Below, piece by piece: positions 1 to 64,000 of a DNA stretch of 64,000 nt (its first letter is position 1; each line of letters begins with the position of its first letter). A model generated the notes under the pieces. It saw only the letters and a program-made list of their open reading frames with translations, had not been told where the DNA came from and did no database searches. The stretch spans positions 224,698 to 288,697 of the IMG/VR virus record IMGVR_UViG_3300020473_000010; one strand, given 5' to 3'. A program made the translations under genes and the position numbers.

Positions 1-1835
1 CTATGAAGACTGTGAAACCCATAAGACCATTTTGTTGAATCGTTACGAAATCTTTTCTTAACAAAATTTGTTGCCGGGGCTGCTGACGGTCCATTGATGT
101 CCGGAAAATGGACTTCTTGCTCAATTTGTTGAGGTATTTGCAAAACCCAACCGTCATTGACGGCGGTGGTGATATTCACCCGATGATCGTGGTAGGTACT
201 CCATGCCGAAAGACCAGCCCAGTCTGGGTATATTATTGCGGGATCAATTCCCGCATTTGAGGCTTTCATAATATCAGCAATTGGATTTGTATCTTTATAC
301 CACTGCGATTCAAGAAACGGTTGGCAATAAGGGTATGTTCCGGCCATCCTTCCAATAACAAATTTATCGTGAAAATATTCCGGTATATCCGCCAATTCTG
401 CTGAAGAGCGATCAACTATTAAGTTATCATTGTTTTGGGTTTGAAGAGACGGCTCTGATAAAATACTCTTAAGAGGTAGTAACCCAAGGGGTTGGTTTGC
501 TAGGTCAGGGGCTCTGTCGACATAATCCTTCGAAGCAATGAGATAAAAATCTGTAGCTCCTTTTGGGTTATATACTGGGTGAAAGGGGAATTGTCGGTGC
601 TTTGATTCCCAATTATTAATATCTGATTCATTAAAATAAACCATTTTTAATTGACCGCCAGAAGGATTTCCAGAAGATGCACCTCTTTTTACTATTATGC
701 CGACATAGGCTCCAGGATATAATTCATCACCCCATTTTGGAGTTGGGGATGCTGCTTTATCAATTGTGTCGTAATATGCATCAGAATTATAAGATCCACT
801 TAAAATTTTCCTTTCTGATTGAAAATACCTCTGTTGATGAACAACATTTCCGGCTTGAGTTTCATATCGATTAGTCCTCCTAAAAGTATCATACGGTATA
901 TTTTTATGATTTTCGCCATTCTCGAAAGCGGCAGTGGGGGCGGAAACATCCGTAATGTTAGAAAGGGAGAATGTAGTGTTTCCTAATTTTCCTCCAACGT
1001 CTTGTACTAAATTAACTTTGGAAGAGGCGCTTGTAGCTGATATTTTTATTGGATTTGTAGATGTTATCGCATCTGCGAAACGAGAGGCAATATCAGCGAC
1101 GGTGCTAGCACCAGATAATCCTATGATTGCAGATTTATTATATCCTTTCGAAAAATTTGTTGATGTTAGACCAGAAACACTTGAAGTATTTAGGGTAGTA
1201 TTTCCGGAAATTCCATTAGTTCCTTGCGTAAGCTTGATTGTAGTAGTTGTTGGTGATTCTGAGGTTATGTTAATATAACCTTGAGCTTGAGCAGATTGAA
1301 GAGCGTTTAAAATTCTTTCTGTAATTGCGGGGTTTCCGGAAGCACCATCTAAACCGATAATAACTTTTGAACCATCCAGTTTTCCATCGACAGTATCAAC
1401 GGCTGATTTAAATATAAATTCTTTTGATATGTTGTTACTATCAATAATTGTAAATGTTGAGTTATTTGCTGGGGTTCCTCCGCCGATAGTTAGGGTTGCG
1501 GTGGCCGGCTGTGTAACCATGGTACCATCTACAGTAGTAGAAGTTTTATCAACATGAAACATCTGAGACGTACGCTCAGAGTCTGTTAAGACAAAATACT
1601 CATCTGTTGCTTGTGAGGTGCCGGTAATATTTAAGACTTGACGCCCTGGAATTGATATCGATTTTGATACCGCTGTGACTTCTTCATATTCTATATAAGA
1701 ATCATGTCTTCCAATTACGTACGGTGTTGCGGTTCGATCCATAAACGGGAGTGATGACTGGGTATATTGATCAATTCCTGGTTGGGTATCATTTAACCTT
1801 CCGTATCTCTCCTGTCTTGATGTGTCTTTTGACAT
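1..1835 (-). CDS. Large virion structural protein, 3'-truncated by the window edge (>610 aa); not in the ORF track
   Basis: ATG at 1835 overlaps the TAA of the upstream gene (TAATG). The frame (MSKDTSRQERYG...) was read as open in the parts checked by hand, and its absence from the track is consistent with no stop before base 1. It is Thr/Ser/Gly-rich, beta-strand-like and lies in the baseplate operon. Confidence 0.75.
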   Translation of the reverse strand, partial: MSKDTSRQERYGRLNDTQPGIDQYTQSSLPFMDRTATPYVIGRHDSYIEYEEVTAVSKSISIPGRQVLNITGTSQATDEYFVLTDSERTSQMFHVDKTSTTVDGTMVTQPATATLTIGGGTPANNSTFTIIDSNNISKEFIFKSAVDTVDGKLDGSKVIIGLDGASGNPAITERILNALQSAQAQGYINITSESPTTTTIKLTQGTNGISGNTTLNTSSVSGLTSTNFSKGYNKSAIIGLSGASTVADIASRFADAITSTNPIKISATSASSKVNLVQDVGGKLGNTTFSLSNITDVSAPTAAFENGENHKNIPYDTFRRTNRYETQAGNVVHQQRYFQSERKILSGSYNSDAYYDTIDKAASPTPKWGDELYPGAYVGIIVKRGASSGNPSGGQLKMVYFNESDINNWESKHRQFPFHPVYNPKGATDFYLIASKDYVDRAPDLANQPLGLLPLKSILSEPSLQTQNNDNLIVDRSSAELADIPEYFHDKFVIGRMAGTYPYCQPFLESQWYKDTNPIADIMKASNAGIDPAIIYPDWAGLSAWSTYHDHRVNITTAVNDGWVLQIPQQIEQEVHFPDINGPSAAPATNFVKKRFRNDSTKWSYGFHSLH

Positions 1836-4800
1836 TATAATACCTCGTTAGTAATAGTGCCTATAATATCAAGAGGCGGTAATTCTGCCGCTCTTCTATC
1901 GTATATATCGACATGTACATCACCTTGTTTGTATTCATATTTGTGACGCTCTAAGAAATGGGATTCAATAACAAAATTTACTCCAAAGAATTGAACCGTG
2001 TTTGGCATCATTCTATCAATTAATGGTCCAAAGTTTAAAGAAAACCATTTAAAAAAATCATATAGAGATTTATAATTTATCTTATCAGTTAATCGATTAA
2101 AATATTTTTCTCTTAAATGTTCTAATTTAGGATAATTTACCGCATATTCGAGCTCCGGGGCGCCTAAATATTCGTTAAAGAGACCTAGATCGCTTATTAT
2201 GTTTACCATATCTTCGTTAACTCGCTGTACAGAAGACATTTCAATTGAAAATCTTCGATCATCAACCGCCGAAAGTTCTGATGGATTATATAATGGTGCT
2301 TGAGCTAAATTGTTTTTATGGGCTTTAATTGGGTCTAAATAAGAATTAACTCTGATTTTATTAGTTGTAATAAATTGATCAAAATCCGGATTAATGATAC
2401 TAAAATAAAACGGCTTTGAACTAATTACTTCCTGTCCATGAACACCGGGTGTAGCACCGCCGGCGGTGGCGCTCAATAAATTTTGGGAAATATCATCAAT
2501 AGTTAGTTTTCCGGAACTAGGATTTGAACCTGTAATTTCTTGATAAAATTCATATTGCCCGCGAAGGCGTTCCCATCCACCCTGAGGGACGGACCCTTCG
2601 TATCTTGTCGACAAGTTTGCTATATTAAACTCTTGAGGTGTTATAAAATTATAATTTGTTATTGGATCGTCTGCCCCTACAGAATATGGGTTTATGGCAT
2701 GTTCTCGTCGTTCTACATCGGTTAGGCTCTTTGTCCAAAACCTTACTGCAGACAATTGTCCATCATATTGCTTTACTGAAGCTGATATTGCAGTTAGGCT
2801 ATTAAGGTGAGACGTTGTATCAACATCATCTTTTCTTACCAGAAATCCATCATCATAATTTCCTGGTGTTTCTTGCCCAACTATAAAATATGGGCCATTT
2901 GGAGTATATAAAGAACTAAAAGCGCCTAAAACATTATCGGTTGAGGTGGCATAATAATAACTTGCAGAATGTGAAGCAAAAATACCATCAACTGTAGGCC
3001 TTGAGAGATGTAAATTAATTTTTGAATAATCTTTTCCTAATTCGTGGTCGACATTAACATACCATCTTGAGCCATCCCATATATTAACTCCCGGGATGGT
3101 TAATTGGGCTGATACATCCGCTATAGGCACCAGTGAAGCCACATCGAAAGTTAAGGGATCACCGCCGGCGTTACCAATTTGAGAATCAGGTACTGACCAA
3201 GATGAGTTAATTTGATAGCCTTTACCTCCATTTGTTACAGAGACCGTAGCAACACCACTAGAATCAATTGTAATACTGCAAACAGCATCTGTTCCATTTG
3301 CTGCAGTTACTCCGGAGATGCCATCAGTTACGGTGTATGTACCAGCTGGCCATTTGGTACCGGTATTGGTACTAATTGTATCTACGGTTGCAATAGCTCC
3401 GTTTATTGAGACCGAAGACGATAAAAATAATTGGACTTTTTGATCTAGATCAGCAAACTGTTTATCTTTTCTGCATGCTACTAAGTTAACATAGATTTCT
3501 TTCTTTCCAACACTGTTTTCCGATTCAATCCTCATTAATGATTGAGACAAAATGTTAGATTCCGGATCTAAATTATAATGACCTTCATAAGACCAGGAAC
3601 CAGATGTGAATTGTGTGAGAGTTGGCGCATCTGCTGGTTGTACTATAACAATATCTCCAGCTTCAAGCAATATTTTACTAGCACCAGGACCAGATGCGTT
3701 ATCTGGGGCCCCGGGGCAATGGCGATAGGCTTTTAAATTCGAAGATTTAAAATAGTTAATATTTTTAAAATTTAAAAATTTATAATTTGAAGATTTTTTA
3801 ACACGGGAATCAGTAAGAGTTAATGTTTTGGATCCACCATATTCCCTCATACGGAAACCAGTTTCTATATCTAGACCAACAGCATTCATCAAACTTTTTA
3901 TTGATTTAATTGTGCCTTTTGACCTGAGTAGATAAGGAAACTGGATTAATAATTGGGCCCATAACTGGGTAATTGTTTGTTTCAGGGTTGAGGTGGTTCT
4001 TCCTTTTTCGAATTTTAAATTTTTCGTGTCGTGATATTGCGCCGGAGAAGCATCAGAAAACGGGTTTGGCAATTCAAATCCGTAAAACCTAGCAAGAAAA
4101 GGCATAAATTGCAGTGGTATCGAATCTTCTGAATCATAATTTGCCAATCTTAAAGTTTTAAAAGTGTCTAGATAAATTTTTAATTCATCAAAATAATTTG
4201 CCCATATAAGAAGAAACATTGTCAAAACTTGAGCTTGCGGTATTTTTCCGCCGGATGGAAAATTTGTTTTTGTATTGTAAACTTTTGCAATATCCCCATC
4301 TTCTGTTTCAAACCCTTCAAAAAACTGAGATTCTAAAAAATAGTGTTTTGGAACTAGTTTCGTAATTAAATTTGGATTATTAATATCATAACGACTAGCT
4401 GAAATTAATAAATTTTCGTTTAGTGATATTACATCCGGGTGGGATGGAAACAAAATTGGGCTCATATTTTCGTTTTCGTTGACAACTGGTACCGAATAAG
4501 ATCCACTTAATCGACATGGGGAATAATTTCCAGATGTTGAATTAATTTGCCCATGCAAACCGTTTCCGCTATAATCTAAAGTAATATTAGCATTTGAATA
4601 AGATCCGGTTGCTTCATTAAATTTAAAATATAGATTTAATTCATCCTGGGCTGTTACTCCGTCATCAGCTATTTCTCTTAATTCAATAGGTGTATGGGAT
4701 TTGCTCCAAATCTTGAAGTCATCCATGGAGCCAGTTAGTGTATCTGCTGGGGACCAGGTTTGGATTGAACCTCCGGAATCGACATAGCGAGCTGGCTTAC

Positions 4801-5683
4801 TAATATCTCCATAACCAATAAGAGCTTTCTTGTTTTTAACAGGTAATTTTTCAAACTCTACTTGATTGCTTGAAGAAACAATATCCGTAGAATTTAAAAT
4901 AAGATACAATTTTTCTGTATCCGTTCTGTCATACTGTATTGCAATATGGTTAAAAACACCTCGAAGGATTTGTTTTTCTACAACCAGTGACTTAAGATCG
5001 CTAGCAGACCCTGAAGATATTATTGCTACCATCTTATAGCTTTTATCTGATGAAGCTGTTGCATCTACCCCAATTGTAACGCCAGAATACCCATCTGTGG
5101 AGATATGCTGAAACAATACTTGACGCTGAGTGGTACCTATTCCTGAGTTGGGAAAAGCATAATGGAAATCTATCTGAAAATGTTTTTCACTTACATCTTT
5201 TATGATAGATGCTTCGTATTTTGAATTGCGTGACAATGCTGGGAAAAGATAACCTGTTCTGTCGTCAAATGTAATATAATTTTTATCAGCAGAATGAAAA
5301 GTGAAATACCCTACTTGTTTTGGGAACTTAGATAAAATATAAGCATCAAACCCAGTTAAATTATCCATATAATCCCAAACTTCTGGGGCTTTGCCATCAA
5401 AAGGGAAGCTGTTAATGATTTTATCAAATGCTAAATTTACTTTTGCTTCTGCACTATTAAAAAAGCAGTGATTAGCAAAGTTGCTCCAATCAGTAAATAT
5501 TTGCTGGGTAGATTTAAGCCCAGTACCTGGTTGATCAGTTCGCCAGCTACTTAGAGATTCAGAAGTCAGAGGCTGTAATTTTTTATCTAGAAAAGAATTT
5601 GTAATACCCCTAAATGCTTTTCCGGCATATTGAATATCCTCCCATTCTGATGTTCCAAATAAATAATTCTTTTTTCTTGTCAT
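1835..5683 (-). CDS. Baseplate wedge protein (T4 gp7 / P2 gpI-like core) with LamG/concanavalin-like domains
   Basis: The segment MPFLARFYGFE...YLLRSKGTIKSIKSLMNAVG resembles the gp7/gpI helical core. FNHIAIQYD...LYL...GSMDDFKIW...LYFKFNE and YDGQLSAVRFW are LamG-like. Adjacent to gp6/gp25. Confidence 0.65.
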   Translation of the reverse strand: MTRKKNYLFGTSEWEDIQYAGKAFRGITNSFLDKKLQPLTSESLSSWRTDQPGTGLKSTQQIFTDWSNFANHCFFNSAEAKVNLAFDKIINSFPFDGKAPEVWDYMDNLTGFDAYILSKFPKQVGYFTFHSADKNYITFDDRTGYLFPALSRNSKYEASIIKDVSEKHFQIDFHYAFPNSGIGTTQRQVLFQHISTDGYSGVTIGVDATASSDKSYKMVAIISSGSASDLKSLVVEKQILRGVFNHIAIQYDRTDTEKLYLILNSTDIVSSSNQVEFEKLPVKNKKALIGYGDISKPARYVDSGGSIQTWSPADTLTGSMDDFKIWSKSHTPIELREIADDGVTAQDELNLYFKFNEATGSYSNANITLDYSGNGLHGQINSTSGNYSPCRLSGSYSVPVVNENENMSPILFPSHPDVISLNENLLISASRYDINNPNLITKLVPKHYFLESQFFEGFETEDGDIAKVYNTKTNFPSGGKIPQAQVLTMFLLIWANYFDELKIYLDTFKTLRLANYDSEDSIPLQFMPFLARFYGFELPNPFSDASPAQYHDTKNLKFEKGRTTSTLKQTITQLWAQLLIQFPYLLRSKGTIKSIKSLMNAVGLDIETGFRMREYGGSKTLTLTDSRVKKSSNYKFLNFKNINYFKSSNLKAYRHCPGAPDNASGPGASKILLEAGDIVIVQPADAPTLTQFTSGSWSYEGHYNLDPESNILSQSLMRIESENSVGKKEIYVNLVACRKDKQFADLDQKVQLFLSSSVSINGAIATVDTISTNTGTKWPAGTYTVTDGISGVTAANGTDAVCSITIDSSGVATVSVTNGGKGYQINSSWSVPDSQIGNAGGDPLTFDVASLVPIADVSAQLTIPGVNIWDGSRWYVNVDHELGKDYSKINLHLSRPTVDGIFASHSASYYYATSTDNVLGAFSSLYTPNGPYFIVGQETPGNYDDGFLVRKDDVDTTSHLNSLTAISASVKQYDGQLSAVRFWTKSLTDVERREHAINPYSVGADDPITNYNFITPQEFNIANLSTRYEGSVPQGGWERLRGQYEFYQEITGSNPSSGKLTIDDISQNLLSATAGGATPGVHGQEVISSKPFYFSIINPDFDQFITTNKIRVNSYLDPIKAHKNNLAQAPLYNPSELSAVDDRRFSIEMSSVQRVNEDMVNIISDLGLFNEYLGAPELEYAVNYPKLEHLREKYFNRLTDKINYKSLYDFFKWFSLNFGPLIDRMMPNTVQFFGVNFVIESHFLERHKYEYKQGDVHVDIYDRRAAELPPLDIIGTITNEVL

Positions 5684-7248
5684 TTTACTCTAAACCTTGT
5701 ATGTGTTTCATATAAGGAAGTAGCTCCCCGATCATTTACTAATATGTTAATTGTATAAGCTTTACCGGTAGGAAGAAGATTAATTGGTAAATCAAACCAC
5801 ATTCCATTGGAATCTGAATTGATTCGGGTTGCATTAGTAGTATCTGATTTTATAAAATCTACTAAGGTTTCATTATTATCTGCATCTTTTATTTGGTAGT
5901 ATGCTTCTTTTAAAGATATAGATTCTAGTTTTATTGGAGTTCTAGAAGGTTCGTCTGCTAAATTTCTATCTCTGACAAAAACCCTTACTCTAGAAGAATT
6001 ACCTATAGTGTATTCTGATTTTAAATCCAAAATAGAGAATCTAAGATCTCTTCGGCTTTTGGATGTTGATCTTTTCGGTGCAGATATAATAATATCTCTT
6101 TCTAAGTATGTATGGGATTTGTGGGTGGCGTCTTTCCATCTTTCAGTCATTGTAATTGACCCGCTAATTGCCAAATGCTGCTTAAGTGTCAAAGAGTGGG
6201 AGGTCGTTGTTTGATCAAATTGACTTAAGGCAAAGGATGAAGAATATATTCCGGTTTTGTATATTCCATTAATTAGGGCTTGGCCGGCGTCGAACGACGC
6301 TGTAAATGAACCGGTTGCCAATGTTAATTCAAGACATGATGGACCGGTCAAGCTTTCGAGGGCAGATGAATCTGCTGTTTTTGATCCGGATACTAAATTT
6401 GTTAATTGGTTATAATCATATGAATAAAAATATAGAGATCCAGAAGCCCCAAATTCCAATATGTTGTGGTAATCGATTATTGAATCGTCCCATTCAGCTC
6501 TAATTCTTGGTTTTTTATATGGGTTTCTTGTGTGGCGAGAAGCGAACCGCTTTACAAATCTAGATTTAGAATCCCATTCTTCTGAACCAGAATACGCCAA
6601 TAGAAACCCTTCGTCTGGAAGGAATCCACACATAGAAGCGCTAGCAAGAGTTGTTATATCTATTTTTAAATTTTCTCTTCCAGTTTTGAAGTATTGTTCT
6701 CCCGTAAGGTTAATCATAGCTGCGGAGGGGGAGGTTTGATTGGTTAAACTTCCGGAAGAGATAACATCAATATTTGTTGATCCAAGAGATCCAGAAAGTT
6801 TGGCTCCAGGTAGTGTCCATAAAGCATTTGCACCGCTTGAGTAAGAAGAAGTGACCCAATTAACTCTATCCAAATCATTAAAATAAACCACATCTGAACC
6901 TAAGCCTTCATCAAAACTTTTTGAAAGTGGATATACACATATAGTAAAATCTTCCGGGGCGACCTGTGTTCCTTGAACATCGAATAATTCTAGATAAATT
7001 TTAAGAGATGGATCATTAAATAAAACTTTATCTTTCATCGAAGCTGATAAATCCGAGAGTTCAAATTTAATTAATCCTCTAGATAGCTCAATTGGCTCAT
7101 CTTCTCCTTCGATAGATGTTTCATTATACAACTTGAATAAATCAATCGTACTAGCTCGCCCAACGTTTGCATCTGTTGCCCGAGTTTTAGAGTCAATAAT
7201 TTTATTTGTAATATAAGCATCGCTGCTTGCTGTAATTTGTAAAATCAT
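5680..7248 (-). CDS. Putative baseplate-associated structural protein (DNRLRE-like N-terminus), rich in SGS motifs
   Basis: N-terminal ASSDAYI...NVG...SRGLIKFELS pattern; located between the gp6-like and gp7-like genes. Confidence 0.5.
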   Translation of the reverse strand: MILQITASSDAYITNKIIDSKTRATDANVGRASTIDLFKLYNETSIEGEDEPIELSRGLIKFELSDLSASMKDKVLFNDPSLKIYLELFDVQGTQVAPEDFTICVYPLSKSFDEGLGSDVVYFNDLDRVNWVTSSYSSGANALWTLPGAKLSGSLGSTNIDVISSGSLTNQTSPSAAMINLTGEQYFKTGRENLKIDITTLASASMCGFLPDEGFLLAYSGSEEWDSKSRFVKRFASRHTRNPYKKPRIRAEWDDSIIDYHNILEFGASGSLYFYSYDYNQLTNLVSGSKTADSSALESLTGPSCLELTLATGSFTASFDAGQALINGIYKTGIYSSSFALSQFDQTTTSHSLTLKQHLAISGSITMTERWKDATHKSHTYLERDIIISAPKRSTSKSRRDLRFSILDLKSEYTIGNSSRVRVFVRDRNLADEPSRTPIKLESISLKEAYYQIKDADNNETLVDFIKSDTTNATRINSDSNGMWFDLPINLLPTGKAYTINILVNDRGATSLYETHTRFRVK

Positions 7249-7260
7249 ATTTGATGTCCT

Positions 7261-9090
7261 TTATTGGGCATTGATAATAATATCATGATCTGGAAATCTA
7301 CACTCAAAAATATCTCCTGGTTCGGCAAAATAAATTCCTTTAGCCTTAATAGAAGCCATATCTACGAATTCTGAAGAATATGATCTATCCAATATTTTCC
7401 CGTTAACATTTTCTAAACTTAAACTTACAAGAGAAAGAACTCCAGTAATCCCTATAATCGAATATACTAAATCCGATTCATTAATGGGTTGTCCAATTTG
7501 AAAATTCTCTATAGCAACAACTTTCTTTAAATCTGATATTACATTCGAAATAACGTCTAATTTATTAGCATTGGGTGCTGTTACAATATCAGCCCGGATT
7601 CTATAATTAAGTACTCTTGCATCTAATATGTCCAAAGCATCTCCTACTAATCTAAACTGGTTTAAATAAACAGAAAGATTGTCTTTTAAAGCATCGGGAG
7701 ATACTACTAGATTTCCAGAAGAATCTTTAGATACTATATATAAAACGCTGGCAAGGTTATTATTAGGGTTATCAGAAATTCCAGCCCTGAAAATCCTCCC
7801 AAATTCATTTGGCAAAGTATATACGCGTGCCATTAAATCTTCTTTTGTTACAATTCTATTTTGCATTGACCTCGAAGAAGGAATGGCTTGCTTGATATCT
7901 GTAATTGACTGTGGTGGGGCGCCACCAGAAGCTTCTAAAGGATTACTAACAACTATAGAGTTTTTCACAGCCGTCGCTGATGTTGGGTTTGCAGTATCTT
8001 TAAATTTTATATTTAAAGATGAAACAGAATCAATTGATTCTGCTGAGACATTATGGTTAGCTCCTCCGCCATATCGATATGTGATTGTGAGAGTTGTATT
8101 AATCGGAGCGATTCCTAAAGTTTTTGTTCTTAAAAGACTTGACGGATCAATGCTGAATTCACTAAATGTTTTTTTACCGTATAGTGGCAAAGCTAAATCT
8201 GAGGGGTCTGGGACTAATTCATCTTTAAGTGATTTTGCGTCGCCGGCACCAAATGAAAGTGTTGTAGATCTAGTCCTAATATCTGTTGTAACGGTATACC
8301 GGTAAGGTGCAGGAATAACTTCTAATCCAGAAATTTCACCATCCGGATCTTCTATTTTGTTAAAAACAGTGTCTTGACTAAGAGACTCAACTTCATAAAA
8401 ATCATTGCCTTCGGTATCGATAACCCTAATTATAGTTGAAACATTGGGGTATTTTAATTTAATCCTCCGGAATTTTTTAAAGTTCCCTACTGATATTTTT
8501 TCAGTAACAACTTCACCAGAGATACACCTTCCTGGTAGAATCATCGTATAAAGAGAGGGCGCTTCTCCGGGGCGCTGGAAGGGTATAGATGTTGCTAAAT
8601 AATCACCGGAGGGTTTTTTAGCAGAAAAATCTAGATCTTCTGTTAAAAAGAATTTTACACCTGCAGTTGAAATTAATACGGAATTTTCCATTATTACCGG
8701 TAATAAATCCGGATCTGGCTCATAAAGGCCGTCGGCTTTCTGGATGGCTGGGGTTTCTATATAAAAATTAACCATAGAAACGGCTGGAGCTGCACCGACT
8801 ATTTTTACGCCGGCATTAATTGCATGCATTTCAATATTATCTAGCTCGGTTGCTAATAATGGATTCACCTCATGAAATTGATGATCCATATAAAAACTTA
8901 AGTTATCGCCAATCATAGCTGCCATATCCAAAAACAACCCACCTAATGAAGCTTCTGAAAAATCTTGGATTTTTTCTGGAAAATATGTTTGAGCATACCG
9001 GTACAATTCAGAGCGAAAACCATCAAAATCTCGTGCTAAATAATTTCTTTGTACTCGGTTTTTTATTTGTTTTTTGATTTCTTCAGACAT
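7261..9090 (-). CDS. Baseplate wedge subunit, T4 gp6-like
   Basis: NYLARDFDGFRSEL...DFSEASLGGLFLDMAAMIGDNLSFYMD; FGAG; YRYGGGANHN; NPLEASGG...QNRIVTKED are gp6/baseplate-J hallmarks. Confidence 0.9.
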   Translation of the reverse strand: MSEEIKKQIKNRVQRNYLARDFDGFRSELYRYAQTYFPEKIQDFSEASLGGLFLDMAAMIGDNLSFYMDHQFHEVNPLLATELDNIEMHAINAGVKIVGAAPAVSMVNFYIETPAIQKADGLYEPDPDLLPVIMENSVLISTAGVKFFLTEDLDFSAKKPSGDYLATSIPFQRPGEAPSLYTMILPGRCISGEVVTEKISVGNFKKFRRIKLKYPNVSTIIRVIDTEGNDFYEVESLSQDTVFNKIEDPDGEISGLEVIPAPYRYTVTTDIRTRSTTLSFGAGDAKSLKDELVPDPSDLALPLYGKKTFSEFSIDPSSLLRTKTLGIAPINTTLTITYRYGGGANHNVSAESIDSVSSLNIKFKDTANPTSATAVKNSIVVSNPLEASGGAPPQSITDIKQAIPSSRSMQNRIVTKEDLMARVYTLPNEFGRIFRAGISDNPNNNLASVLYIVSKDSSGNLVVSPDALKDNLSVYLNQFRLVGDALDILDARVLNYRIRADIVTAPNANKLDVISNVISDLKKVVAIENFQIGQPINESDLVYSIIGITGVLSLVSLSLENVNGKILDRSYSSEFVDMASIKAKGIYFAEPGDIFECRFPDHDIIINAQ

Positions 9091-9099
9091 TTTTAAAAA

Positions 9100-9615
9100 T
9101 TATCCTCCCACATACAACATTATTTCTAAAGATCTAAGGGTATTATCTATTCTCGGAACTTTATATGTAATTTTAAGACCAACTTTTCCTACTTCTTTGT
9201 TTTCATTGCGATCAATAAACGATTGAAATGTTTCCAGATTGACATATGGCATATATTTTGCTGTAGCACGTTTGATTCTAGAAATTGCTTCTACTTCAAA
9301 ATCTTCATCTCCAAACTCAAACACTAATTCGCCTAAATTAGCTCCAAAATCATATAGCCCTAAACGTTCTCCATGGTTAGTTTGAATAAGGTTTCTTAAA
9401 TTATCAGCTATTTGGGGACCGATTTTTGTGTTCATGGAAAATAGTGATGTCAAACCTAATTGCAATGGCGTCTTTATCCCTATAGGCAACTCTACAGGAG
9501 CTATTAAATCCTGTTGTTCTTTTATACTTAAAGCTGTTTCACCAACACTTTTAAAACTATATACTTTTCTATTTCTTAAAGACTGCGCTTTAAAGCGCTG
9601 TTGAATATAACTCAT
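9100..9615 (-). CDS. Baseplate wedge subunit, gp25-like
   Basis: QIADNLRNLIQTNHGERLGLYDFGANLGELVFE...YMPYV is the gp25/GPW signature. Confidence 0.9.
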   Translation of the reverse strand: MSYIQQRFKAQSLRNRKVYSFKSVGETALSIKEQQDLIAPVELPIGIKTPLQLGLTSLFSMNTKIGPQIADNLRNLIQTNHGERLGLYDFGANLGELVFEFGDEDFEVEAISRIKRATAKYMPYVNLETFQSFIDRNENKEVGKVGLKITYKVPRIDNTLRSLEIMLYVGG

Positions 9616-9657
9616 GTTCCCAACTCCATACTCATAAATATATCGTTGAGAATAATC

Positions 9658-9918
9658 TTAAGTTAAATTACCTGTTCCAGTTCCCGATACAACGGTTGAA
9701 ACTGGGCCACCTGAGTTACCACCGGTACCGCTTGCAGTTACTGACGTCATTACTGACGCTGAGGTAACATAAGCTTTGATTGCATCAGCAATTGCTAGAG
9801 CCAAAAGTGAATTAATCGAATCTGATGGTAAACCTTTCTTTACCGCGTTGTCTCGTGCATCTGCGAAAGCTTTTTCAATATCCGAAATTAGTTGTGGGTA
9901 TGCTGCAGCTAATGACAT
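9658..9918 (-). CDS. Small baseplate/spike-associated protein (86 aa)
   Basis: Directly downstream of the spike gene, with a GGAG SD before ATG 9918; helical N-terminus and Gly/Thr/Ser beta-hairpin C-terminus. Confidence 0.45.
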   Translation of the reverse strand: MSLAAAYPQLISDIEKAFADARDNAVKKGLPSDSINSLLALAIADAIKAYVTSASVMTSVTASGTGGNSGGPVSTVVSGTGTGNLT

Positions 9919-9919
9919 A

Positions 9920-11410
9920 TTATTCTCCAAAAATTCTAGTTGATTTTAATTGAGGTATTTCTGATTTTCTAGAAGCGATTGCAGTTTTTAATGAAGCGGC
10001 CGCTTCTAGAATTTGTGGGGATGGGGCGCCGTACCCAGGTGTAATATGGGTATTCAAAGTGGTTGCAAAAGCATCTAAATCAGACAATATCGCTTTAAAT
10101 AAATCTTCTAATTGTTGATAAAGCACATAAGGTTGGGCTCCATTTTCTCCTGGTCCTCCACCTGCTCCAGAATCCGAGGTTGTTCTTCCTAAATAAATTT
10201 GGTTTCCGGCAATACTAATATTTCCCGATGGTTCTAGAAATATTGAAGCAGCATCATCTTTTGCTGATCCTTCTTTTAATATTCGTATACTTCCGTTAAT
10301 TGATTCTTCATCATCTTTTCGAGAGACTATACGTATATGATCAGACTTTATTACAATTGCTGCTTGATCTTCTATATTATCATATTTCCCTGTGAACGGG
10401 GAGGGGAATGATTCATTTAAAGAAAACTCTTTTTCAGGGGAGGATTTAGATGAAATATAAATCCTTGAAGCATCTTTATAGAAATCCGGGTCTCCTTCGT
10501 GAGGGTTTTGAGCAATGTTGTTTATCTGTCCATTTTTGTCTGCTTCTTGTTTTCCTAATTCGTTTTCTATTACGGATGGAGCTGTCCTATTAGGAGAAGA
10601 ACCAGCCATTGCCGCAGTTGTTGCTGACGGTAAATCTCTAGCACGACCGGCTACTAAATCTATAGACCCGGAAAAGTCCAAGGGCTCTTCTTCAGCGTTT
10701 GTTGTAGAAAAAGAAGTATCAGATTTTGTCCACCCGCGGGCTTCTCCTAAGATTATTGCAGTGTTGTTTGATCCTTGAAGCACTAGATCACCCGGGCGCT
10801 TTGTTAAAGCAGGAACAGGTTCCATTCTAAAATTATTGGATTTACTATTTTCTATTATTGATTGATATGTTTCATCTTCTTTTAATGATTTACCAGAATC
10901 TGTTTCACTACTATCATTAAAAGAAGGAATAACAGGGCCAGTCATTCCAAGTTCAGATTTTTCTTTAGCATTTAACTCAGTAGGTGCAAGGAATTTTCTA
11001 TCAGAATGGGTATAATTCACATCTTCTGAAATAGAATTTCCTGGTATTCGAGCTAACCAATAATAAATGTCTTCGTTTTCTTTAATAAGCCAAACATGTT
11101 CTCCAACCTTAATAGGGAGTTGTAAATGCTGAGGAAACAGTGGTGGACAAACAAGCATTTGACTTTTCCCATCTTCTACCAAGGTAACAAACAGAGTATT
11201 TCTTGACATATTTTGAAGATGGGATGGGTTTCTTACTTCTTCTCCAAAGGAGCTCGAGTCAAATGTTAATGGATTATATATAACTTCCCGTACAATTCCC
11301 CGAGTGAGAACTCCAGAAAGTTGCGAATCTTGGGCACTTTTTGATGCTGCGGCTCTTTGTGCTTGTCCTCGTTGTGACGATGGAATTGCAGATGCATCAA
11401 TTGAAGACAT
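9920..11410 (-). CDS. Baseplate hub/central spike protein, gp5-like
   Basis: OB-fold-like N-terminus (PLFP...LPIKVGEHVWLI...YYW), PGDLVLQGSNNTAIILG, IVIKSDHIRI, C-terminal H-x-T-P-G-x-G-x-P motif; upstream of gp25. Confidence 0.65.
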   Translation of the reverse strand: MSSIDASAIPSSQRGQAQRAAASKSAQDSQLSGVLTRGIVREVIYNPLTFDSSSFGEEVRNPSHLQNMSRNTLFVTLVEDGKSQMLVCPPLFPQHLQLPIKVGEHVWLIKENEDIYYWLARIPGNSISEDVNYTHSDRKFLAPTELNAKEKSELGMTGPVIPSFNDSSETDSGKSLKEDETYQSIIENSKSNNFRMEPVPALTKRPGDLVLQGSNNTAIILGEARGWTKSDTSFSTTNAEEEPLDFSGSIDLVAGRARDLPSATTAAMAGSSPNRTAPSVIENELGKQEADKNGQINNIAQNPHEGDPDFYKDASRIYISSKSSPEKEFSLNESFPSPFTGKYDNIEDQAAIVIKSDHIRIVSRKDDEESINGSIRILKEGSAKDDAASIFLEPSGNISIAGNQIYLGRTTSDSGAGGGPGENGAQPYVLYQQLEDLFKAILSDLDAFATTLNTHITPGYGAPSPQILEAAASLKTAIASRKSEIPQLKSTRIFGE

Positions 11411-11767
11411 TTACTTCTCCGATATTTGACTAAATAAGTCATCGGGATCTAATTTGGAATTTTTTTCTTCTTCAGATGCAATAAGATCGGCCAATTTTAT
11501 TAATTGGTCATTAGCTTTATTCATTCTTTCCAAGTATTTTGCCATAATAGAACCGAGTTGTACATGATCTGAAATACCTGCTGACATAGTTGTATATACA
11601 TCGGTAAACATCATATATGCATTCATGCGATCAACGACTGCATTTTCATAGATCTCTTTCCACAGGTATTTCTTTTTCCCTTCTAAATTTTCTATAGAAT
11701 TAAGCAATTCACCAAAGCTGTTAATTTTTTCTTTTAACTCTTCAGGGGACGTTGTTTTATTATTCAT
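11411..11767 (-). CDS. Hypothetical helical protein
   Basis: 118-aa ORF coupled (ATGA) to the sigma gene. Confidence 0.6.
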   Translation of the reverse strand: MNNKTTSPEELKEKINSFGELLNSIENLEGKKKYLWKEIYENAVVDRMNAYMMFTDVYTTMSAGISDHVQLGSIMAKYLERMNKANDQLIKLADLIASEEEKNSKLDPDDLFSQISEK

Positions 11768-12489
11768 AATATATCAAACTCCTTATCTGGGCCGGCTATT
11801 TCTCTATATAGCTTTCTAATATTACTCATACAAACTGATAATTGTTTTGAATTTAGCCCACTTAATTCTCTTACATAAACAAATATTGCTCTTTTGTTTA
11901 AAAAATCTAAATCTTCAACGGTTTCGAAGATTGTTATAATTGCATCCATGCACCTTATTTCTGAGTCTGATCTTACCCTAGAGCGCATTACTTTTAACAT
12001 GTTATGAATTGTTTGCAAATTTTGGGCCTCTATAAGGTCTTGTGATGGGGACGGGACTGTATTTCCAGTAGAAGCTAAGACTGCTTCAGCATTCAAATTA
12101 GACGAATCATCATCTATGAATACCATTCTATCTTTATGTTTTTTTACTTTTCTACTTTGGATAATTAGCCAATTTTTTGCAACAACATTAAAATAGGAAA
12201 ATGCATTTTTTCCGCGGGTATGATCGAACTTATGAAGGGTTTCATATAAATTGATTACACAAGAGTGTTTTAAGCCTGGAACATCTGCGTGTTGTTTATG
12301 AAAACCATAAATAAATATTAAATTTTCAGCAAGTTTATCTAAAGCTGGTTCAATTTCTGTTTTATATAGTTTGTTTCTTAATTCTTGACAGTCTGATTCA
12401 CAAAAATCATGGATTGCCTGTTGGGTTGCCTTGGTGAAATATGGAGCACGACCCGAACGTGGTCTTTTTATTTTTTTACGGCCTTTCAT
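11764..12489 (-). CDS. Phage late-transcription sigma factor, T4 gp55-like
   Basis: PYFT...AI..F...KLAENLIF...KFDHTRGKNAFSYFNVVAKNWLI matches sigma region 2 of gp55-type factors; helical C-terminus. Confidence 0.75.
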   Translation of the reverse strand: MKGRKKIKRPRSGRAPYFTKATQQAIHDFCESDCQELRNKLYKTEIEPALDKLAENLIFIYGFHKQHADVPGLKHSCVINLYETLHKFDHTRGKNAFSYFNVVAKNWLIIQSRKVKKHKDRMVFIDDDSSNLNAEAVLASTGNTVPSPSQDLIEAQNLQTIHNMLKVMRSRVRSDSEIRCMDAIITIFETVEDLDFLNKRAIFVYVRELSGLNSKQLSVCMSNIRKLYREIAGPDKEFDIL

Positions 12490-12775
12490 CTATTTGGTTC
12501 TCCTCGTTTTCTATTTTTGCAATTTCGTTTGCGACTCTGAGAATTGAATCTCTTGAATCCTTAATGTCATTTATAACTTGCCTAATTTGTGGAGAATCAT
12601 AAAATATTGGGATTTCTAAAATTTTTGATACACTAGAATAGCGATCATCTAGAATATCTAAACTTGTTTCTAATGAATCTGTAATTTTTAATATTATATT
12701 TGCAAATTTATAATTATAATATAACGAAACTATTAACGCTATAGAAATTATCGCTAATAACCAATTTATTATCAT
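12476..12775 (-). CDS. Small membrane-anchored protein
   Basis: N-terminal hydrophobic helix followed by coiled-coil. Confidence 0.6.
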   Translation of the reverse strand: MIINWLLAIISIALIVSLYYNYKFANIILKITDSLETSLDILDDRYSSVSKILEIPIFYDSPQIRQVINDIKDSRDSILRVANEIAKIENEENQIDERP

Positions 12776-13923
12776 GTATGATCTCTTAAAAATTTATCGT
12801 ATAATTCTGATATAGCTTCCTGGGAATATTTTTGCCTTATTACTTTTCCTAATTTACTAGACCAGGTTTCCGGGATGGATGTTCCTTTTTTATAAAATTT
12901 ATAAATCCTTTCGGATAAATGCCTAAAATCAATCTCTGCCCAAGAGGAACCTTGGATCCAGATATTGTTATCAACTCTTGAATCTGGTATATTTTTTAAA
13001 TTATATGAAACGGACAACCATTTACCTTTGTTTAAAAACTCGCAATGAGCTGACCAGTTAGTCGCAATAACTGGCAAATTACAAGCTGCGGCTTCTAGCA
13101 TGGGGAGACCAAACCCTTCTCCTCTTGTACCGGAAAGTAATGCTTTAACTTTTTTGTTTTTATATAATCCCGAGATTTCACTCTCCGATAAGGCACCGTG
13201 AATTAAATATACTTTTGGATATTGACCGTCTCTTACTTGGTTAATTAAATTAGATAAATTTCTTCTAGTAATCCTCCTATCAATGGCGCAATTTCTTCCG
13301 GAATTTGTTTTTATTATTAAACCAACTTCTTTGTTGTCTTTAAAAGTATTACAGAAAGTTGCTATTGTATTATACGTATTTTTCCTGTCATCTTCCTGAG
13401 ATCCAGTTAATTGTCCTAAAAGTAAAAAATTAAAATCTGTTTTAATTTCCGGCATAGAAAAATCATTATCGTTTAAGCACTCTGAAATAAAACTTTCCGG
13501 AATAACTGAAATATTTTCAGATTCGGCACCTGAATTAACTAATACTTTTTTCGAAAATTCAGATGGAACGATAACATGATCCATGTTTTTGCAATTTTCT
13601 ATCCATCCTGGATTGCATTTTGTTGCTTCTACTACAGCCGTGACTCCAAAATTCCGCTCTGCAAGATTAGGATCCCACTCATTTGGTAGTTGGATTTGAA
13701 AAGAAATATTTGGTTTAATAATTGGAGGAGCTGATCTTTCCATTATTTCTCCAATTAGGCCATTTAGGTCATCCGGGTTGCAATACCACGGAGTAATTCC
13801 CCATGGGGTAACTGAAACTGAAATCAAATATTTTTTTTCTAATGCCCATTTAAAAATCTGTCTGGCATGTACACCATAGCCAGACTGAGTTAAAAGCGGG
13901 CCTCGGATATGAATATGTTTCAT
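12772..13923 (-). CDS. Glycosyltransferase family 4 (GT-B)
   Basis: SGYGVHAR, IVPSEFSK, DRKN, TRGEGFGLPMLEAAACNLPVIATNWSAH. Confidence 0.9.
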   Translation of the reverse strand: MKHIHIRGPLLTQSGYGVHARQIFKWALEKKYLISVSVTPWGITPWYCNPDDLNGLIGEIMERSAPPIIKPNISFQIQLPNEWDPNLAERNFGVTAVVEATKCNPGWIENCKNMDHVIVPSEFSKKVLVNSGAESENISVIPESFISECLNDNDFSMPEIKTDFNFLLLGQLTGSQEDDRKNTYNTIATFCNTFKDNKEVGLIIKTNSGRNCAIDRRITRRNLSNLINQVRDGQYPKVYLIHGALSESEISGLYKNKKVKALLSGTRGEGFGLPMLEAAACNLPVIATNWSAHCEFLNKGKWLSVSYNLKNIPDSRVDNNIWIQGSSWAEIDFRHLSERIYKFYKKGTSIPETWSSKLGKVIRQKYSQEAISELYDKFLRDHT

Positions 13924-15176
13924 TATATTTCCTCTATTGAGATACGCTTATATTTAGTTTTCCAAGATTCCAAAGTTTCTAACATGGTATTATGCCATGC
14001 ATCAACTGTGTTTTGGTGGTTAAATTCAGATTCAACATAATTTTTTGCCTTTTGACCTAAGGCTTTTCGGCCTTCGGCGCCCAGTTTATACATATCCCAA
14101 ATTTTTTCGCTAATGGTTTCAACCGATGTATAATCTTCATAAATGTATGGAACATTTTGAGAACCAACTAAAGTTTTTAGTTCTATTGGAAGAGCAAAAC
14201 CATTTTCAGTATTATCTCTATGGTCAATAACCTGCCTTGTTTGTCCTCCAGTTTTTGGTGCGATTATGGGAGTTCCTACTTGCATAGCTTCCAATGTGGA
14301 TAAACCGAACCCTTCTGCGTAACTTATATTAATTGTAAAATCAGCAATATTATGCAATGTATTAACTACATCGAAACCTATTCTTTTATTGGAGAACACA
14401 ACATTGTCAATTAACCCAAGCATTTCTATCATAGAAAACAAATTTGGGCCTTCTTTATCTAATGGGTCAGTATGCATTAATAAAGTGGCGTTTTTGTGAC
14501 CTTCTTCTTTTTCTAATCTTTCTAGAAAGATCTTCCAAGCCCACAATAAATCGCCCGGGCGCTTTCTTCTTGCGTTTCTATTGATCCAAAACCCTAAAAA
14601 ATGATCTTTGCGATCGGGTCCTAGAATATTTAATTTTTCTGTTTTAATTTTATCTTCTGATAATTGGAAAAATGTTTTGCCAGGAAGGCTATGGGGAATA
14701 AATTTTGTTTTTTCTGGGTAGTGTTTTACTACTTGTTCGTATGTATGGTAAGAATGACAATTAATTAGGTCTACAGAATCATAGTAACCATTATTAAATT
14801 CCGGGTAAGGGGCATTATCCCAAACATGCCAATATACGATTGGACATATTTGATGGATTTCATCTTCCATTTCAAAAATATGAATATAAAATCTTGGATC
14901 AGTGAAAAGGAAAATGATATCTGGTTTTTCTGTTGCTAAAACAACACGAATCATTTCTCTTGTTCCAAATCCATCAATTGGCTTTATAATAAAATCATCA
15001 TTTACTTTTGCGACGGTATAGTCGTCATGCTTCATAGCGGCGCCAAGTTGGCGCACTGTCCAACAGCCTTTTTCAATTAAACCGTTTATTAAATGTCTAG
15101 ACTGTACTCCAACACCGCTGGTGCTTAGAGCGTGGTCGGAAATCATCACAATCTTCTTTTTACCATCCGTTTCCAC
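13923..15176 (-). CDS. Glycosyltransferase family 4 (GT-B)
   Basis: NRNARRKRPG, SYAEGFGLSTLEAMQVGTPIIA. Confidence 0.9.
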   Translation of the reverse strand: METDGKKKIVMISDHALSTSGVGVQSRHLINGLIEKGCWTVRQLGAAMKHDDYTVAKVNDDFIIKPIDGFGTREMIRVVLATEKPDIIFLFTDPRFYIHIFEMEDEIHQICPIVYWHVWDNAPYPEFNNGYYDSVDLINCHSYHTYEQVVKHYPEKTKFIPHSLPGKTFFQLSEDKIKTEKLNILGPDRKDHFLGFWINRNARRKRPGDLLWAWKIFLERLEKEEGHKNATLLMHTDPLDKEGPNLFSMIEMLGLIDNVVFSNKRIGFDVVNTLHNIADFTINISYAEGFGLSTLEAMQVGTPIIAPKTGGQTRQVIDHRDNTENGFALPIELKTLVGSQNVPYIYEDYTSVETISEKIWDMYKLGAEGRKALGQKAKNYVESEFNHQNTVDAWHNTMLETLESWKTKYKRISIEEI

Positions 15177-16023
15177 TACAATGCTCCGTATTTTTAAATG
15201 AACAGAATTTACAACTGTTATAATTTTTTAAAGTAAATCCCTTTTTTACGTTTTTAATCATGCTTTCAACTAATTTGTCGGTTTTTTCAAGAAATTTTGG
15301 CCCAGTAGAAACTTTAAAGATTTCACATGTAGAACCTAAAGGAGCTCCGCGTTTTAAGAAAACGAAAGCTGTTTTGATATCTTTTAAGTCAACCTGAGAT
15401 TTTTCAGACCAATATTTTTTGTAGAGCCCAACCTGAGCCAAGGATGAAAATTCTTTTTTCTTTTGATAATACCATCCATTTTTACCGGTAGTTTTCCAAT
15501 CTAAAATCCAAAAGTTTACTTTGTTTGAAGTTTTGGATTTTGGCGTCATTATAACGCAATCTATAAATCCTTTAAATTTTAAATCGAAATTATTTATAGG
15601 CTGATATAAATCGTCTTCTGCTTTTAAAATTTCCCAACCTGGAAATGTTTCATCCATGAACTTTGGAAAGTCTGATAAAATATTTTTAGAAGATTGGATC
15701 CAATCATTTAAATACTCGTGGGTATATTTAGATCCAATTGTAGCTCTTGATTCTGTAATTTTCTTAATATATTCGTGTGAATCGTATTGTTTAAGTTGCC
15801 ACCTTTGAGTAATTTTTTTTCCTACATTTTCAATTGAAATATCATTTCCGTTTAAATATTTCTCTATTTCTTCATGGATGATTGTTCCAAAATCAGCGTA
15901 TGGATTATCTTCATATGTTTCTATTTTGTCAACATACATTAGCTTATGCCTATATGAACACTCTTTCCAGGCTTTTAGTTCGGAATAAGATATATGCGGT
16001 TTACCGGTTGGAAAATTACTCAT
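15160..16023 (-). CDS. PD-(D/E)XK nuclease, Cas4/RecB-like, with Fe-S cysteines
   Basis: ISYSEL..WKEC, FGT.IH, FKGFID, ILDWKTT, Q..LY, C-terminal CKFCSFKNTEHC. Confidence 0.85.
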   Translation of the reverse strand: MSNFPTGKPHISYSELKAWKECSYRHKLMYVDKIETYEDNPYADFGTIIHEEIEKYLNGNDISIENVGKKITQRWQLKQYDSHEYIKKITESRATIGSKYTHEYLNDWIQSSKNILSDFPKFMDETFPGWEILKAEDDLYQPINNFDLKFKGFIDCVIMTPKSKTSNKVNFWILDWKTTGKNGWYYQKKKEFSSLAQVGLYKKYWSEKSQVDLKDIKTAFVFLKRGAPLGSTCEIFKVSTGPKFLEKTDKLVESMIKNVKKGFTLKNYNSCKFCSFKNTEHCSGNGW

Positions 16024-16069
16024 TTTTTGTATACCTCTCTAAATAAAGATACTCCTAAGTTTAAAGAAG

Positions 16070-17092
16070 TTAAATTTCGTTTTTTGTATAGACAGAAGGA
16101 TCAATATTATGGTATTTTCCTCTGGCAATTTTGGTTTGAATATCTAGATCGCTTTGATACATGTCTTTAACCAAATCTTTAATATCGTATTTTGGATACC
16201 ATTTTAATTTAGTTTTGGCTTTTTCAGGATTACCTAAAAGCAAAGGGACTTCATGAGGCCTAAATAGTCTTTTATCTTGCTTTACATATTTTTCAATTGA
16301 TAAGCCAGCGTGTTGGAAAACTAATTCTAAAAATGTTTTCACAGAATAGGTTTTTCCAGTTGCTAAAACATAATCATCCGGGGTATCTTGCTGAAGCATT
16401 AACCACATTCCCTGAACATAATCTTGAGCATGACCCCAATCCCGTTTTGCTTCGAGGTTTCCTAGATACAATTCTTTTTGAAGCCCTAGTTTTATTCTTG
16501 CTGCTGCAATAGTGATCTTTCTAGTTACAAATGTTTCTCCGCGGCGGGGCGACTCATGATTAAACAAGATTCCGGAACAAGCAAAAAGATTATATGCTTC
16601 TCGATAATGCCTAATCATATTATGGCAAAATAGCTTTGCACATGCGTAAGGAGATGCCGGCATAAATTTTGTATTTTCATCTTGTGGGTATACAGGGTTG
16701 TCACCATACATTTCTGAGCTTGAAGCTTGATAAAATTTAGCTTTTGGACAACAGATTCTCCAAGCTTCAAGTAATTTTAGTGTTCCCATAGCAATAGAAT
16801 CTACAGTTTCAACAGGGACTTCAAAACTAACCCTAACATGGCTTTGTGCTGCTAAGTTATATATTTCATCTGGTTTATATTTTAAAAGAAGTCGATGCAT
16901 CCAAGTAGAATCATGCATAGAACCATAATGTAAAATAAAATTAGAATCCTCAAATAGTCTATCGATTCGATCAGTTGAAATAATGCTTGTTCTTCGCTTT
17001 ATTCCTATAACTTTGTATCCTTTAGAAATTAGCAAATCTGCTAAATAACTTCCGTCTTGACCAGTGATCCCTGTAATTAATGCTGTTTTCAT
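16070..17092 (-). CDS. gmd: GDP-mannose 4,6-dehydratase
   Basis: ALITGITGQDGSYLA, YNLAAQSHVRVSF, YQASSSEMYG, SPYACAK, FNHESPRRGETFVTRKI. Confidence 0.97.
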   Translation of the reverse strand: MKTALITGITGQDGSYLADLLISKGYKVIGIKRRTSIISTDRIDRLFEDSNFILHYGSMHDSTWMHRLLLKYKPDEIYNLAAQSHVRVSFEVPVETVDSIAMGTLKLLEAWRICCPKAKFYQASSSEMYGDNPVYPQDENTKFMPASPYACAKLFCHNMIRHYREAYNLFACSGILFNHESPRRGETFVTRKITIAAARIKLGLQKELYLGNLEAKRDWGHAQDYVQGMWLMLQQDTPDDYVLATGKTYSVKTFLELVFQHAGLSIEKYVKQDKRLFRPHEVPLLLGNPEKAKTKLKWYPKYDIKDLVKDMYQSDLDIQTKIARGKYHNIDPSVYTKNEI

Positions 17093-17136
17093 ATTTTATT
17101 TGTAGTGAAAGGTTTGTTGAAGTTTTGCCAATTCTA

Positions 17137-17165
17137 ATTTTATCTAGTCTATACCATTTGTACAA
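17137..17165 (-). promoter_or_regulatory. Sigma70-like promoter TTGTAC-N17-TAAAAT upstream of gmd
   Basis: Exact 17-nt spacing, intergenic; member of a family with about 10 copies in the window. Confidence 0.6.
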
Positions 17166-17167
17166 GA

Positions 17168-18316
17168 TTATAAAATATCTAAAATTGCTTGACATATGAA
17201 TTTAATGTCCGAAGGCTTAAGTTTTTGATGACAAGGAAGGTAAAGTCCAAAATCATGAACCTTATCAGCATTAGGCAGGCTACTGAAAGAACCATATTTT
17301 TCTATCCAAAATGGATGGCGAGCTATAGATCCGCAAATTAAAGGTCGGCATTCAACATTTAATCGATTTAGTTCTTTGACAATTTGCTCTTTCTTTTTAT
17401 GTATTAGGCCGAACGCCAAAGGGGATGGATTACAACCGGTTGATTTCTGGGTCCACACGTGGTTATCTAGATAGTCTTGGTATATTTTTAGGTTTTCTCT
17501 TCTTTTTTCAATATTTTTCGAAAGGTTATTTAATTGACGGATGCCTAAAAATGCATTTAAATCTGTTGACCTTATATTAAAACCCGGTTTGATAAAGAAG
17601 TATAAAGAATTAAAATCATCTATGTTGTATTTCTCCGCATATTGTTTCTGAGAATTTGGGTCTAAATCACGTACCCAGCCATGAGAACGTAATATTAGGC
17701 ACAAATCTCTAATTTCGGGATCATTTGTACATACCATTCCACCTTCAATAGTTGACATATGATGCCCATAATAATAACTAAAGGAAGACATTAATCCATA
17801 TGTACCTACTTTTTGATCCTGATAGGTGGCACCATGGGCTTCACAACAGTCCTCTAGCAGTATTACATTGTTATCTTTACAAATCTCGAGAATGGCTGAC
17901 ATATTGTTGGCCCATCCTAAAACATGAACCAATATCACAGCTGCCGGACGATGTTCTTGGACTAGAGAAGAAAAATGGTGAATATTTAATCCCAAATCAT
18001 TAGGGTCACAATCGCAAAGTATAGGTTCGTATCCAAGCTGAATAAAAGGTGCAACAGTTGTTGCCCAACTTACGGCTGGTACTATTATTTTTTTATTCTT
18101 TAACCTCCCGGATTCAAGCAAGGCTGAAGCCATTAATAAATTAGCGCTGGAACCGGAATTAACAAAACAAGAATATAAAACGTTTTGCCATTGCGACCAA
18201 TTTTTTTCAAATTCTTGAGTAAGATGTCCTTTAGTCAGTTTCGGATCTTGGTATAGCCACTCTATTAATGCCATTCGGTCTTTTGTGCCAATTGTATCAT
18301 CAACTAGTTTTATCAT
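17168..18316 (-). CDS. GDP-4-keto-6-deoxymannose 3-dehydratase (ColD-like, PLP-dependent DegT family with active-site His)
   Basis: FVNSGSSANLL, PAVSWATT, EDCCEAHGA. SFSYYYGHHMSTIEGG carries His where DegT aminotransferases have the Schiff-base Lys. Start reassigned to 18316 (ATGA overlap). Confidence 0.8.
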   Translation of the reverse strand: MIKLVDDTIGTKDRMALIEWLYQDPKLTKGHLTQEFEKNWSQWQNVLYSCFVNSGSSANLLMASALLESGRLKNKKIIVPAVSWATTVAPFIQLGYEPILCDCDPNDLGLNIHHFSSLVQEHRPAAVILVHVLGWANNMSAILEICKDNNVILLEDCCEAHGATYQDQKVGTYGLMSSFSYYYGHHMSTIEGGMVCTNDPEIRDLCLILRSHGWVRDLDPNSQKQYAEKYNIDDFNSLYFFIKPGFNIRSTDLNAFLGIRQLNNLSKNIEKRRENLKIYQDYLDNHVWTQKSTGCNPSPLAFGLIHKKKEQIVKELNRLNVECRPLICGSIARHPFWIEKYGSFSSLPNADKVHDFGLYLPCHQKLKPSDIKFICQAILDIL

Positions 18317-19086
18317 ACTCTCTCCCATCGGTCCGGAATTACATCTTGATCTGGTGTATCGTTTGCAAACCAAATTTTTGGAGCTATAATTTTACTATTA
18401 GATTCCTCTCCAAGCCAAGCTGCCCACCAAGAAAAAGACGAATTAGCAATGATTTTGTTTTTAAACGAAGTCATGAAATAAAGATCTAAAACATCACTAA
18501 TAGAATTCATATATAAGTGGTTATTCCCAAAATGCTCTCGGCACCATTGGACATCATCGCTAAAAAACACAAATTTAGCATTATTGAATTTCCGCATCGC
18601 CAAATCGTAATAATTCGAATCTTCAGCTAAATTTTTATGTATGTCAGCCAATTTAATATAGTCGCCTCTTCTAACATGAACAGCAACCATATTTTCTTCG
18701 AGTTGAAAATTTCCATAGTAATAATTTAATTGCGATTTTACCCAATTAGTGGGGGCAAATAAATTTTTTATTTTTTCAGCATTATGAGCAAAATGTTTTT
18801 CAGATTGAAAGTATCCTTGTAAAAACATATTTTCGGAATATGGAATTTTGTGATAGTTAAAATTGGGTTCAATATATAGTTTTCTTGCCCAACTTAATTC
18901 ATTCATATATTTTATTTTTGAAAATACAGATGAAGCATATAATGTTCTTTCTTCATGAGAAGGACATGCTCCAATGACATTCAAGGGAAACACTGCTATA
19001 TCGGCATTGTCGATTGCTAAAGATTCTACAGTAGCAATAATAAACATTTGATTACCTAACCGACCTCTTATTTCCGCAGATATCAT
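18313..19086 (-). CDS. Glycosyltransferase family 11 (alpha-1,2-fucosyl/colitosyltransferase)
   Basis: GRLGNQMF, GYFQSEK, VHVRRGDY, FSDD..WC, IIANSSFSWWAAWL; start reassigned to 19086. Confidence 0.92.
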   Translation of the reverse strand: MISAEIRGRLGNQMFIIATVESLAIDNADIAVFPLNVIGACPSHEERTLYASSVFSKIKYMNELSWARKLYIEPNFNYHKIPYSENMFLQGYFQSEKHFAHNAEKIKNLFAPTNWVKSQLNYYYGNFQLEENMVAVHVRRGDYIKLADIHKNLAEDSNYYDLAMRKFNNAKFVFFSDDVQWCREHFGNNHLYMNSISDVLDLYFMTSFKNKIIANSSFSWWAAWLGEESNSKIIAPKIWFANDTPDQDVIPDRWERV

Positions 19087-20012
19087 AAGATACCCCTTAT
19101 GTGGGGGTAACTTTCTATAAACCATTCACATGTTTTTTCAAGACCAGAACGTAAATTAGTATAGGATTTATTATATCCTAATTTTTTTAAAGCTTGAGTT
19201 GATGAGGGCTTTCGGTGCTGGCCTATAGGTTTTGTTGTATCCCAAAAAATCATACCTGGGGGGAACTCAAATATTTCGCAGATTATACTTGCTACGTGTT
19301 TAATTGAATATTCAACACAGTTTCCTATATTGATCGGAAGGGAACCATCATAATTTTCTAAAAGCCAGATTAGTGTTTCAGCAATATCAAGAGAATATGT
19401 AAATTCCCTTAAAGATGAACCATCCCCCCATAAATTTACAATAGAATTATTTTGTTTTCCTTCCCATATTTTCCTTATCAAGGCTGGAATAACATGGCCA
19501 TTTTCTAAGTGAAAATTGTCATTAAACCCATATATGTTATTTGGCACAGCTGTAATATATTTCAACCCGTATTGGCTCCGTAACGCGCGAGAATGAACTT
19601 CTAGCATACGTTTAGCATAAGCATACCCATAGTTGCTTTGGTGAGGTTCTCCGTTGTGTATCTGGTCTTCTGTAAGCGGGTATTTTACTTTGTCTGGATA
19701 TATACATGTTGACAATAAAGAGACGACTTTTTGAATACCTTCTTCTTTTGCGGCATTTAATAAATTTGTATTAATTAAAATATTTTCATGGAAAAAATCA
19801 GCTATGTAATCAGAATTTCCTTTAACGCCACCAACTTTAGCAGCTAAATGGATAACAGCATCCGGATTGTGGTCTACAAACATTTTGTGGGCATAATATA
19901 GTTTTGTTAAGTCATATTCACTTGATCCAACTAAAACTAAATTGTGGGATGTATTTAAATTTCGAAAAGCAGAACCTACCATCCCAGTTCCACCAGTAAT
20001 TAATATTTTCAT
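19083..20012 (-). CDS. fcl: GDP-L-fucose synthase / ColC-like epimerase-reductase
   Basis: GGTGMVG, HLAAKVGG, STCIYP, YAYAKR, P.N.YG..DNF....HVIPALI, WGDGSSLREF. Confidence 0.9.
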   Translation of the reverse strand: MKILITGGTGMVGSAFRNLNTSHNLVLVGSSEYDLTKLYYAHKMFVDHNPDAVIHLAAKVGGVKGNSDYIADFFHENILINTNLLNAAKEEGIQKVVSLLSTCIYPDKVKYPLTEDQIHNGEPHQSNYGYAYAKRMLEVHSRALRSQYGLKYITAVPNNIYGFNDNFHLENGHVIPALIRKIWEGKQNNSIVNLWGDGSSLREFTYSLDIAETLIWLLENYDGSLPINIGNCVEYSIKHVASIICEIFEFPPGMIFWDTTKPIGQHRKPSSTQALKKLGYNKSYTNLRSGLEKTCEWFIESYPHIRGIL

Positions 20013-20014
20013 TT

Positions 20015-20656
20015 TTACCCCTTATTAAAATATATTTCATCACACCCGGTAGTACAAAATAAATTAAAGTTTTTAGATATCATGAAATCTTGTATTTCAT
20101 TGCCATAATAATTGTTTTCAACGGTTATTACTTTGATAGTGTAATTTTCGAAATTAATACTTTTTAAGATTTCTAATTCGTTGCCTTCAATATCCAGAGA
20201 AAGGATATCGATATTTGAGGGACATAAAGAAAATAACTCTTTTACAGTAACTGTTTCTACATCAATCCATTCTGGGATATTTTTAATCAATCCCTGATGT
20301 TCTTCGAACAGGATTCTTTCAATGTGATTTGGATGATATTTTGATGGAATTCCTGCTAATCCTTGGCCCCAGGCTCCGGTTGGGAATGGTTGGAATTTAG
20401 TTTCGAAACTTAACTCGCTGTTGCTAACTACAGCTTTTTGAATTATTTCCCAATCCCGATTGGTTTTTAGTATGGGGATCTGAGAAGGGTTTGGTTCAAT
20501 TAATAAGCCATCCCAACCCAAGTCTTCAAAAAATTTAGAATTACTACAATGAATTCCATCCATAGCCCCAATATCTAGGAAAAATCCTTTGGTTTGAGAT
20601 TTAAAAAATCTTTCAAATATAATTTCATCTTGCTGGTATTGGCTATAATATTTCAT
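20015..20656 (-). CDS. FkbM-family methyltransferase
   Basis: YSQYQQD, FFLDIGAMDG...SNS, W.GLLIEPN, LSLDIEGNE. Confidence 0.88.
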   Translation of the reverse strand: MKYYSQYQQDEIIFERFFKSQTKGFFLDIGAMDGIHCSNSKFFEDLGWDGLLIEPNPSQIPILKTNRDWEIIQKAVVSNSELSFETKFQPFPTGAWGQGLAGIPSKYHPNHIERILFEEHQGLIKNIPEWIDVETVTVKELFSLCPSNIDILSLDIEGNELEILKSINFENYTIKVITVENNYYGNEIQDFMISKNFNLFCTTGCDEIYFNKG

Positions 20657-21315
20657 GAATAATCCTTGAAACAACTAAAATTTCTTACATCCGGATATTT
20701 CCATGAACCTCCACAATCTTCGTTGGTTTCTGGAAGAGAGAGGAAGAGCTTGATACCATATGCAGCTTGTTCCGGAGGCATATACATATTCCACCCAAGC
20801 ATATCGATATTATCATCATCATATTTTACTGTAATATCTCGACCTTCGTATCTTGCCTTTTTAAACCACTGGTATGCACTATAATCATTTGTTAAAATTA
20901 TTCCACCTTTACCTATAGGCAATGTTTTCTTTATATGGAAAGATACACACTGATAAGTACCTTCTATATACATCCCTTTTGTAAACCTGGTTGCTCCATC
21001 GATAATAGGGTATGGATCTAGACGATATGTACCAGACCATTCGATATTATTAAAATTTGGGTTGCAACCTGCGTGAATAATTGCCTGAGGTACTGAAACA
21101 TATGTCTTTGCCGGAATTGTTATTTTGCCTGAAGCATTTAAATATTTCATGCACAAAAATAAACCATTGGTGCAATTATCTACCGCTACAGCATATTTGG
21201 AACCAGCATATTCGGCTATCATTTTTTCAAATATATCGACGATATCCCATGGGTCATTGATTTCATAGCCTAAAGGTTTAATAATTTTTATAATTTCTTC
21301 TATAGAACAATACAT
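20653..21315 (-). CDS. Short DegT/DnrJ-type PLP-dependent sugar aminotransferase (220 aa)
   Basis: FEKMIAEYAGSKYAVAVDNCTNGL, SFHIKKTLPIGKGG (Lys retained); lacks the usual C-terminal domain. Confidence 0.75.
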   Translation of the reverse strand: MYCSIEEIIKIIKPLGYEINDPWDIVDIFEKMIAEYAGSKYAVAVDNCTNGLFLCMKYLNASGKITIPAKTYVSVPQAIIHAGCNPNFNNIEWSGTYRLDPYPIIDGATRFTKGMYIEGTYQCVSFHIKKTLPIGKGGIILTNDYSAYQWFKKARYEGRDITVKYDDDNIDMLGWNMYMPPEQAAYGIKLFLSLPETNEDCGGSWKYPDVRNFSCFKDYS

Positions 21316-21989
21316 TAAATCTCCAACATTCTAGAATAATATTCGCCAATTATGAATTTTTGATTAGTGGTTGCTGTTTGTTTGTCATATAGTGGATTAT
21401 AACATTTGTTTGGCAGAATTCTAAAATCTAAGCTAACTCGAGTTTTTTCTGTTAAATTAGTTTTGTTAAAATGCCGGCAGCGATTTCCGTTCCAAACCAT
21501 AAATTGTGATGGTACCATGTTTACTGGTTTGTAATCACCTAAATTAGGAACGCTTTCTATCCATATTGTGCTAGTATCGAACATTTCGGTTAGAGGTATT
21601 AGGATATTAATTTCTCCCAGTGGGTGTTTATGGTGTTCATCTGAATCACAATGGATTGTTGTTACAGCTTTTGCTTTGGGGTATTGTATCCGAAACGAAG
21701 GTAAGGTTTGATATATTAGACTTTCTTCTTCTAAGAATAATGGGAAAATTTTATTCCTTATAAAGCTATGATAAACATATTCAAAATCTTTCCAGTTATT
21801 ATTTAGTTTTTTATAAAAAATTTCATGAAAAATACTGTGAGTATCATTTCCTAATCCGGCTATACCATCATCGGCTGAATATAGACTTTGCAAATTTTCG
21901 TGTAATAATTCTAATTCGCTAACACCAAACAACTGTTTTAATAAAGCGGAAAAATTATATTGATTTTTATCGAAATAATAATGTTTCAT
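21315..21989 (-). CDS. StrG-like / 2OG-Fe(II)-type oxygenase
   Basis: YQTLPSFR, H-x-D (HCD), EINILIPLT, H.N..N.T..TRVSLDFRI. Confidence 0.65.
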   Translation of the reverse strand: MKHYYFDKNQYNFSALLKQLFGVSELELLHENLQSLYSADDGIAGLGNDTHSIFHEIFYKKLNNNWKDFEYVYHSFIRNKIFPLFLEEESLIYQTLPSFRIQYPKAKAVTTIHCDSDEHHKHPLGEINILIPLTEMFDTSTIWIESVPNLGDYKPVNMVPSQFMVWNGNRCRHFNKTNLTEKTRVSLDFRILPNKCYNPLYDKQTATTNQKFIIGEYYSRMLEI

Positions 21990-21992
21990 AAT

Positions 21993-22706
21993 TTATTTTT
22001 TTACTAATAGAGGATCGAAAGTTTTTTTGATATCTTCTAAAAAGATATTTTTAAAAGCTGATCTTTGAGCAGTGACTAATTCTTTTTTGGTAATTTCCTC
22101 TATGTTTAATGCCGCAGGATCATGAGGCGTTAATCTTTTCGTTAATTTTTTATTACAGTGTTTATAAATTTCATCGAATCTTTTAGGGTTCCATGGACGG
22201 TTTAAAAATTTTATGCAGCTTTGAAATGTTTGGGCACCATTGTCTCTTATTTCTTCATATTTTATGAAATGCAAATTAGTAATATTTGATTGGTTATTAA
22301 GATAAAATTGCAAATGCTTATAATATTCCAACTTATATTTTTCGAAAGCTTCAGCAAGATCTATAGATTTTTGACCATCCCAATTTTCCGGAATATTGCC
22401 TTCATATTTCATTATAGAGAAAATTGTATCAGCTGGATTTCTATAAAGATATATTGCGTTTTTTAACCCAAAAACAGGACCTTCAGATGGATGTGGTTTC
22501 GCGATATAACGGTGGTGAATATGGAAACCCCATATATTTGATGGCCGGGGATTAAAAAATGACTGTACAATCGAGGGTTCATTTAAATAGGCTTCCATCA
22601 AAATCCTAAACCAATGGCTTCCTGTACGAGGATATGATATCAATCTAGGAAAATCTAGGTTATCAAATATTTTTAGTTCTTCTTTTTTGTAGCTTATGTC
22701 AAACAT
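21993..22706 (-). CDS. Sulfotransferase
   Basis: 5'-PSB-like LISYPRTGSHWFR, 3'-PB-like YLYRNPAD...S, IKYEE. Confidence 0.8.
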   Translation of the reverse strand: MFDISYKKEELKIFDNLDFPRLISYPRTGSHWFRILMEAYLNEPSIVQSFFNPRPSNIWGFHIHHRYIAKPHPSEGPVFGLKNAIYLYRNPADTIFSIMKYEGNIPENWDGQKSIDLAEAFEKYKLEYYKHLQFYLNNQSNITNLHFIKYEEIRDNGAQTFQSCIKFLNRPWNPKRFDEIYKHCNKKLTKRLTPHDPAALNIEEITKKELVTAQRSAFKNIFLEDIKKTFDPLLVKK

Positions 22707-23306
22707 TTACCAGATCTCCCTTGTTACTTTTTTTGAAAGCATGTGGCCTTCAATTGTTTTTTCATCTAAACTCGAGAGATCAAGAAATGCATGGAGTGAT
22801 TCAAATTGAGTATTATAAAACCCTTTTTTCCTTAAGTCTTCTTCTAATGGATATTTAGCTGAATTTAAATTATTTCTGCTTAAGAAATAACCTCCTTCTA
22901 CAATGTTGTTAGCTGCCCAATTTTGAATATTATACTTTAATTCCGGGGTTAGGGGAAATGAACCGATATCGTTGTGAATGAACGCGATTGGAAAATCAGG
23001 TAATTTTAAAATATCTGAACAGTCTTGAACAATAACTCGTGGATGATTTGTAGGGTTAGCAATATCAAAACCAACGCATCTTTCATATCCAAAATGACCA
23101 CAAAGCAAATCAAAACTAATACATCGATTTGTGCCCATTACAACTATAGAACCAAAATCCGGAATATCTCTAATTTTTGTTATTATATGATCAAAAATTT
23201 TATACGCATAATAGTTTTTTCCATAACCATGTACATCTTGATTATGGTTATGTTCATCTGTATTTGAGAACCAGAATTTTTCACTATAGTATTTTTTTTC
23301 AGACAT
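22707..23306 (-). CDS. Putative SAM-dependent methyltransferase-like protein
   Basis: Weak Rossmann-like motifs (VVMGT..., VGFDI, EGGYF); located in the glycan island. Confidence 0.4.
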   Translation of the reverse strand: MSEKKYYSEKFWFSNTDEHNHNQDVHGYGKNYYAYKIFDHIITKIRDIPDFGSIVVMGTNRCISFDLLCGHFGYERCVGFDIANPTNHPRVIVQDCSDILKLPDFPIAFIHNDIGSFPLTPELKYNIQNWAANNIVEGGYFLSRNNLNSAKYPLEEDLRKKGFYNTQFESLHAFLDLSSLDEKTIEGHMLSKKVTREIW

Positions 23307-24186
23307 TTGGGTTTCTCTTTTTAATTGCCCGATAAATAAATTCATCAAAATCATAATACTGTAAAGCTTTTTGGTAATTAATTTGAAGAGAAGATGAAAA
23401 CTTTTCGTATAAGTCGTTGTTTAAATTTGGAATAATATTCTCTAATTCCTCTATTGTGTTGAAAATTATTATTGAATCCGGGTCAAAAAATTCTTTAATA
23501 TTTGGGGCGCCCCAATATACCGGGATTGTTCTACATGCAAAGCAGTCTAATATTTTTTCAGTAAAATAATTTTCAGCTCGGTTATTTTCTATCACTATTG
23601 AAAATCTATAATCGTTTAAAGCATCTGATTTATATTCTAGGGGTTTTTTAGTTCCTCTACCATAACAATCAAAACCTTTAAGTTTTGCTGCAATTTCATG
23701 ACGTAATTTATGACCAGCTATATCTTTTTTATCAGAAAAAATGTGAGAAATATTTTTTGTTTTAACAATAGATTTTTGATATATTGATTTTGTGTCGACA
23801 AATAATCCATCGGCTGGAATAAATTCACATTTTTCAGGATAGGTTTCTAACAGGTATTTATCCCAGGTTAAAATTAGATCGAAATTACTAATGTTAGATT
23901 CTAAAACCCTATATATTTCTGGATCATATGCTCTGGGCTCCATGGTCCATGCAATTTTATAAAATTTCGAAGGAAACTGATCAGCATAGCCAAAAAGCTT
24001 GTCTGAAAATATTATTGTTTCATAATTGTCAATTAATTTTATTGCTTCCGGGTCTAGACAGAGAGAACCATCTTCAACAAAAGTTAATTTGTTGTATTTT
24101 ATGTGTTTGGTTTTTCTACCTTTTTCCAGAGCATCTGCCCAACATTCCGCGTGGCTGATGTTTATATCACAAAAATTAACAATCAT
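23299..24186 (-). CDS. Glycosyltransferase family 10 (alpha-1,3-fucosyltransferase-like)
   Basis: YRFSIVIEN...YFTEKILDCF...IPVYWGAPN. Confidence 0.88.
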   Translation of the reverse strand: MIVNFCDINISHAECWADALEKGRKTKHIKYNKLTFVEDGSLCLDPEAIKLIDNYETIIFSDKLFGYADQFPSKFYKIAWTMEPRAYDPEIYRVLESNISNFDLILTWDKYLLETYPEKCEFIPADGLFVDTKSIYQKSIVKTKNISHIFSDKKDIAGHKLRHEIAAKLKGFDCYGRGTKKPLEYKSDALNDYRFSIVIENNRAENYFTEKILDCFACRTIPVYWGAPNIKEFFDPDSIIIFNTIEELENIIPNLNNDLYEKFSSSLQINYQKALQYYDFDEFIYRAIKKRNPNV

Positions 24187-25559
24187 TTAATAGCCCAATT
24201 TTCCCAAATAAATGGGAAAAAATAGGTAAGTTCATGGGTTTTCTCCAGATCACCTCTAATTTTTTCATATTTTTGGATTGAATCATCATCAATAGGGTGG
24301 AATTGGACTTGTAGATTTTTAACTTTGTTAATATCACCAGATGATATCATTGCAGGAAGCACTTCATATTCTGATCCTTCAATATTCATTTTTAACAAAT
24401 CGATGGTGTTGAAATTTTCTAGTGCTTTTGTCACAGAAACAAGGCTTATATTTCCATTAGGATCATCGACAACCCGAGTTGCAAGATCATCTTCTATCAT
24501 TTTTACTTTTCTTGTTGTTCCACCAATGCCCAAATTGTATACTTTAATGTTTGGTTTATCATTAAATTTTTCTTTTAGTAAATTTGAGAACTTTTCAAAT
24601 GGTTCATAGACATGAATTTCGCAATTATATTTGTCATTAATTTGTTGGGCCCACTCTCCTTTAAATCCACCGACATCTATTACAGTAGAATCTGAATTTA
24701 AATCATAGTTGAGCCTAAGTGTATTATCGCCATCCTTTTTTACCCATTCTTTGACAGCTGTTCCTTGAATTTCTTTAAGAAATTGAAGTGGGGTTTTTGG
24801 AGGAGGCCCTGGGAACCTTTCGTATTTTTTCCTTTTCCTTACTAGCATTTCAACACGATGCTGATCCTCTTGGCGGATTTGATCATCGCTAATAGGGTTA
24901 AATCTGTTATAACAATAAACTATATTTGGAACAAAAAGAGTTCTTTCCCGAGACATTTCTAACATTGGCAGCATAAAAGCTACATCCCAACCTACGGAAA
25001 AATATTTTCCATCTTCATCTCTAAGATCTTCATCTTTGATTGCATGCCATAATTTTGACCTAAATGTCCTAAGGTGGCTTGTAACAAATTTGTACTCTCG
25101 AAACGCGTTTTTCTGGATAACTTCCGGTGGGAGAGGAAAACAATTTGACATTCCACCAGTGGGGTGGTGAACGTGATTACCATAGGTTAGCATAGGATTA
25201 TGCTTATCATAAACATCGGCGATTATGGCAAGAGAATAGTCTGTAAACAAGAAGTCATCTCCATCAATAACCATTAACACAGCTTCTGGATCGTCTTTTG
25301 TTTTAAGAAAATTAAATCCATCAACAATATTTTTTAATGCTTTTACATTTTTTTCATTATGGATTACCGAAAATCTTGGATCTTTTTCTAGAAACTCAAG
25401 AGAATCTAGAATCTCTTTTGTTTTATCGGTGGAGGCATCATTAATTACAACGCACTCAAAATGATTGTAACGCTGTTTATAAATTGTTGATAAACAACGC
25501 TCAATCCATGCTTCAGTGTTGTATGTTGGTACTACTATTTTCATTTTAGGAAACGACAT
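24183..25559 (-). CDS. GT2 glycosyltransferase fused to FkbM methyltransferase
   Basis: VVPTYN, INDASTD, IDGDD N-terminal domain; VIDVGGFKGEW, YEP, LLKMNIEGSEY C-terminal domain. Confidence 0.88.
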   Translation of the reverse strand: MSFPKMKIVVPTYNTEAWIERCLSTIYKQRYNHFECVVINDASTDKTKEILDSLEFLEKDPRFSVIHNEKNVKALKNIVDGFNFLKTKDDPEAVLMVIDGDDFLFTDYSLAIIADVYDKHNPMLTYGNHVHHPTGGMSNCFPLPPEVIQKNAFREYKFVTSHLRTFRSKLWHAIKDEDLRDEDGKYFSVGWDVAFMLPMLEMSRERTLFVPNIVYCYNRFNPISDDQIRQEDQHRVEMLVRKRKKYERFPGPPPKTPLQFLKEIQGTAVKEWVKKDGDNTLRLNYDLNSDSTVIDVGGFKGEWAQQINDKYNCEIHVYEPFEKFSNLLKEKFNDKPNIKVYNLGIGGTTRKVKMIEDDLATRVVDDPNGNISLVSVTKALENFNTIDLLKMNIEGSEYEVLPAMISSGDINKVKNLQVQFHPIDDDSIQKYEKIRGDLEKTHELTYFFPFIWENWAIK

Positions 25560-26484
25560 TTAAACTCCTTAATTTGTTCGCAATCCTTTTAGCCGAAGCT
25601 TGTGGATCTATCCATTTATTATACCAATCTATTGTATAATCTACAATTTTAGAATAGCTTTTTTCGAATGTTTTTATTCTTGAATCAAGAATATTGATTT
25701 TGTGCCTTTTTAAAGAGTCAGAATCCGATTCTTTAATGACAGGGCATATAATACTCGGAAGTGTATTGTAATATTCGGTATTAGGTAAAATACCGCGGAT
25801 AATAATGCACCCAGAGGCGGCAGCTTCGGAGATTCTATAAGTCTCTGGACTAGCTCCACCTGGGCATAATGCAAATTTAGAATGCCCTAAGAGTCTGGCA
25901 TACTCTTCTCTGTTTAAAAAATTTGGATGATCGTTATTATATACTCCGCCAAAACCCTGGTATGTACATATATGATCAGTGGGGCCCCAAGGTTTTTGAA
26001 GCTCAATTGTTTTTAAAAAATCATCTCTAACTTGAGAGTGAATACCTGAAAAACTTCTATCAAGGGTTCTTTTTAACCTATGGGCCGATCTAAAACCATT
26101 GCAATACCCTAAAGGGATATTAATTGTTCTTTCATCTTCTGGGAGAGGATCTACTGCTGGGAAAGTATTTGTTGTATTAACTTCATAAATTACCTCTTCA
26201 GGATCAGAAGCAACGTTTTTTAGATGCGGATAATTTTTAATAATCGCTACTAATCTTTTGTCTTTTTTATATAGATTATCAAAAGATAAATGATGTTCAT
26301 TTCCTTTTATTAATAAAATATATTTTTCACTTTTGATTAAATTTAAATCCGGAATGTCAAAAGAGCTAACCCGGTATACATCTGGAAAATCTCGAAACCA
26401 ATGAGATAGCCACCAAAAAACCCTAGAATCATATTCCCAATCTGTTTCATCAGTGCATTCTCTACGGTCATTGATAATAATCAT
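25546..26484 (-). CDS. Exostosin/GT47-like glycosyltransferase
   Basis: IPLGY, SFSG, Y...L..SKFALCPGG...TYRISEAAASGC. Confidence 0.65.
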   Translation of the reverse strand: MIIINDRRECTDETDWEYDSRVFWWLSHWFRDFPDVYRVSSFDIPDLNLIKSEKYILLIKGNEHHLSFDNLYKKDKRLVAIIKNYPHLKNVASDPEEVIYEVNTTNTFPAVDPLPEDERTINIPLGYCNGFRSAHRLKRTLDRSFSGIHSQVRDDFLKTIELQKPWGPTDHICTYQGFGGVYNNDHPNFLNREEYARLLGHSKFALCPGGASPETYRISEAAASGCIIIRGILPNTEYYNTLPSIICPVIKESDSDSLKRHKINILDSRIKTFEKSYSKIVDYTIDWYNKWIDPQASAKRIANKLRSLNVVS

Positions 26485-27212
26485 AATTCTTCCTGGTTTG
26501 TCGAAGTGTTCCTCCTGTAACAATAAAGTTTTTCAGCTAATATCGATGTTCTGGAAGTTAAAGCTGTTACTCTGTAATTAAAATCTGAATCTTCTGATAA
26601 TAATGTTCTTAAGCCGAGATTTGGAGGATGAAACCTAATTCCGTGGATCCATATTGTTTGATAAAACATTGCTGATGTTCCAGCTGTTTCAAAATTACCG
26701 GTATAAAAATGGTTTATTCCTGGTAACTGAAAACCTCGAGTTACTGTTTTGGTAACTTCTGGGCATCCGATTAATTTTAATCCATCGTTGACGTCGAGCG
26801 TAAGATCTTTATATTTTTTGACATGACTTTCCTCAAAACAGTGATAAAACCCGCATAGATTATTTACCGCTTTTGATTCAACTAATGCTAAATATTGAGC
26901 CTGAATTCTCTGTTTGAGAGATACATCATCAGCGTCGTGACTTGTACAGATAGTAGCATCAGTAGTACGAATTGCTTCATTCAGACACCACCATTTCCCT
27001 TTGTTCTCGTTGTTTATGTGGTACCTAATTCTTGTATCAGAGAAGCCTTCTAGTATATCTTTAAACTCTTCTAAGTTATCTGACCCATCATCTACCACAC
27101 AAATATCTAAGTTGTCATAGGATTGATTCTGGATTGATTCTATTGACTCTTTAAGATATTGATTATGATTGTAATTGCATATTGTTACTAAAATCTTGTT
27201 TGGTGTTTCCAT
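26481..27212 (-). CDS. Glycosyltransferase family 2
   Basis: YN...YL.ESIESI.NQ, VVDDGS, HDADD, EDSDF. Confidence 0.9.
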   Translation of the reverse strand: METPNKILVTICNYNHNQYLKESIESIQNQSYDNLDICVVDDGSDNLEEFKDILEGFSDTRIRYHINNENKGKWWCLNEAIRTTDATICTSHDADDVSLKQRIQAQYLALVESKAVNNLCGFYHCFEESHVKKYKDLTLDVNDGLKLIGCPEVTKTVTRGFQLPGINHFYTGNFETAGTSAMFYQTIWIHGIRFHPPNLGLRTLLSEDSDFNYRVTALTSRTSILAEKLYCYRRNTSTNQEEL

Positions 27213-29130
27213 TCATTACCTCAGGTTGTTTTTTATTAATTTTTAAATGTGGAGTTGGGTTATCAAAATCAACCTTGGAATGGAAAACCCATCCACCCAT
27301 TTGTTCTGCCAATTGTTTTGATAAAGAAGCAATATCCGAATCTGTTACTTCAGACCATTTTTTATCAAAAAACATATTATTTTCTGCCGTGTCTTCTTGT
27401 TTGATATTGTACAAACTTTCCCAATGGTTTTGCCAAAAATCTCGATAGGTTTTGATTTTTCTTTCAATGTTTAACCAACTATAATGGAAAACTGTTGGCA
27501 TAGCATCAACTACCTGGTTAAACCAGAGCTGATATTGTTCTTGGGCACTTTTATTTCCTTGAAGCGCTACTATTCTGGCATTATGGACTTCTTGGGTATA
27601 AAACGAAGCATGAGCTTGAGGTTCTAATGTTTCTTTATGGATATAATCACATCCATCGGTACCCAATTTGGAATAATATGAATCACCATCTTCTACTCTC
27701 AGTTTGCCTGGCACACCGTGGGTTAGATCTTTATTGTTTCTACTAAGTCTCCATTTCCATGGATTAATATCCATTCGAACTTTTTCTAAACTTCCCCAAT
27801 ATTCAACTACCGGTAATGATATGATATCAACAAATTTTGGAAATTGTCGGCAGAGTTTAGATACTTTTTCATAATGGTCTTCGTGTACAATTTCATCACT
27901 ATCCATTTGCCAACAGAAATCTAAAGTACATTTATCTCGAGCTCGAGCTTTTTGAAGGCCGTCTTCGAGCGCGCTTCTGGTTGCTGTCCAATCAACTTTG
28001 TGCTGATAAACTTTTATAACTGGGTTGGATTTAGACATTTCCTGAAGTAGTTCATATGTTCCGTCAGTAGATCCACCGTCCATTACCACAACTTCACTAC
28101 AGAAACCCAACATTGAAGTTATCGATTGGACAAATGGGTAATCTTGAGAAATACAATTATAAGTTGTTGTATATCCAGAAACCCTTGCTTCCCACGACAT
28201 GTCGTTTAGCGTCTGTTGCCAAAATGTTTCTCTTCTCCCGTAAAGATATATTTCTACATCCTCTAAAATTCCTCCTGTAAACGGAAACTCTTTGTGGTGC
28301 TGGACATTACTATTTAATTCTAGTTCACATCCTAATAATTGAGCCTCTAAAACGATTCTGGGACATGTATCAAAGCCACGTGGAAAGAATACAAGGCCTT
28401 CTGCAGAAGCTAATTTTTGAAGAGTTTCAGCATGGGATAACCCCTGGACTACTTCATATTCTTTATTATTTTCTTCGCACCATTTGATCGCTTCTTCAGT
28501 TCCTTTAATCCAGCTTTCTGAACCAACAACAATCCATTTTTTGGTTTTTGGAATATTTTTTAATAGTTTAATTCCGGCAAAGAATTTATCATCGAAAACT
28601 GAACTTAAAACTATTTGGCTGGATCCAGTAGATTGCTCATGAAGAGGATCTAAAAACGGGAAGCGCTCATGGTAAATAGCCATTTGCCCTTCTGACATAT
28701 AAAAAACCGATTGAGCTCCACAGAAGAAAGCTGAAACCATTTTCCCTGTTAGTTGTTCATGGCAGTCGCAATCTTTTTGTTCTGCTGATTTATGTTTTGC
28801 CATGCTGCGATATTTACAAAACTTATAATCATATTCTAAAATTGAATATCTTAAATTAGCAATAATTGAAGGAATTAATTCTGAATTCATAGTAACCGCG
28901 TTACCAAAAACCCAGTATTTATTAGCTCCAGATTCTAAAGTTTTCATAGAAATATTTTTTGCATTTATTCTAAAAACTGATACATCTTGAGGTGCTGATT
29001 CATAAATAGCTTGGGTTGTTAATTCTGCGCCGCCGATATATTGCTCTACAAACATGTCGGCAACAAAAACAACATCACAGTCTCTTGGGATTAAAATTTC
29101 GTTTTCGTTTTCCTCAAATGGGCTTTTCAT
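27163..29130 (-). CDS. Bifunctional glycosyltransferase (GT-B/GT4-like N-terminus plus GT2 C-terminus)
   Basis: GGAELT, IKG, DTCPRIVLEA.LLG; then VVMDGGSTDGT, QMDSDE, FHYSW. Confidence 0.8.
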   Translation of the reverse strand: MKSPFEENENEILIPRDCDVVFVADMFVEQYIGGAELTTQAIYESAPQDVSVFRINAKNISMKTLESGANKYWVFGNAVTMNSELIPSIIANLRYSILEYDYKFCKYRSMAKHKSAEQKDCDCHEQLTGKMVSAFFCGAQSVFYMSEGQMAIYHERFPFLDPLHEQSTGSSQIVLSSVFDDKFFAGIKLLKNIPKTKKWIVVGSESWIKGTEEAIKWCEENNKEYEVVQGLSHAETLQKLASAEGLVFFPRGFDTCPRIVLEAQLLGCELELNSNVQHHKEFPFTGGILEDVEIYLYGRRETFWQQTLNDMSWEARVSGYTTTYNCISQDYPFVQSITSMLGFCSEVVVMDGGSTDGTYELLQEMSKSNPVIKVYQHKVDWTATRSALEDGLQKARARDKCTLDFCWQMDSDEIVHEDHYEKVSKLCRQFPKFVDIISLPVVEYWGSLEKVRMDINPWKWRLSRNNKDLTHGVPGKLRVEDGDSYYSKLGTDGCDYIHKETLEPQAHASFYTQEVHNARIVALQGNKSAQEQYQLWFNQVVDAMPTVFHYSWLNIERKIKTYRDFWQNHWESLYNIKQEDTAENNMFFDKKWSEVTDSDIASLSKQLAEQMGGWVFHSKVDFDNPTPHLKINKKQPEVMNGNTKQDFSNNMQLQS

Positions 29131-29150
29131 ATTGTATCTCCTATTACAAG

Positions 29151-29162
29151 AATAAAATAACC
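29151..29162 (+). repeat. Left copy of a 12-bp inverted repeat AATAAAATAACC
   Basis: Exact reverse complement of 34046-34057; the two copies bracket the + strand cassette. Confidence 0.6.
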
Positions 29163-29175
29163 TCTATGAGCAGCA

Positions 29176-29217
29176 GTGTAAAATATTTACCTAAATTATA
29201 GTATGGAATATATTTAT
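29176..29217 (+). promoter_or_regulatory. Tandem promoter elements for the + strand cassette: GTGTAA-N17-TAGTAT and ATATTTAT
   Basis: Both recurring motif classes occur in the divergent intergenic region. Confidence 0.55.
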
Positions 29218-29243
29218 TTATAAACCATCTCTGGAATTTGAAT

Positions 29244-29963
29244 ATGAAGATTGCGATAGTAACTCTCGGTGATGAAAATGTCTATGACTGGAATAAGATA
29301 TCGTTTCCTAATAAATTAAAGTATTGTAATATTCATGGATATGACTTCATCACTCGAGATAGACTTCTAGATCAGCGGCCGGCTGGGTGGTCGAAAATAG
29401 TTTTGATTCTAGAATATTTAAATAAATATGATTATATTTTTTGGTCTGACACTGATAGTCTTGTGGTTGATCCGGAGAGAAAACTGGAAGATCTAATTGA
29501 TAAAAGTAAAGATATTATTTTCTGCATGACCGGCGTTAAAGGTTCTTACTGGACTTTAAGCAGTGGTCAATTCTTTGTGAAGAATACGGATTGGTCAAGA
29601 AAATTTCTGGAAACTGTATATAATCAGACGTTTTTAGTTAATTCTGGAGATGGAAGCGATAATAAAGCAAAAACAGAAGAAGACGAAATGAAAAGACAAA
29701 ATTGCGGATGTGATGGTTGTAAGTGGTTTAAATATGACCAGAAAGGATTTATCCACGTAACAAACAAGATGGACAAAGAAGAAAAGAAACGCCATATTGG
29801 CTTTTATGAACCGAGCGATTCCCGATATTTTAATAGCTACGGGGAAAACCTAAAAGAGCAATGCTTCATACGGCATTTTCCTGGAAGATATAAAAATTTT
29901 GATGAATTTCGAAATGTCTCAAAAACCGCACTTCAAAGATTGGAAAATTATGTTAAATATTAA
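29244..29963 (+). CDS. Glycosyltransferase family 34 (GMA12/MNN10-like)
   Basis: NKLKYCNIHGY, WSKI, YDYIFWSDTD, SGQFFVKNTDWS, DQ, FIRHFPG. Confidence 0.85.
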   Translation: MKIAIVTLGDENVYDWNKISFPNKLKYCNIHGYDFITRDRLLDQRPAGWSKIVLILEYLNKYDYIFWSDTDSLVVDPERKLEDLIDKSKDIIFCMTGVKGSYWTLSSGQFFVKNTDWSRKFLETVYNQTFLVNSGDGSDNKAKTEEDEMKRQNCGCDGCKWFKYDQKGFIHVTNKMDKEEKKRHIGFYEPSDSRYFNSYGENLKEQCFIRHFPGRYKNFDEFRNVSKTALQRLENYVKY

Positions 29964-30885
29964 TTCAGATTCACATCCGGAACTTTACCTAGATATAAAT
30001 GAAAGCTTAAAATATTTGAACGCTTTGAATTATGATGATTTTAATTATCCAGAAGAAACTACAATTTTCCATACATATTCCGAAATTAAAAATGTATATG
30101 AGCTTCAATGTATAAGATCGTTTTTAGCTACTCAGAATTTAGAAAAAACAAAATTGATTCTATGGTCTGATTATGATATTTCAAACAATTGTTTAATAGA
30201 TCCCTATAAAGATTATATTGATATGAGGATTTATAATCCTTTTGAGGTTGCACAAGATACAATATTAGAAAATAATCATGATATCCTTGCTGCAAAAGAT
30301 GAAAGACACTGGCTGCAAAGTGATCTTTTAAGATTGGTCGCTCTTCATAAATTTGGAGGAATATGGATTGATATGGACATTGTTCTCTTAAGAGATTTTA
30401 AACCAATCATGGATCAGGAATTTCTTTATTCAAATTTTGCCACAATAGACCACGAAAAAGAGGGGATGTGGGGAACAATAATGGGGCTTAAGCAAAAATC
30501 TAATTTATCTTTGCTTTTCTTAGAAGAGTTAATAAAAATCTCACCGGAGGAAAACACAAAATGTTGGGGACTGAATTTATTTAAAAAAGTATATCAGGAT
30601 AATAAATTTAACGTACTTCCGGCGATGTTTTTTAATCCTGAATATGGAGTTTTAGGATGGCCAAATGTAAGCGTTAAAAACAAAAACTACATATCGGGTA
30701 TTATAGATGGATGGTTTTTTGATAATGTTGTTATTAATTCCTTATATACCGGTACATTTTCTTGGCATTGGCATAACTCCACTGGAAGAACTAAGAAAAA
30801 ACCAAAAACGATACAAGAGGGATCAAAATTTTGGCAGATGGACCAAATTATAGAATCAAAACTAATAGAGAGAGGAATATTATGA
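29950..30885 (+). CDS. DXD-motif glycosyltransferase (GT32-like)
   Basis: SDLLRLVALHKFGGIWIDMDIVLLR, WG..L, HWHN. Confidence 0.85.
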   Translation: MLNINSDSHPELYLDINESLKYLNALNYDDFNYPEETTIFHTYSEIKNVYELQCIRSFLATQNLEKTKLILWSDYDISNNCLIDPYKDYIDMRIYNPFEVAQDTILENNHDILAAKDERHWLQSDLLRLVALHKFGGIWIDMDIVLLRDFKPIMDQEFLYSNFATIDHEKEGMWGTIMGLKQKSNLSLLFLEELIKISPEENTKCWGLNLFKKVYQDNKFNVLPAMFFNPEYGVLGWPNVSVKNKNYISGIIDGWFFDNVVINSLYTGTFSWHWHNSTGRTKKKPKTIQEGSKFWQMDQIIESKLIERGIL

Positions 30886-31781
30886 GATTTTATATGTATG
30901 ATTTTGGGGATTTAAACGTATACATAAAATGGGATTATGATCGATTTTTCTATAAACGTTGGTGTGAAGAGAGTTTTAATGCCCTGCATAGACACCCGTA
31001 CAGGGTTGATGATCCAGAGGAAGCTGATTTTTTCATCGTTACACAGACGTTACGTTCTGTTCCGTTTGCTGGATTTAGCTGGAGAGCTTATTTAGATGGT
31101 TTCTTAAGAGGTCAAAAGTTCTGGAATCAAGGGAAACCTCATGTTTTTTTTGATATTAAAGATTCACCTAGACCGATCATAGAGGATCCTAGAGCCATTG
31201 TTTGCAAAACGGCTTTTCATGAAGATTTTTTTAACCCAAAACTACACATACCAATTCCACAATTTCCCAGAGAAAGGTTTGAAGAAGAGATTATACCGGT
31301 TGGCGAAAGAAAGCATTTAGTTGGTTTTAAGGGTCATCCTAGAACAGAATGGACCGATCTAAGATCTAGATTATTTAAACTCAACGATGGGAAAGATATT
31401 ATAATTGTACCCGGGATATATTCCAAAGATACAATAGAAGAGCATAATAATATCTTACGTAATTCAAAATTTGCTTTGTTGCCTCGAGCTAACGGATATG
31501 CTTTATCATATAGAATGATTGAATGCATGAACCTTGGGTGTATACCAGTAATAATTTCCGATGGACATGTTCTTCCATTTCAATCAGAAATTGATTATAA
31601 TTCTTTTTCTGTTCGAATTAAAGAAAATAAAATTAACAATTTAGAAGAAATGCTTAGAAATCGAGAAGATCTTGAAATTTTACAAAGGAAATCTTACGGA
31701 GCTTATTTAAAATATTTTTCTTCTACAGAAACGATTATTAATCATTCGCTAAATTTGATAGAGAAGATGGAATGGGCTTAG
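30882..31781 (+). CDS. Exostosin-family (GT47) glycosyltransferase
   Basis: DPEEADFF, SKFALLPR.....SYRMIECMNLGCIPVIISD..VLPF..EIDY..FSVRI. Confidence 0.88.
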   Translation: MRFYMYDFGDLNVYIKWDYDRFFYKRWCEESFNALHRHPYRVDDPEEADFFIVTQTLRSVPFAGFSWRAYLDGFLRGQKFWNQGKPHVFFDIKDSPRPIIEDPRAIVCKTAFHEDFFNPKLHIPIPQFPRERFEEEIIPVGERKHLVGFKGHPRTEWTDLRSRLFKLNDGKDIIIVPGIYSKDTIEEHNNILRNSKFALLPRANGYALSYRMIECMNLGCIPVIISDGHVLPFQSEIDYNSFSVRIKENKINNLEEMLRNREDLEILQRKSYGAYLKYFSSTETIINHSLNLIEKMEWA

Positions 31782-32467
31782 AAACAATATATGGCATTAT
31801 GATAACCGGGAAGACCCCGGAGCGTATTCTAATGGCAAATCTTTCAGCCCAAAGCTTTTTTAAACAAACATATAGCAATAAGCATTTGCTAATAATTGAT
31901 GATGGTGATTTTGATTTCAATTTCTCTAACAGTGTTGCAACACATCTAAAAGTTTCCAATGGGCTAACACTTGGAGAACTACGAAATATAGCATTGGACT
32001 ATCTTCCAGTTAATTCTGTCTGGGTTCAATGGGACGATGATGATTGGCATCATCCTAACGTAATCTCGGAGCAATATGAAGAACTTTCTAGGGCAAATGT
32101 TCCTTGTTGTTTTATGAAAAGCCAAATCCGTTATTCATTTAACAAAAATTGTGCCTGGATTTTTGGAGAAAATTTAAATTCTGAATACCGGGGCATTTGT
32201 GGTACCGGAATGTTTCGAAATAGCGAAATTCGATATCCGGCACTTGAAAAGTCTGAAGACAGTGTTTTTTCTAGGTATTATGAAAATAATGATATATTGT
32301 GGGATAATCCTCCGCATTATTATCTAAGATTTATTCACAACAATAATACATGGGATGAGGATCATTTTCTGTGTAGTAGAATGGAAAAAAACACCTGGGA
32401 TATTAATGGATATTCCCGGGAATATTTAGAAAAAATACTAGATTTATACAAGAGTTCAAAGTGTTAA
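31772..32467 (+). CDS. Glycosyltransferase family 2
   Basis: FFKQTY, LLIIDDG, LGELRN, QWDDDDW, SED. Confidence 0.85.
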   Translation: MGLETIYGIMITGKTPERILMANLSAQSFFKQTYSNKHLLIIDDGDFDFNFSNSVATHLKVSNGLTLGELRNIALDYLPVNSVWVQWDDDDWHHPNVISEQYEELSRANVPCCFMKSQIRYSFNKNCAWIFGENLNSEYRGICGTGMFRNSEIRYPALEKSEDSVFSRYYENNDILWDNPPHYYLRFIHNNNTWDEDHFLCSRMEKNTWDINGYSREYLEKILDLYKSSKC

Positions 32468-33252
32468 ATATAGTCATTACAGGATATAACTCTGTCAAAT
32501 GGCTTCAAAAATGCCTTGAGTCAGTATCAAACCAAAAATATAAAGATTTTTCTTGCATTGTTATTAATGATGCTTCAACTGACTTGGGTTTTGAAGAAGT
32601 TGCATTATCTTATTGTAATTTGCATGGCTGGAGATATATAAAGAATACTAAAAGATCTGGCCCTTTATTTTCAAGAATAAAAGGGATAGAATTTTTAAAC
32701 CTTGATGATAATGATATCATCTTTTTAATAGATGGAGATGATTGGCTATTGCATGAAAATGTTTTCCAGTATATACTTGATATATACAACGTTAACGACA
32801 TATATCTTACGTGGGGATATTGGAAACCGATTGATACCTCTGGGAGACAGGCGAACCGAGAAAGAACTCTTGATGATGTTTATATCCCTAGAATGAAATA
32901 CATTGATGAAAACAGGGATCAACTTTTTATAGAAAATTCCTATCGAGGAGCTCCTTTTTCATTTGCTCATCCCAGAACGTTTAAGTATATTTTATGGAAA
33001 AATATTGATCGATCTGATTTTTTTGACCAAAATGGAACAATGTTCTTGTCCGCTACTGATTATGCCTTCATGTATCCAATGCTGGAAATGTGTGGTGATA
33101 AATTTAAAATAATCTATGAAAGATTAATTGCATATAATTTGCATGACGAAAATATAGTCATGATATCAAAAGAAGATAGAAAGCAAAACAGAATATGGTG
33201 TAATGAGATCAAAAGAAAAAGAAAATATTTGCCAATTATTTTAGATAGCTAA
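32461..33252 (+). CDS. Glycosyltransferase family 2
   Basis: GYN, INDASTD, IDGDDWL, HPRTFK..LW, D.AFMYPMLEM; paralog of the N-terminal domain of 24183-25559. Confidence 0.88.
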   Translation: MLNIVITGYNSVKWLQKCLESVSNQKYKDFSCIVINDASTDLGFEEVALSYCNLHGWRYIKNTKRSGPLFSRIKGIEFLNLDDNDIIFLIDGDDWLLHENVFQYILDIYNVNDIYLTWGYWKPIDTSGRQANRERTLDDVYIPRMKYIDENRDQLFIENSYRGAPFSFAHPRTFKYILWKNIDRSDFFDQNGTMFLSATDYAFMYPMLEMCGDKFKIIYERLIAYNLHDENIVMISKEDRKQNRIWCNEIKRKRKYLPIILDS

Positions 33253-33268
33253 TTAGGAGAGAACAGTA

Positions 33269-33997
33269 ATGGGGAAAGAAAATAAAAAAATTTTTATAAT
33301 AGGTTTTAATAAATGTGGAACAAGAACGTTATCTAAATATTTTGAAAGCCAAGGTTTAGGCACTTATCATATAGGAAGAGATTGGTATCCGTTTAGTTGT
33401 CAACTAACAGATAATATGGCAAATAGAAAAAAAATATTAGATTCATATGAACATGATGTTTATGCAGATCATGCTTTTTTAGTAAGATACTATAAAAGAC
33501 TGGACAAAGATTATCCTGGAAGTTTATTTATTCTTAACACTAGAGATGTTGATGATTGGCTTATCAGCAGATTAAATCACCATTGGTGCACAATGGTTCC
33601 CGCATATAATGTACGTACTGGTCACAGAAACCTGAATTGGAAACAGTGGGTTGCTGATTGGCGAGTACAGTGGGCAGAGCACCATAAAGATGTTAAAAAG
33701 TTTTTTTCGAATAGGCCGAGTGACTTATTAATTTTTAATATCAATAATGATGACGTACAAAAGATTATTGATTTCTGTTTACCGGATTATAATTTTAATG
33801 AATCGGGGTGGGGCCACTCCGGAGAAACGCTGAAGCGACAGGAGCTTTATTTTTCAAAAATAAATGGGGAAATAGTTAATATCAAGAAACCACCTGAGCG
33901 AGCTCGTCCGTTTGATCCATGGCATATTGAGCTAAAGATGGTAACAACCAGTATTTCTACTAAACATATGATAACTGATCCAAAAGAAGAATTATAA
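33269..33997 (+). CDS. Sulfotransferase family protein
   Basis: IFIIGFNKCGTRTL, YPGSLFILNTRDVDDWLISR, V..FF..RP.DLL. Confidence 0.8.
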   Translation: MGKENKKIFIIGFNKCGTRTLSKYFESQGLGTYHIGRDWYPFSCQLTDNMANRKKILDSYEHDVYADHAFLVRYYKRLDKDYPGSLFILNTRDVDDWLISRLNHHWCTMVPAYNVRTGHRNLNWKQWVADWRVQWAEHHKDVKKFFSNRPSDLLIFNINNDDVQKIIDFCLPDYNFNESGWGHSGETLKRQELYFSKINGEIVNIKKPPERARPFDPWHIELKMVTTSISTKHMITDPKEEL

Positions 33998-34045
33998 CAA
34001 CATTTTTAATTCCTGAACCTTGAGAATATCTTACATATCTTCGAT

Positions 34046-34057
34046 GGTTATTTTATT
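34046..34057 (-). repeat. Right copy of the 12-bp inverted repeat (GGTTATTTTATT)
   Basis: Exact reverse complement of 29151-29162; overlaps the tail-fibre stop codon. Confidence 0.6.
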
Positions 34058-37000
34058 AAGATAATTTAGTTAACCTAATCCAATTTTCCAATGCTTCACT
34101 ATCAGTATTCCCAATTTCGGTTTTTATAACTTGGTTACTAGCAGTTCCAACTGCCTGTACAGTAAAAATAACCCTTAATTTATCGTTATTGGTTAACGAA
34201 ATTAATCTAGGTTGTTTCATAAGGCTCCAAGTAGCAAATACGTTATCACCTTGTAGTGTAATTTCATTCCCTGTTGCTATAGTTGACCAGGATCCGGTAC
34301 CGCCTGGTTGTTGCTGGAGATCAGCGCGGTATTTCTTTTTCTTATCGCCGCCGCCGTTTTGAGTTTTTGCATAAATCTGAAAAGAAACTTCGTAGGTTCC
34401 AGCTCCACTAGCCGGAAGAGTTATAGTGCCGTTAGTTAAATTCGTACCTCCAGTGGTAACAGTTAAACTATTATTATCTAATAATTCAGAGTCCCAGTTT
34501 ACGATTGTTGCAGTTTGCTGTCCATCAGGGCCGTTGTTATCAACGAGCTGTGTTTGGACGAATAACGATGGGTCCGCGGATTTGTCGATATGTATAATCG
34601 ATTGTGATCCACCAGAAGCGCCAGCTGCGCCCATTTTTGCTTTGGTAATAGTATATTTTTTAGTTATTGTAACACCACTGACAATTGCCCTGACCGTGAA
34701 GGTTTCTGAATCAGTAGTCCAAGAGCCTCCAGTTAAAGCATATACGCCAGTCGATTGAGTAATCGTAAATGTTAGGCCATTTTGAACAGCAGCAACGTTG
34801 GTTCCGGAAGTTCCGGTATAATAAGTGGAGTTTGCGCCGGTCTTATCAACTGCCCCAAGATATCTATGAAAAGTTCCTCCGGCTGAAGTTAGGTTATAAC
34901 CTGTTCCATCATTTGCGGCTGCCACTGTTGGACTTGAATTTGACAACCAACCATAATGTGCATCAGTTCCATTGGTTCCATTTGATCCATTTGATCCGTT
35001 TGACCCATTAGCGCCGTCTGCTCCCGGGATTGTCTTATCTAGAATAATTTTTACGATATGATCTGTAACCGCAGCGCCATTGACGAAAGCGTCGACTTTT
35101 ATTGATAATTCGATATATTTAAGAGGTTTACCTGATGTAAGCTCAGTTGCAAAAGCAACTAGTTTCAGTTTTGCTTCGCCACCCACTAATTCCGGTTCTA
35201 GTTGAGCTAGAATAACACCACTACTATTAGTGTGTTTGAATTTTATTTTATTAGAATTCCAATATGAATAGATAGGAGCGCTAGTCCCATCTGTGGCATA
35301 TGCTGTGCCGGCGACATCTTCGGCTACTGTTACTTTAAGCGCAAATTTGTCCGCAGTTGTTCCTTCTGTTCCGTTATTTGAACTGTTGTATTCAATTGCT
35401 GTATTAGCCCGTTTTCCTGTAATCGCGATGTGGTCTACGGCAGACTGAATTGTAACAGCCCCGGCACTGTCGACGACAGCAGGAGATAAAACACCTCTTT
35501 TGGTAGCGTGAATTACCCATGCATCTTTTCCATCTGCTCCTGGTGACCCAGCTGAACCACCTGCTCCATCTGCTCCACGTTTACCAGATTTTACTATCAC
35601 TAATGGAACTTTATAATCATCAACTGCTTGACTGTTTACGTAAGCATCAACAGGGATTTTTACATGAATAGAATGAAGGTCAACAGCTCCTCCAGCGGTT
35701 CGCTGCGTAACAACATCTTTTACAAGAAGTTTCGCATTGGGAGACACATTTGATGGGTATACTTTTGCGAGTATTTGTCCGGACACGTCTGTATCTCTTA
35801 ATTCTAGATAGGACGCATCGGAGGGAGCACCATCGAACCATTTTGAATATACGTTTCTTGAAACCCCAGTCGTAGAATAACTCGTTCCTATAACTTTCCC
35901 ATTGGTTTCGATATCGAGGGCAAAGCGATCATTTGTAGTACCTTCAGCACCATCTGTTTTATTAAGGTATTGAATTGCTGTTCCTTGTCTATCGCCATAG
36001 ACCTCTACAAAATCTGCGTTGCTATTGGTAACAGCCCAATTAGCAGCAACGTTAGCTAAGGCGACAACACCGTTGTTTGTTGTGTTGATAATAAACCCGT
36101 CTTTACCGTTGGTGCCAGTATCACCTTTTTTACCTTTTCTAACTATTATTCCAACGTTTTGTGTAACTGTATTACTAGAGTCTATTCGGATATGTACTGG
36201 AATTTTCATTACTAATTTAGTATATGGATCGGCATTACTAGCATTCCATCCGGATTGCATTGCAGATACTGTAAGTTGTGCGTTGTTGCCTAAATCGGCT
36301 TCAGTCATTTGCAAGACAATATGGGCAGAATTTTTAAATTGAATATTAGCAGCGTAAGAATCAGAACTGGCCATAGATAATGCGCCAGTCGTATTATCAG
36401 CATCTTTGATCACATATGCGGTGATGTTGGCATAGTCTACATTAAATTGATTAGCTGTACCTGGGGCGGCAGTTCCGTTACCCTGATAGGCTGCTGTTGT
36501 TCCACCGACACGAACGGATATCTCTGCTTTATGACCCGCGCTAACTGCTATAGTTGCAGAATCGTCTGCTGGGTTTTTACCGGCGGCATTGGTACCGACG
36601 ACAATTTCACCTGGTTCGACAGTTGCTATAGCTGCGGAAATAGCGTTGTTGGCGTCAAACTTAATAGCTTTTAATGTGTTATCCGATGAAATAGTAATAT
36701 TATTTCCAGCAACAAAATCGACAGTGCCATCGGTATTAACTACATCATCTGATGGGCTATGGGTCCATGTATATCCAGAATCAGCATTATTACTATCGAT
36801 TATATTAAAATCTGCGCCGGCATCTAATCTAATATCTGTTCCATCTTCTCTGGTAAAATACAGGTGAGTTTCATTTGGATCATCAATCTTTTTAACCCAA
36901 ATTTGCCCATATTCTACTAGGTCTGTATTCGAAGCGGTTTGTTCTTTTAGATAAATACTTTGTTCACCGTGCAGGTTTCCTTCCATGTCGAGTTCGATTG

Positions 37001-39185
37001 CTGGATCACCATCTGGGGTTGTAATTCTTCCGGAAAGTTTTAAGTCTCCACCAAGCACTCTTTTTAAACTGACGTCATCAATAGTGAATGTATTCCCAGC
37101 AGAAGAAGATACAATTTGGATTACAAATCCGGACGAATGGATTCCATCGTCGGCGGCGCTTCCACCAGCGGAGGATCCCTTGGATCTAAAATATACAGTA
37201 TGTGTTCCATTTGATATAGGAAGTGGAGTATTAGTATGAGCAAAGCTAGCATTGGTTATTCTAGCAGTAGGAGAACCACTTACTCCTGAAATCGTATATT
37301 TAAATTTATAAAGCTTTGCTGGAAGTGCTTTTGCTCCGGAGGATACCATGTTGGCTTTGTTTTGGCTTAAGTTCCCTGGGGAAGCGTGGTGTGCATAAGT
37401 CCAGGCGCCGGAGCCATGGGTCCAACCATTTTGAGCACCACCAGTATTCCAATTGTTTGCATTTGGAAACCCGGTATTTTGAAGTATTTCGTTTGAATCT
37501 ACATTTGAACCCTCGAGATTTTCTAATACTAAATTAGAGAATCTTTTACTGGCCCATTTACCATATGTAGTCCCGGTTTTTAAAGATGGAGATGCTGATG
37601 GTGTTGATGCTGCTGAGATCTTCCACCCTTTGGATACATAGCTTCCAGGATCCGTAGAGGTAGTTCCTCCCAAGATAGTAACATAACAATAAGAATGGGA
37701 TTCGACATCTCTAATCCATAATTCTGGTATTCTGTTTGATCCTACAGTGATTACTATATCTGTGTTTGGGGCCCAAGGAGTGGAAGAGGTTGAATCTTTA
37801 ATATCGGTTGCATTAATCATCTCAACCGTTACTTGCGTTCCGTCTGTATCAATATATGGAGATCCTGTTTGTGCCGTATATTTTGCAGAAACGATGAATG
37901 AGCGATCAGCAGCATGGTCTGCATGGTTTTCGTTTCCGACAAAGTTAACTAAAAACTGATTAATGATTGTATCACCATTACCAACAGCGGCTCGACCTTC
38001 TGCTATTTTTAACCAATACCTGTCTGTTGTTACCGGTGTTCCAGTTACTATTGAAGATGCTGCGCCAGTCCCCCAACTTAATACTCCATTACCGTCGGTT
38101 TCAAGCCTGTCTCCAGCGGACCCGTCATCAGTTGGCAAGGTCCAAATAGTACTAGGGTTTGTGGCTACGGTTGGAGCTTGAAACCCTACGTAGTGGGAAT
38201 TATCAACATCATAAAACCTTAGTTGGCCTGTGACAGGGGCTGAAGGATCAGTATTATTATTTTTTATTCCTACGTTTCCGTCATCAACTGTTAATTTATC
38301 AGAAGGTGAAGTTGTTCCAATACCAACTTTTCCATCATGTTGAATTCGTACCTTTTCAGAATTATCTACCTGGAAAGTAATAGTAGAATTATTTGCTACA
38401 CCACCATCATCTGCATAAAATTCTAGATTCCCATCTGATGATTGAACACCTGAATAAGCGTTAGTATCAGAGTCTGTTAATCTAATTTCTGGAACTGGGG
38501 CCTTTAAATGAATAGGAGTGTCCGGAGAATCAATCCCAATACCAACTCTTTTATCGTTTTTTACAACAAAAGCTGGGGAACCTCCAACATTGATATCTAA
38601 AGCATGATAAGTTGTTCCAGATCCATTTTGATTGATTGTTACTGCAGTAGCAGTTCCGTCATTTGTAACTGTCCAACTTTCTGTTGTGCTGGCGTCTGTA
38701 TGAATCTGTGTATAATCACCCGTAACTTTTAAATCACCTTCAATTCTTGTATTTCCTACAATGTCTAATTTATATCCTGAAGTAACAGAGGTTGTTCCAA
38801 TACCAACTTTGTCAGCCGTTGTTGTTAATCTTACAGTTGAACCGTCATCTGTCCATCCTGAATTATAGCTTCCTGCAGGCCCTCCTAAAGAACCTGAAAT
38901 ATAAACATCACCTACAAATAAAGTTGTACCTTCTGTTCCTCCAATTCCTTGAGAGGGAGTTGATCCAGAGACTAATAGCCAAACATCTGAACCAACACAA
39001 TTGGCAGAAGAAGCATCTTTAAGCATGTTAGAATCATAAGCACCATCGGCGTTAGACGCTTTTGAAGCTGAATAAACCAGCATCGATGGTACGTATCCAG
39101 CCGTGTGTGTTGCAACGCCGGCTTTAGTACCAGAGGCAATTAGTTGTGTTGTTCTTATCTGTTTTGAACGAAAATCGCTAGACAT
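34056..39185 (-). CDS. Long tail fibre / receptor-binding protein (1709 aa)
   Basis: Repeated KVGIGT motifs, WTLP..DG..G..L.TDGNG.LSW, collagen-like G-X-Y hinges between repeated beta modules, C1q-like C-terminus (GTITLP..GAGTYEVSFQI). Confidence 0.8.
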   Translation of the reverse strand: MSSDFRSKQIRTTQLIASGTKAGVATHTAGYVPSMLVYSASKASNADGAYDSNMLKDASSANCVGSDVWLLVSGSTPSQGIGGTEGTTLFVGDVYISGSLGGPAGSYNSGWTDDGSTVRLTTTADKVGIGTTSVTSGYKLDIVGNTRIEGDLKVTGDYTQIHTDASTTESWTVTNDGTATAVTINQNGSGTTYHALDINVGGSPAFVVKNDKRVGIGIDSPDTPIHLKAPVPEIRLTDSDTNAYSGVQSSDGNLEFYADDGGVANNSTITFQVDNSEKVRIQHDGKVGIGTTSPSDKLTVDDGNVGIKNNNTDPSAPVTGQLRFYDVDNSHYVGFQAPTVATNPSTIWTLPTDDGSAGDRLETDGNGVLSWGTGAASSIVTGTPVTTDRYWLKIAEGRAAVGNGDTIINQFLVNFVGNENHADHAADRSFIVSAKYTAQTGSPYIDTDGTQVTVEMINATDIKDSTSSTPWAPNTDIVITVGSNRIPELWIRDVESHSYCYVTILGGTTSTDPGSYVSKGWKISAASTPSASPSLKTGTTYGKWASKRFSNLVLENLEGSNVDSNEILQNTGFPNANNWNTGGAQNGWTHGSGAWTYAHHASPGNLSQNKANMVSSGAKALPAKLYKFKYTISGVSGSPTARITNASFAHTNTPLPISNGTHTVYFRSKGSSAGGSAADDGIHSSGFVIQIVSSSAGNTFTIDDVSLKRVLGGDLKLSGRITTPDGDPAIELDMEGNLHGEQSIYLKEQTASNTDLVEYGQIWVKKIDDPNETHLYFTREDGTDIRLDAGADFNIIDSNNADSGYTWTHSPSDDVVNTDGTVDFVAGNNITISSDNTLKAIKFDANNAISAAIATVEPGEIVVGTNAAGKNPADDSATIAVSAGHKAEISVRVGGTTAAYQGNGTAAPGTANQFNVDYANITAYVIKDADNTTGALSMASSDSYAANIQFKNSAHIVLQMTEADLGNNAQLTVSAMQSGWNASNADPYTKLVMKIPVHIRIDSSNTVTQNVGIIVRKGKKGDTGTNGKDGFIINTTNNGVVALANVAANWAVTNSNADFVEVYGDRQGTAIQYLNKTDGAEGTTNDRFALDIETNGKVIGTSYSTTGVSRNVYSKWFDGAPSDASYLELRDTDVSGQILAKVYPSNVSPNAKLLVKDVVTQRTAGGAVDLHSIHVKIPVDAYVNSQAVDDYKVPLVIVKSGKRGADGAGGSAGSPGADGKDAWVIHATKRGVLSPAVVDSAGAVTIQSAVDHIAITGKRANTAIEYNSSNNGTEGTTADKFALKVTVAEDVAGTAYATDGTSAPIYSYWNSNKIKFKHTNSSGVILAQLEPELVGGEAKLKLVAFATELTSGKPLKYIELSIKVDAFVNGAAVTDHIVKIILDKTIPGADGANGSNGSNGSNGTNGTDAHYGWLSNSSPTVAAANDGTGYNLTSAGGTFHRYLGAVDKTGANSTYYTGTSGTNVAAVQNGLTFTITQSTGVYALTGGSWTTDSETFTVRAIVSGVTITKKYTITKAKMGAAGASGGSQSIIHIDKSADPSLFVQTQLVDNNGPDGQQTATIVNWDSELLDNNSLTVTTGGTNLTNGTITLPASGAGTYEVSFQIYAKTQNGGGDKKKKYRADLQQQPGGTGSWSTIATGNEITLQGDNVFATWSLMKQPRLISLTNNDKLRVIFTVQAVGTASNQVIKTEIGNTDSEALENWIRLTKLS
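34966..35016 (-). repeat. Degenerate 9-bp tandem repeat encoding GAN-GSN-GSN-GSN-GTN-GT (collagen-like)
   Basis: ttccattggttccatttgatccatttgatccgtttgacccatt. Confidence 0.7.
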
Positions 39186-39195
39186 TTATGTTCCC

Positions 39196-39489
39196 TCAAG
39201 TTATTGATATTAGTTTGTACGTCATTTGGCCATTAAATGGAGCTGATGCTGAAATATACAAATAATTATTCTGATAATAAGCATTAACAGCAATATTAGC
39301 GAATGTCTCTTCTACATTTCTTGTAGCTGAAGCAACTTCATTATAATAATTCTCCGGAGAAGCATCCGTTATAGGTATAACTGATAAATAATAATCTTCT
39401 TCATTGTGATTATCGTTCATGGGATATTCTATGCTGGATTGATTCACGAATTGAATAAAACCCTGTGATATATTAACTGTTTCTGCCAT
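39196..39489 (-). CDS. Small fibre-associated beta protein
   Basis: Start at MAETV; its C-terminus (ISASAPFNG) resembles that of the adjacent gene (LKASAPFTG). Confidence 0.5.
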   Translation of the reverse strand: MAETVNISQGFIQFVNQSSIEYPMNDNHNEEDYYLSVIPITDASPENYYNEVASATRNVEETFANIAVNAYYQNNYLYISASAPFNGQMTYKLISIT

Positions 39490-39490
39490 T

Positions 39491-39814
39491 TTATAAAATC
39501 TCCAATATTTGAAGAAAGACATCACCAGTGAAGGGGGCAGAGGCTTTTAATGTTATTGATGTTGTACTAAGAGCGGATATATATACATTGACTAGACCCA
39601 AATTATCACTTGGAACTTTTACGCCAATTGATACTGGAGGTGCTGATGTATAAGAATTTTGAAAAGAATAAGACTTTGTATCTTCATTAACAAAAGAAAT
39701 TGTTGCAACTTCGATTTTAATTTTTTGGTCAGATTCAAGTTTGTATATTGGTTTCCTTCTGGCAAAAGGATATATCTTTTTCTGACGTTGAATATCTTTT
39801 CTTCTATAACCCAT
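39491..39814 (-). CDS. Small H-type lectin-like / fibre-associated beta protein
   Basis: YSFQNSYTSAPPVSI...VYISALSTTSITL. Confidence 0.5.
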   Translation of the reverse strand: MGYRRKDIQRQKKIYPFARRKPIYKLESDQKIKIEVATISFVNEDTKSYSFQNSYTSAPPVSIGVKVPSDNLGLVNVYISALSTTSITLKASAPFTGDVFLQILEIL

Positions 39815-39822
39815 TATAATAC

Positions 39823-41145
39823 CTATAAAATTGTTGAAGCTACCGAAGCTAAATCACTTCTTTGGCCCCTGCTTAAATTTACATGTGCAGACAAAGGAGA
39901 TTGTCTGAATTTATCTATAACTATGCTTAAACCTGAACTCTGTCTATCAATATATGGAGTATCAATTTGATCAATATCACCCAACAGAACGATTTTACTG
40001 CCCTGACCGATTCTTGTAATTATAGTTTTCAACTGATGAATGGTAGCATTTTGAGCTTCATCTACTATTACAAACGAATTGTTGAAGGTTCTTCCGCGGA
40101 TATATGGAATTGGAGCAATTTCAACATCACCTTTTTCTATCATGAGCTTAAAATAAGAAATATCTTTAAAAGCATGCCTGACATTGTCGAAAATCGGCAT
40201 GAGCCAGGGTGCCATTTTATCTTCCATTGATCCCGGAAGATATCCTAAATCTCTTCCAACCGGTTGCAGAGTTCTTGTAATAACCAGTCTTTCGAATCCA
40301 AAAGATAATTCTTCCGGAAGTTTACTGGATATACCTCCAGATTTTTCTTTCATTCCGGATAAACCTGCCATCAGCGCCAAAAACGTTTTTCCGCTTCCTG
40401 CTATTCCTGTCAGGGTAACTAGCGGAATTGATGGATCCAAAAGTGCCTCTAGTGCAAATGATTGCTCAGCATTCCTTGGTTCAACGGAAATCAGCCCTTC
40501 TAATTTTCTATTAAGCTTATGAGCAAATCCTTTTTTATGGATCCCTAAGAAGGATTTTTGATCGTTTTTACCAATTACAAACTGATTTTCATCTGTAATA
40601 TTTTCTATTTTTAAAAAACCATCATCATAAAATTGGTCAACCTCTGCAGGGTTTAATAGAATTTCACTCCACCCGCTTAAGGTCGATACATCTGAATCGA
40701 TATGGTCTTTGAAGTAATCTTGCGCTTTTACTCCAACAGCATCACATTTTACTCTTAAGTTTATATCTTTCGTAATTACGATAACTGTTTTTTCTTCATC
40801 TTCCATTTGGATGTATTTTGCACATGCAATAATATGGTTATCAGTAGAATTTGAATCTAGCCCTTCTGGCATATATGGCTTTAAAGGCTTTGTAACGAAT
40901 TTAAACCTTATATCATCCTCTGATATTCTCCACCCCGCTTCATCTTTGGGAGCTTCTCTCATTATATCTAGAAATCTATTAATATATCGAGCTGCTTCAC
41001 CAAGTAATCCTTGTTTTTCTTTGAATTTATCTAATTCTTCTAAAATGCACAGTGGAAGAACAATATCGTTACCAACGAATTGATGGATTGCTTCTTTATC
41101 GTAAAGCATTACGGAAGTGTCAACTACAAATATTTTTCTACTCAT
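39823..41145 (-). CDS. phoH: PIN-domain PhoH-family ATPase (YlaK/PhoH2-like)
   Basis: VVDTSV, LEELDKFK, TKDINLR; GIAGSGKT, GYLPG, YIRGRTF, DEAQN, TRIG.GSK...GD..QID. Confidence 0.93.
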   Translation of the reverse strand: MSRKIFVVDTSVMLYDKEAIHQFVGNDIVLPLCILEELDKFKEKQGLLGEAARYINRFLDIMREAPKDEAGWRISEDDIRFKFVTKPLKPYMPEGLDSNSTDNHIIACAKYIQMEDEEKTVIVITKDINLRVKCDAVGVKAQDYFKDHIDSDVSTLSGWSEILLNPAEVDQFYDDGFLKIENITDENQFVIGKNDQKSFLGIHKKGFAHKLNRKLEGLISVEPRNAEQSFALEALLDPSIPLVTLTGIAGSGKTFLALMAGLSGMKEKSGGISSKLPEELSFGFERLVITRTLQPVGRDLGYLPGSMEDKMAPWLMPIFDNVRHAFKDISYFKLMIEKGDVEIAPIPYIRGRTFNNSFVIVDEAQNATIHQLKTIITRIGQGSKIVLLGDIDQIDTPYIDRQSSGLSIVIDKFRQSPLSAHVNLSRGQRSDLASVASTIL

Positions 41146-41158
41146 TCATATTTCCTTT

Positions 41159-41196
41159 ATGTAAAATCTGTTTATATGTGATAAAATTACCACATA
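41159..41196 (+). promoter_or_regulatory. Promoter ATGTAA-N17-TAAAAT overlapped by inverted repeat TATGTG-N10-CACATA
   Basis: Divergent intergenic region; AGGAGG SD follows. Confidence 0.55.
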
Positions 41197-41207
41197 GGAG
41201 GTTCAAC

Positions 41208-41447
41208 GTGAACAAAAAAAACGAAACATGTTTTTCAAAACATAAAAATCTTAATAAATCCTGCCAAGACAAAAGTTGTCGACAATGGATGAATTGTGAA
41301 AATAAATTAAATTGTGCAATAATTGCTGCAAAAGATGGCCCGAGGACTTTGCAAGAAATTGGTGATTTACATGGATTGACTAGAATGCGCATATGCCAAA
41401 TTGAAAAAATTGCTCTAAAAAAAATAAAACTTTTGTATCAAGAATAA
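41208..41447 (+). CDS. Small Cys-rich protein with a sigma70 region-4 HTH (79 aa)
   Basis: AGGAGG then GTG at 41208; RTLQEIGDLHGLTRMRICQIEKIALKKIK. Confidence 0.8.
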   Translation: MNKKNETCFSKHKNLNKSCQDKSCRQWMNCENKLNCAIIAAKDGPRTLQEIGDLHGLTRMRICQIEKIALKKIKLLYQE

Positions 41448-41468
41448 ATATCACCAAAAACAAAAATA

Positions 41469-41484
41469 GGAGCCAAGTGGCTCC
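41469..41484. terminator. Hairpin GGAGCC-AAGT-GGCTCC between convergent genes
   Basis: 6-bp GC stem with a U-rich tail on the - strand. Confidence 0.6.
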
Positions 41485-41514
41485 CATAAATTAAGGTTTA
41501 TTAATTTAATTTGC

Positions 41515-41718
41515 CTAATTTTTTGATGCTTTTCGGTGTTTGTCTAGCTCAACTGTTAATTTAACTAATTCAGCCGATTGGGCCTTCAATAGTCTAAGAC
41601 CTTTGCGGGCGCGAATACCTGCGCTAGCATTTCCGGCAGCGTTTTTATGTACGTCTAAATCAATGCTCTCAATTAGAGTCTTGATTTCTGTCCATTTTTC
41701 TGTTACTGGATTACTCAT
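41515..41718 (-). CDS. Histone H1-like nucleoid protein (Hc1 family)
   Basis: D..K...GNASAGIRARKGLRLLK matches the Hc1 GN.AAG.RARK motif. Confidence 0.75.
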   Translation of the reverse strand: MSNPVTEKWTEIKTLIESIDLDVHKNAAGNASAGIRARKGLRLLKAQSAELVKLTVELDKHRKASKN

Positions 41719-41720
41719 CG

Positions 41721-41957
41721 TTATTCTCCTGTTATTATTGAATTTTGTGGCTTATCAGCCTTGTTGAAAGTTTTAATTAAATTTGTTATTTCTTTCATTT
41801 GGATATTGTTTTCTAATTCTAAAGCTAGCAAAAATATCATTTGTAAAATTTGTTGCTGATTAATTCCGTATTCTAGTACTACCTGAACTATTTCACGGGC
41901 TTTTGCGTTGTCTTCAACTGAAATTTCTTCGTTTGATTTACCAAATATTTTTTTCAT
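41721..41957 (-). CDS. Hypothetical protein
   Basis: 78-aa ORF with coupled start/stop. Confidence 0.6.
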   Translation of the reverse strand: MKKIFGKSNEEISVEDNAKAREIVQVVLEYGINQQQILQMIFLLALELENNIQMKEITNLIKTFNKADKPQNSIITGE

Positions 41958-42415
41958 TAAACTACTCTCTGAATAATATAGGGTTCTATGGCATATTTTC
42001 CACGACCTTTAAAACGTAATAATTTACCTACAGTCTCATCTTTTTCATCTTCACGGTGTAATATAATATGCGAATCCCATTCTTCGTTTTGTAATATGTC
42101 TAAAACATGTTCATAATCTGGTAATTCACAATTATAACTTTCTAAAATAGAGACTAAATTATCTGGTATGAGCATTTTTAAATCAGTTGCTTCTAATACA
42201 GCTCCGACTTCTTTGCCTAATTGAATTTCGGATTTACAAACATCTATAACTTGATGAATTACACCACAGTTATTACATTTAGCGAACTTTGGAATTATTC
42301 CTCCCGAAGTATCAAAAGTAGAATATACTATAAACTTATGATATTTTGGATTCTGTGTTTTTCTAAATTGAGGTAAAACACAGTGACATTCAACTAAATG
42401 CTTGATTCCAGACAC
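41957..42415 (-). CDS. Hypothetical protein with a putative Zn-binding motif
   Basis: ECHC...H...CNNC...H...C. Confidence 0.6.
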   Translation of the reverse strand: MSGIKHLVECHCVLPQFRKTQNPKYHKFIVYSTFDTSGGIIPKFAKCNNCGVIHQVIDVCKSEIQLGKEVGAVLEATDLKMLIPDNLVSILESYNCELPDYEHVLDILQNEEWDSHIILHREDEKDETVGKLLRFKGRGKYAIEPYIIQRVV

Positions 42416-42654
42416 TATTTTGTCTTACCTCTTCCTCTTGGGGTAGAAGTTTTTACTCTGCTAATAATTGTTTGCTGAAGCACTTCATAACCATTGGCGC
42501 CATGAGTAGCAAAGGCTGATTCAATTACGGCAACTACTTTTGTTTTATCGTGCTGATCAGCGCCTAGTTCGGTTAATACTTCTAAAACATCTCTAATTGC
42601 TGTGTCTTTAATAATAGATGTTATATCTTGATATGTTGATAGTATTTTTTCCAT
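42415..42654 (-). CDS. Hypothetical protein
   Basis: GGAGG SD and CATATTTAT motif upstream. Confidence 0.6.
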   Translation of the reverse strand: MEKILSTYQDITSIIKDTAIRDVLEVLTELGADQHDKTKVVAVIESAFATHGANGYEVLQQTIISRVKTSTPRGRGKTK

Positions 42655-42720
42655 ATGAGGTTACCTCCTATAATAAATATGGTCCCTATAGAATAATATG
42701 TTAAATATTTTATTCGTATA

Positions 42721-43920
42721 CTATTCAGGACATAATAAAAATCCGCCTATGGACTCGATTTTGTCCTTGAATGCTTTTGAGTGCTTTAAGGCTGTATTAA
42801 AATGGGAATAGGGGATTTTTCCAATGTTTGTATTTAAAATACCAGATCTTGTATATTCTTGAAATGTCTTAAGTGCGTTATCTAGGTTTTCGAAAATGAT
42901 AGGGTTTTCATTTTTTAAATTTATTTCTATGACCTCAGAGGATAATGAAGAAATTCTTTGTGATAATATTTCTTGTTCATTATGGTCTGTTGAAGATTCT
43001 AATCTAGAACACAACGATCTTAAATGATAATTATCTGTAATATTCGAAGTAATAATTGTTTCCCAATCATCAACAGAAAGATGGGGAGAGAAACCGTGTT
43101 TTTCTGAATCAACAACCGAAAGAGATAGTACATCTCCTAAATTCGAAGAGATAGGGAGAGCACTTGTTATTGAAGCTATATCAATAGAGGTATTAATATT
43201 TTCTACGCTGTTTCCATAAACTACCGGTAATACAGATAAAGATCCTTTAATCCAATTTGCAGCTAAGGTTGAAGAAACCTCTTCGGGGAATGATCTTGCA
43301 ATTAGTAATACATTCCATTTTAGTTCATGTGATTTCGTTAGTAACCTATCAAGTTCCCCTATTGACTGAGGAGCTCCTTCAATTATAATAATTTTGGCAT
43401 CATTTAAATAAAGCGATTTAGATCCAACCGACTTAAAGAAAACAGGATCTAGACCTATAGGAAATTTATTAGCGTTGATTACTTTAATGGTATTACGATT
43501 ATAATTTCCAATTTTTAAATTTATTCTTGCAGTTGAACTTAAAATAGATTTTAATGCTTGAAATATTTTAAGTTCTTCCCCATGCAAAAATTGCGATGAT
43601 AAATTTAATGATGCTTCAGATGTTGCTTTTGAATATGAGATCTTTTTTACATCGTTGTATAAAAATTTTACTAATAATGGCGAAGAACCTGGTGCTTCTT
43701 TTTCCATAGATTGTAGATGATCTAATAATATATTTCTTAATGCTAATTTAGAGCCGGAGCATTGTTGTTCAAAAACCCATCTCATAGTAGAAGGAGGGCG
43801 AATTTTATATATTTTATCTTCGTAATGAATCATTTTATGATGATCCCATATACCGTAACATGAAATCAATAGATTTTTTAACCATGCAGAATTTTGTGCT
43901 GGCTCATAAACTCTTTTCAT
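42721..43920 (-). CDS. Highly diverged GroEL/chaperonin-like protein lacking the GDGTTT ATP motif
   Basis: Apical-domain-like NDAKIIIIEG..QSIGELDRLL......NVLLIARSFPEEVSSTLAAN.IKG.L.V; DIASIT...ISSNLG; LESSTDHNEQEILSQRISSL (cf. GroEL [20 protein letters not shown]). Confidence 0.65.
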   Translation of the reverse strand: MKRVYEPAQNSAWLKNLLISCYGIWDHHKMIHYEDKIYKIRPPSTMRWVFEQQCSGSKLALRNILLDHLQSMEKEAPGSSPLLVKFLYNDVKKISYSKATSEASLNLSSQFLHGEELKIFQALKSILSSTARINLKIGNYNRNTIKVINANKFPIGLDPVFFKSVGSKSLYLNDAKIIIIEGAPQSIGELDRLLTKSHELKWNVLLIARSFPEEVSSTLAANWIKGSLSVLPVVYGNSVENINTSIDIASITSALPISSNLGDVLSLSVVDSEKHGFSPHLSVDDWETIITSNITDNYHLRSLCSRLESSTDHNEQEILSQRISSLSSEVIEINLKNENPIIFENLDNALKTFQEYTRSGILNTNIGKIPYSHFNTALKHSKAFKDKIESIGGFLLCPE

Positions 43921-44165
43921 TAATGAAACCCGTTTGGTTTTGCTCCTAAAGTTGCTAAAAAAGCAGTAAATTTATCAGCTGATTGTTCTATAATTTCGCT
44001 TGTCTTCTTTATTTTTTCCTGCTCTTCAGCTCGATCTAGTGCAACAGCACAGAGTCGTGAAATTACACCTATAGAAAAAGCAATTACACTGAACCAAAAA
44101 GATTGACTATACATAAAAAGGCTAAATATTATTAAGATTTCTGGCATGCCTATGTTTATTTTCAC
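43920..44165 (-). CDS. Small membrane protein
   Basis: Hydrophobic N-terminal segments; coupled to prkA. Confidence 0.55.
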   Translation of the reverse strand: MKINIGMPEILIIFSLFMYSQSFWFSVIAFSIGVISRLCAVALDRAEEQEKIKKTSEIIEQSADKFTAFLATLGAKPNGFH

Positions 44166-46087
44166 GAATCCCTCCAGAGATTATTTGATGCATATGTTAA
44201 AATTTCTTCTGCAGAATCTTCATTATATCCATATTCGTCGACTAGAGTCTGGACCATATCACTATATTTTTTTCTTTGGTCATCATCTCGAGATTTGCTT
44301 TTGGTGACGATTCTTGCCATATCTTTTACCGAATTGATTAAATAAGCTTCAATGGCTTCTTTTAAAGGTTCGTAACTTCTATAATCTACTGTTTCTCCAT
44401 GTCGCATTTTTGCAAACATATATGCAGTAACATCGGATCTAAATCCTTGGCGGGCGGATCCTGAAATTCCTATTACTTCTTCAATTGATTTCATAAATTT
44501 TTCATCGGCGTCGTATTCATCGCCAGTAATTGGATCTTTGATTTTGGATTTAGTTGTATATGCTTCAGCATTATCCAAATACGTATCAAATAAAGATTGA
44601 GCTTGCTCTTCATAGGCTGTAATAAACGCTTTTGCAATTTCGGTTTCTAAGATTCTAAGATATTCTTCTCTAACGGTTTTTTGAATAATTTCTAAACACT
44701 TTTCTCGGAAATCTTCATCTACGATTTGTTCTTTTACCATTTTTGTAAGAGATTTCATAACCCCTATAGGTGTAACACACGCTTTACTCTCATCAGTTAG
44801 TGCATGATCAATTGATTTCATGATAAATCTAGTAGATATTCCTTTCATACCTTCATTTCGTGATTCTTCTTTTAGGTCTTTAATATCAATCTTTTTGACT
44901 CTGCCTTTTTCAATAACTTCTTCTCCGTTGTAAATCTTCATTTTAGTTAAAAGATCACACTTGTTTGAGTGTTTTAATCTACTCATTACAGAAAACATTG
45001 AAGCAACTTTAATAGTATGGGGAGCAATATGCGCATTGAAATCAGATCTACTTAGGATTTTTTCGTAAATTTTAATTTCTTGATCAAGTTCTAAAATGTA
45101 AGGAACATTAATTTTTACAACTCGGTCTAATATAGCTTCGTTAGTATGCTCTGATTTAAATCTATTCCATTCTGATTCGTTACAGTGGGCAAGAATTACT
45201 CCGTCAAAAAAGACCATATCATGTTTTCCAGGGGCAGGTACCCTTTTTTCTTGAGTTGCTGTAATGATTGTATGCAAAAATTCAATTTCGTTTTTGAAGA
45301 CTTCGATTAATTCAACCAATCCTCGATTACCGACGTTGAAAGCACCGGTTAGATTTAATACCCGCGGGTCGTCTTCGGAATATTTATCAAGTTTCGAAAT
45401 ATCTTCTGAACCAATTAAAACTGAAACATCTTGACTATTTGCATCCATGGGTGGGACAGAAGCAATACCTCTACGTCCTCTCTGTGAAAACGAAGCCTGT
45501 ACCACAGGGAAGTTTTCATATTCACCGCTATGCTCATTTAAGAGTTTCCAGCGCGCAATGGGGCTTAAATCACCTTCAATTTTTACACCAAGTAGTTTTT
45601 CGAAATCTTCTCTTAGTGACCTTGGAAGGAGCTGTAAAGGCTCACCACGCTGAGGGTCTCCATCTAAGTGAAAATATTTTTCACCATCTAATGCTTTTTT
45701 AATGTGTTCTGTTAAAGCTGATTTCCCTGCTCCAACTGGGCCCATTAACAGTAGAACTTGTCTAGACTCTTCACCACGTAAAGCTGCTCCTTTAAGAAAC
45801 CTCATTAATTTCTCAATGACATGTTCCATTCCAAAAAATTCTTTGGAAAAATAATCATAAACTCTAATGTTTTCACCATTAAAGATTTTTCTTTTTCTGG
45901 GGTTTTCATCTGACATTATAGAAATACCTTTGGATTCAATGGCATCATATAATCGTTTATGAGCTAGCTTTGCAATCGATGGATTAGATTGAACTAGCTC
46001 TAAATAATCAAGAAAAGTTCCCTCAAATTTCTTTTCCTTTCTCTTGTTTCGTTGTTTTTTAATCAGGTCCAAAAATTTGTTTGACAT
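44162..46087 (-). CDS. prkA: PrkA/YeaG-family AAA+ serine protein kinase
   Basis: FFGME, LLLMGPVGAGKS, D...LIG.EDISKL..YSEDDPR, GNRGLVE.IE.FK, AH.NE.EW..FK...NEA.LDR, EGMKGISTRF. Confidence 0.93.
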   Translation of the reverse strand: MSNKFLDLIKKQRNKRKEKKFEGTFLDYLELVQSNPSIAKLAHKRLYDAIESKGISIMSDENPRKRKIFNGENIRVYDYFSKEFFGMEHVIEKLMRFLKGAALRGEESRQVLLLMGPVGAGKSALTEHIKKALDGEKYFHLDGDPQRGEPLQLLPRSLREDFEKLLGVKIEGDLSPIARWKLLNEHSGEYENFPVVQASFSQRGRRGIASVPPMDANSQDVSVLIGSEDISKLDKYSEDDPRVLNLTGAFNVGNRGLVELIEVFKNEIEFLHTIITATQEKRVPAPGKHDMVFFDGVILAHCNESEWNRFKSEHTNEAILDRVVKINVPYILELDQEIKIYEKILSRSDFNAHIAPHTIKVASMFSVMSRLKHSNKCDLLTKMKIYNGEEVIEKGRVKKIDIKDLKEESRNEGMKGISTRFIMKSIDHALTDESKACVTPIGVMKSLTKMVKEQIVDEDFREKCLEIIQKTVREEYLRILETEIAKAFITAYEEQAQSLFDTYLDNAEAYTTKSKIKDPITGDEYDADEKFMKSIEEVIGISGSARQGFRSDVTAYMFAKMRHGETVDYRSYEPLKEAIEAYLINSVKDMARIVTKSKSRDDDQRKKYSDMVQTLVDEYGYNEDSAEEILTYASNNLWRDS

Positions 46088-46100
46088 AATTCGATTGCTC

Positions 46101-47393
46101 CTAAATTTCATATGGTGCATTATCCACCATCGTTATTAACTTTACTTCGCTTCCCCACAAATGTTTACAATGTTGTACAACTTGGTTGGCGTGTTCTATT
46201 TGAATATCTCTTCCGTCATGTTCATGATGCAAAATTAAGATATGGCCTAAATCAATACTTTCTACGTAAATTGACGGAATAGAATTTCCGCCGATTTGTT
46301 TTAGAAGTCTAGTTTTCACTGATTCCCATCCCTCTTCATCGCTGACATCATCTATTATGTAATTATCGTCCGCAGGGGAAAACGAAAATAAATTTAATTC
46401 TTCACAGTCTTCTCGAGTAAGATATTGTCTAATAAAAGATTCATCATTGTGGACTTCACGGGCTAAAAAGCATTCTTCTAAACCATATCTCTCTTCGATT
46501 TTATTAAATAGATGAAAACCTAAATGATAAGGATTTATTCTCCCAATATGTGGGCGAACTACTTGGTTGTGAGATTTCAAAAAAGGTATATGAAATTCTT
46601 GTGGAAGATTTAATTCATGAAGAATTTTATAATGCCACATACATGCCCAGCCTTCATTCATTGTTTTTGTTCTTATTTGGGGCATAAAATAATATGCAGA
46701 ATCTCTTACAATTGAAATAATATCTTTTTGCCAATCTTCTTGGTTTTCCCCATGGGCTTCAATGAAGCCAAGAAGATCATGTTCGGGATAAGGTGGGATC
46801 AATGTTGGGTCGAAATCTTTTTGATCTAATCTTGCATCTGAATATTTTTTATATTCCTCAGCTAAATCTTGGTAATCAACAGGATGACGAGGGACTTGGT
46901 AAGAAACAGCATGACAAGCATCAATATAATTTTCAACTTTTTCAATACCAATTGCTGGATTTTCAATATATTTCTGGATACGTTTTTTAGCATTACGCAT
47001 TCTAGGAACAACCGTGTCAGCTCTAGTATACATAAAATGGCGGTTTTTCTTAAAAAAATCAGAATGGCCTACACAGTGGGCCATAATAAGAATTTGTAAA
47101 TATAGAGGGTTTTCGCGCATCAAATATGATATACAAGGATCTGAATTAATAATTAATTCATAAGGCAAACCTGTGGCGCCGGCATTGTATTGGCTTCGTT
47201 GAATTTCAAACGATTTGCCATAGGACCAATGTCCATAATGGGTTGGCATGCCGTGATATGACATATTCCCAATCATTTCGTAATAATCGCATGTTTCATA
47301 CGTTATTGGATACCAATCAAGGTTATGCTTCTGTGCAATCTCACAGATTTTTTCATCCCACTCTTGCAGATCTAATAAATCCCAATTACTCAT
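46101..47393 (-). CDS. spoVR: SpoVR/YcgB family protein
   Basis: GMPTHYGHWSYGK, YELIINSDPCISYLM, AHCVGHSDFFK.N, PQIRTKTMNEGWA..WH, NPYHLG. Confidence 0.93.
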   Translation of the reverse strand: MSNWDLLDLQEWDEKICEIAQKHNLDWYPITYETCDYYEMIGNMSYHGMPTHYGHWSYGKSFEIQRSQYNAGATGLPYELIINSDPCISYLMRENPLYLQILIMAHCVGHSDFFKKNRHFMYTRADTVVPRMRNAKKRIQKYIENPAIGIEKVENYIDACHAVSYQVPRHPVDYQDLAEEYKKYSDARLDQKDFDPTLIPPYPEHDLLGFIEAHGENQEDWQKDIISIVRDSAYYFMPQIRTKTMNEGWACMWHYKILHELNLPQEFHIPFLKSHNQVVRPHIGRINPYHLGFHLFNKIEERYGLEECFLAREVHNDESFIRQYLTREDCEELNLFSFSPADDNYIIDDVSDEEGWESVKTRLLKQIGGNSIPSIYVESIDLGHILILHHEHDGRDIQIEHANQVVQHCKHLWGSEVKLITMVDNAPYEI

Positions 47394-47647
47394 AATTTTG
47401 ATACCTCGTATAGGTTTAATATTGGATGATCGGATATTTCTCCAGATGACCATAAAACAGAAACTACATCTGTAAAATCTTCATGATAATCTTGAATCCA
47501 TTTTCCATTTCTTTGTTTGATAGTTTCAACTAACCAAAACGCATTGTATGGTGTAGATGATATTATTATTCCAAAGTCGGTTTTAGTATCTTGGATTTTT
47601 TTATTCCTATAACTCCATCCAGTTCCTACTACGGTTCCTTTTTTCAT
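47390..47647 (-). CDS. Small SH3-like hypothetical protein
   Basis: KKGTVV...FGIII...VSVLWSSGEI; coupled at both ends. Confidence 0.55.
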   Translation of the reverse strand: MKKGTVVGTGWSYRNKKIQDTKTDFGIIISSTPYNAFWLVETIKQRNGKWIQDYHEDFTDVVSVLWSSGEISDHPILNLYEVSKL

Positions 47648-48816
47648 CTTTCACCGCCAAAAAATTTCTTAAAAGCTGGCCAAACATCATTTTTTTCTCT
47701 TATAAAAACTACTTTAAATTTTTCATCTTCTAAAGGTTCATATAATTTTCCTAAAGCTGTTTCATTCATCCACCTAAGACTTTCTTCTTTTGGCTCTATC
47801 TCGCAATATCCGTATAATTGACAGCGTTGTTTAAGTTTTTCAGTATATTGCTTTGTTTTATCATTATCGCTGGGCCAATTATCTCCATCTGAACAATGAA
47901 ATCCGTAGATATTCCAGGAAGCAGAATCGTATCTTTTGTCGATTGCATCACAGACATATTCCAAAGCAGGGGAAACTAAAGTTCCACCACCTGATCCACG
48001 GTGGAAAAATTTATCTTCATCTACTTCGTATGCTTGGGTATCATGGGCTATGAAAACGATTTCTGTTTTCTCATATCTGCTTCTAATAAAATGATACAAC
48101 AAGAAGAAAAAAGACCGAGCTAAATATTTTTTAGTAGTACTCATCGATCCTGAGACATCCATTATGAAAAATATTACTGCATTCGATGCATGTTTTTCGT
48201 CTTTTTTAATATGTTTATATCTCAAATCGGATTCACGGAAAGAAAAATTTTCATCTGATTCTGGATCATAAGTTCCTGAGCGGATTGCTGCTTTTTTTCG
48301 TCGTATACGTCGTTTTGCTGTCTCTTTTTTACTTAATCTAGGGCGGATCCCTTCGTTTCTGTAACCTTTCCTTTTCCACTTCTCAGAAAAGATATATTTT
48401 GCTTGTTTCTTTTCTAGATCGGGAAGATTTAAATCGCGAAATAAATAATCTGCTAATTCTTCTAAAGTAACTTCAACATCATAGTATTCTTGGCCCGGTT
48501 CGTTTCCAGGTTTTCCGGTACCAGGCTTTTGGCTAGTTTGGGGGTTTTGACCAATTTTTTGACCCCGTTTAACATCATGCTCTCCGGCGGCTCCAACTCC
48601 TCCTGAAGAATTTTTTCCATATACAAATTTGTATTCTTTTATTCCTCGCACAGGAATACGGATTTTCTTCTTTCCATCTTGGCCAATAATCGATTCTTCT
48701 GCTACAATATCATGAATTCCTTCGCGGATTGCTTTTTCGATTTTTTGCTTATGGCGACGTCGGTCTGATGCTGAACGATCTGCTGTTGTTTTGTGATGTG
48801 AAAAAACGCTTCCCAT
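47644..48816 (-). CDS. yeaH: YeaH/YhbH (DUF444) vWA-like protein
   Basis: DRRRH, DLNLPDL, DLRY, AVIFFIMDVSGSM, FIAHDT.A.EVDE..FF...GGGT, WNIYGFHCSDGDNW. Confidence 0.92.
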   Translation of the reverse strand: MGSVFSHHKTTADRSASDRRRHKQKIEKAIREGIHDIVAEESIIGQDGKKKIRIPVRGIKEYKFVYGKNSSGGVGAAGEHDVKRGQKIGQNPQTSQKPGTGKPGNEPGQEYYDVEVTLEELADYLFRDLNLPDLEKKQAKYIFSEKWKRKGYRNEGIRPRLSKKETAKRRIRRKKAAIRSGTYDPESDENFSFRESDLRYKHIKKDEKHASNAVIFFIMDVSGSMSTTKKYLARSFFFLLYHFIRSRYEKTEIVFIAHDTQAYEVDEDKFFHRGSGGGTLVSPALEYVCDAIDKRYDSASWNIYGFHCSDGDNWPSDNDKTKQYTEKLKQRCQLYGYCEIEPKEESLRWMNETALGKLYEPLEDEKFKVVFIREKNDVWPAFKKFFGGER

Positions 48817-48872
48817 AAATAAGCTCCAAATTTCCTATTAATAAATATGAATTGCACTCTGAAATTTATAAA

Positions 48873-49283
48873 TCAAATTCCTAAATGTGTTCTTGCCCAA
48901 ATAATTGCGGGCTGTAACCAATAATAACAATCTCCTTCTATTTCACCTGGTGTTAACCATTCATAATCTTCGTGTTCATTAATTCCGGTCATAGGATTCC
49001 GTTGGAGAAATGGGTCTTGATGAGTTTCTACTAGAAAAATTGTTAAGCGCGATAGATTGAGTGGGCCTGACCGTCGGTCGGTAGTATCTATATCAATTCC
49101 AGCCTCTTCCCAACATTCTCTCACTGCACAAGCCCAATCTGATTCTCCTGGTTCTTTAATTCCTTTTGGGATATCCCAAGTTCCTTTTGATCTTTTTCTT
49201 ATAAATTCAGGCCCTTTTAGACCCAAAAAAAGAATTTTATCTTCAAATTTTCTATATACAATAAACCCAGCACCGTCCTTCAT
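48873..49283 (-). CDS. Nudix hydrolase
   Basis: WDIPKGIKEPGESDWACAVRECWEEAGI Nudix box. Confidence 0.92.
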   Translation of the reverse strand: MKDGAGFIVYRKFEDKILFLGLKGPEFIRKRSKGTWDIPKGIKEPGESDWACAVRECWEEAGIDIDTTDRRSGPLNLSRLTIFLVETHQDPFLQRNPMTGINEHEDYEWLTPGEIEGDCYYWLQPAIIWARTHLGI

Positions 49284-49293
49284 TCTTTATCTC

Positions 49294-49662
49294 CTAACGT
49301 TTATAATCATCACATAGTCTAATTACATCATTCGGATAATAAGTAGAAACTTCAACTAGCCTTACCAGATTATTATCTTGTGAACAAAATCGATGAATAG
49401 TGCCGGCAGGAATATCATATGAAAAACCAGGTCCAGCTATATAAACTGATGATGGGTTTCCATCTGGATCTTCTCCTATCTCAAGTCTTAGACAACCTTC
49501 TAGAACACAGATTGATTCATCTTTTTTTTCATGATATTGCCTTGATAATCTTTGCCCCGGGTTAATTTGAATAAATTTCCCCGTACATTTTCCAGGAATA
49601 TCTCCCCAAATTTCTTCTTGACCCCATGGTTTTTCGATTATTCTTGGTTTTGATGACACCAT
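49294..49662 (-). CDS. Cupin, mannose-6-phosphate isomerase type II C-terminal-like
   Basis: KPWG, RLSRQYH.KKDE, IPAGTIHRF, EVST..PNDVIRL.DDY.R. Confidence 0.8.
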   Translation of the reverse strand: MVSSKPRIIEKPWGQEEIWGDIPGKCTGKFIQINPGQRLSRQYHEKKDESICVLEGCLRLEIGEDPDGNPSSVYIAGPGFSYDIPAGTIHRFCSQDNNLVRLVEVSTYYPNDVIRLCDDYKR

Positions 49663-49663
49663 A

Positions 49664-50236
49664 TTATTCTCCTTTTTTTATTTTCCAATCCCACCTAATA
49701 TTTCCATCTCCAATTAATATTCCAGCACAAGGAATTTTGTATTTTGCACTAACTTCTTCACACTGGGAAATATATGCAGGGCAATCCTCATAAATTATTA
49801 TACTTTTAGGAAGAAGAGTATTTATAAGACTTTCAAAACAAGGTCTTTTATTTGGGTCGCCTGAACACATCAATATCATATTTGATATGTCTAATTTGTG
49901 AGCAGATAACCATTGTCGGGGGCCAAGAAGTTCATCTCTGCCAGTAACCAGGGCAACAATACAAGAATCATCCATTAAATAATCTCTTAAGCTTGATACG
50001 GTATCTAATATTGGTGACCCTTTTTCGGGATATCCTGTAAAATCTGAAAAATCTAAATCCCAAATATTGGGGTTTTTGTCGTATTCTCCCGTTTCGCGCC
50101 AGGCGGAGTATTTGCCAGGAGTAAGGAAATCTTCAACTGATGTTTTTTTATTTATTCTTTTAACAAGACCCTGGGTAGTACAGAGTGTTTCGTCGAAATC
50201 AAAAATAATTAACTGTTTATTTTTTGGTAAATTCAT
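49664..50236 (-). CDS. HAD-superfamily hydrolase
   Basis: IFDFDETL, VTGR, K, YED. Confidence 0.78.
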   Translation of the reverse strand: MNLPKNKQLIIFDFDETLCTTQGLVKRINKKTSVEDFLTPGKYSAWRETGEYDKNPNIWDLDFSDFTGYPEKGSPILDTVSSLRDYLMDDSCIVALVTGRDELLGPRQWLSAHKLDISNMILMCSGDPNKRPCFESLINTLLPKSIIIYEDCPAYISQCEEVSAKYKIPCAGILIGDGNIRWDWKIKKGE

Positions 50237-50769
50237 TTGATATTATTCCTTTGGAATTGTTTATTAGCCCTTTGGATTAATTCACTGCTGCTTTGAATTT
50301 TTCCTCCAGATCCAACCCCGGTTATTATTTGACATCCAATTTCTTGGCAAATATTCCACTCTGGAATTGTTGATGCATCAAATCGATCACCGCCTTTGGT
50401 GAAATAATTAGGTTTTAAAGCCCTAATAGCTTCGATTACAGTTTGATCAGGGGGTACCGCTTCCCATGGTACAACATAATCAACACCTTCGAGAGCATTA
50501 ATAATTTCCATCCTTTCGGCTAAGGGCATGAATGCATATCCTTTTTTTCTTTCCAAAAATGAATCAGCATTAACTACAATGACAACGTTTGGCTTTAACG
50601 CTATAGGGTACTTGTATCTATTATTTGCTAGATGAGCTGTCCCTAAAATACATCTTACATGTCCGATGTGTAGAGGATCGAAACCTCCGGATGTCATATA
50701 GATTTCTTTTGTATCACCAATAGCATCTAGATGAATACGTAAATCTTGTATAGATTGAAAAATTGCCAT
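50233..50769 (-). CDS. Cytidylyltransferase-like (HIGH) nucleotidyltransferase
   Basis: SGGFDPLHIGH, FLERKKG, ERMEII, FTKGGDR, KIQSSS. Confidence 0.88.
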   Translation of the reverse strand: MAIFQSIQDLRIHLDAIGDTKEIYMTSGGFDPLHIGHVRCILGTAHLANNRYKYPIALKPNVVIVVNADSFLERKKGYAFMPLAERMEIINALEGVDYVVPWEAVPPDQTVIEAIRALKPNYFTKGGDRFDASTIPEWNICQEIGCQIITGVGSGGKIQSSSELIQRANKQFQRNNIK

Positions 50770-50781
50770 GTATTACCTCCT

Positions 50782-52389
50782 TTATTTTAAGCAATTATTA
50801 AAGTCAGGAGGAAATATATTTTTATTTTTGCTCCAGAAATAATTCCATCCGGCATCGAGGATATAAGTTACTGCGTGATCATTTGAACTTCTTACAGATC
50901 TTCCTACAGATTGTACAATAGTTTTAGCTGTCTGTAAAGGATACCACCATTTCCATTTATTCATTCTTTTTGAGACGAGTTTGTCGCCCAAATAAGGATA
51001 CGGGATTTTACATATTATTTGAAACCTGCTGGCATCTCCTTTTAAATCGACTCCTTCAGACATTGAAGGACTTAAAAGAATAGTCGGGCGGGAATCATTG
51101 CAGTGTTTAAAAAGTATTTTATCCCTGTTTGTAGAATCATGAATTAGTAACCTTCTAGAATTAATATTTTCTTTCAAATATCTTGCGATTTTATAAGAGT
51201 GGCAGTGAATAATTCCCTTTTCGTTGCTATGTTCTTCCATGATTGCTTGTACAGCAGCTGCCATTTTTGGAAGCCCTTGATCAATATCTTTTTTACCCAT
51301 TTTTGCTATTGGGGAAACAATAATTGGACGATTAGAAACTGGGAATGGGCTTGGAATAGAGATAAATTCAGCATCTTCAGGAGTTATTCCTAAAATTCTG
51401 CAAAATGCTTCTCTATTCATGACTGTTGCCGACATTAAAAGACAGTGTTCAGACTTATCAAATAGGTACTGACTACAATAAGGAGCAATATCAATTGGCT
51501 TGAATTCAAAACGCCTCCCTTTTCTTTTATCTGTAGTTGCAATATTCATTACCCAATTATCTTTATCATATAATTCTAAAAATCGCGATAGTTTAGAGTG
51601 GTGCGACTCAATCATAGACCATTTTCTTTCAAGGGATATAAAATCGGATAATCTGTTTTTTATCCCTTGTTGTTCTAGCATGTTAGCCATTTTTGTTCGC
51701 ATGGCTGATAGTTTTGGCATATATGTTTTTTTAATCCAATTGGCAACTTGAAATTGTGTTTTTAGTTGTGGCATCTGTATTTTTAATATTGCTTTCGAAA
51801 AATGTTCCGTCACAACAACTTCAACAAATTTACTCATTTCCAATTCTACATTATGGCATTCATCGATAACCGTAATCTGTCTTGGAGGAAGGTGCCCAGA
51901 ATGATTAATTTCTGTCATGAAATATGGAAAATTAGTTACTCCGTGATAACCGTTGATAAAACGGTTTTTTTCTTTAACATAATGACAACCTCCGCCACAA
52001 CAGGCCTTGAACTTTTCATCTTGGCTGGCTTTTAATTCACGTCGAGCTTCTTGGCAGGTTTTCGTTTTATAATATTGGCACCTATAATTTGAGGATGATT
52101 TCAAAGAGAGCATGCCAGAAGGTGAGAAATCATTCATATACTGAGCTTGAAGGATTTTCTGTGTGGTAAGATAGTATGCTGCTGAAGTGTATCCAGAAGA
52201 TACATTCTGATGATCTAAAAGATAACGTGCAATTGTGTATCCAATTGCTGATTTCCCTACTCCGGTCCCAGCTTCGATGATTACGAATTTTTTATTTTTA
52301 TTTATAAAAGCATCTAGAGCAAATTCTATTGCTTTTTCTTGTTCTTTTCTAGTTTTTTTATATGGAAAATAGGAAGTATATTTAAACAT
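50782..52389 (-). CDS. DinG/Rad3-like SF2 helicase
   Basis: EAGTGVGKS, Cys cluster, DECH, MSAT, EGVD, Q..GR.VRS..D...YILD. Confidence 0.9.
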   Translation of the reverse strand: MFKYTSYFPYKKTRKEQEKAIEFALDAFINKNKKFVIIEAGTGVGKSAIGYTIARYLLDHQNVSSGYTSAAYYLTTQKILQAQYMNDFSPSGMLSLKSSSNYRCQYYKTKTCQEARRELKASQDEKFKACCGGGCHYVKEKNRFINGYHGVTNFPYFMTEINHSGHLPPRQITVIDECHNVELEMSKFVEVVVTEHFSKAILKIQMPQLKTQFQVANWIKKTYMPKLSAMRTKMANMLEQQGIKNRLSDFISLERKWSMIESHHSKLSRFLELYDKDNWVMNIATTDKRKGRRFEFKPIDIAPYCSQYLFDKSEHCLLMSATVMNREAFCRILGITPEDAEFISIPSPFPVSNRPIIVSPIAKMGKKDIDQGLPKMAAAVQAIMEEHSNEKGIIHCHSYKIARYLKENINSRRLLIHDSTNRDKILFKHCNDSRPTILLSPSMSEGVDLKGDASRFQIICKIPYPYLGDKLVSKRMNKWKWWYPLQTAKTIVQSVGRSVRSSNDHAVTYILDAGWNYFWSKNKNIFPPDFNNCLK

Positions 52390-52415
52390 TGTGGTTGAGC
52401 TCCATGGTTATTTAA

Positions 52416-52444
52416 ATAATACAATTTTTATAATTGGTTTACAA
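52416..52444 (-). promoter_or_regulatory. Promoter TTGTAA-N17-TATTAT
   Basis: Exact spacing, upstream of the helicase. Confidence 0.6.
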
Positions 52445-52660
52445 TCAAACCTTTGAAATTTTCCAACTTTGGAAAATTAATATTTGACCATTAATCCATA
52501 TTTTATATTTCCATTTAGAAAATGATTCTTGATAATTCCAATAATCATAACCCTCTATATCAATAACAATCCCTAATGAGTGGCGAGTACCATTAATTTT
52601 ACACCAAACTAAATCGCCAGGCCTGGCGGTTTCATCCCAGAACGAAGCACTATCTCGCAA
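52445..52660 (-). CDS. Small 'GDLV' SH3-like protein (start uncertain)
   Basis: PGDLVW...LGIVIDI...YKIWINGQI. Confidence 0.55.
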   Translation of the reverse strand: MRDSASFWDETARPGDLVWCKINGTRHSLGIVIDIEGYDYWNYQESFSKWKYKIWINGQILIFQSWKISKV

Positions 52661-53223
52661 ATGTGCTCTAGTCTTTCTATATGTTCGTACGCATCCCAGG
52701 GATTATCTCCTATTGCACAGACTCCATGATTGGCTTGCCCAACTATATCATAAATAAGTATGTTTGAATCTGGACTTCTCATTGCGTTGAAGGTTGCTCG
52801 AGCTAATTCAGGACTAGTCACTGGAAGGACTGGAACGCTTGGACCGACTCTTGTATATCGACTTACTTCTGGAAATTCGGCAGATAATTTTTGTAAATCC
52901 CAGCCGGCGTATATGGCTGCAATAATGTTTGTTGGGTGAAGATGAACTACTGAGCGGGTGGGTTTATGATATCTTTGGAGAAGGAGATGCATATCTAGCT
53001 CGCCAGAGGGGGTTGCTTCTGGTTTACCTATAATATTGCAACCAGCGGGAGTTATACGAACTTTCATAATGTGTTCTGGGTGGAGTATGGTTTTGCGCCA
53101 CCCTGATGGGGTTATATATAAAGTCTTAGAATTCCTTCTGCACAGGCTTATGTTCCCATCACGAGTTGTGATCCAGCCTTTTTCGTAAGCACGCCTCATG
53201 ACGTCACCCATTGCTGTTAGCAT
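52609..53223 (-). CDS. Class II aldolase/adducin family protein
   Basis: DGNIS, ITPSG, PSGEL.MH, VVHLHP, NHGV. Confidence 0.88.
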   Translation of the reverse strand: MLTAMGDVMRRAYEKGWITTRDGNISLCRRNSKTLYITPSGWRKTILHPEHIMKVRITPAGCNIIGKPEATPSGELDMHLLLQRYHKPTRSVVHLHPTNIIAAIYAGWDLQKLSAEFPEVSRYTRVGPSVPVLPVTSPELARATFNAMRSPDSNILIYDIVGQANHGVCAIGDNPWDAYEHIERLEHICEIVLRSGMKPPGLAI

Positions 53224-53429
53224 TATAATCTCCTTAAATTTGGCGATACAACATAAATTAATTCGTTGTTAATTAATAATTCATATTCATTATTTATGAT
53301 TTCATTAATTATTCCAATAGAACCAAATATTTCAATATTTGGTATTTGAACAGTTCCAAACTGTTCTGAGAGTATATAGCAAAACTCAGTCTCTAAAACC
53401 TGAATTAAATCTCCGGTACAATATTGCAT
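53223..53429 (-). CDS. Small 'GDL' SH3-like protein
   Basis: TGDLIQV...IGIINEI...YELLINNELIYV. Confidence 0.55.
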   Translation of the reverse strand: MQYCTGDLIQVLETEFCYILSEQFGTVQIPNIEIFGSIGIINEIINNEYELLINNELIYVVSPNLRRL

Positions 53430-53504
53430 AGTACACCCTTGAAGGTTGGTAAGTTATGCATTTATTGTACCGAGTATAGATGTATTGTTCAGCCTTTACT
53501 TTGC

Positions 53505-53738
53505 TTAAACAAATGCTATATTATAATCTATAGTGCTGGAAGTAGATTTTTTCATATATTGTTCTCTGACAAACCAAAAACTGTTTTCACAATAAATTAT
53601 CCACCCATCTTTAATAGGGGGATTATCGGGATGGACATCTGGATCACCTTTGTCCATTATAATTCCTACTCCCTCTAGTAGAGGTACGCCATGTATTTCA
53701 ACCCGTACCTCTACTAAGTCTCCTATTCTTAAATTCAT
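53505..53738 (-). CDS. Small 'GDLV' SH3-like protein
   Basis: LRIGDLVEV...GVGIIMD; ATGA-coupled start at 53738. Confidence 0.6.
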   Translation of the reverse strand: MNLRIGDLVEVRVEIHGVPLLEGVGIIMDKGDPDVHPDNPPIKDGWIIYCENSFWFVREQYMKKSTSSTIDYNIAFV

Positions 53739-53998
53739 TTTTTGTTTAATGGATGAAAAACTTCCAAATATCCTATAGGGCAAATTAATTTAATTAATCT
53801 CCAACCCATGAACGGAGATTTTATAAGTTCTTTAGATTTTGGGGGGCATATTCCTTCAAACGCAACTACTACATGGTTTCCACCATCGTCAGACTGCCAT
53901 AAAATTCGATATTCTTCGCCAATATCTTCAATGCAAATTTCATGTAAAGCATCTTCAACTTCGGACTTAGGAGCTTTTTGCTTTTGGTCATATTTCAT
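53735..53998 (-). CDS. Hypothetical protein
   Basis: 87-aa ORF in the operon. Confidence 0.6.
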   Translation of the reverse strand: MKYDQKQKAPKSEVEDALHEICIEDIGEEYRILWQSDDGGNHVVVAFEGICPPKSKELIKSPFMGWRLIKLICPIGYLEVFHPLNKK

Positions 53999-54002
53999 GT
54001 TG

Positions 54003-54776
54003 TTACCTATTAATTATTTCGGATATAATTTCTATTGTTTTTTGGGGCCCTGATGTTTCAAAACCATTTTGTCCTGCCATTTGATAAGCTTCAAAATCAT
54101 TGCCAGAAGGAGAACAACGGTCACCAACAAAATATATTTTTTGGTATTCTTTAAAAACTTTCCAAGCATATGTTTTATCCCAACCCTTAGGATAAATATC
54201 AAAAGAAGTTTCTCCCCCCATTTTGATTGTAATATCTGCAAATGCTGGACTTGATAATAATCTGCGATGCATAGCTTTTCGTATCTTGTATTTATTGTCT
54301 AATTCTATCCAGATTTTTCTTTCGTCATCTGATGCATCTCGTCCAATTGGACACCAGTTAACCATGGATCCTCTATATTGAATAAAAGTACCAGATAAAG
54401 GGATGCTTGAGCCTCCCAAACTATACCTTACAGCTGTTTGCGAATCTAAAAGTGCTTTAATTATATTGCCATATTTAGAAACCCCAATATGGTTTTTCAT
54501 ATCAAGTTCATATTTTTTTTCAAAACCCTTACTTGAAAATTTGTAATATTTTGTTCCATTACAAGGTAAAATATGGAGACTTTCGTAATTAATTAAACAG
54601 ATATCCCACATAATATCACATTGCTCTTTTATGTAATCTAAATCTGACCCGGATACAATTGCGATTTCAAAATTATTGTTCTGTAGCTCTTCTAGAGATC
54701 TTAGAATGTTTCTTTCCATTCTTTTCCTAGGCGGTGTTAGTGTACCATCCATGTCAAGCAAAACTACTTTTTTCAT
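54003..54776 (-). CDS. Eukaryote-type phosphomannomutase (HAD-IIB)
   Basis: DMDGTLTPPR, VSGSD, NG, GTFIQYR..M.N.CPIGR.AS, GG..SFDIYPKGWDKTY, FVGD....GNDFE. Confidence 0.9.
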   Translation of the reverse strand: MKKVVLLDMDGTLTPPRKRMERNILRSLEELQNNNFEIAIVSGSDLDYIKEQCDIMWDICLINYESLHILPCNGTKYYKFSSKGFEKKYELDMKNHIGVSKYGNIIKALLDSQTAVRYSLGGSSIPLSGTFIQYRGSMVNWCPIGRDASDDERKIWIELDNKYKIRKAMHRRLLSSPAFADITIKMGGETSFDIYPKGWDKTYAWKVFKEYQKIYFVGDRCSPSGNDFEAYQMAGQNGFETSGPQKTIEIISEIINR

Positions 54777-54861
54777 TTTTCCCCCAAAATAAAGATAAAA
54801 TTTGTTCTTTCTTTATCATACTTAATTTTATAGAGTTGTGAACCTGGAGGGAGGATATGGT

Positions 54862-55605
54862 GTGGAGAAAAAGAATTTAATAAGATTTCTAATCTTAACA
54901 TTGATGTTATGTTTTGTTGTTTCTTGTTGTGGTAGAAAAGTTCCAAAAATTAGTGTATCGATGCATGCAGACCATCCTATTGATCAGGAGTCTGCATTTT
55001 TTATTCTAAGAGAATTCAAAGTACCTGGAGATGAACCAGAGATTGGTGGCGAAGTATTAGCTGCAATGTCTGGCACTGGAGGAGCTATTAGAGGAGGCAA
55101 AGGCTGGACAGATGTTTTGACTGCTGGGCATGTTTGTATGCCAAATCCTGAAATGGTTTTTTTAGATGAAGAATTTACAGTCTACGATGTAAATGGAAAT
55201 TTTTACCCGGGTGATGTAATAGCTATTCAACACTGGGGTGATTTGTGTTTAATCAGAATTCAATTTGAGAAAAACTTAATTCCTTTAGCTTCTAAAAACC
55301 CGACAAGAGGAGACAAGGTTTATTATGCTGGATATCCAGCTGGAATGTATAAGCCTGGTTTTTTGCATTTTTACGATGGTTATTATTCGGGTGTAGATGG
55401 CTCAAGAAACGGGATCTGGAGTATACCCGCTGTTGGAGGAAGCAGTGGTGGATTTGTAGTTAACAGAAGAGGAGAATTGGTCGGTGTTGTTTCTGCAGTG
55501 TTAACAGAATTTCACCATATGACTTTTGGCGCGACTGTTGAACAAATTGATAGCTTCTTGAAAAATACGACAACATGTACACCGGCAGACCCGTGTGAAT
55601 TATAA
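54862..55605 (+). CDS. Trypsin-like serine protease with signal/lipoprotein N-terminus
   Basis: LTAGH, DLCL, GYP, GGSSGG; hydrophobic leader ending VSCC; GTG start after GGAGG. Confidence 0.85.
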   Translation: MEKKNLIRFLILTLMLCFVVSCCGRKVPKISVSMHADHPIDQESAFFILREFKVPGDEPEIGGEVLAAMSGTGGAIRGGKGWTDVLTAGHVCMPNPEMVFLDEEFTVYDVNGNFYPGDVIAIQHWGDLCLIRIQFEKNLIPLASKNPTRGDKVYYAGYPAGMYKPGFLHFYDGYYSGVDGSRNGIWSIPAVGGSSGGFVVNRRGELVGVVSAVLTEFHHMTFGATVEQIDSFLKNTTTCTPADPCEL

Positions 55606-55643
55606 AAAAATGAGCGCAGGAGAGAAACAAAACCTGCGCTCAT
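55604..55643 (-). terminator. Intrinsic terminator, 11-bp stem, 12-nt loop, U tail
   Basis: ATGAGCGCAGG-N12-CCTGCGCTCAT followed by a T run on the - strand. Confidence 0.8.
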
Positions 55644-55685
55644 AAATCAATCAACAACCAAGAAGCTGTTTCTCTTTTTTATCTA
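55604..55685 (-). ncRNA. Candidate ~80-nt small RNA
   Basis: Consensus promoter at 55690-55718 followed after ~80 nt by a terminator, with no plausible ORF; 9-nt complementarity between the 5' end and the loop. Confidence 0.45.
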
Positions 55686-55689
55686 ATTT

Positions 55690-55718
55690 ATTATATAGCA
55701 ATAAAACTTATTTTACAA
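55690..55718 (-). promoter_or_regulatory. Orphan promoter TTGTAA-N17-TATAAT
   Basis: Best consensus match of the promoter family; no downstream CDS on its strand before the terminator. Confidence 0.65.
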
Positions 55719-55722
55719 AGTT

Positions 55723-57141
55723 TTATCTTTTTCCTGGTTTCTCTTTCATTTTGATATGAAAATCTCGAGAAGATTTTGAGAACTGAAGTTGGCCGGTTGG
55801 AACTATTACCCAACCTCTTTTAAGTTTGTTAAATCCGCCGGGATCCGGAGCATATCCATCTGTTAGTACCAAGTAGCCATCAAATCGACCTGAATGTTTA
55901 TTAGCATGATCTTGGACACATCTAAAATCAGTACCACCACAGCGGGTTCTTGTAAGGTTAACTTGGCGACCTTTCCGGAGAACACGCTCACTATTTTCAT
56001 CGACTTCAGTGTCAAAATTAAACAATGTAAACTCAACTCTTTTTGCCAAACCATCTAACTCAGAAGCAAGAAGTTCGAGGTCACTATCAGAAACTGACCC
56101 TGATTGGTCGAGATAAACAGCGATATTAGCTTTATAATCTCTAAAAGCACCTGGGTGAATACCCGGATATTTACGGTGCATTCTTCTAATCGAAGAAGCC
56201 CTGTCAGCGCGGCGGGTCATTCCGCAAAACTGTTTAAGAACAGATTGCCACGGGATATCTTTTGATATCATTTTTCTAAGGTTCTTTTGCATTGCGGCGC
56301 CAACAGAGCCCCAACTATTTGAACCATCACATTTCTTAACTGCTTCTTCAAGAGCCTGTTTAATCTGACCTTTAACCAATTCGCGCTGCTCATCTGAAAG
56401 TTGGTCCCAACCTTCATGGCTGTCCATTCCGTCATCACCGGAACCCGGAACAACTGTAACAGCATTGCCATCTTGATCAACAAGATTTCCGTTTTCGTCG
56501 ACTTTAACATCTCCATCGGCAAGGGCTTGTGCAAGAGATTTGCCGTTCATTTTTTCACTAGACTCTATTGCATTTTTTACATCATCGTCATTCATAAGTT
56601 CCGCAAAATACCATTCAGAATGCTTTTCTTTTGGAAATGATGCAATCTTTGCAGATACCATTGCATATCGTTGCGCAGCGTCATCACCCATTTGAGCAAT
56701 CTGTTCTGGTGTAAGAGGAGTAAATGCTTTACCTGGTATCAAACCACCTTCAGGCAATTCTTCTTCAGCAATCAGAGAATTAATCGCCAAATCAGTAGCA
56801 TAATTCCAAATAATGTGGGGGTCGCGTCGGCGGGTTGTAGTATGATCAAAAACCAAGTGATAACACTCATGCTTAAGTAAGCCTTTAACTTGAGCAGGGG
56901 TAAGACCAGCAAGAAACTTAGGGTTCCACCAAAAACGAACTTCACCATCTTTTGCCAAAACACCGGCTGTGGGGATTGCTTCTGTTTTGATTTTTTGAAT
57001 ACCTCGAAGAACTCGGGCGAAAAAAGGTTCATCCCACATTAATCTAATGAGGTGTGGACTTAAGTCAAAGGCGTTAGCTTCAGCTTCCGTGACTTCTCGG
57101 GCGGTCAGGGCGCTGTTGGCGGTTGTTGATTTGTTGGACAT
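55723..57141 (-). CDS. DUF2201-type putative metallopeptidase with vWA domain
   Basis: PTAGV, LKHECYH (HExxH), WNYATDLAINS, HEGW, PWQ..L, MIDAS DQSGSV, GGTDF, LTDGY. Confidence 0.88.
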   Translation of the reverse strand: MSNKSTTANSALTAREVTEAEANAFDLSPHLIRLMWDEPFFARVLRGIQKIKTEAIPTAGVLAKDGEVRFWWNPKFLAGLTPAQVKGLLKHECYHLVFDHTTTRRRDPHIIWNYATDLAINSLIAEEELPEGGLIPGKAFTPLTPEQIAQMGDDAAQRYAMVSAKIASFPKEKHSEWYFAELMNDDDVKNAIESSEKMNGKSLAQALADGDVKVDENGNLVDQDGNAVTVVPGSGDDGMDSHEGWDQLSDEQRELVKGQIKQALEEAVKKCDGSNSWGSVGAAMQKNLRKMISKDIPWQSVLKQFCGMTRRADRASSIRRMHRKYPGIHPGAFRDYKANIAVYLDQSGSVSDSDLELLASELDGLAKRVEFTLFNFDTEVDENSERVLRKGRQVNLTRTRCGGTDFRCVQDHANKHSGRFDGYLVLTDGYAPDPGGFNKLKRGWVIVPTGQLQFSKSSRDFHIKMKEKPGKR

Positions 57142-57172
57142 GTTTACTCCAGATGAACGTTAATGTTTATTA

Positions 57173-57213
57173 GTTACACTAATAATTTAATTCAATTTTA
57201 ATGTTTCTACACA
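57173..57213 (-). promoter_or_regulatory. Promoter TGTGTAG-N16-TTAAATTA-N4-TGTAA
   Basis: One of three copies with identical spacing. Confidence 0.7.
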
Positions 57214-57214
57214 A

Positions 57215-57445
57215 TTATTCAGCACTTTTTTTATTTTCTTTTTCAACAGTTTCTAGTGTCCTTGGAGAGAAAGAATCAATCCAGCCATCAATATAAACTA
57301 AAAGTTTATCCCAATCTGAGTTTTGGGTTGAACGTGTAATTACATCAACAACTATTCCAATTGGTTTTTTTACTGATATTGGCGCCTTGTTTCGAAAGAC
57401 ATCTTTCAAGGTAACGAGATCCCCTTTCTCGTATCTATTGTCCAT
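57215..57445 (-). CDS. Small 'GDLV' SH3-like protein
   Basis: YEKGDLVTL...IGIVVDV...LLVYIDGWI. Confidence 0.62.
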   Translation of the reverse strand: MDNRYEKGDLVTLKDVFRNKAPISVKKPIGIVVDVITRSTQNSDWDKLLVYIDGWIDSFSPRTLETVEKENKKSAE

Positions 57446-57761
57446 GGACTCTCTCCAAGAGTTTAAATGAGCTTCCCACCAATACTACCTCTTTGCCTTC
57501 GACTAAAAACCAGTGGTGTTTTCTAGTACCGTCAATTAACCAATCATCATGTGTATGTCCTAAATACATCATCACAGGATGTTTATTATCAAGTTTTTGA
57601 TTTTTTGTTAAATATCCTTTCCATAATTTTATATGCGTTATATTGTCGGGGGTTTTTTCTAGTAGGGTTTTAAATCCATAATTTGTGTTTTTTACTTGGT
57701 TCCATATAGCACTACTAATAGGACGGTATAATTCACCAATTTTCATATGCTGTACATACAT
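57435..57761 (-). CDS. Hypothetical protein (diverged SH3-like)
   Basis: GAGGTG SD; MKIGELY...WFLVEGKEV. Confidence 0.6.
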   Translation of the reverse strand: MYVQHMKIGELYRPISSAIWNQVKNTNYGFKTLLEKTPDNITHIKLWKGYLTKNQKLDNKHPVMMYLGHTHDDWLIDGTRKHHWFLVEGKEVVLVGSSFKLLERVHGQ

Positions 57762-57801
57762 TTATCACCTCAATATAATTATACCTAAATTTCTAGAAAT
57801 G

Positions 57802-57839
57802 AATAAAGGGAAATTCAGAATTCTGAATTTCCCTTTATT
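57802..57839. repeat. Perfect 38-bp palindrome (possible terminator or cruciform)
   Basis: AATAAAGGGAAATTCAGAA|TTCTGAATTTCCCTTTATT. Confidence 0.85.
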
Positions 57840-57870
57840 ATTATATAAGATAATAGTGAAGTTAGTAGTT

Positions 57871-58977
57871 TTATTTTCTACCAAGTTCTCTTGAAGCTTG
57901 AACTGCTTTCACAACATCTTGGCCCATAAGTTTATGCATTTTTTGGATATTCTTGATATTGGCAGACTGAGTGATTGAGTTCCAGACTTGAACCATCATC
58001 TCTCCGGGAAGATTGAGAGCGAAGGCTGAGAGATTTTTACACTCTTTTTGGGTCCAAGAATTCTCTTTACAGTGGTGACCGATTTTATCGATGACGCCAT
58101 TCAAGGTAGAGTTTGGAAGATTAGTAATGTCTTTTTTACTGACTTTACCTTTGAGAACATCTTCGGCAGAAACTTGGCGTTCATATTCTTTAATGAACTG
58201 GCAGAAAGAGATAGCAGCTTCAGTGCCGACCATACCCAAAAGAAGGGCATACATGCCGTCTGGGTTTTCTGAACCAGCGACTGAAGATGGTGCCATATCC
58301 ATATGAAGAAGACATTCATTAACGCGGTGCCAAGAAGCTGGATTAGGACAAACTGTGCCGGGTTCGACAGATGAAGGGTCAACTCGCAGATGAGCTGGGT
58401 TTTGATTAATGAAATCAATCAATACTGAGTCGATATCATTATCACGGGCCCAAGAAATCCAATCTTCTGTAGATGGCTCAATGTCAGCAACCCAAAATCG
58501 ACGAAGAAGTGCTGGGTCCATTTCATTAACATCATACTCTGAACCAAAGTTGATGGCGGCGATTACGCGGGTTTCTGGGTGAAGACGATATGGAGTACCA
58601 TTTTTGTCATTACCAAGTTCTCGGTCGAGAACCAACTGGAAGAAAGACTGTTGAACGCCAGGAAGAGAGCGATTAAGCTCATCAAGCATGAGAACAACCG
58701 GCTCATTGCACGCCCGAACGAACCATGAAGGCATGCAAAAAGTCATAACACCGGTTTCTTTCATAGACTCAATGTCCGGATATCCGCCAACATCTCCTTC
58801 AGACATGGTTGAACCGCGAACATCGACGAATGGGATATTGTGATGGTCGGCGATTTGACGAGCAAGGTGAGATTTACCAACACCAGTTGGGCCGCGCATA
58901 AGAACTGCGATATGAGGGGGAAGGACAGGGGCCACTTTGTTGAAGGTGGCGATAGTGATAGGTGTCTTAGCTGACAT
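57871..58977 (-). CDS. MoxR-like AAA+ ATPase
   Basis: GPTGVGKS, LMLDELNR, QLVLDR, AAIN, MDPALLRRF, P.SW. Confidence 0.9.
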   Translation of the reverse strand: MSAKTPITIATFNKVAPVLPPHIAVLMRGPTGVGKSHLARQIADHHNIPFVDVRGSTMSEGDVGGYPDIESMKETGVMTFCMPSWFVRACNEPVVLMLDELNRSLPGVQQSFFQLVLDRELGNDKNGTPYRLHPETRVIAAINFGSEYDVNEMDPALLRRFWVADIEPSTEDWISWARDNDIDSVLIDFINQNPAHLRVDPSSVEPGTVCPNPASWHRVNECLLHMDMAPSSVAGSENPDGMYALLLGMVGTEAAISFCQFIKEYERQVSAEDVLKGKVSKKDITNLPNSTLNGVIDKIGHHCKENSWTQKECKNLSAFALNLPGEMMVQVWNSITQSANIKNIQKMHKLMGQDVVKAVQASRELGRK

Positions 58978-59009
58978 GGAAACTCCGTTTTTGGGTGATT
59001 GTTTTTTTC

Positions 59010-59049
59010 TTACATATGTAATTTAATCTATCTAGATGACTTCTACACA
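59010..59049 (-). promoter_or_regulatory. Promoter TGTGTAG-N16-TTAAATTA-N4-TGTAA
   Basis: Second copy, upstream of the AAA gene. Confidence 0.7.
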
Positions 59050-59076
59050 GGTTATTAGATTTTTTTTTAATAAAAT

Positions 59077-59298
59077 TCATAATTTAATTCCAAAATTTGT
59101 TTTTACTTTTTTAACCGGCGGGACTTGCAAATCAGAAAGATGGACTGAAATGATTTTCCCATCAGCCAAGATATCAGCAATCCCATAGGGATCATCATGG
59201 ATTTTAACGATTACTACACTTTCTGGGGTTTTTGGGGTTGAATTAATCTTTACCCAAATCGCCAGGTCTCCTTTTTTCCACGGGTATTTATTCGTCAT
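59077..59298 (-). CDS. Small 'GDL' SH3-like protein
   Basis: WKKGDLAIW...VVIVKI...DILADGKIISVHLSDL. Confidence 0.62.
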   Translation of the reverse strand: MTNKYPWKKGDLAIWVKINSTPKTPESVVIVKIHDDPYGIADILADGKIISVHLSDLQVPPVKKVKTNFGIKL

Positions 59299-59758
59299 CG
59301 CAAGCCTCTACCCAAGAAGCATCCCAAGCTTGTAAACCCATGGGACCCATTACATGTAAAACCCTATTGGCTGCTGACCGCCACTTATCATCTTCTGGCT
59401 CTACAATAACCCCAATGGCTCCTGCGTAAAGACCCATATTTTCAAGGTAGACTGAATGTCGGCGAAAAGCTGAGTTTTTAATCTTTACCAATTCACCAGG
59501 CTCAAAAGACCATTCTATTCTCAGTTTTCCGGCTGAGATATTCTCGCGGCGAGTATTTCTTGCCAGTTTTCGTCGGGTGGTCTTGAAATTATCTCCAGCT
59601 TCTCGGCGTTTCTTTTTAAGTTCTGCAAGAGCTTCTGTATCGTATTCACGACTTGTTTCTGGTTTTTGAGGGCCTTCCCAATTTTCGCCGGCTTCTTCAG
59701 CTTTGCGGCGTGCAGCTCTTATTTGCTGGGCTGCAGATTTAAGTATCATTCTGTTCAT
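59288..59758 (-). CDS. Basic helical protein with a C-terminal SH3-like domain
   Basis: Arg/Lys-rich N-terminus; FEPGELVKI...IGVIVE. Confidence 0.62.
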   Translation of the reverse strand: MNRMILKSAAQQIRAARRKAEEAGENWEGPQKPETSREYDTEALAELKKKRREAGDNFKTTRRKLARNTRRENISAGKLRIEWSFEPGELVKIKNSAFRRHSVYLENMGLYAGAIGVIVEPEDDKWRSAANRVLHVMGPMGLQAWDASWVEACDDE

Positions 59759-59786
59759 GGGAACAACTCCTTATTACTAATTAAGA

Positions 59787-59826
59787 TTACATACTTAATT
59801 TAACCTGTAATTTAAGAAGCTGCACA
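59787..59826 (-). promoter_or_regulatory. Promoter TGTGCAG-N16-TTAAATTA-N4-TGTAA
   Basis: Third copy. Confidence 0.7.
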
Positions 59827-59838
59827 GTTTTTTAGTTT

Positions 59839-60354
59839 TTAAATCCAGTCAAAGCTCGAATCATCTGATTTTTTCGGTGGGTTTTCTTCTGTTTCTTTTT
59901 TATCGCCTTCAATGATTTTTAGTTTTGGCTCACCTTTTTTTGTTGGTTTGGTTGGTGGCCTGGGCGGTACTGGGGCATCCCAGTTTTTCTCGGTGGGCAT
60001 GCCAGTAGTAAATGACTGAAACATTTCGTTAAGATCTGCTTCAATCTCCTTGTTGGTTGATGTAGGGCTTCCTAACCAATCTAGACACTGAAGCCACCCT
60101 TTGTCAGTCCATTTTTCAAGCTGACCTTGTAAAGAATAACCGTCCGGGTCTGCATCTGATGGGTCACCACCCATCATCATGATGAATTCTGCGGCGGTCA
60201 TGCGCGTAATTCTAATTCTATAACGCCCGGGTGTAGAATATTCTGCATGGGGATACTTTACAGAATAAGCCCACATAGACTCATACGATTCTGGGTCGTC
60301 AGTCTCTCCGCTTGCTCCAATTTGATATAGTTTTCTAGATCTATAGTCAGCCAT
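59839..60354 (-). CDS. Hypothetical protein with Pro-rich C-terminus
   Basis: GGAGAG SD; promoter TTGTAC-N17-TAATTT at 60376-60404. Confidence 0.65.
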   Translation of the reverse strand: MADYRSRKLYQIGASGETDDPESYESMWAYSVKYPHAEYSTPGRYRIRITRMTAAEFIMMMGGDPSDADPDGYSLQGQLEKWTDKGWLQCLDWLGSPTSTNKEIEADLNEMFQSFTTGMPTEKNWDAPVPPRPPTKPTKKGEPKLKIIEGDKKETEENPPKKSDDSSFDWI

Positions 60355-60405
60355 TTTCTCTCCATGTATAAATTTAAATTACATGAGAAAGAGAAAATGT
60401 ACAAA

Positions 60406-61515
60406 TTATGAAAGTATTAAATCTCTAATTAACTTTCTTAATGCTGCTTCACCAACAATAGGGTTCTCACCCAGTTTTCTATCATCTTCTCGAGGAGAAT
60501 TAAGAGTTTTTCGGAATATTCTTTCTGATTGTTGGCGAGCCCAATGGGAAGCGGATTGCTCATCGGGGAATTTTCTTTCTGGGGTTGATAAGTTTGGTTG
60601 AGAAATGCAGCTTACCTTTGATGAATATGTTCCATCTTCTGCATTTGCATACACTTCTACGTCGACATCAGAATAATCTTTCCAAGTATAGGGATCTGTA
60701 TCTAGTGTATGATAATTTCTTCCAATTTCTTCTTTTAAAATTGTTTCTCGGATTGTATATCTTAACAACCCATACCTTAATGCTGATTCTTGTACACCTT
60801 CGACATCTTTCATTAATTCAGCTACTTTTTCGCCAAAATCTTTTGTCGACTGGATTGCGGTCCGGGCGGCATTGGTGGCTTCATCGGCGATTGTGAGCAT
60901 TTTACTTGAATCAAAGGATCCTTCGCTTTCTTTGTTTGCGGCGTCGATAGCGTCGGCATATTCGCCTGGAAACATATTCATAGCCTGTTCTAGATTTTTT
61001 ATGATTGCTTCGCAGGCAGAAGCTGGATCATCTGGAGCATCTTTTTCAAATCCGCCGCCAAGTTCGACTTTTAATTTCATTCTTTTTATATAGAAATTAA
61101 GAATCCCTTTTACAGCAACCCATGCGTCGACGTGTTTCTGAAAGTTAGCCCAGTTATCATCGTTTTCGTCTGCTGGGATAGCATCAATTTGGACTGCTTC
61201 TTTCATTGCAGTATCAATCTGTTCAGATGAATCTTTTAAAAGACTTAATGCCGCATTCAAAATTATAACTTTATCTCGGGGTTTCGATGGGTCTAATTTG
61301 TCAAAATCTAATGCTTCTGGTTCTGCACCGACTGTTTTTTCAAATTCGCGGCGCCATTTATTTTCACCATCTTTTAGAAACCCCTCAACAGCACCCATAG
61401 CTTTGTTAACAGCACCGGTGACGGATTTTGACAAAGCTCCAAAAGCCTTGCCAAATACACCTTTGATTGTATCTAGAAGGCCGGCTTCAATTAACATTTC
61501 TTCGGTTAATCTCAT
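60406..61515 (-). CDS. Hypothetical helical protein, possibly an internal head protein
   Basis: CATATTTAT upstream; LTE/LIE/IRE/LKE motifs. Confidence 0.55.
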   Translation of the reverse strand: MRLTEEMLIEAGLLDTIKGVFGKAFGALSKSVTGAVNKAMGAVEGFLKDGENKWRREFEKTVGAEPEALDFDKLDPSKPRDKVIILNAALSLLKDSSEQIDTAMKEAVQIDAIPADENDDNWANFQKHVDAWVAVKGILNFYIKRMKLKVELGGGFEKDAPDDPASACEAIIKNLEQAMNMFPGEYADAIDAANKESEGSFDSSKMLTIADEATNAARTAIQSTKDFGEKVAELMKDVEGVQESALRYGLLRYTIRETILKEEIGRNYHTLDTDPYTWKDYSDVDVEVYANAEDGTYSSKVSCISQPNLSTPERKFPDEQSASHWARQQSERIFRKTLNSPREDDRKLGENPIVGEAALRKLIRDLILS

Positions 61516-61560
61516 ATAAAACTCCAACTGGATATAAATATGGTTTATTTAGTTTAGGTT

Positions 61561-62313
61561 CTAATATAAATCAATTTTGACACCAGACCATAATCTTAAA
61601 CTGACTTGCTGGAAATGTTTTTCCAGCAATCTCACAGGGATTTCAATTTTTTCTGGAGGGAGGTCTTCAGTGATTGTTTGGTTTCCGGTTTGCATAGGGC
61701 CTGAATAGCTTCCACCTGGGGCGGCTGTACAAGAGCCATTATTTTGATTACAATTTGTTGGAGATTGAGAAACTGAAACCATAGAATTTTGTTGCGATTG
61801 TGTAACTTTTTGTCTCTGAACATACGTTATTTGGTGTGTGTTAGTTACTGTACTTTTTCCTAAGATTTGTAATCTTTCATCATATAAATGAGAACTGATA
61901 ACAATTTGTTCATCAGTAATAGTAACGTTTGTTTCAAGTACCCAATGATTATTATCAAATGCGCATTTCATATAATCTAATTTATAATTGCAATTTTCCC
62001 ATGAATACTGTATTGTATCTTGGTTGTATATAAGAAATCTACCTTTGTGATTTAGGTTAAAAGGTTCATGACCACCATGGCCATTGTCTATTTTCATCAT
62101 ATGATAATGAGTTGCGGCATACCCAAAAACAATATCTTTTGGGATTGTATCGATGATTGCTTCTGAATGGTTAACTATATTGGGTGGGGCTACATATAAT
62201 TCAAAATCTTTGTTAGCTTCTACGATAATTGCAAGATCAGTTGGCATTGGTTCTTCGGCATACGTTGGGTTACATGCAAAAAAATTCATTATAAATAAAA
62301 AGTGGGAAAGCAT
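61561..62313 (-). CDS. Hypothetical exported/lipoprotein-like protein
   Basis: AGGAG SD before MLSHFLFIMNFFAC; Cys pairs. Confidence 0.6.
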   Translation of the reverse strand: MLSHFLFIMNFFACNPTYAEEPMPTDLAIIVEANKDFELYVAPPNIVNHSEAIIDTIPKDIVFGYAATHYHMMKIDNGHGGHEPFNLNHKGRFLIYNQDTIQYSWENCNYKLDYMKCAFDNNHWVLETNVTITDEQIVISSHLYDERLQILGKSTVTNTHQITYVQRQKVTQSQQNSMVSVSQSPTNCNQNNGSCTAAPGGSYSGPMQTGNQTITEDLPPEKIEIPVRLLEKHFQQVSLRLWSGVKIDLY

Positions 62314-62355
62314 ATTAATTCTCCTTGTACTTAAGGATAAATATGCCTCCCCTAA

Positions 62356-62395
62356 TAAAAGTGGGGGCGAGCCCCAACCACAAAGCTCGCCCCCA
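62356..62395 (-). terminator. Intrinsic terminator after hsp20, 11-bp stem, 12-nt loop
   Basis: TGGGGGCGAGC-N12-GCTCGCCCCCA then CTTTTATT on the - strand. Confidence 0.75.
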
Positions 62396-62427
62396 AGCAA
62401 CCCTCAACCATGGTTGCCTACACGGAG

Positions 62428-62877
62428 TTAATCTACTGTAATAACTCTACGTGTCTCCTTTACACCCGACGTCGGTACATCAATATGAAGAATGCCTGCT
62501 TCGTATCTTGCAGTAACACTGTCCACATTTGTTGCATCCGGAAGGGTCCAGCTACGAGTGAATGAGCTATAGCTCCACTCTCGGGCCACAACAGAACTCT
62601 CATAATTCTTTCCATCTTCAGTGTTAACTGTAATAGAAAGTACATTATTATCGATACTCATTTCGAAATCATCCCGGGAATACCCAGGCGCCGCGAGCTC
62701 GATTTGATAGCCTCCGTCTTTTTTCACAATATTCGCACGAGGAGTCATCTCAGAGATGCTCCGACGAGAATTGCGAGTAGATGTAGAAGGAAGAAAAATA
62801 TCGTCAAAATTTGTTAATAGATCAAATGGATTGTTGAAAAAAGAATTTTTAATTGTTGGATAAAGTCTTGTACTCAT
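62428..62877 (-). CDS. Small heat-shock protein Hsp20
   Basis: PRANI, IELAAPG, F.RSWTLP, A.YEAGIL.I.VP. Confidence 0.93.
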   Translation of the reverse strand: MSTRLYPTIKNSFFNNPFDLLTNFDDIFLPSTSTRNSRRSISEMTPRANIVKKDGGYQIELAAPGYSRDDFEMSIDNNVLSITVNTEDGKNYESSVVAREWSYSSFTRSWTLPDATNVDSVTARYEAGILHIDVPTSGVKETRRVITVD

Positions 62878-62910
62878 TAATGTTTTCTCCTGTTGTATGA
62901 CTTAATTTAT

Positions 62911-62961
62911 ATCCGTTATAACGGATGATATTATCTTACAAGGTTAATCAAATGTTTACAA
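62911..62961 (-). promoter_or_regulatory. Promoter TTGTAA-N17-TAAGAT followed by perfect palindrome ATCCGTTATAACGGAT
   Basis: -35 at 62956-61, -10 at 62933-38, palindrome at 62911-26. Confidence 0.6.
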
Positions 62962-62974
62962 AAAAATTTTTATT

Positions 62975-63139
62975 TTATTTTTTATTTGTATATGAGCGGT
63001 TTTTTAATTCTAGTTTTATAATTTTTTGGATTAGGGAGACGCGTTTCTTGGCATTGTATGCATCTTCCCTGTTTATGTACTTATCTAAATCATTTAAGTG
63101 CTTTAGTATGTGTTTAAGATCTACTTCTGTTAATGCCAT
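62975..63139 (-). CDS. Small basic helical protein (54 aa; below the ORF-track cutoff)
   Basis: MALTEVDLKHILKHLNDLDKYINREDAYNAKKRVSLIQKIIKLELKNRSYTNKK with AGAGAG SD; fills the gap on the coding strand. Confidence 0.55.
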   Translation of the reverse strand: MALTEVDLKHILKHLNDLDKYINREDAYNAKKRVSLIQKIIKLELKNRSYTNKK

Positions 63140-63189
63140 GGTAAGATTCTCTCTTTGTAGGATGGTGAAGGGTGGGAGTCGAATAGAGC

Positions 63190-63477
63190 CTAAATATAAT
63201 AAGGGTTTTCTCCAGTCGAGTGATCTGTAAGATCTACGATTCCTGTTATTTCCGGGAATTCTTCAGTAAGATACGCACCCACTTGTCCTTGTAATGTTTG
63301 TTTAGAAGCAGAACAGCCCTGACAGCCTCCACTTAATCTGACATGGAGTATACCTTCATCATCAAAATCCTCGATATTGAGATGGCCATCATGCCCTGCC
63401 AAAGCTGGATTGATGTATTCATCAACAAATTCTTTGATTTTTTCTTTAACTTCTTGCGGATTGAAAGATTCGGTCAT
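63190..63477 (-). CDS. NifU/NfuA C-terminal-domain Fe-S scaffold protein
   Basis: INPALAGHDG, LSGGCQGC.AS..TL, D.TDH..GENPYY. Confidence 0.9.
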   Translation of the reverse strand: MTESFNPQEVKEKIKEFVDEYINPALAGHDGHLNIEDFDDEGILHVRLSGGCQGCSASKQTLQGQVGAYLTEEFPEITGIVDLTDHSTGENPYYI

Positions 63478-63478
63478 A

Positions 63479-63895
63479 CTAAATTCCTGTATCTTCTAGC
63501 ACTACATCAATTTTTTCTGCCTCAAATGACCACAGACCTTGACACTCATATCCGTAGATGTCTAGCATGTAAGCTTGCAATCTACCAGAAAGATCTCCGG
63601 ATCCGATGACTTCCCATCTCATATTCATTGTCCATACACCATCGTCGCAGTCTTGTACTGAGTGTGTTGTGCAAGTATCCTGTTCCCACCTCTCGCTGGT
63701 TAAGCTGCAACCAATTGATTCGTCAACCTGAACGACACCGTTGATCACCTCTGCTTCAAGATCACCGATCGAGCCACAGTTGCCATCAACTGTTTTAGTC
63801 TCTATCTGATACAAGCCTGTTTGACCCTCTTGAGAACTGGTGCACGGTTCAATTTTTTCTGCCTCACAACCTAATAACACTAATAGAAAAAACAT
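63479..63895 (-). CDS. Cys-rich putative lipoprotein
   Basis: MFFLLVLLG-C lipobox-like leader, six further Cys, AGGAGG SD. Confidence 0.6.
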   Translation of the reverse strand: MFFLLVLLGCEAEKIEPCTSSQEGQTGLYQIETKTVDGNCGSIGDLEAEVINGVVQVDESIGCSLTSERWEQDTCTTHSVQDCDDGVWTMNMRWEVIGSGDLSGRLQAYMLDIYGYECQGLWSFEAEKIDVVLEDTGI

Positions 63896-63951
63896 AAAAC
63901 CTCCTGTTCTTATTAATTATACACTAAAAAAACAGAAGGTTTAAAAAAATA

Positions 63952-64000
63952 GTGGAGGCGGCGGGAGTCGAACCCGCGTCCGCAATAGTCTAAGTTTGAG
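63952..64000 (-). ncRNA. ssrA: tmRNA 3' end (truncated by the window edge)
   Basis: The - strand reads ...GGAC-GCGGG-TTCGACT-CCCGC-CGCCTCC-A: tmRNA-type T arm preceded by GGAC and an Ala-type acceptor strand; CCA not fully encoded. Confidence 0.8.

What the first reader, a model, noticed from the sequence alone, without database searches (positions are those of the whole stretch)
55604..55718. Candidate small RNA with its own promoter, a pseudoknot and an anti-Shine-Dalgarno loop
Seen: TTGTAA-N17-TATAAT points into ~80 nt without a plausible ORF, ending in an 11-bp stem and U tail. The 5' AGAGAAACA (55667-75) is exactly complementary to nine loop bases (55621-29). The loop plus stem edge reads UUUCUCUCCUG, complementary over nine nt to the RBS of the gene starting at 60354 (GGAGAGAAA) and to that of the 33269 sulfotransferase (AGGAGAGAA). 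Inference: a switchable translational-repressor sRNA, protein sponge or decoy (type III antitoxin mimics are also short pseudoknots).
Basis: partly seen in the sequence, partly recalled or inferred. Interest (0 to 1): 0.62.

Follow-up and report, generated by a model that had tools for sequence, protein, structure and literature searches.

The report
Conserved small RNA gene in marine jumbo phages
The 115-base spacer between two converging genes of an uncultured marine jumbo phage most likely holds a small non-coding RNA gene with its own promoter and terminator, kept in at least three related phage lineages, but its proposed pseudoknot and named targets are not established.

Summary
The window is the last 64 kb of a 288.7-kb marine phage contig. 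The element lies on the minus strand, between a DUF2201/VWA gene (55723-57141, minus) and a converging trypsin-like protease gene (54838-55605, plus).

I found four homologous copies in three lineages of related uncultured phages. Three results support a real small-RNA gene:
- The -35 and -10 boxes stay 16-17 nt apart while the spacer between them is scrambled (1 of 16 identical in one close pair).
- The transcribed core is the best-conserved 60 nt in a 1.6-kb alignment.
- The terminator stem shows 4 compensatory pairs of 9, with none broken.

No reading frame is conserved, there is no Rfam match, and the genome holds one copy.

The 9-bp pairing between the 5' segment and the loop is unusual in the window (P about 0.005-0.012 against shuffles). 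Relatives keep only 6-7 bp including G-U pairs, which is not beyond chance, so the pseudoknot is possible but unproven.

The loop's 3' half (UUUCUC) is conserved and complementary to Shine-Dalgarno sequences. That complementarity is generic. In the one relative I could check, the counterpart of the 60354 gene has no complementarity to that phage's loop.

No RNA data were available. The type III antitoxin idea is rejected.

The parts
55713..55718 (-). -35 hexamer TTGTAA
   Evidence: The homologous boxes TATACA (L083, L079) and CATACA (L003, L092) sit 16-17 nt from the -10 box.
55690..55695 (-). -10 hexamer TATAAT
   Evidence: It is TATAAT in L003 and L092 and TAATAT in L083 and L079. The box is kept while the 16-17-nt spacer is scrambled.
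55683..55684 (-). Predicted transcription start, 6-7 nt after the -10 box (inferred, not mapped)
   Evidence: Inferred from promoter geometry. No RNA run holds this phage.
55667..55675 (-). 5' purine-rich segment AGAGAAACA, complementary to the loop and part of an A-rich leader
   Evidence: (I2). The equivalent segments are (gc)AGAGAC in L083/L079 and AAAGGUC in L003/L092.
55644..55662 (-). Conserved G/U-rich tract CUUGGUUGUUGAUUGAUUU, i.e. (UUGR)n, unpaired in the consensus fold
   Evidence: Searches show CTTGRTTG..TTG..GRTT conserved in all five sequences.
55633..55643 (-). Terminator stem, 5' arm AUGAGCGCAGG
   Evidence: (I1). Covariation is shown.
55621..55632 (-). 12-nt loop UUUUGUUUCUCU; the 3' half UUUCUC is conserved and complementary to Shine-Dalgarno sequences
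55610..55620 (-). Terminator stem, 3' arm CCUGCGCUCAU
55604..55609 (-). U tail (six U after the stem), overlapping the protease stop codon at 55603-55605
   Evidence: A T6-T8 tail is present in all homologues.
55723..57141 (-). Upstream DUF2201_N/VWA-like gene; read-through from its operon would end at the same terminator
54838..55605 (+). Converging trypsin-like protease gene; no U tract follows the hairpin on its strand

Best explanation
Window 55604-55718 (minus strand) is most likely a small non-coding RNA gene of about 80 nt (80-97 nt in relatives). It sits in a variable slot of a marine jumbo-phage genome, tail to tail with a protease gene.

A sigma-70-type promoter starts transcription near 55683/55684. 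An 11-bp G+C-rich hairpin with a U tail ends it at about 55604-55606. The same hairpin also ends read-through transcripts from the upstream AAA-ATPase/VWA operon. That layout resembles the 3'-UTR-embedded sRNAs that have their own promoter.

The parts under selection are:
- a purine-rich 5' leader;
- a single-stranded (UUGR)n tract just before the hairpin;
- the pyrimidine-rich 3' half of the unusually large terminator loop (UUUCUC).

Most likely mode of action (inferred): a trans-acting regulator that uses the loop and/or the G/U tract to pair with mRNAs. The loop suits purine-rich ribosome-binding sites. An RNA chaperone may help, since the A-R-N leader, the U-rich tract and the U tail look like an Hfq-type module.

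In the window's phage the 5' segment can fold back on the loop (9 bp). That would mask the loop. Whether this forms is not shown.

Shown: the anatomy, conservation, promoter footprint, stem covariation and absence of a conserved ORF. Inferred: transcription itself, the start site, the targets and the mechanism.
For: **Homologues.** Four copies in three lineages, at the same place just 3' of the protease stop:
- L083:3327-3462 and L079:1081-1217 (VWA protein 86 % identical to the window's);
- L003:4700-4824 and L092:3227-3346 (VWA 78 %).

My covariance model scores the four other copies at 82-86 bits and the window copy at 88.7, but all five were used to build it, so these scores are not independent evidence. 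The best hit elsewhere is 23 bits or less.

**Promoter footprint.**
- L003 vs L092: the -35 and -10 boxes and an upstream A/T block are identical, and the 16-nt spacer is 1 of 16 identical.
- L083 vs L079: flanks are 90-100 % identical and the transcribed part is identical apart from a one-base indel, yet 12 spacer bases are wholly replaced.
- Box spacing is 16-17 nt in all five.

**Purifying selection.** The core is 90-96 % identical between L003 and L092, against about 50-80 % in the flanking coding DNA.

**Terminator.** All 45 cells of the 9 pairs are paired. Four pairs carry compensatory double changes. 0 of 500 shuffles reach the covariation score, and slid controls give 42-64 % paired. 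The U tail is on this strand only.

**Non-coding.** The only shared frame (the UUG in the G/U tract) runs 4, 11, 11, 23 or more than 30 codons. A 1-nt indel shifts it between the near-identical L079 and L083 (read).

**Loop.** Its 3' half UUUCUC is kept in all lineages, while the 5' half changes in length and sequence. The phage's Shine-Dalgarno consensus is AAGGAGAA. Start regions are enriched for complements to the loop.
Against: - There is no transcript evidence. No RNA run holds the phage, and the DNA contigs of four marine runs are simply identical to the window.
- A promoter match of this quality is expected about 0.06 times in such a spacer by chance.
- Only five sequences from three lineages are known, all from uncultured phages with unknown hosts.
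- The element is absent from many close relatives. They carry small ORFs, no spacer, or a plain tetraloop terminator at that place.
- No target stands out. A duplex scan of 362 start regions gave a best z of about -3. The one testable target counterpart is not complementary.
- The pseudoknot is not supported beyond chance in the relatives.
Confidence: 0.6

Rival explanations
1. The element is only the intrinsic terminator and 3' UTR of the VWA operon. The promoter-like boxes do nothing. The conserved tract and loop serve mRNA 3'-end stability or termination efficiency.
For: - The hairpin is the first terminator after the VWA stop codon in the window, L083 and L079.
- Relatives L087 and L093 have a plain terminator at the same place.
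- A promoter match has an appreciable chance rate.
- There are no RNA data.
Against: - The -35 and -10 boxes keep correct spacing while the spacer is scrambled in two independent close pairs.
- In L003 and L092 the element follows a different gene (an 88-aa ORF) yet keeps the same boxes.
- A plain terminator needs neither a 9-16-nt loop with a conserved half nor a conserved upstream tract.
Confidence: 0.2
2. It is a cis-antisense regulator of the converging protease gene, in the manner of phage lambda OOP RNA. The protease mRNA has no U tract after the hairpin and reads into the element. The two RNAs form a duplex that is cut or stabilised.
For: - The element always abuts the protease stop codon.
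- On the plus strand the hairpin is followed by AAAUCAAUC, which is not a U tract.
- OOP is a short RNA with its own promoter pO and terminator tO. It converges on cII and acts through RNase III-dependent cleavage (PMC5869508).
Against: - The RNA ends at the stop codon, so it overlaps no protease coding sequence, whereas 52 nt of OOP overlap cII.
- Pure cis-antisense action needs no sequence conservation, yet the core is better conserved than the flanking genes.
- The element occupies the only intergenic gap there, so adjacency is not informative.
Confidence: 0.15
3. It is a translation-coupled attenuator. A mini-ORF starts at the conserved UUG (55661-55659; MVVD-stop in the window) and brings a ribosome up to or into the terminator stem. 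That would allow read-through antisense to the protease gene.
For: - The UUG is conserved in all five sequences.
- The frame reaches within 3 nt of the hairpin, or into it, in every sequence.
- In the window a purine-rich box lies 9 nt upstream of the UUG (read).
Against: - Neither the peptide nor its length is conserved (4 to more than 30 codons).
- The purine box is 11 nt away in L003 and about 27 nt away in L083/L079.
- No gene lies downstream on that strand for about 830 nt.
Confidence: 0.04
4. It is a type III antitoxin mimic, a protein sponge or a decoy pseudoknot.
For: It is short and has pseudoknot potential. The repeated UUGR units could bind a protein.
Against: - There are no 34-36-nt tandem repeats.
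- No ToxN/AbiQ-type gene lies beside it; the neighbours are a VWA protein and a protease.
- It is single copy and has no Rfam match.
Confidence: 0.04

Closest known systems
3'-UTR-embedded sRNAs with their own promoter that share the mRNA's terminator (DapZ and MicL type; from my own knowledge of the enterobacterial literature)
   Same: The promoter sits right at the end of the upstream coding gene. The RNA is short. The intrinsic terminator is shared with the upstream operon. There is a U-rich tract plus a U tail.
   Different: This element is in a phage, with no sequence relationship to those RNAs. The promoter lies after the stop codon rather than inside the CDS. The candidate seed is in the terminator loop or a G/U tract. 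Expression is untested.
Phage lambda OOP RNA (PMC5869508)
   Same: A phage-encoded short RNA with its own -35/-10 promoter and hairpin terminator, transcribed towards the 3' end of a converging gene.
   Different: 52 nt of OOP overlap the cII coding sequence. This RNA stops at the protease stop codon. There is no sequence similarity, and its strong sequence conservation argues for more than cis pairing.
sRNAs that block ribosome-binding sites with C/U-rich hairpin loops, including terminator-hairpin loops (S. aureus RNAIII hairpins 13/14, RsaE; from my own knowledge)
   Same: An unpaired pyrimidine-rich loop complementary to Shine-Dalgarno sequences, carried on the terminator hairpin.
   Different: The motif here is UUUCUC(U)CC rather than UCCC. 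The last CC lies inside the stem. No conserved target was found, and there is no homology.
Ordinary intrinsic terminator between converging genes
   Same: A G+C-rich stem with a U tail, at the end of an operon and facing a converging gene.
   Different: The loop is 12 nt (9-16 nt in relatives) with a conserved half. There is a conserved upstream tract and conserved promoter boxes. It terminates on one strand only.

Membership tests
Intrinsic (Rho-independent) terminator | G+C-rich hairpin directly followed by a U tract on the transcribed strand | tested here: met
   An 11-bp stem (7 G-C pairs) plus U6-7 on the minus strand. This is conserved, with 4 compensatory pairs. The tool's terminator scan missed it only because that scan allows loops of 8 nt at most.
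Independently transcribed bacterial or phage sRNA gene | Own promoter upstream of the RNA | tested here: met
   A 10-of-12 consensus match. The boxes are conserved at 16-17 nt spacing with scrambled spacers. This is computational evidence only.
Independently transcribed bacterial or phage sRNA gene | Mapped primary 5' end and a discrete transcript | not testable with these tools
   No RNA run holds the phage, and only contigs of DNA runs were available.
Independently transcribed bacterial or phage sRNA gene | No conserved protein-coding frame | tested here: met
   Frames of 4, 11, 11, 23 and more than 30 codons. An indel shifts the frame between L079 and L083.
H-type pseudoknot (5' segment paired with the hairpin loop) | Complementarity between the loop and an outside segment, beyond chance | tested here: met
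   Window only: 9 Watson-Crick pairs, P = 0.005-0.012 against dinucleotide shuffles. This is not corrected for the 64-kb scan.
H-type pseudoknot (5' segment paired with the hairpin loop) | Pairing conserved or covarying in homologues | tested here: inconclusive
   Relatives keep 6 bp (L083, L079) or 7 bp (L003, L092) including G-U pairs, P = 0.1-0.8. A hand-made gap-free register gives four double changes between the window and L003, but MAFFT alignments do not reproduce that register. Both partners are invariant between L003 and L092 while the neighbouring loop bases vary.
Type III toxin-antitoxin antitoxin RNA (ToxI-like) | Tandem repeats of about 34-36 nt next to a ToxN/AbiQ-type endoribonuclease gene | tested here: not met
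   Single unit with no tandem repeat and one copy per genome. The neighbours are DUF2201/VWA and Trypsin_2 proteins.
Any Rfam family | Match at the family's gathering score | tested here: not met
   The best overlapping hits are L20_leader at 16.7 bits (gathering score 58.7) and SCARNA7 at 15.5 bits (gathering score 65).
Cis-antisense RNA of the OOP type | Transcript overlaps the coding sequence of the converging gene | tested here: not met
   The U tail overlaps only the stop codon at 55603-55605. Overlap with a protease 3' UTR is possible but untested.
Shine-Dalgarno-blocking sRNA | Target complementarity conserved in related genomes | tested here: not met
   The counterpart of the 60354 gene in the L003 phage has 4 nt of complement to that phage's loop. 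This is a single comparison; the sulfotransferase has no counterpart on that partial contig.
Hfq-type binding module | U-rich tract before the terminator hairpin, 3' oligo-U, and A-R-N repeats | not testable with these tools
   The sequence features are present in the window. The host and its chaperones are unknown.

The most novel reading that the evidence does not exclude
The RNA is a self-masking anti-Shine-Dalgarno riboregulator kept by a group of marine jumbo phages. The conserved pyrimidine loop of its terminator binds purine-rich ribosome-binding sites of phage or host mRNAs. Its own 5' purine segment mimics a Shine-Dalgarno sequence and folds onto the loop as a pseudoknot. The RNA would then switch between a closed form and a target-binding or ribosome-binding form. 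In the hand-made alignment register, the pairing partners change in a compensatory way between lineages.
Probability: 0.1. Interest if true: 0.7.

Novelty: new member of a known kind. Interest (0 to 1): 0.45.

Why it matters
Few regulatory RNAs are known from lytic or jumbo phages, and almost none from uncultured marine phages. This candidate rests on comparative evidence rather than on a single sequence: a promoter footprint, stem covariation, and better conservation than the neighbouring genes. It is a concrete, short, testable entry point into RNA-based regulation in marine jumbo phages. It also shows an accessory genome slot that holds either small proteins or an RNA gene. It is not a new kind of system.

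Tried and rejected
- **Rfam:** scan of 54500-57000 at E up to 10 found nothing relevant.
- **GenBank phages:** blastn with 2.4 kb found no match.
- **Sequencing runs:** only DNA runs hold the phage. The contigs of four marine runs are identical across the element, so they show no variation and no RNA.
- **Protease-based locus searches:** nothing in IMG/VR, and only the same phage in JGI metagenomes.
- **DNA patterns in IMG/VR:** five patterns were scanned.
  - The stem pattern gave 0 hits.
  - The TATAATAAATT..CTTGGTTG pattern gave 38 chance hits plus the L003 contig.
  - Two specific tract patterns gave 0 hits and only the L003 contig.
- **Covariance model R1:** one copy in the phage's own genome, and none elsewhere in four related contigs or 29 loci. 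A 23-bit hit in L015 is an unrelated terminator.
- **Pseudoknot tests in homologues:** not significant. MAFFT would not align the 5' segments in the register the pairing needs. I therefore did not run the pair-counting tool on the pseudoknot and report only a script count.
- **Trans-target scans:** duplex energies against 362 own and 70 L003-phage start regions, and against the protease start region in four phages, gave nothing outstanding or consistent.
- **Genome-wide terminator survey:** my crude scan found 41 sites with many loop sizes, so a large loop alone is not unique.
- **Rejected readings:** type III antitoxin mimic, small peptide gene, repeated mobile element, and a bidirectional terminator (no U tract on the plus strand).

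Full report
**Setting.** The window is bases 224698-288697 of a 288,697-base virus record, estimated 96 % complete. The record comes from marine metagenomes and has about 35 % G+C. The finding lies in the 117-bp spacer between two converging genes. One is a Trypsin_2 protease (54838-55605, plus strand). The other is a DUF2201_N/VWA-like protein (55723-57141, minus strand). The VWA gene is the last gene of a minus-strand array that includes an AAA_5 ATPase (57871-58977). A phosphomannomutase gene (54003-54776, minus strand) follows beyond the protease.

On the minus strand:
- TTGTAA-N17-TATAAT lies at 55718-55690, 5 nt after the VWA stop codon.
- An 11-bp perfect stem (55643-55633 / 55620-55610) encloses a 12-nt loop. 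Six U follow, and they overlap the protease stop codon.
- AGAGAAACA (55675-55667) is the exact complement of loop bases 55629-55621.
- GGAGAGAAA abuts the ATG at 60354 (minus strand). AGGAGAGAA precedes the ATG at 33269 of a Sulfotransfer_4 protein.
- The only ORF listed in the spacer starts inside the hairpin and runs antisense into the protease gene.

**Chance levels.**
- Promoter matches of this quality occur about once per kb of intergenic DNA here, or about 0.06 expected in this spacer on one strand.
- The 9-bp pairing is reached by 0.5-1.2 % of shuffles.
- The RBS complementarity is generic. The phage's Shine-Dalgarno consensus is AAGGAGAA. Of 264 start regions, 18 carry 7 nt or more of complement to the loop against about 6 expected. 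Six carry 9-10 nt when later in-frame start codons are also allowed.

**Relatives.** The VWA protein has many relatives in uncultured marine phages. The gene order VWA, then converging protease, then phosphomannomutase is kept, but the slot between the VWA gene and the protease 3' end varies:
- no spacer (L005, L084);
- one or two small ORFs (L002, L086, L006, L088-L091);
- a plain tetraloop terminator (L087, L093);
- the element studied here.

I found the element in four further sequences from two more lineages. L083 and L079 have a VWA protein 86 % identical to the window's. L003 (also fetched as L041) and L092 have a VWA protein 78 % identical, and there the element follows an extra 88-aa gene. 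IMG/VR holds no other copy by five DNA patterns. GenBank phages hold none, and Rfam has no matching family. A covariance model finds one copy in the phage's own genome and none elsewhere in four related contigs.

**Why I take it for a gene.**
- *Promoter footprint.* L003 and L092 share an upstream A/T block, the -35 box TCATACA and the -10 box TATAAT. Their 16-nt spacer is 1 of 16 identical. L083 and L079 are 90-100 % identical in the flanks and identical in the transcribed part apart from a one-base indel. Yet 12 bases of the spacer are replaced. All five copies keep 16-17 nt between the boxes.
- *Selection.* The transcribed core is 90-96 % identical between L003 and L092, where the flanking coding DNA is about 50-80 % identical.
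- *Terminator.* The stem is paired in all 45 cells. Four of nine pairs carry compensatory double changes. No shuffle of 500 reaches the covariation score, and slid controls fall to 42-64 % paired. The U tail is on this strand only. On the protease strand the hairpin is followed by AAAUCAAUC.
- *No conserved frame.* The frame from the conserved UUG runs 4, 11, 11, 23 or more than 30 codons. It is shifted by an indel between the near-identical L079 and L083.

**What is conserved inside the RNA.**
- A purine-rich leader (AAAAG..AGAG or AAAGG).
- A G/U tract, CYUUGRUUG(G)UUG..GRUU, that stays unpaired in the consensus fold.
- The stem.
- The 3' half of the loop, UUUCUC. The loop's 5' half varies in length (loop 9-16 nt) and in sequence.

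In the window the leader reads as five in-phase A-R-N triplets. The tract next to the hairpin is U-rich and the tail has 6-7 U. This resembles an Hfq-type module. That is a resemblance recalled from the literature, not a test.

**The pseudoknot.**
- In the window the helix is strong: about -11.6 kcal/mol for the duplex.
- It competes with a nested 5' hairpin, AACAGCU/GGUUGUU.
- Relatives can form 6 bp (AGAGAC:GUUUCU) or 7 bp (AAAGGUC:GAUCUUU), each with one G-U pair. Purine-rich leaders pair easily with pyrimidine-rich loops, so this is not beyond shuffles (P 0.1-0.8).
- A gap-free register that I set by hand gives four double changes between the window and L003. MAFFT places the 5' segments differently. 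I count this as suggestive only.
- Supporting details: both partners are invariant between L003 and L092 while adjacent loop bases change. The G-U pairs would be mismatches on the opposite strand.
- An unrelated terminator at the same place in L007-L011 also has loop bases complementary to an upstream segment (P about 0.05).

**Targets.** Nothing stands out in duplex scans of the phage's own start regions or those of the L003 phage, or of the protease leader. The counterpart of the 60354 gene in the L003 phage has RBS GGGGGG, with 4 nt of complement to that phage's loop. The general fit of the loop to Shine-Dalgarno sequences is real but unspecific.

**Expression.** No RNA run holds the phage. 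Contigs from four DNA runs match the window exactly over the element. The start site, and transcription itself, remain inferred.

**Verdict.** This is most likely a conserved phage small-RNA gene with its own promoter and a terminator shared with the upstream operon (confidence about 0.6). Its mechanism is open. Trans pairing through the loop or the G/U tract is my preferred reading. The rivals are a plain 3' UTR with terminator (0.2), an OOP-like cis-antisense role against the protease mRNA (0.15; PMC5869508), a mini-ORF attenuator (0.04), and an antitoxin mimic or protein sponge (0.04). It is a new member of a known kind.

Noticed in passing
window 55701-55709 and 55718-55726: A perfect 9-nt inverted repeat with an 8-nt gap spans the VWA stop codon and the -35 hexamer. 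L092 has a different palindrome, TCATACA-tt-TGTATGA, over its -35 box. These could be operator sites.
   Followed up: no
L083:3327-3350 vs L079:1195-1217: Twelve bases of the promoter spacer are wholly replaced between two contigs that are otherwise 90-100 % identical around it. The L003/L092 spacer is 1 of 16 identical, which is below random expectation.
   Followed up: partly
window 62362-62396 (minus strand): A second terminator with an 11-bp stem and a 12-nt G/U-rich loop (UUUGUGGUUGGG) follows an Hsp20-family gene at 62428-62877. Another small hairpin precedes it.
   Followed up: partly
L007:4405-4505 (same sequence in L008-L011): A non-homologous terminator sits at the same genomic place. 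Its loop ACCCTA(A) is complementary to TTAGGGT about 40 nt upstream (P about 0.05).
   Followed up: partly
slot between the VWA gene and the protease 3' end (window 55606-55722; L002-L007, L083-L093): This is a variable accessory slot. It holds the RNA element, one or two small ORFs (a 71-88-aa family with a conserved GYTWG motif, and a 55-aa ORF), no spacer at all, or a tetraloop terminator.
   Followed up: partly
window 54777-54837 and the equivalent region in L083, L003, L092: The divergent spacer between the phosphomannomutase and protease genes carries a conserved block, (T)ATCATACTTAA(A)TTT. This is probably the promoter region of one or both genes.
   Followed up: no
window 29474, 43085, 57264 (plus strand), 60355 (minus strand): GGAGAGAAA occurs 5 times in the window against 0.75 expected. 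This fits the phage's strong AAGGAGAA-type Shine-Dalgarno usage and hints at a host that uses such sites.
   Followed up: partly
window 52609-58977: The gene neighbourhood is class II aldolase, phosphomannomutase, trypsin-like protease, DUF2201/VWA protein and AAA_5 (MoxR-like) ATPase. A relative (L084) has a Sulfotransfer_2 gene just upstream of the VWA gene.
   Followed up: no
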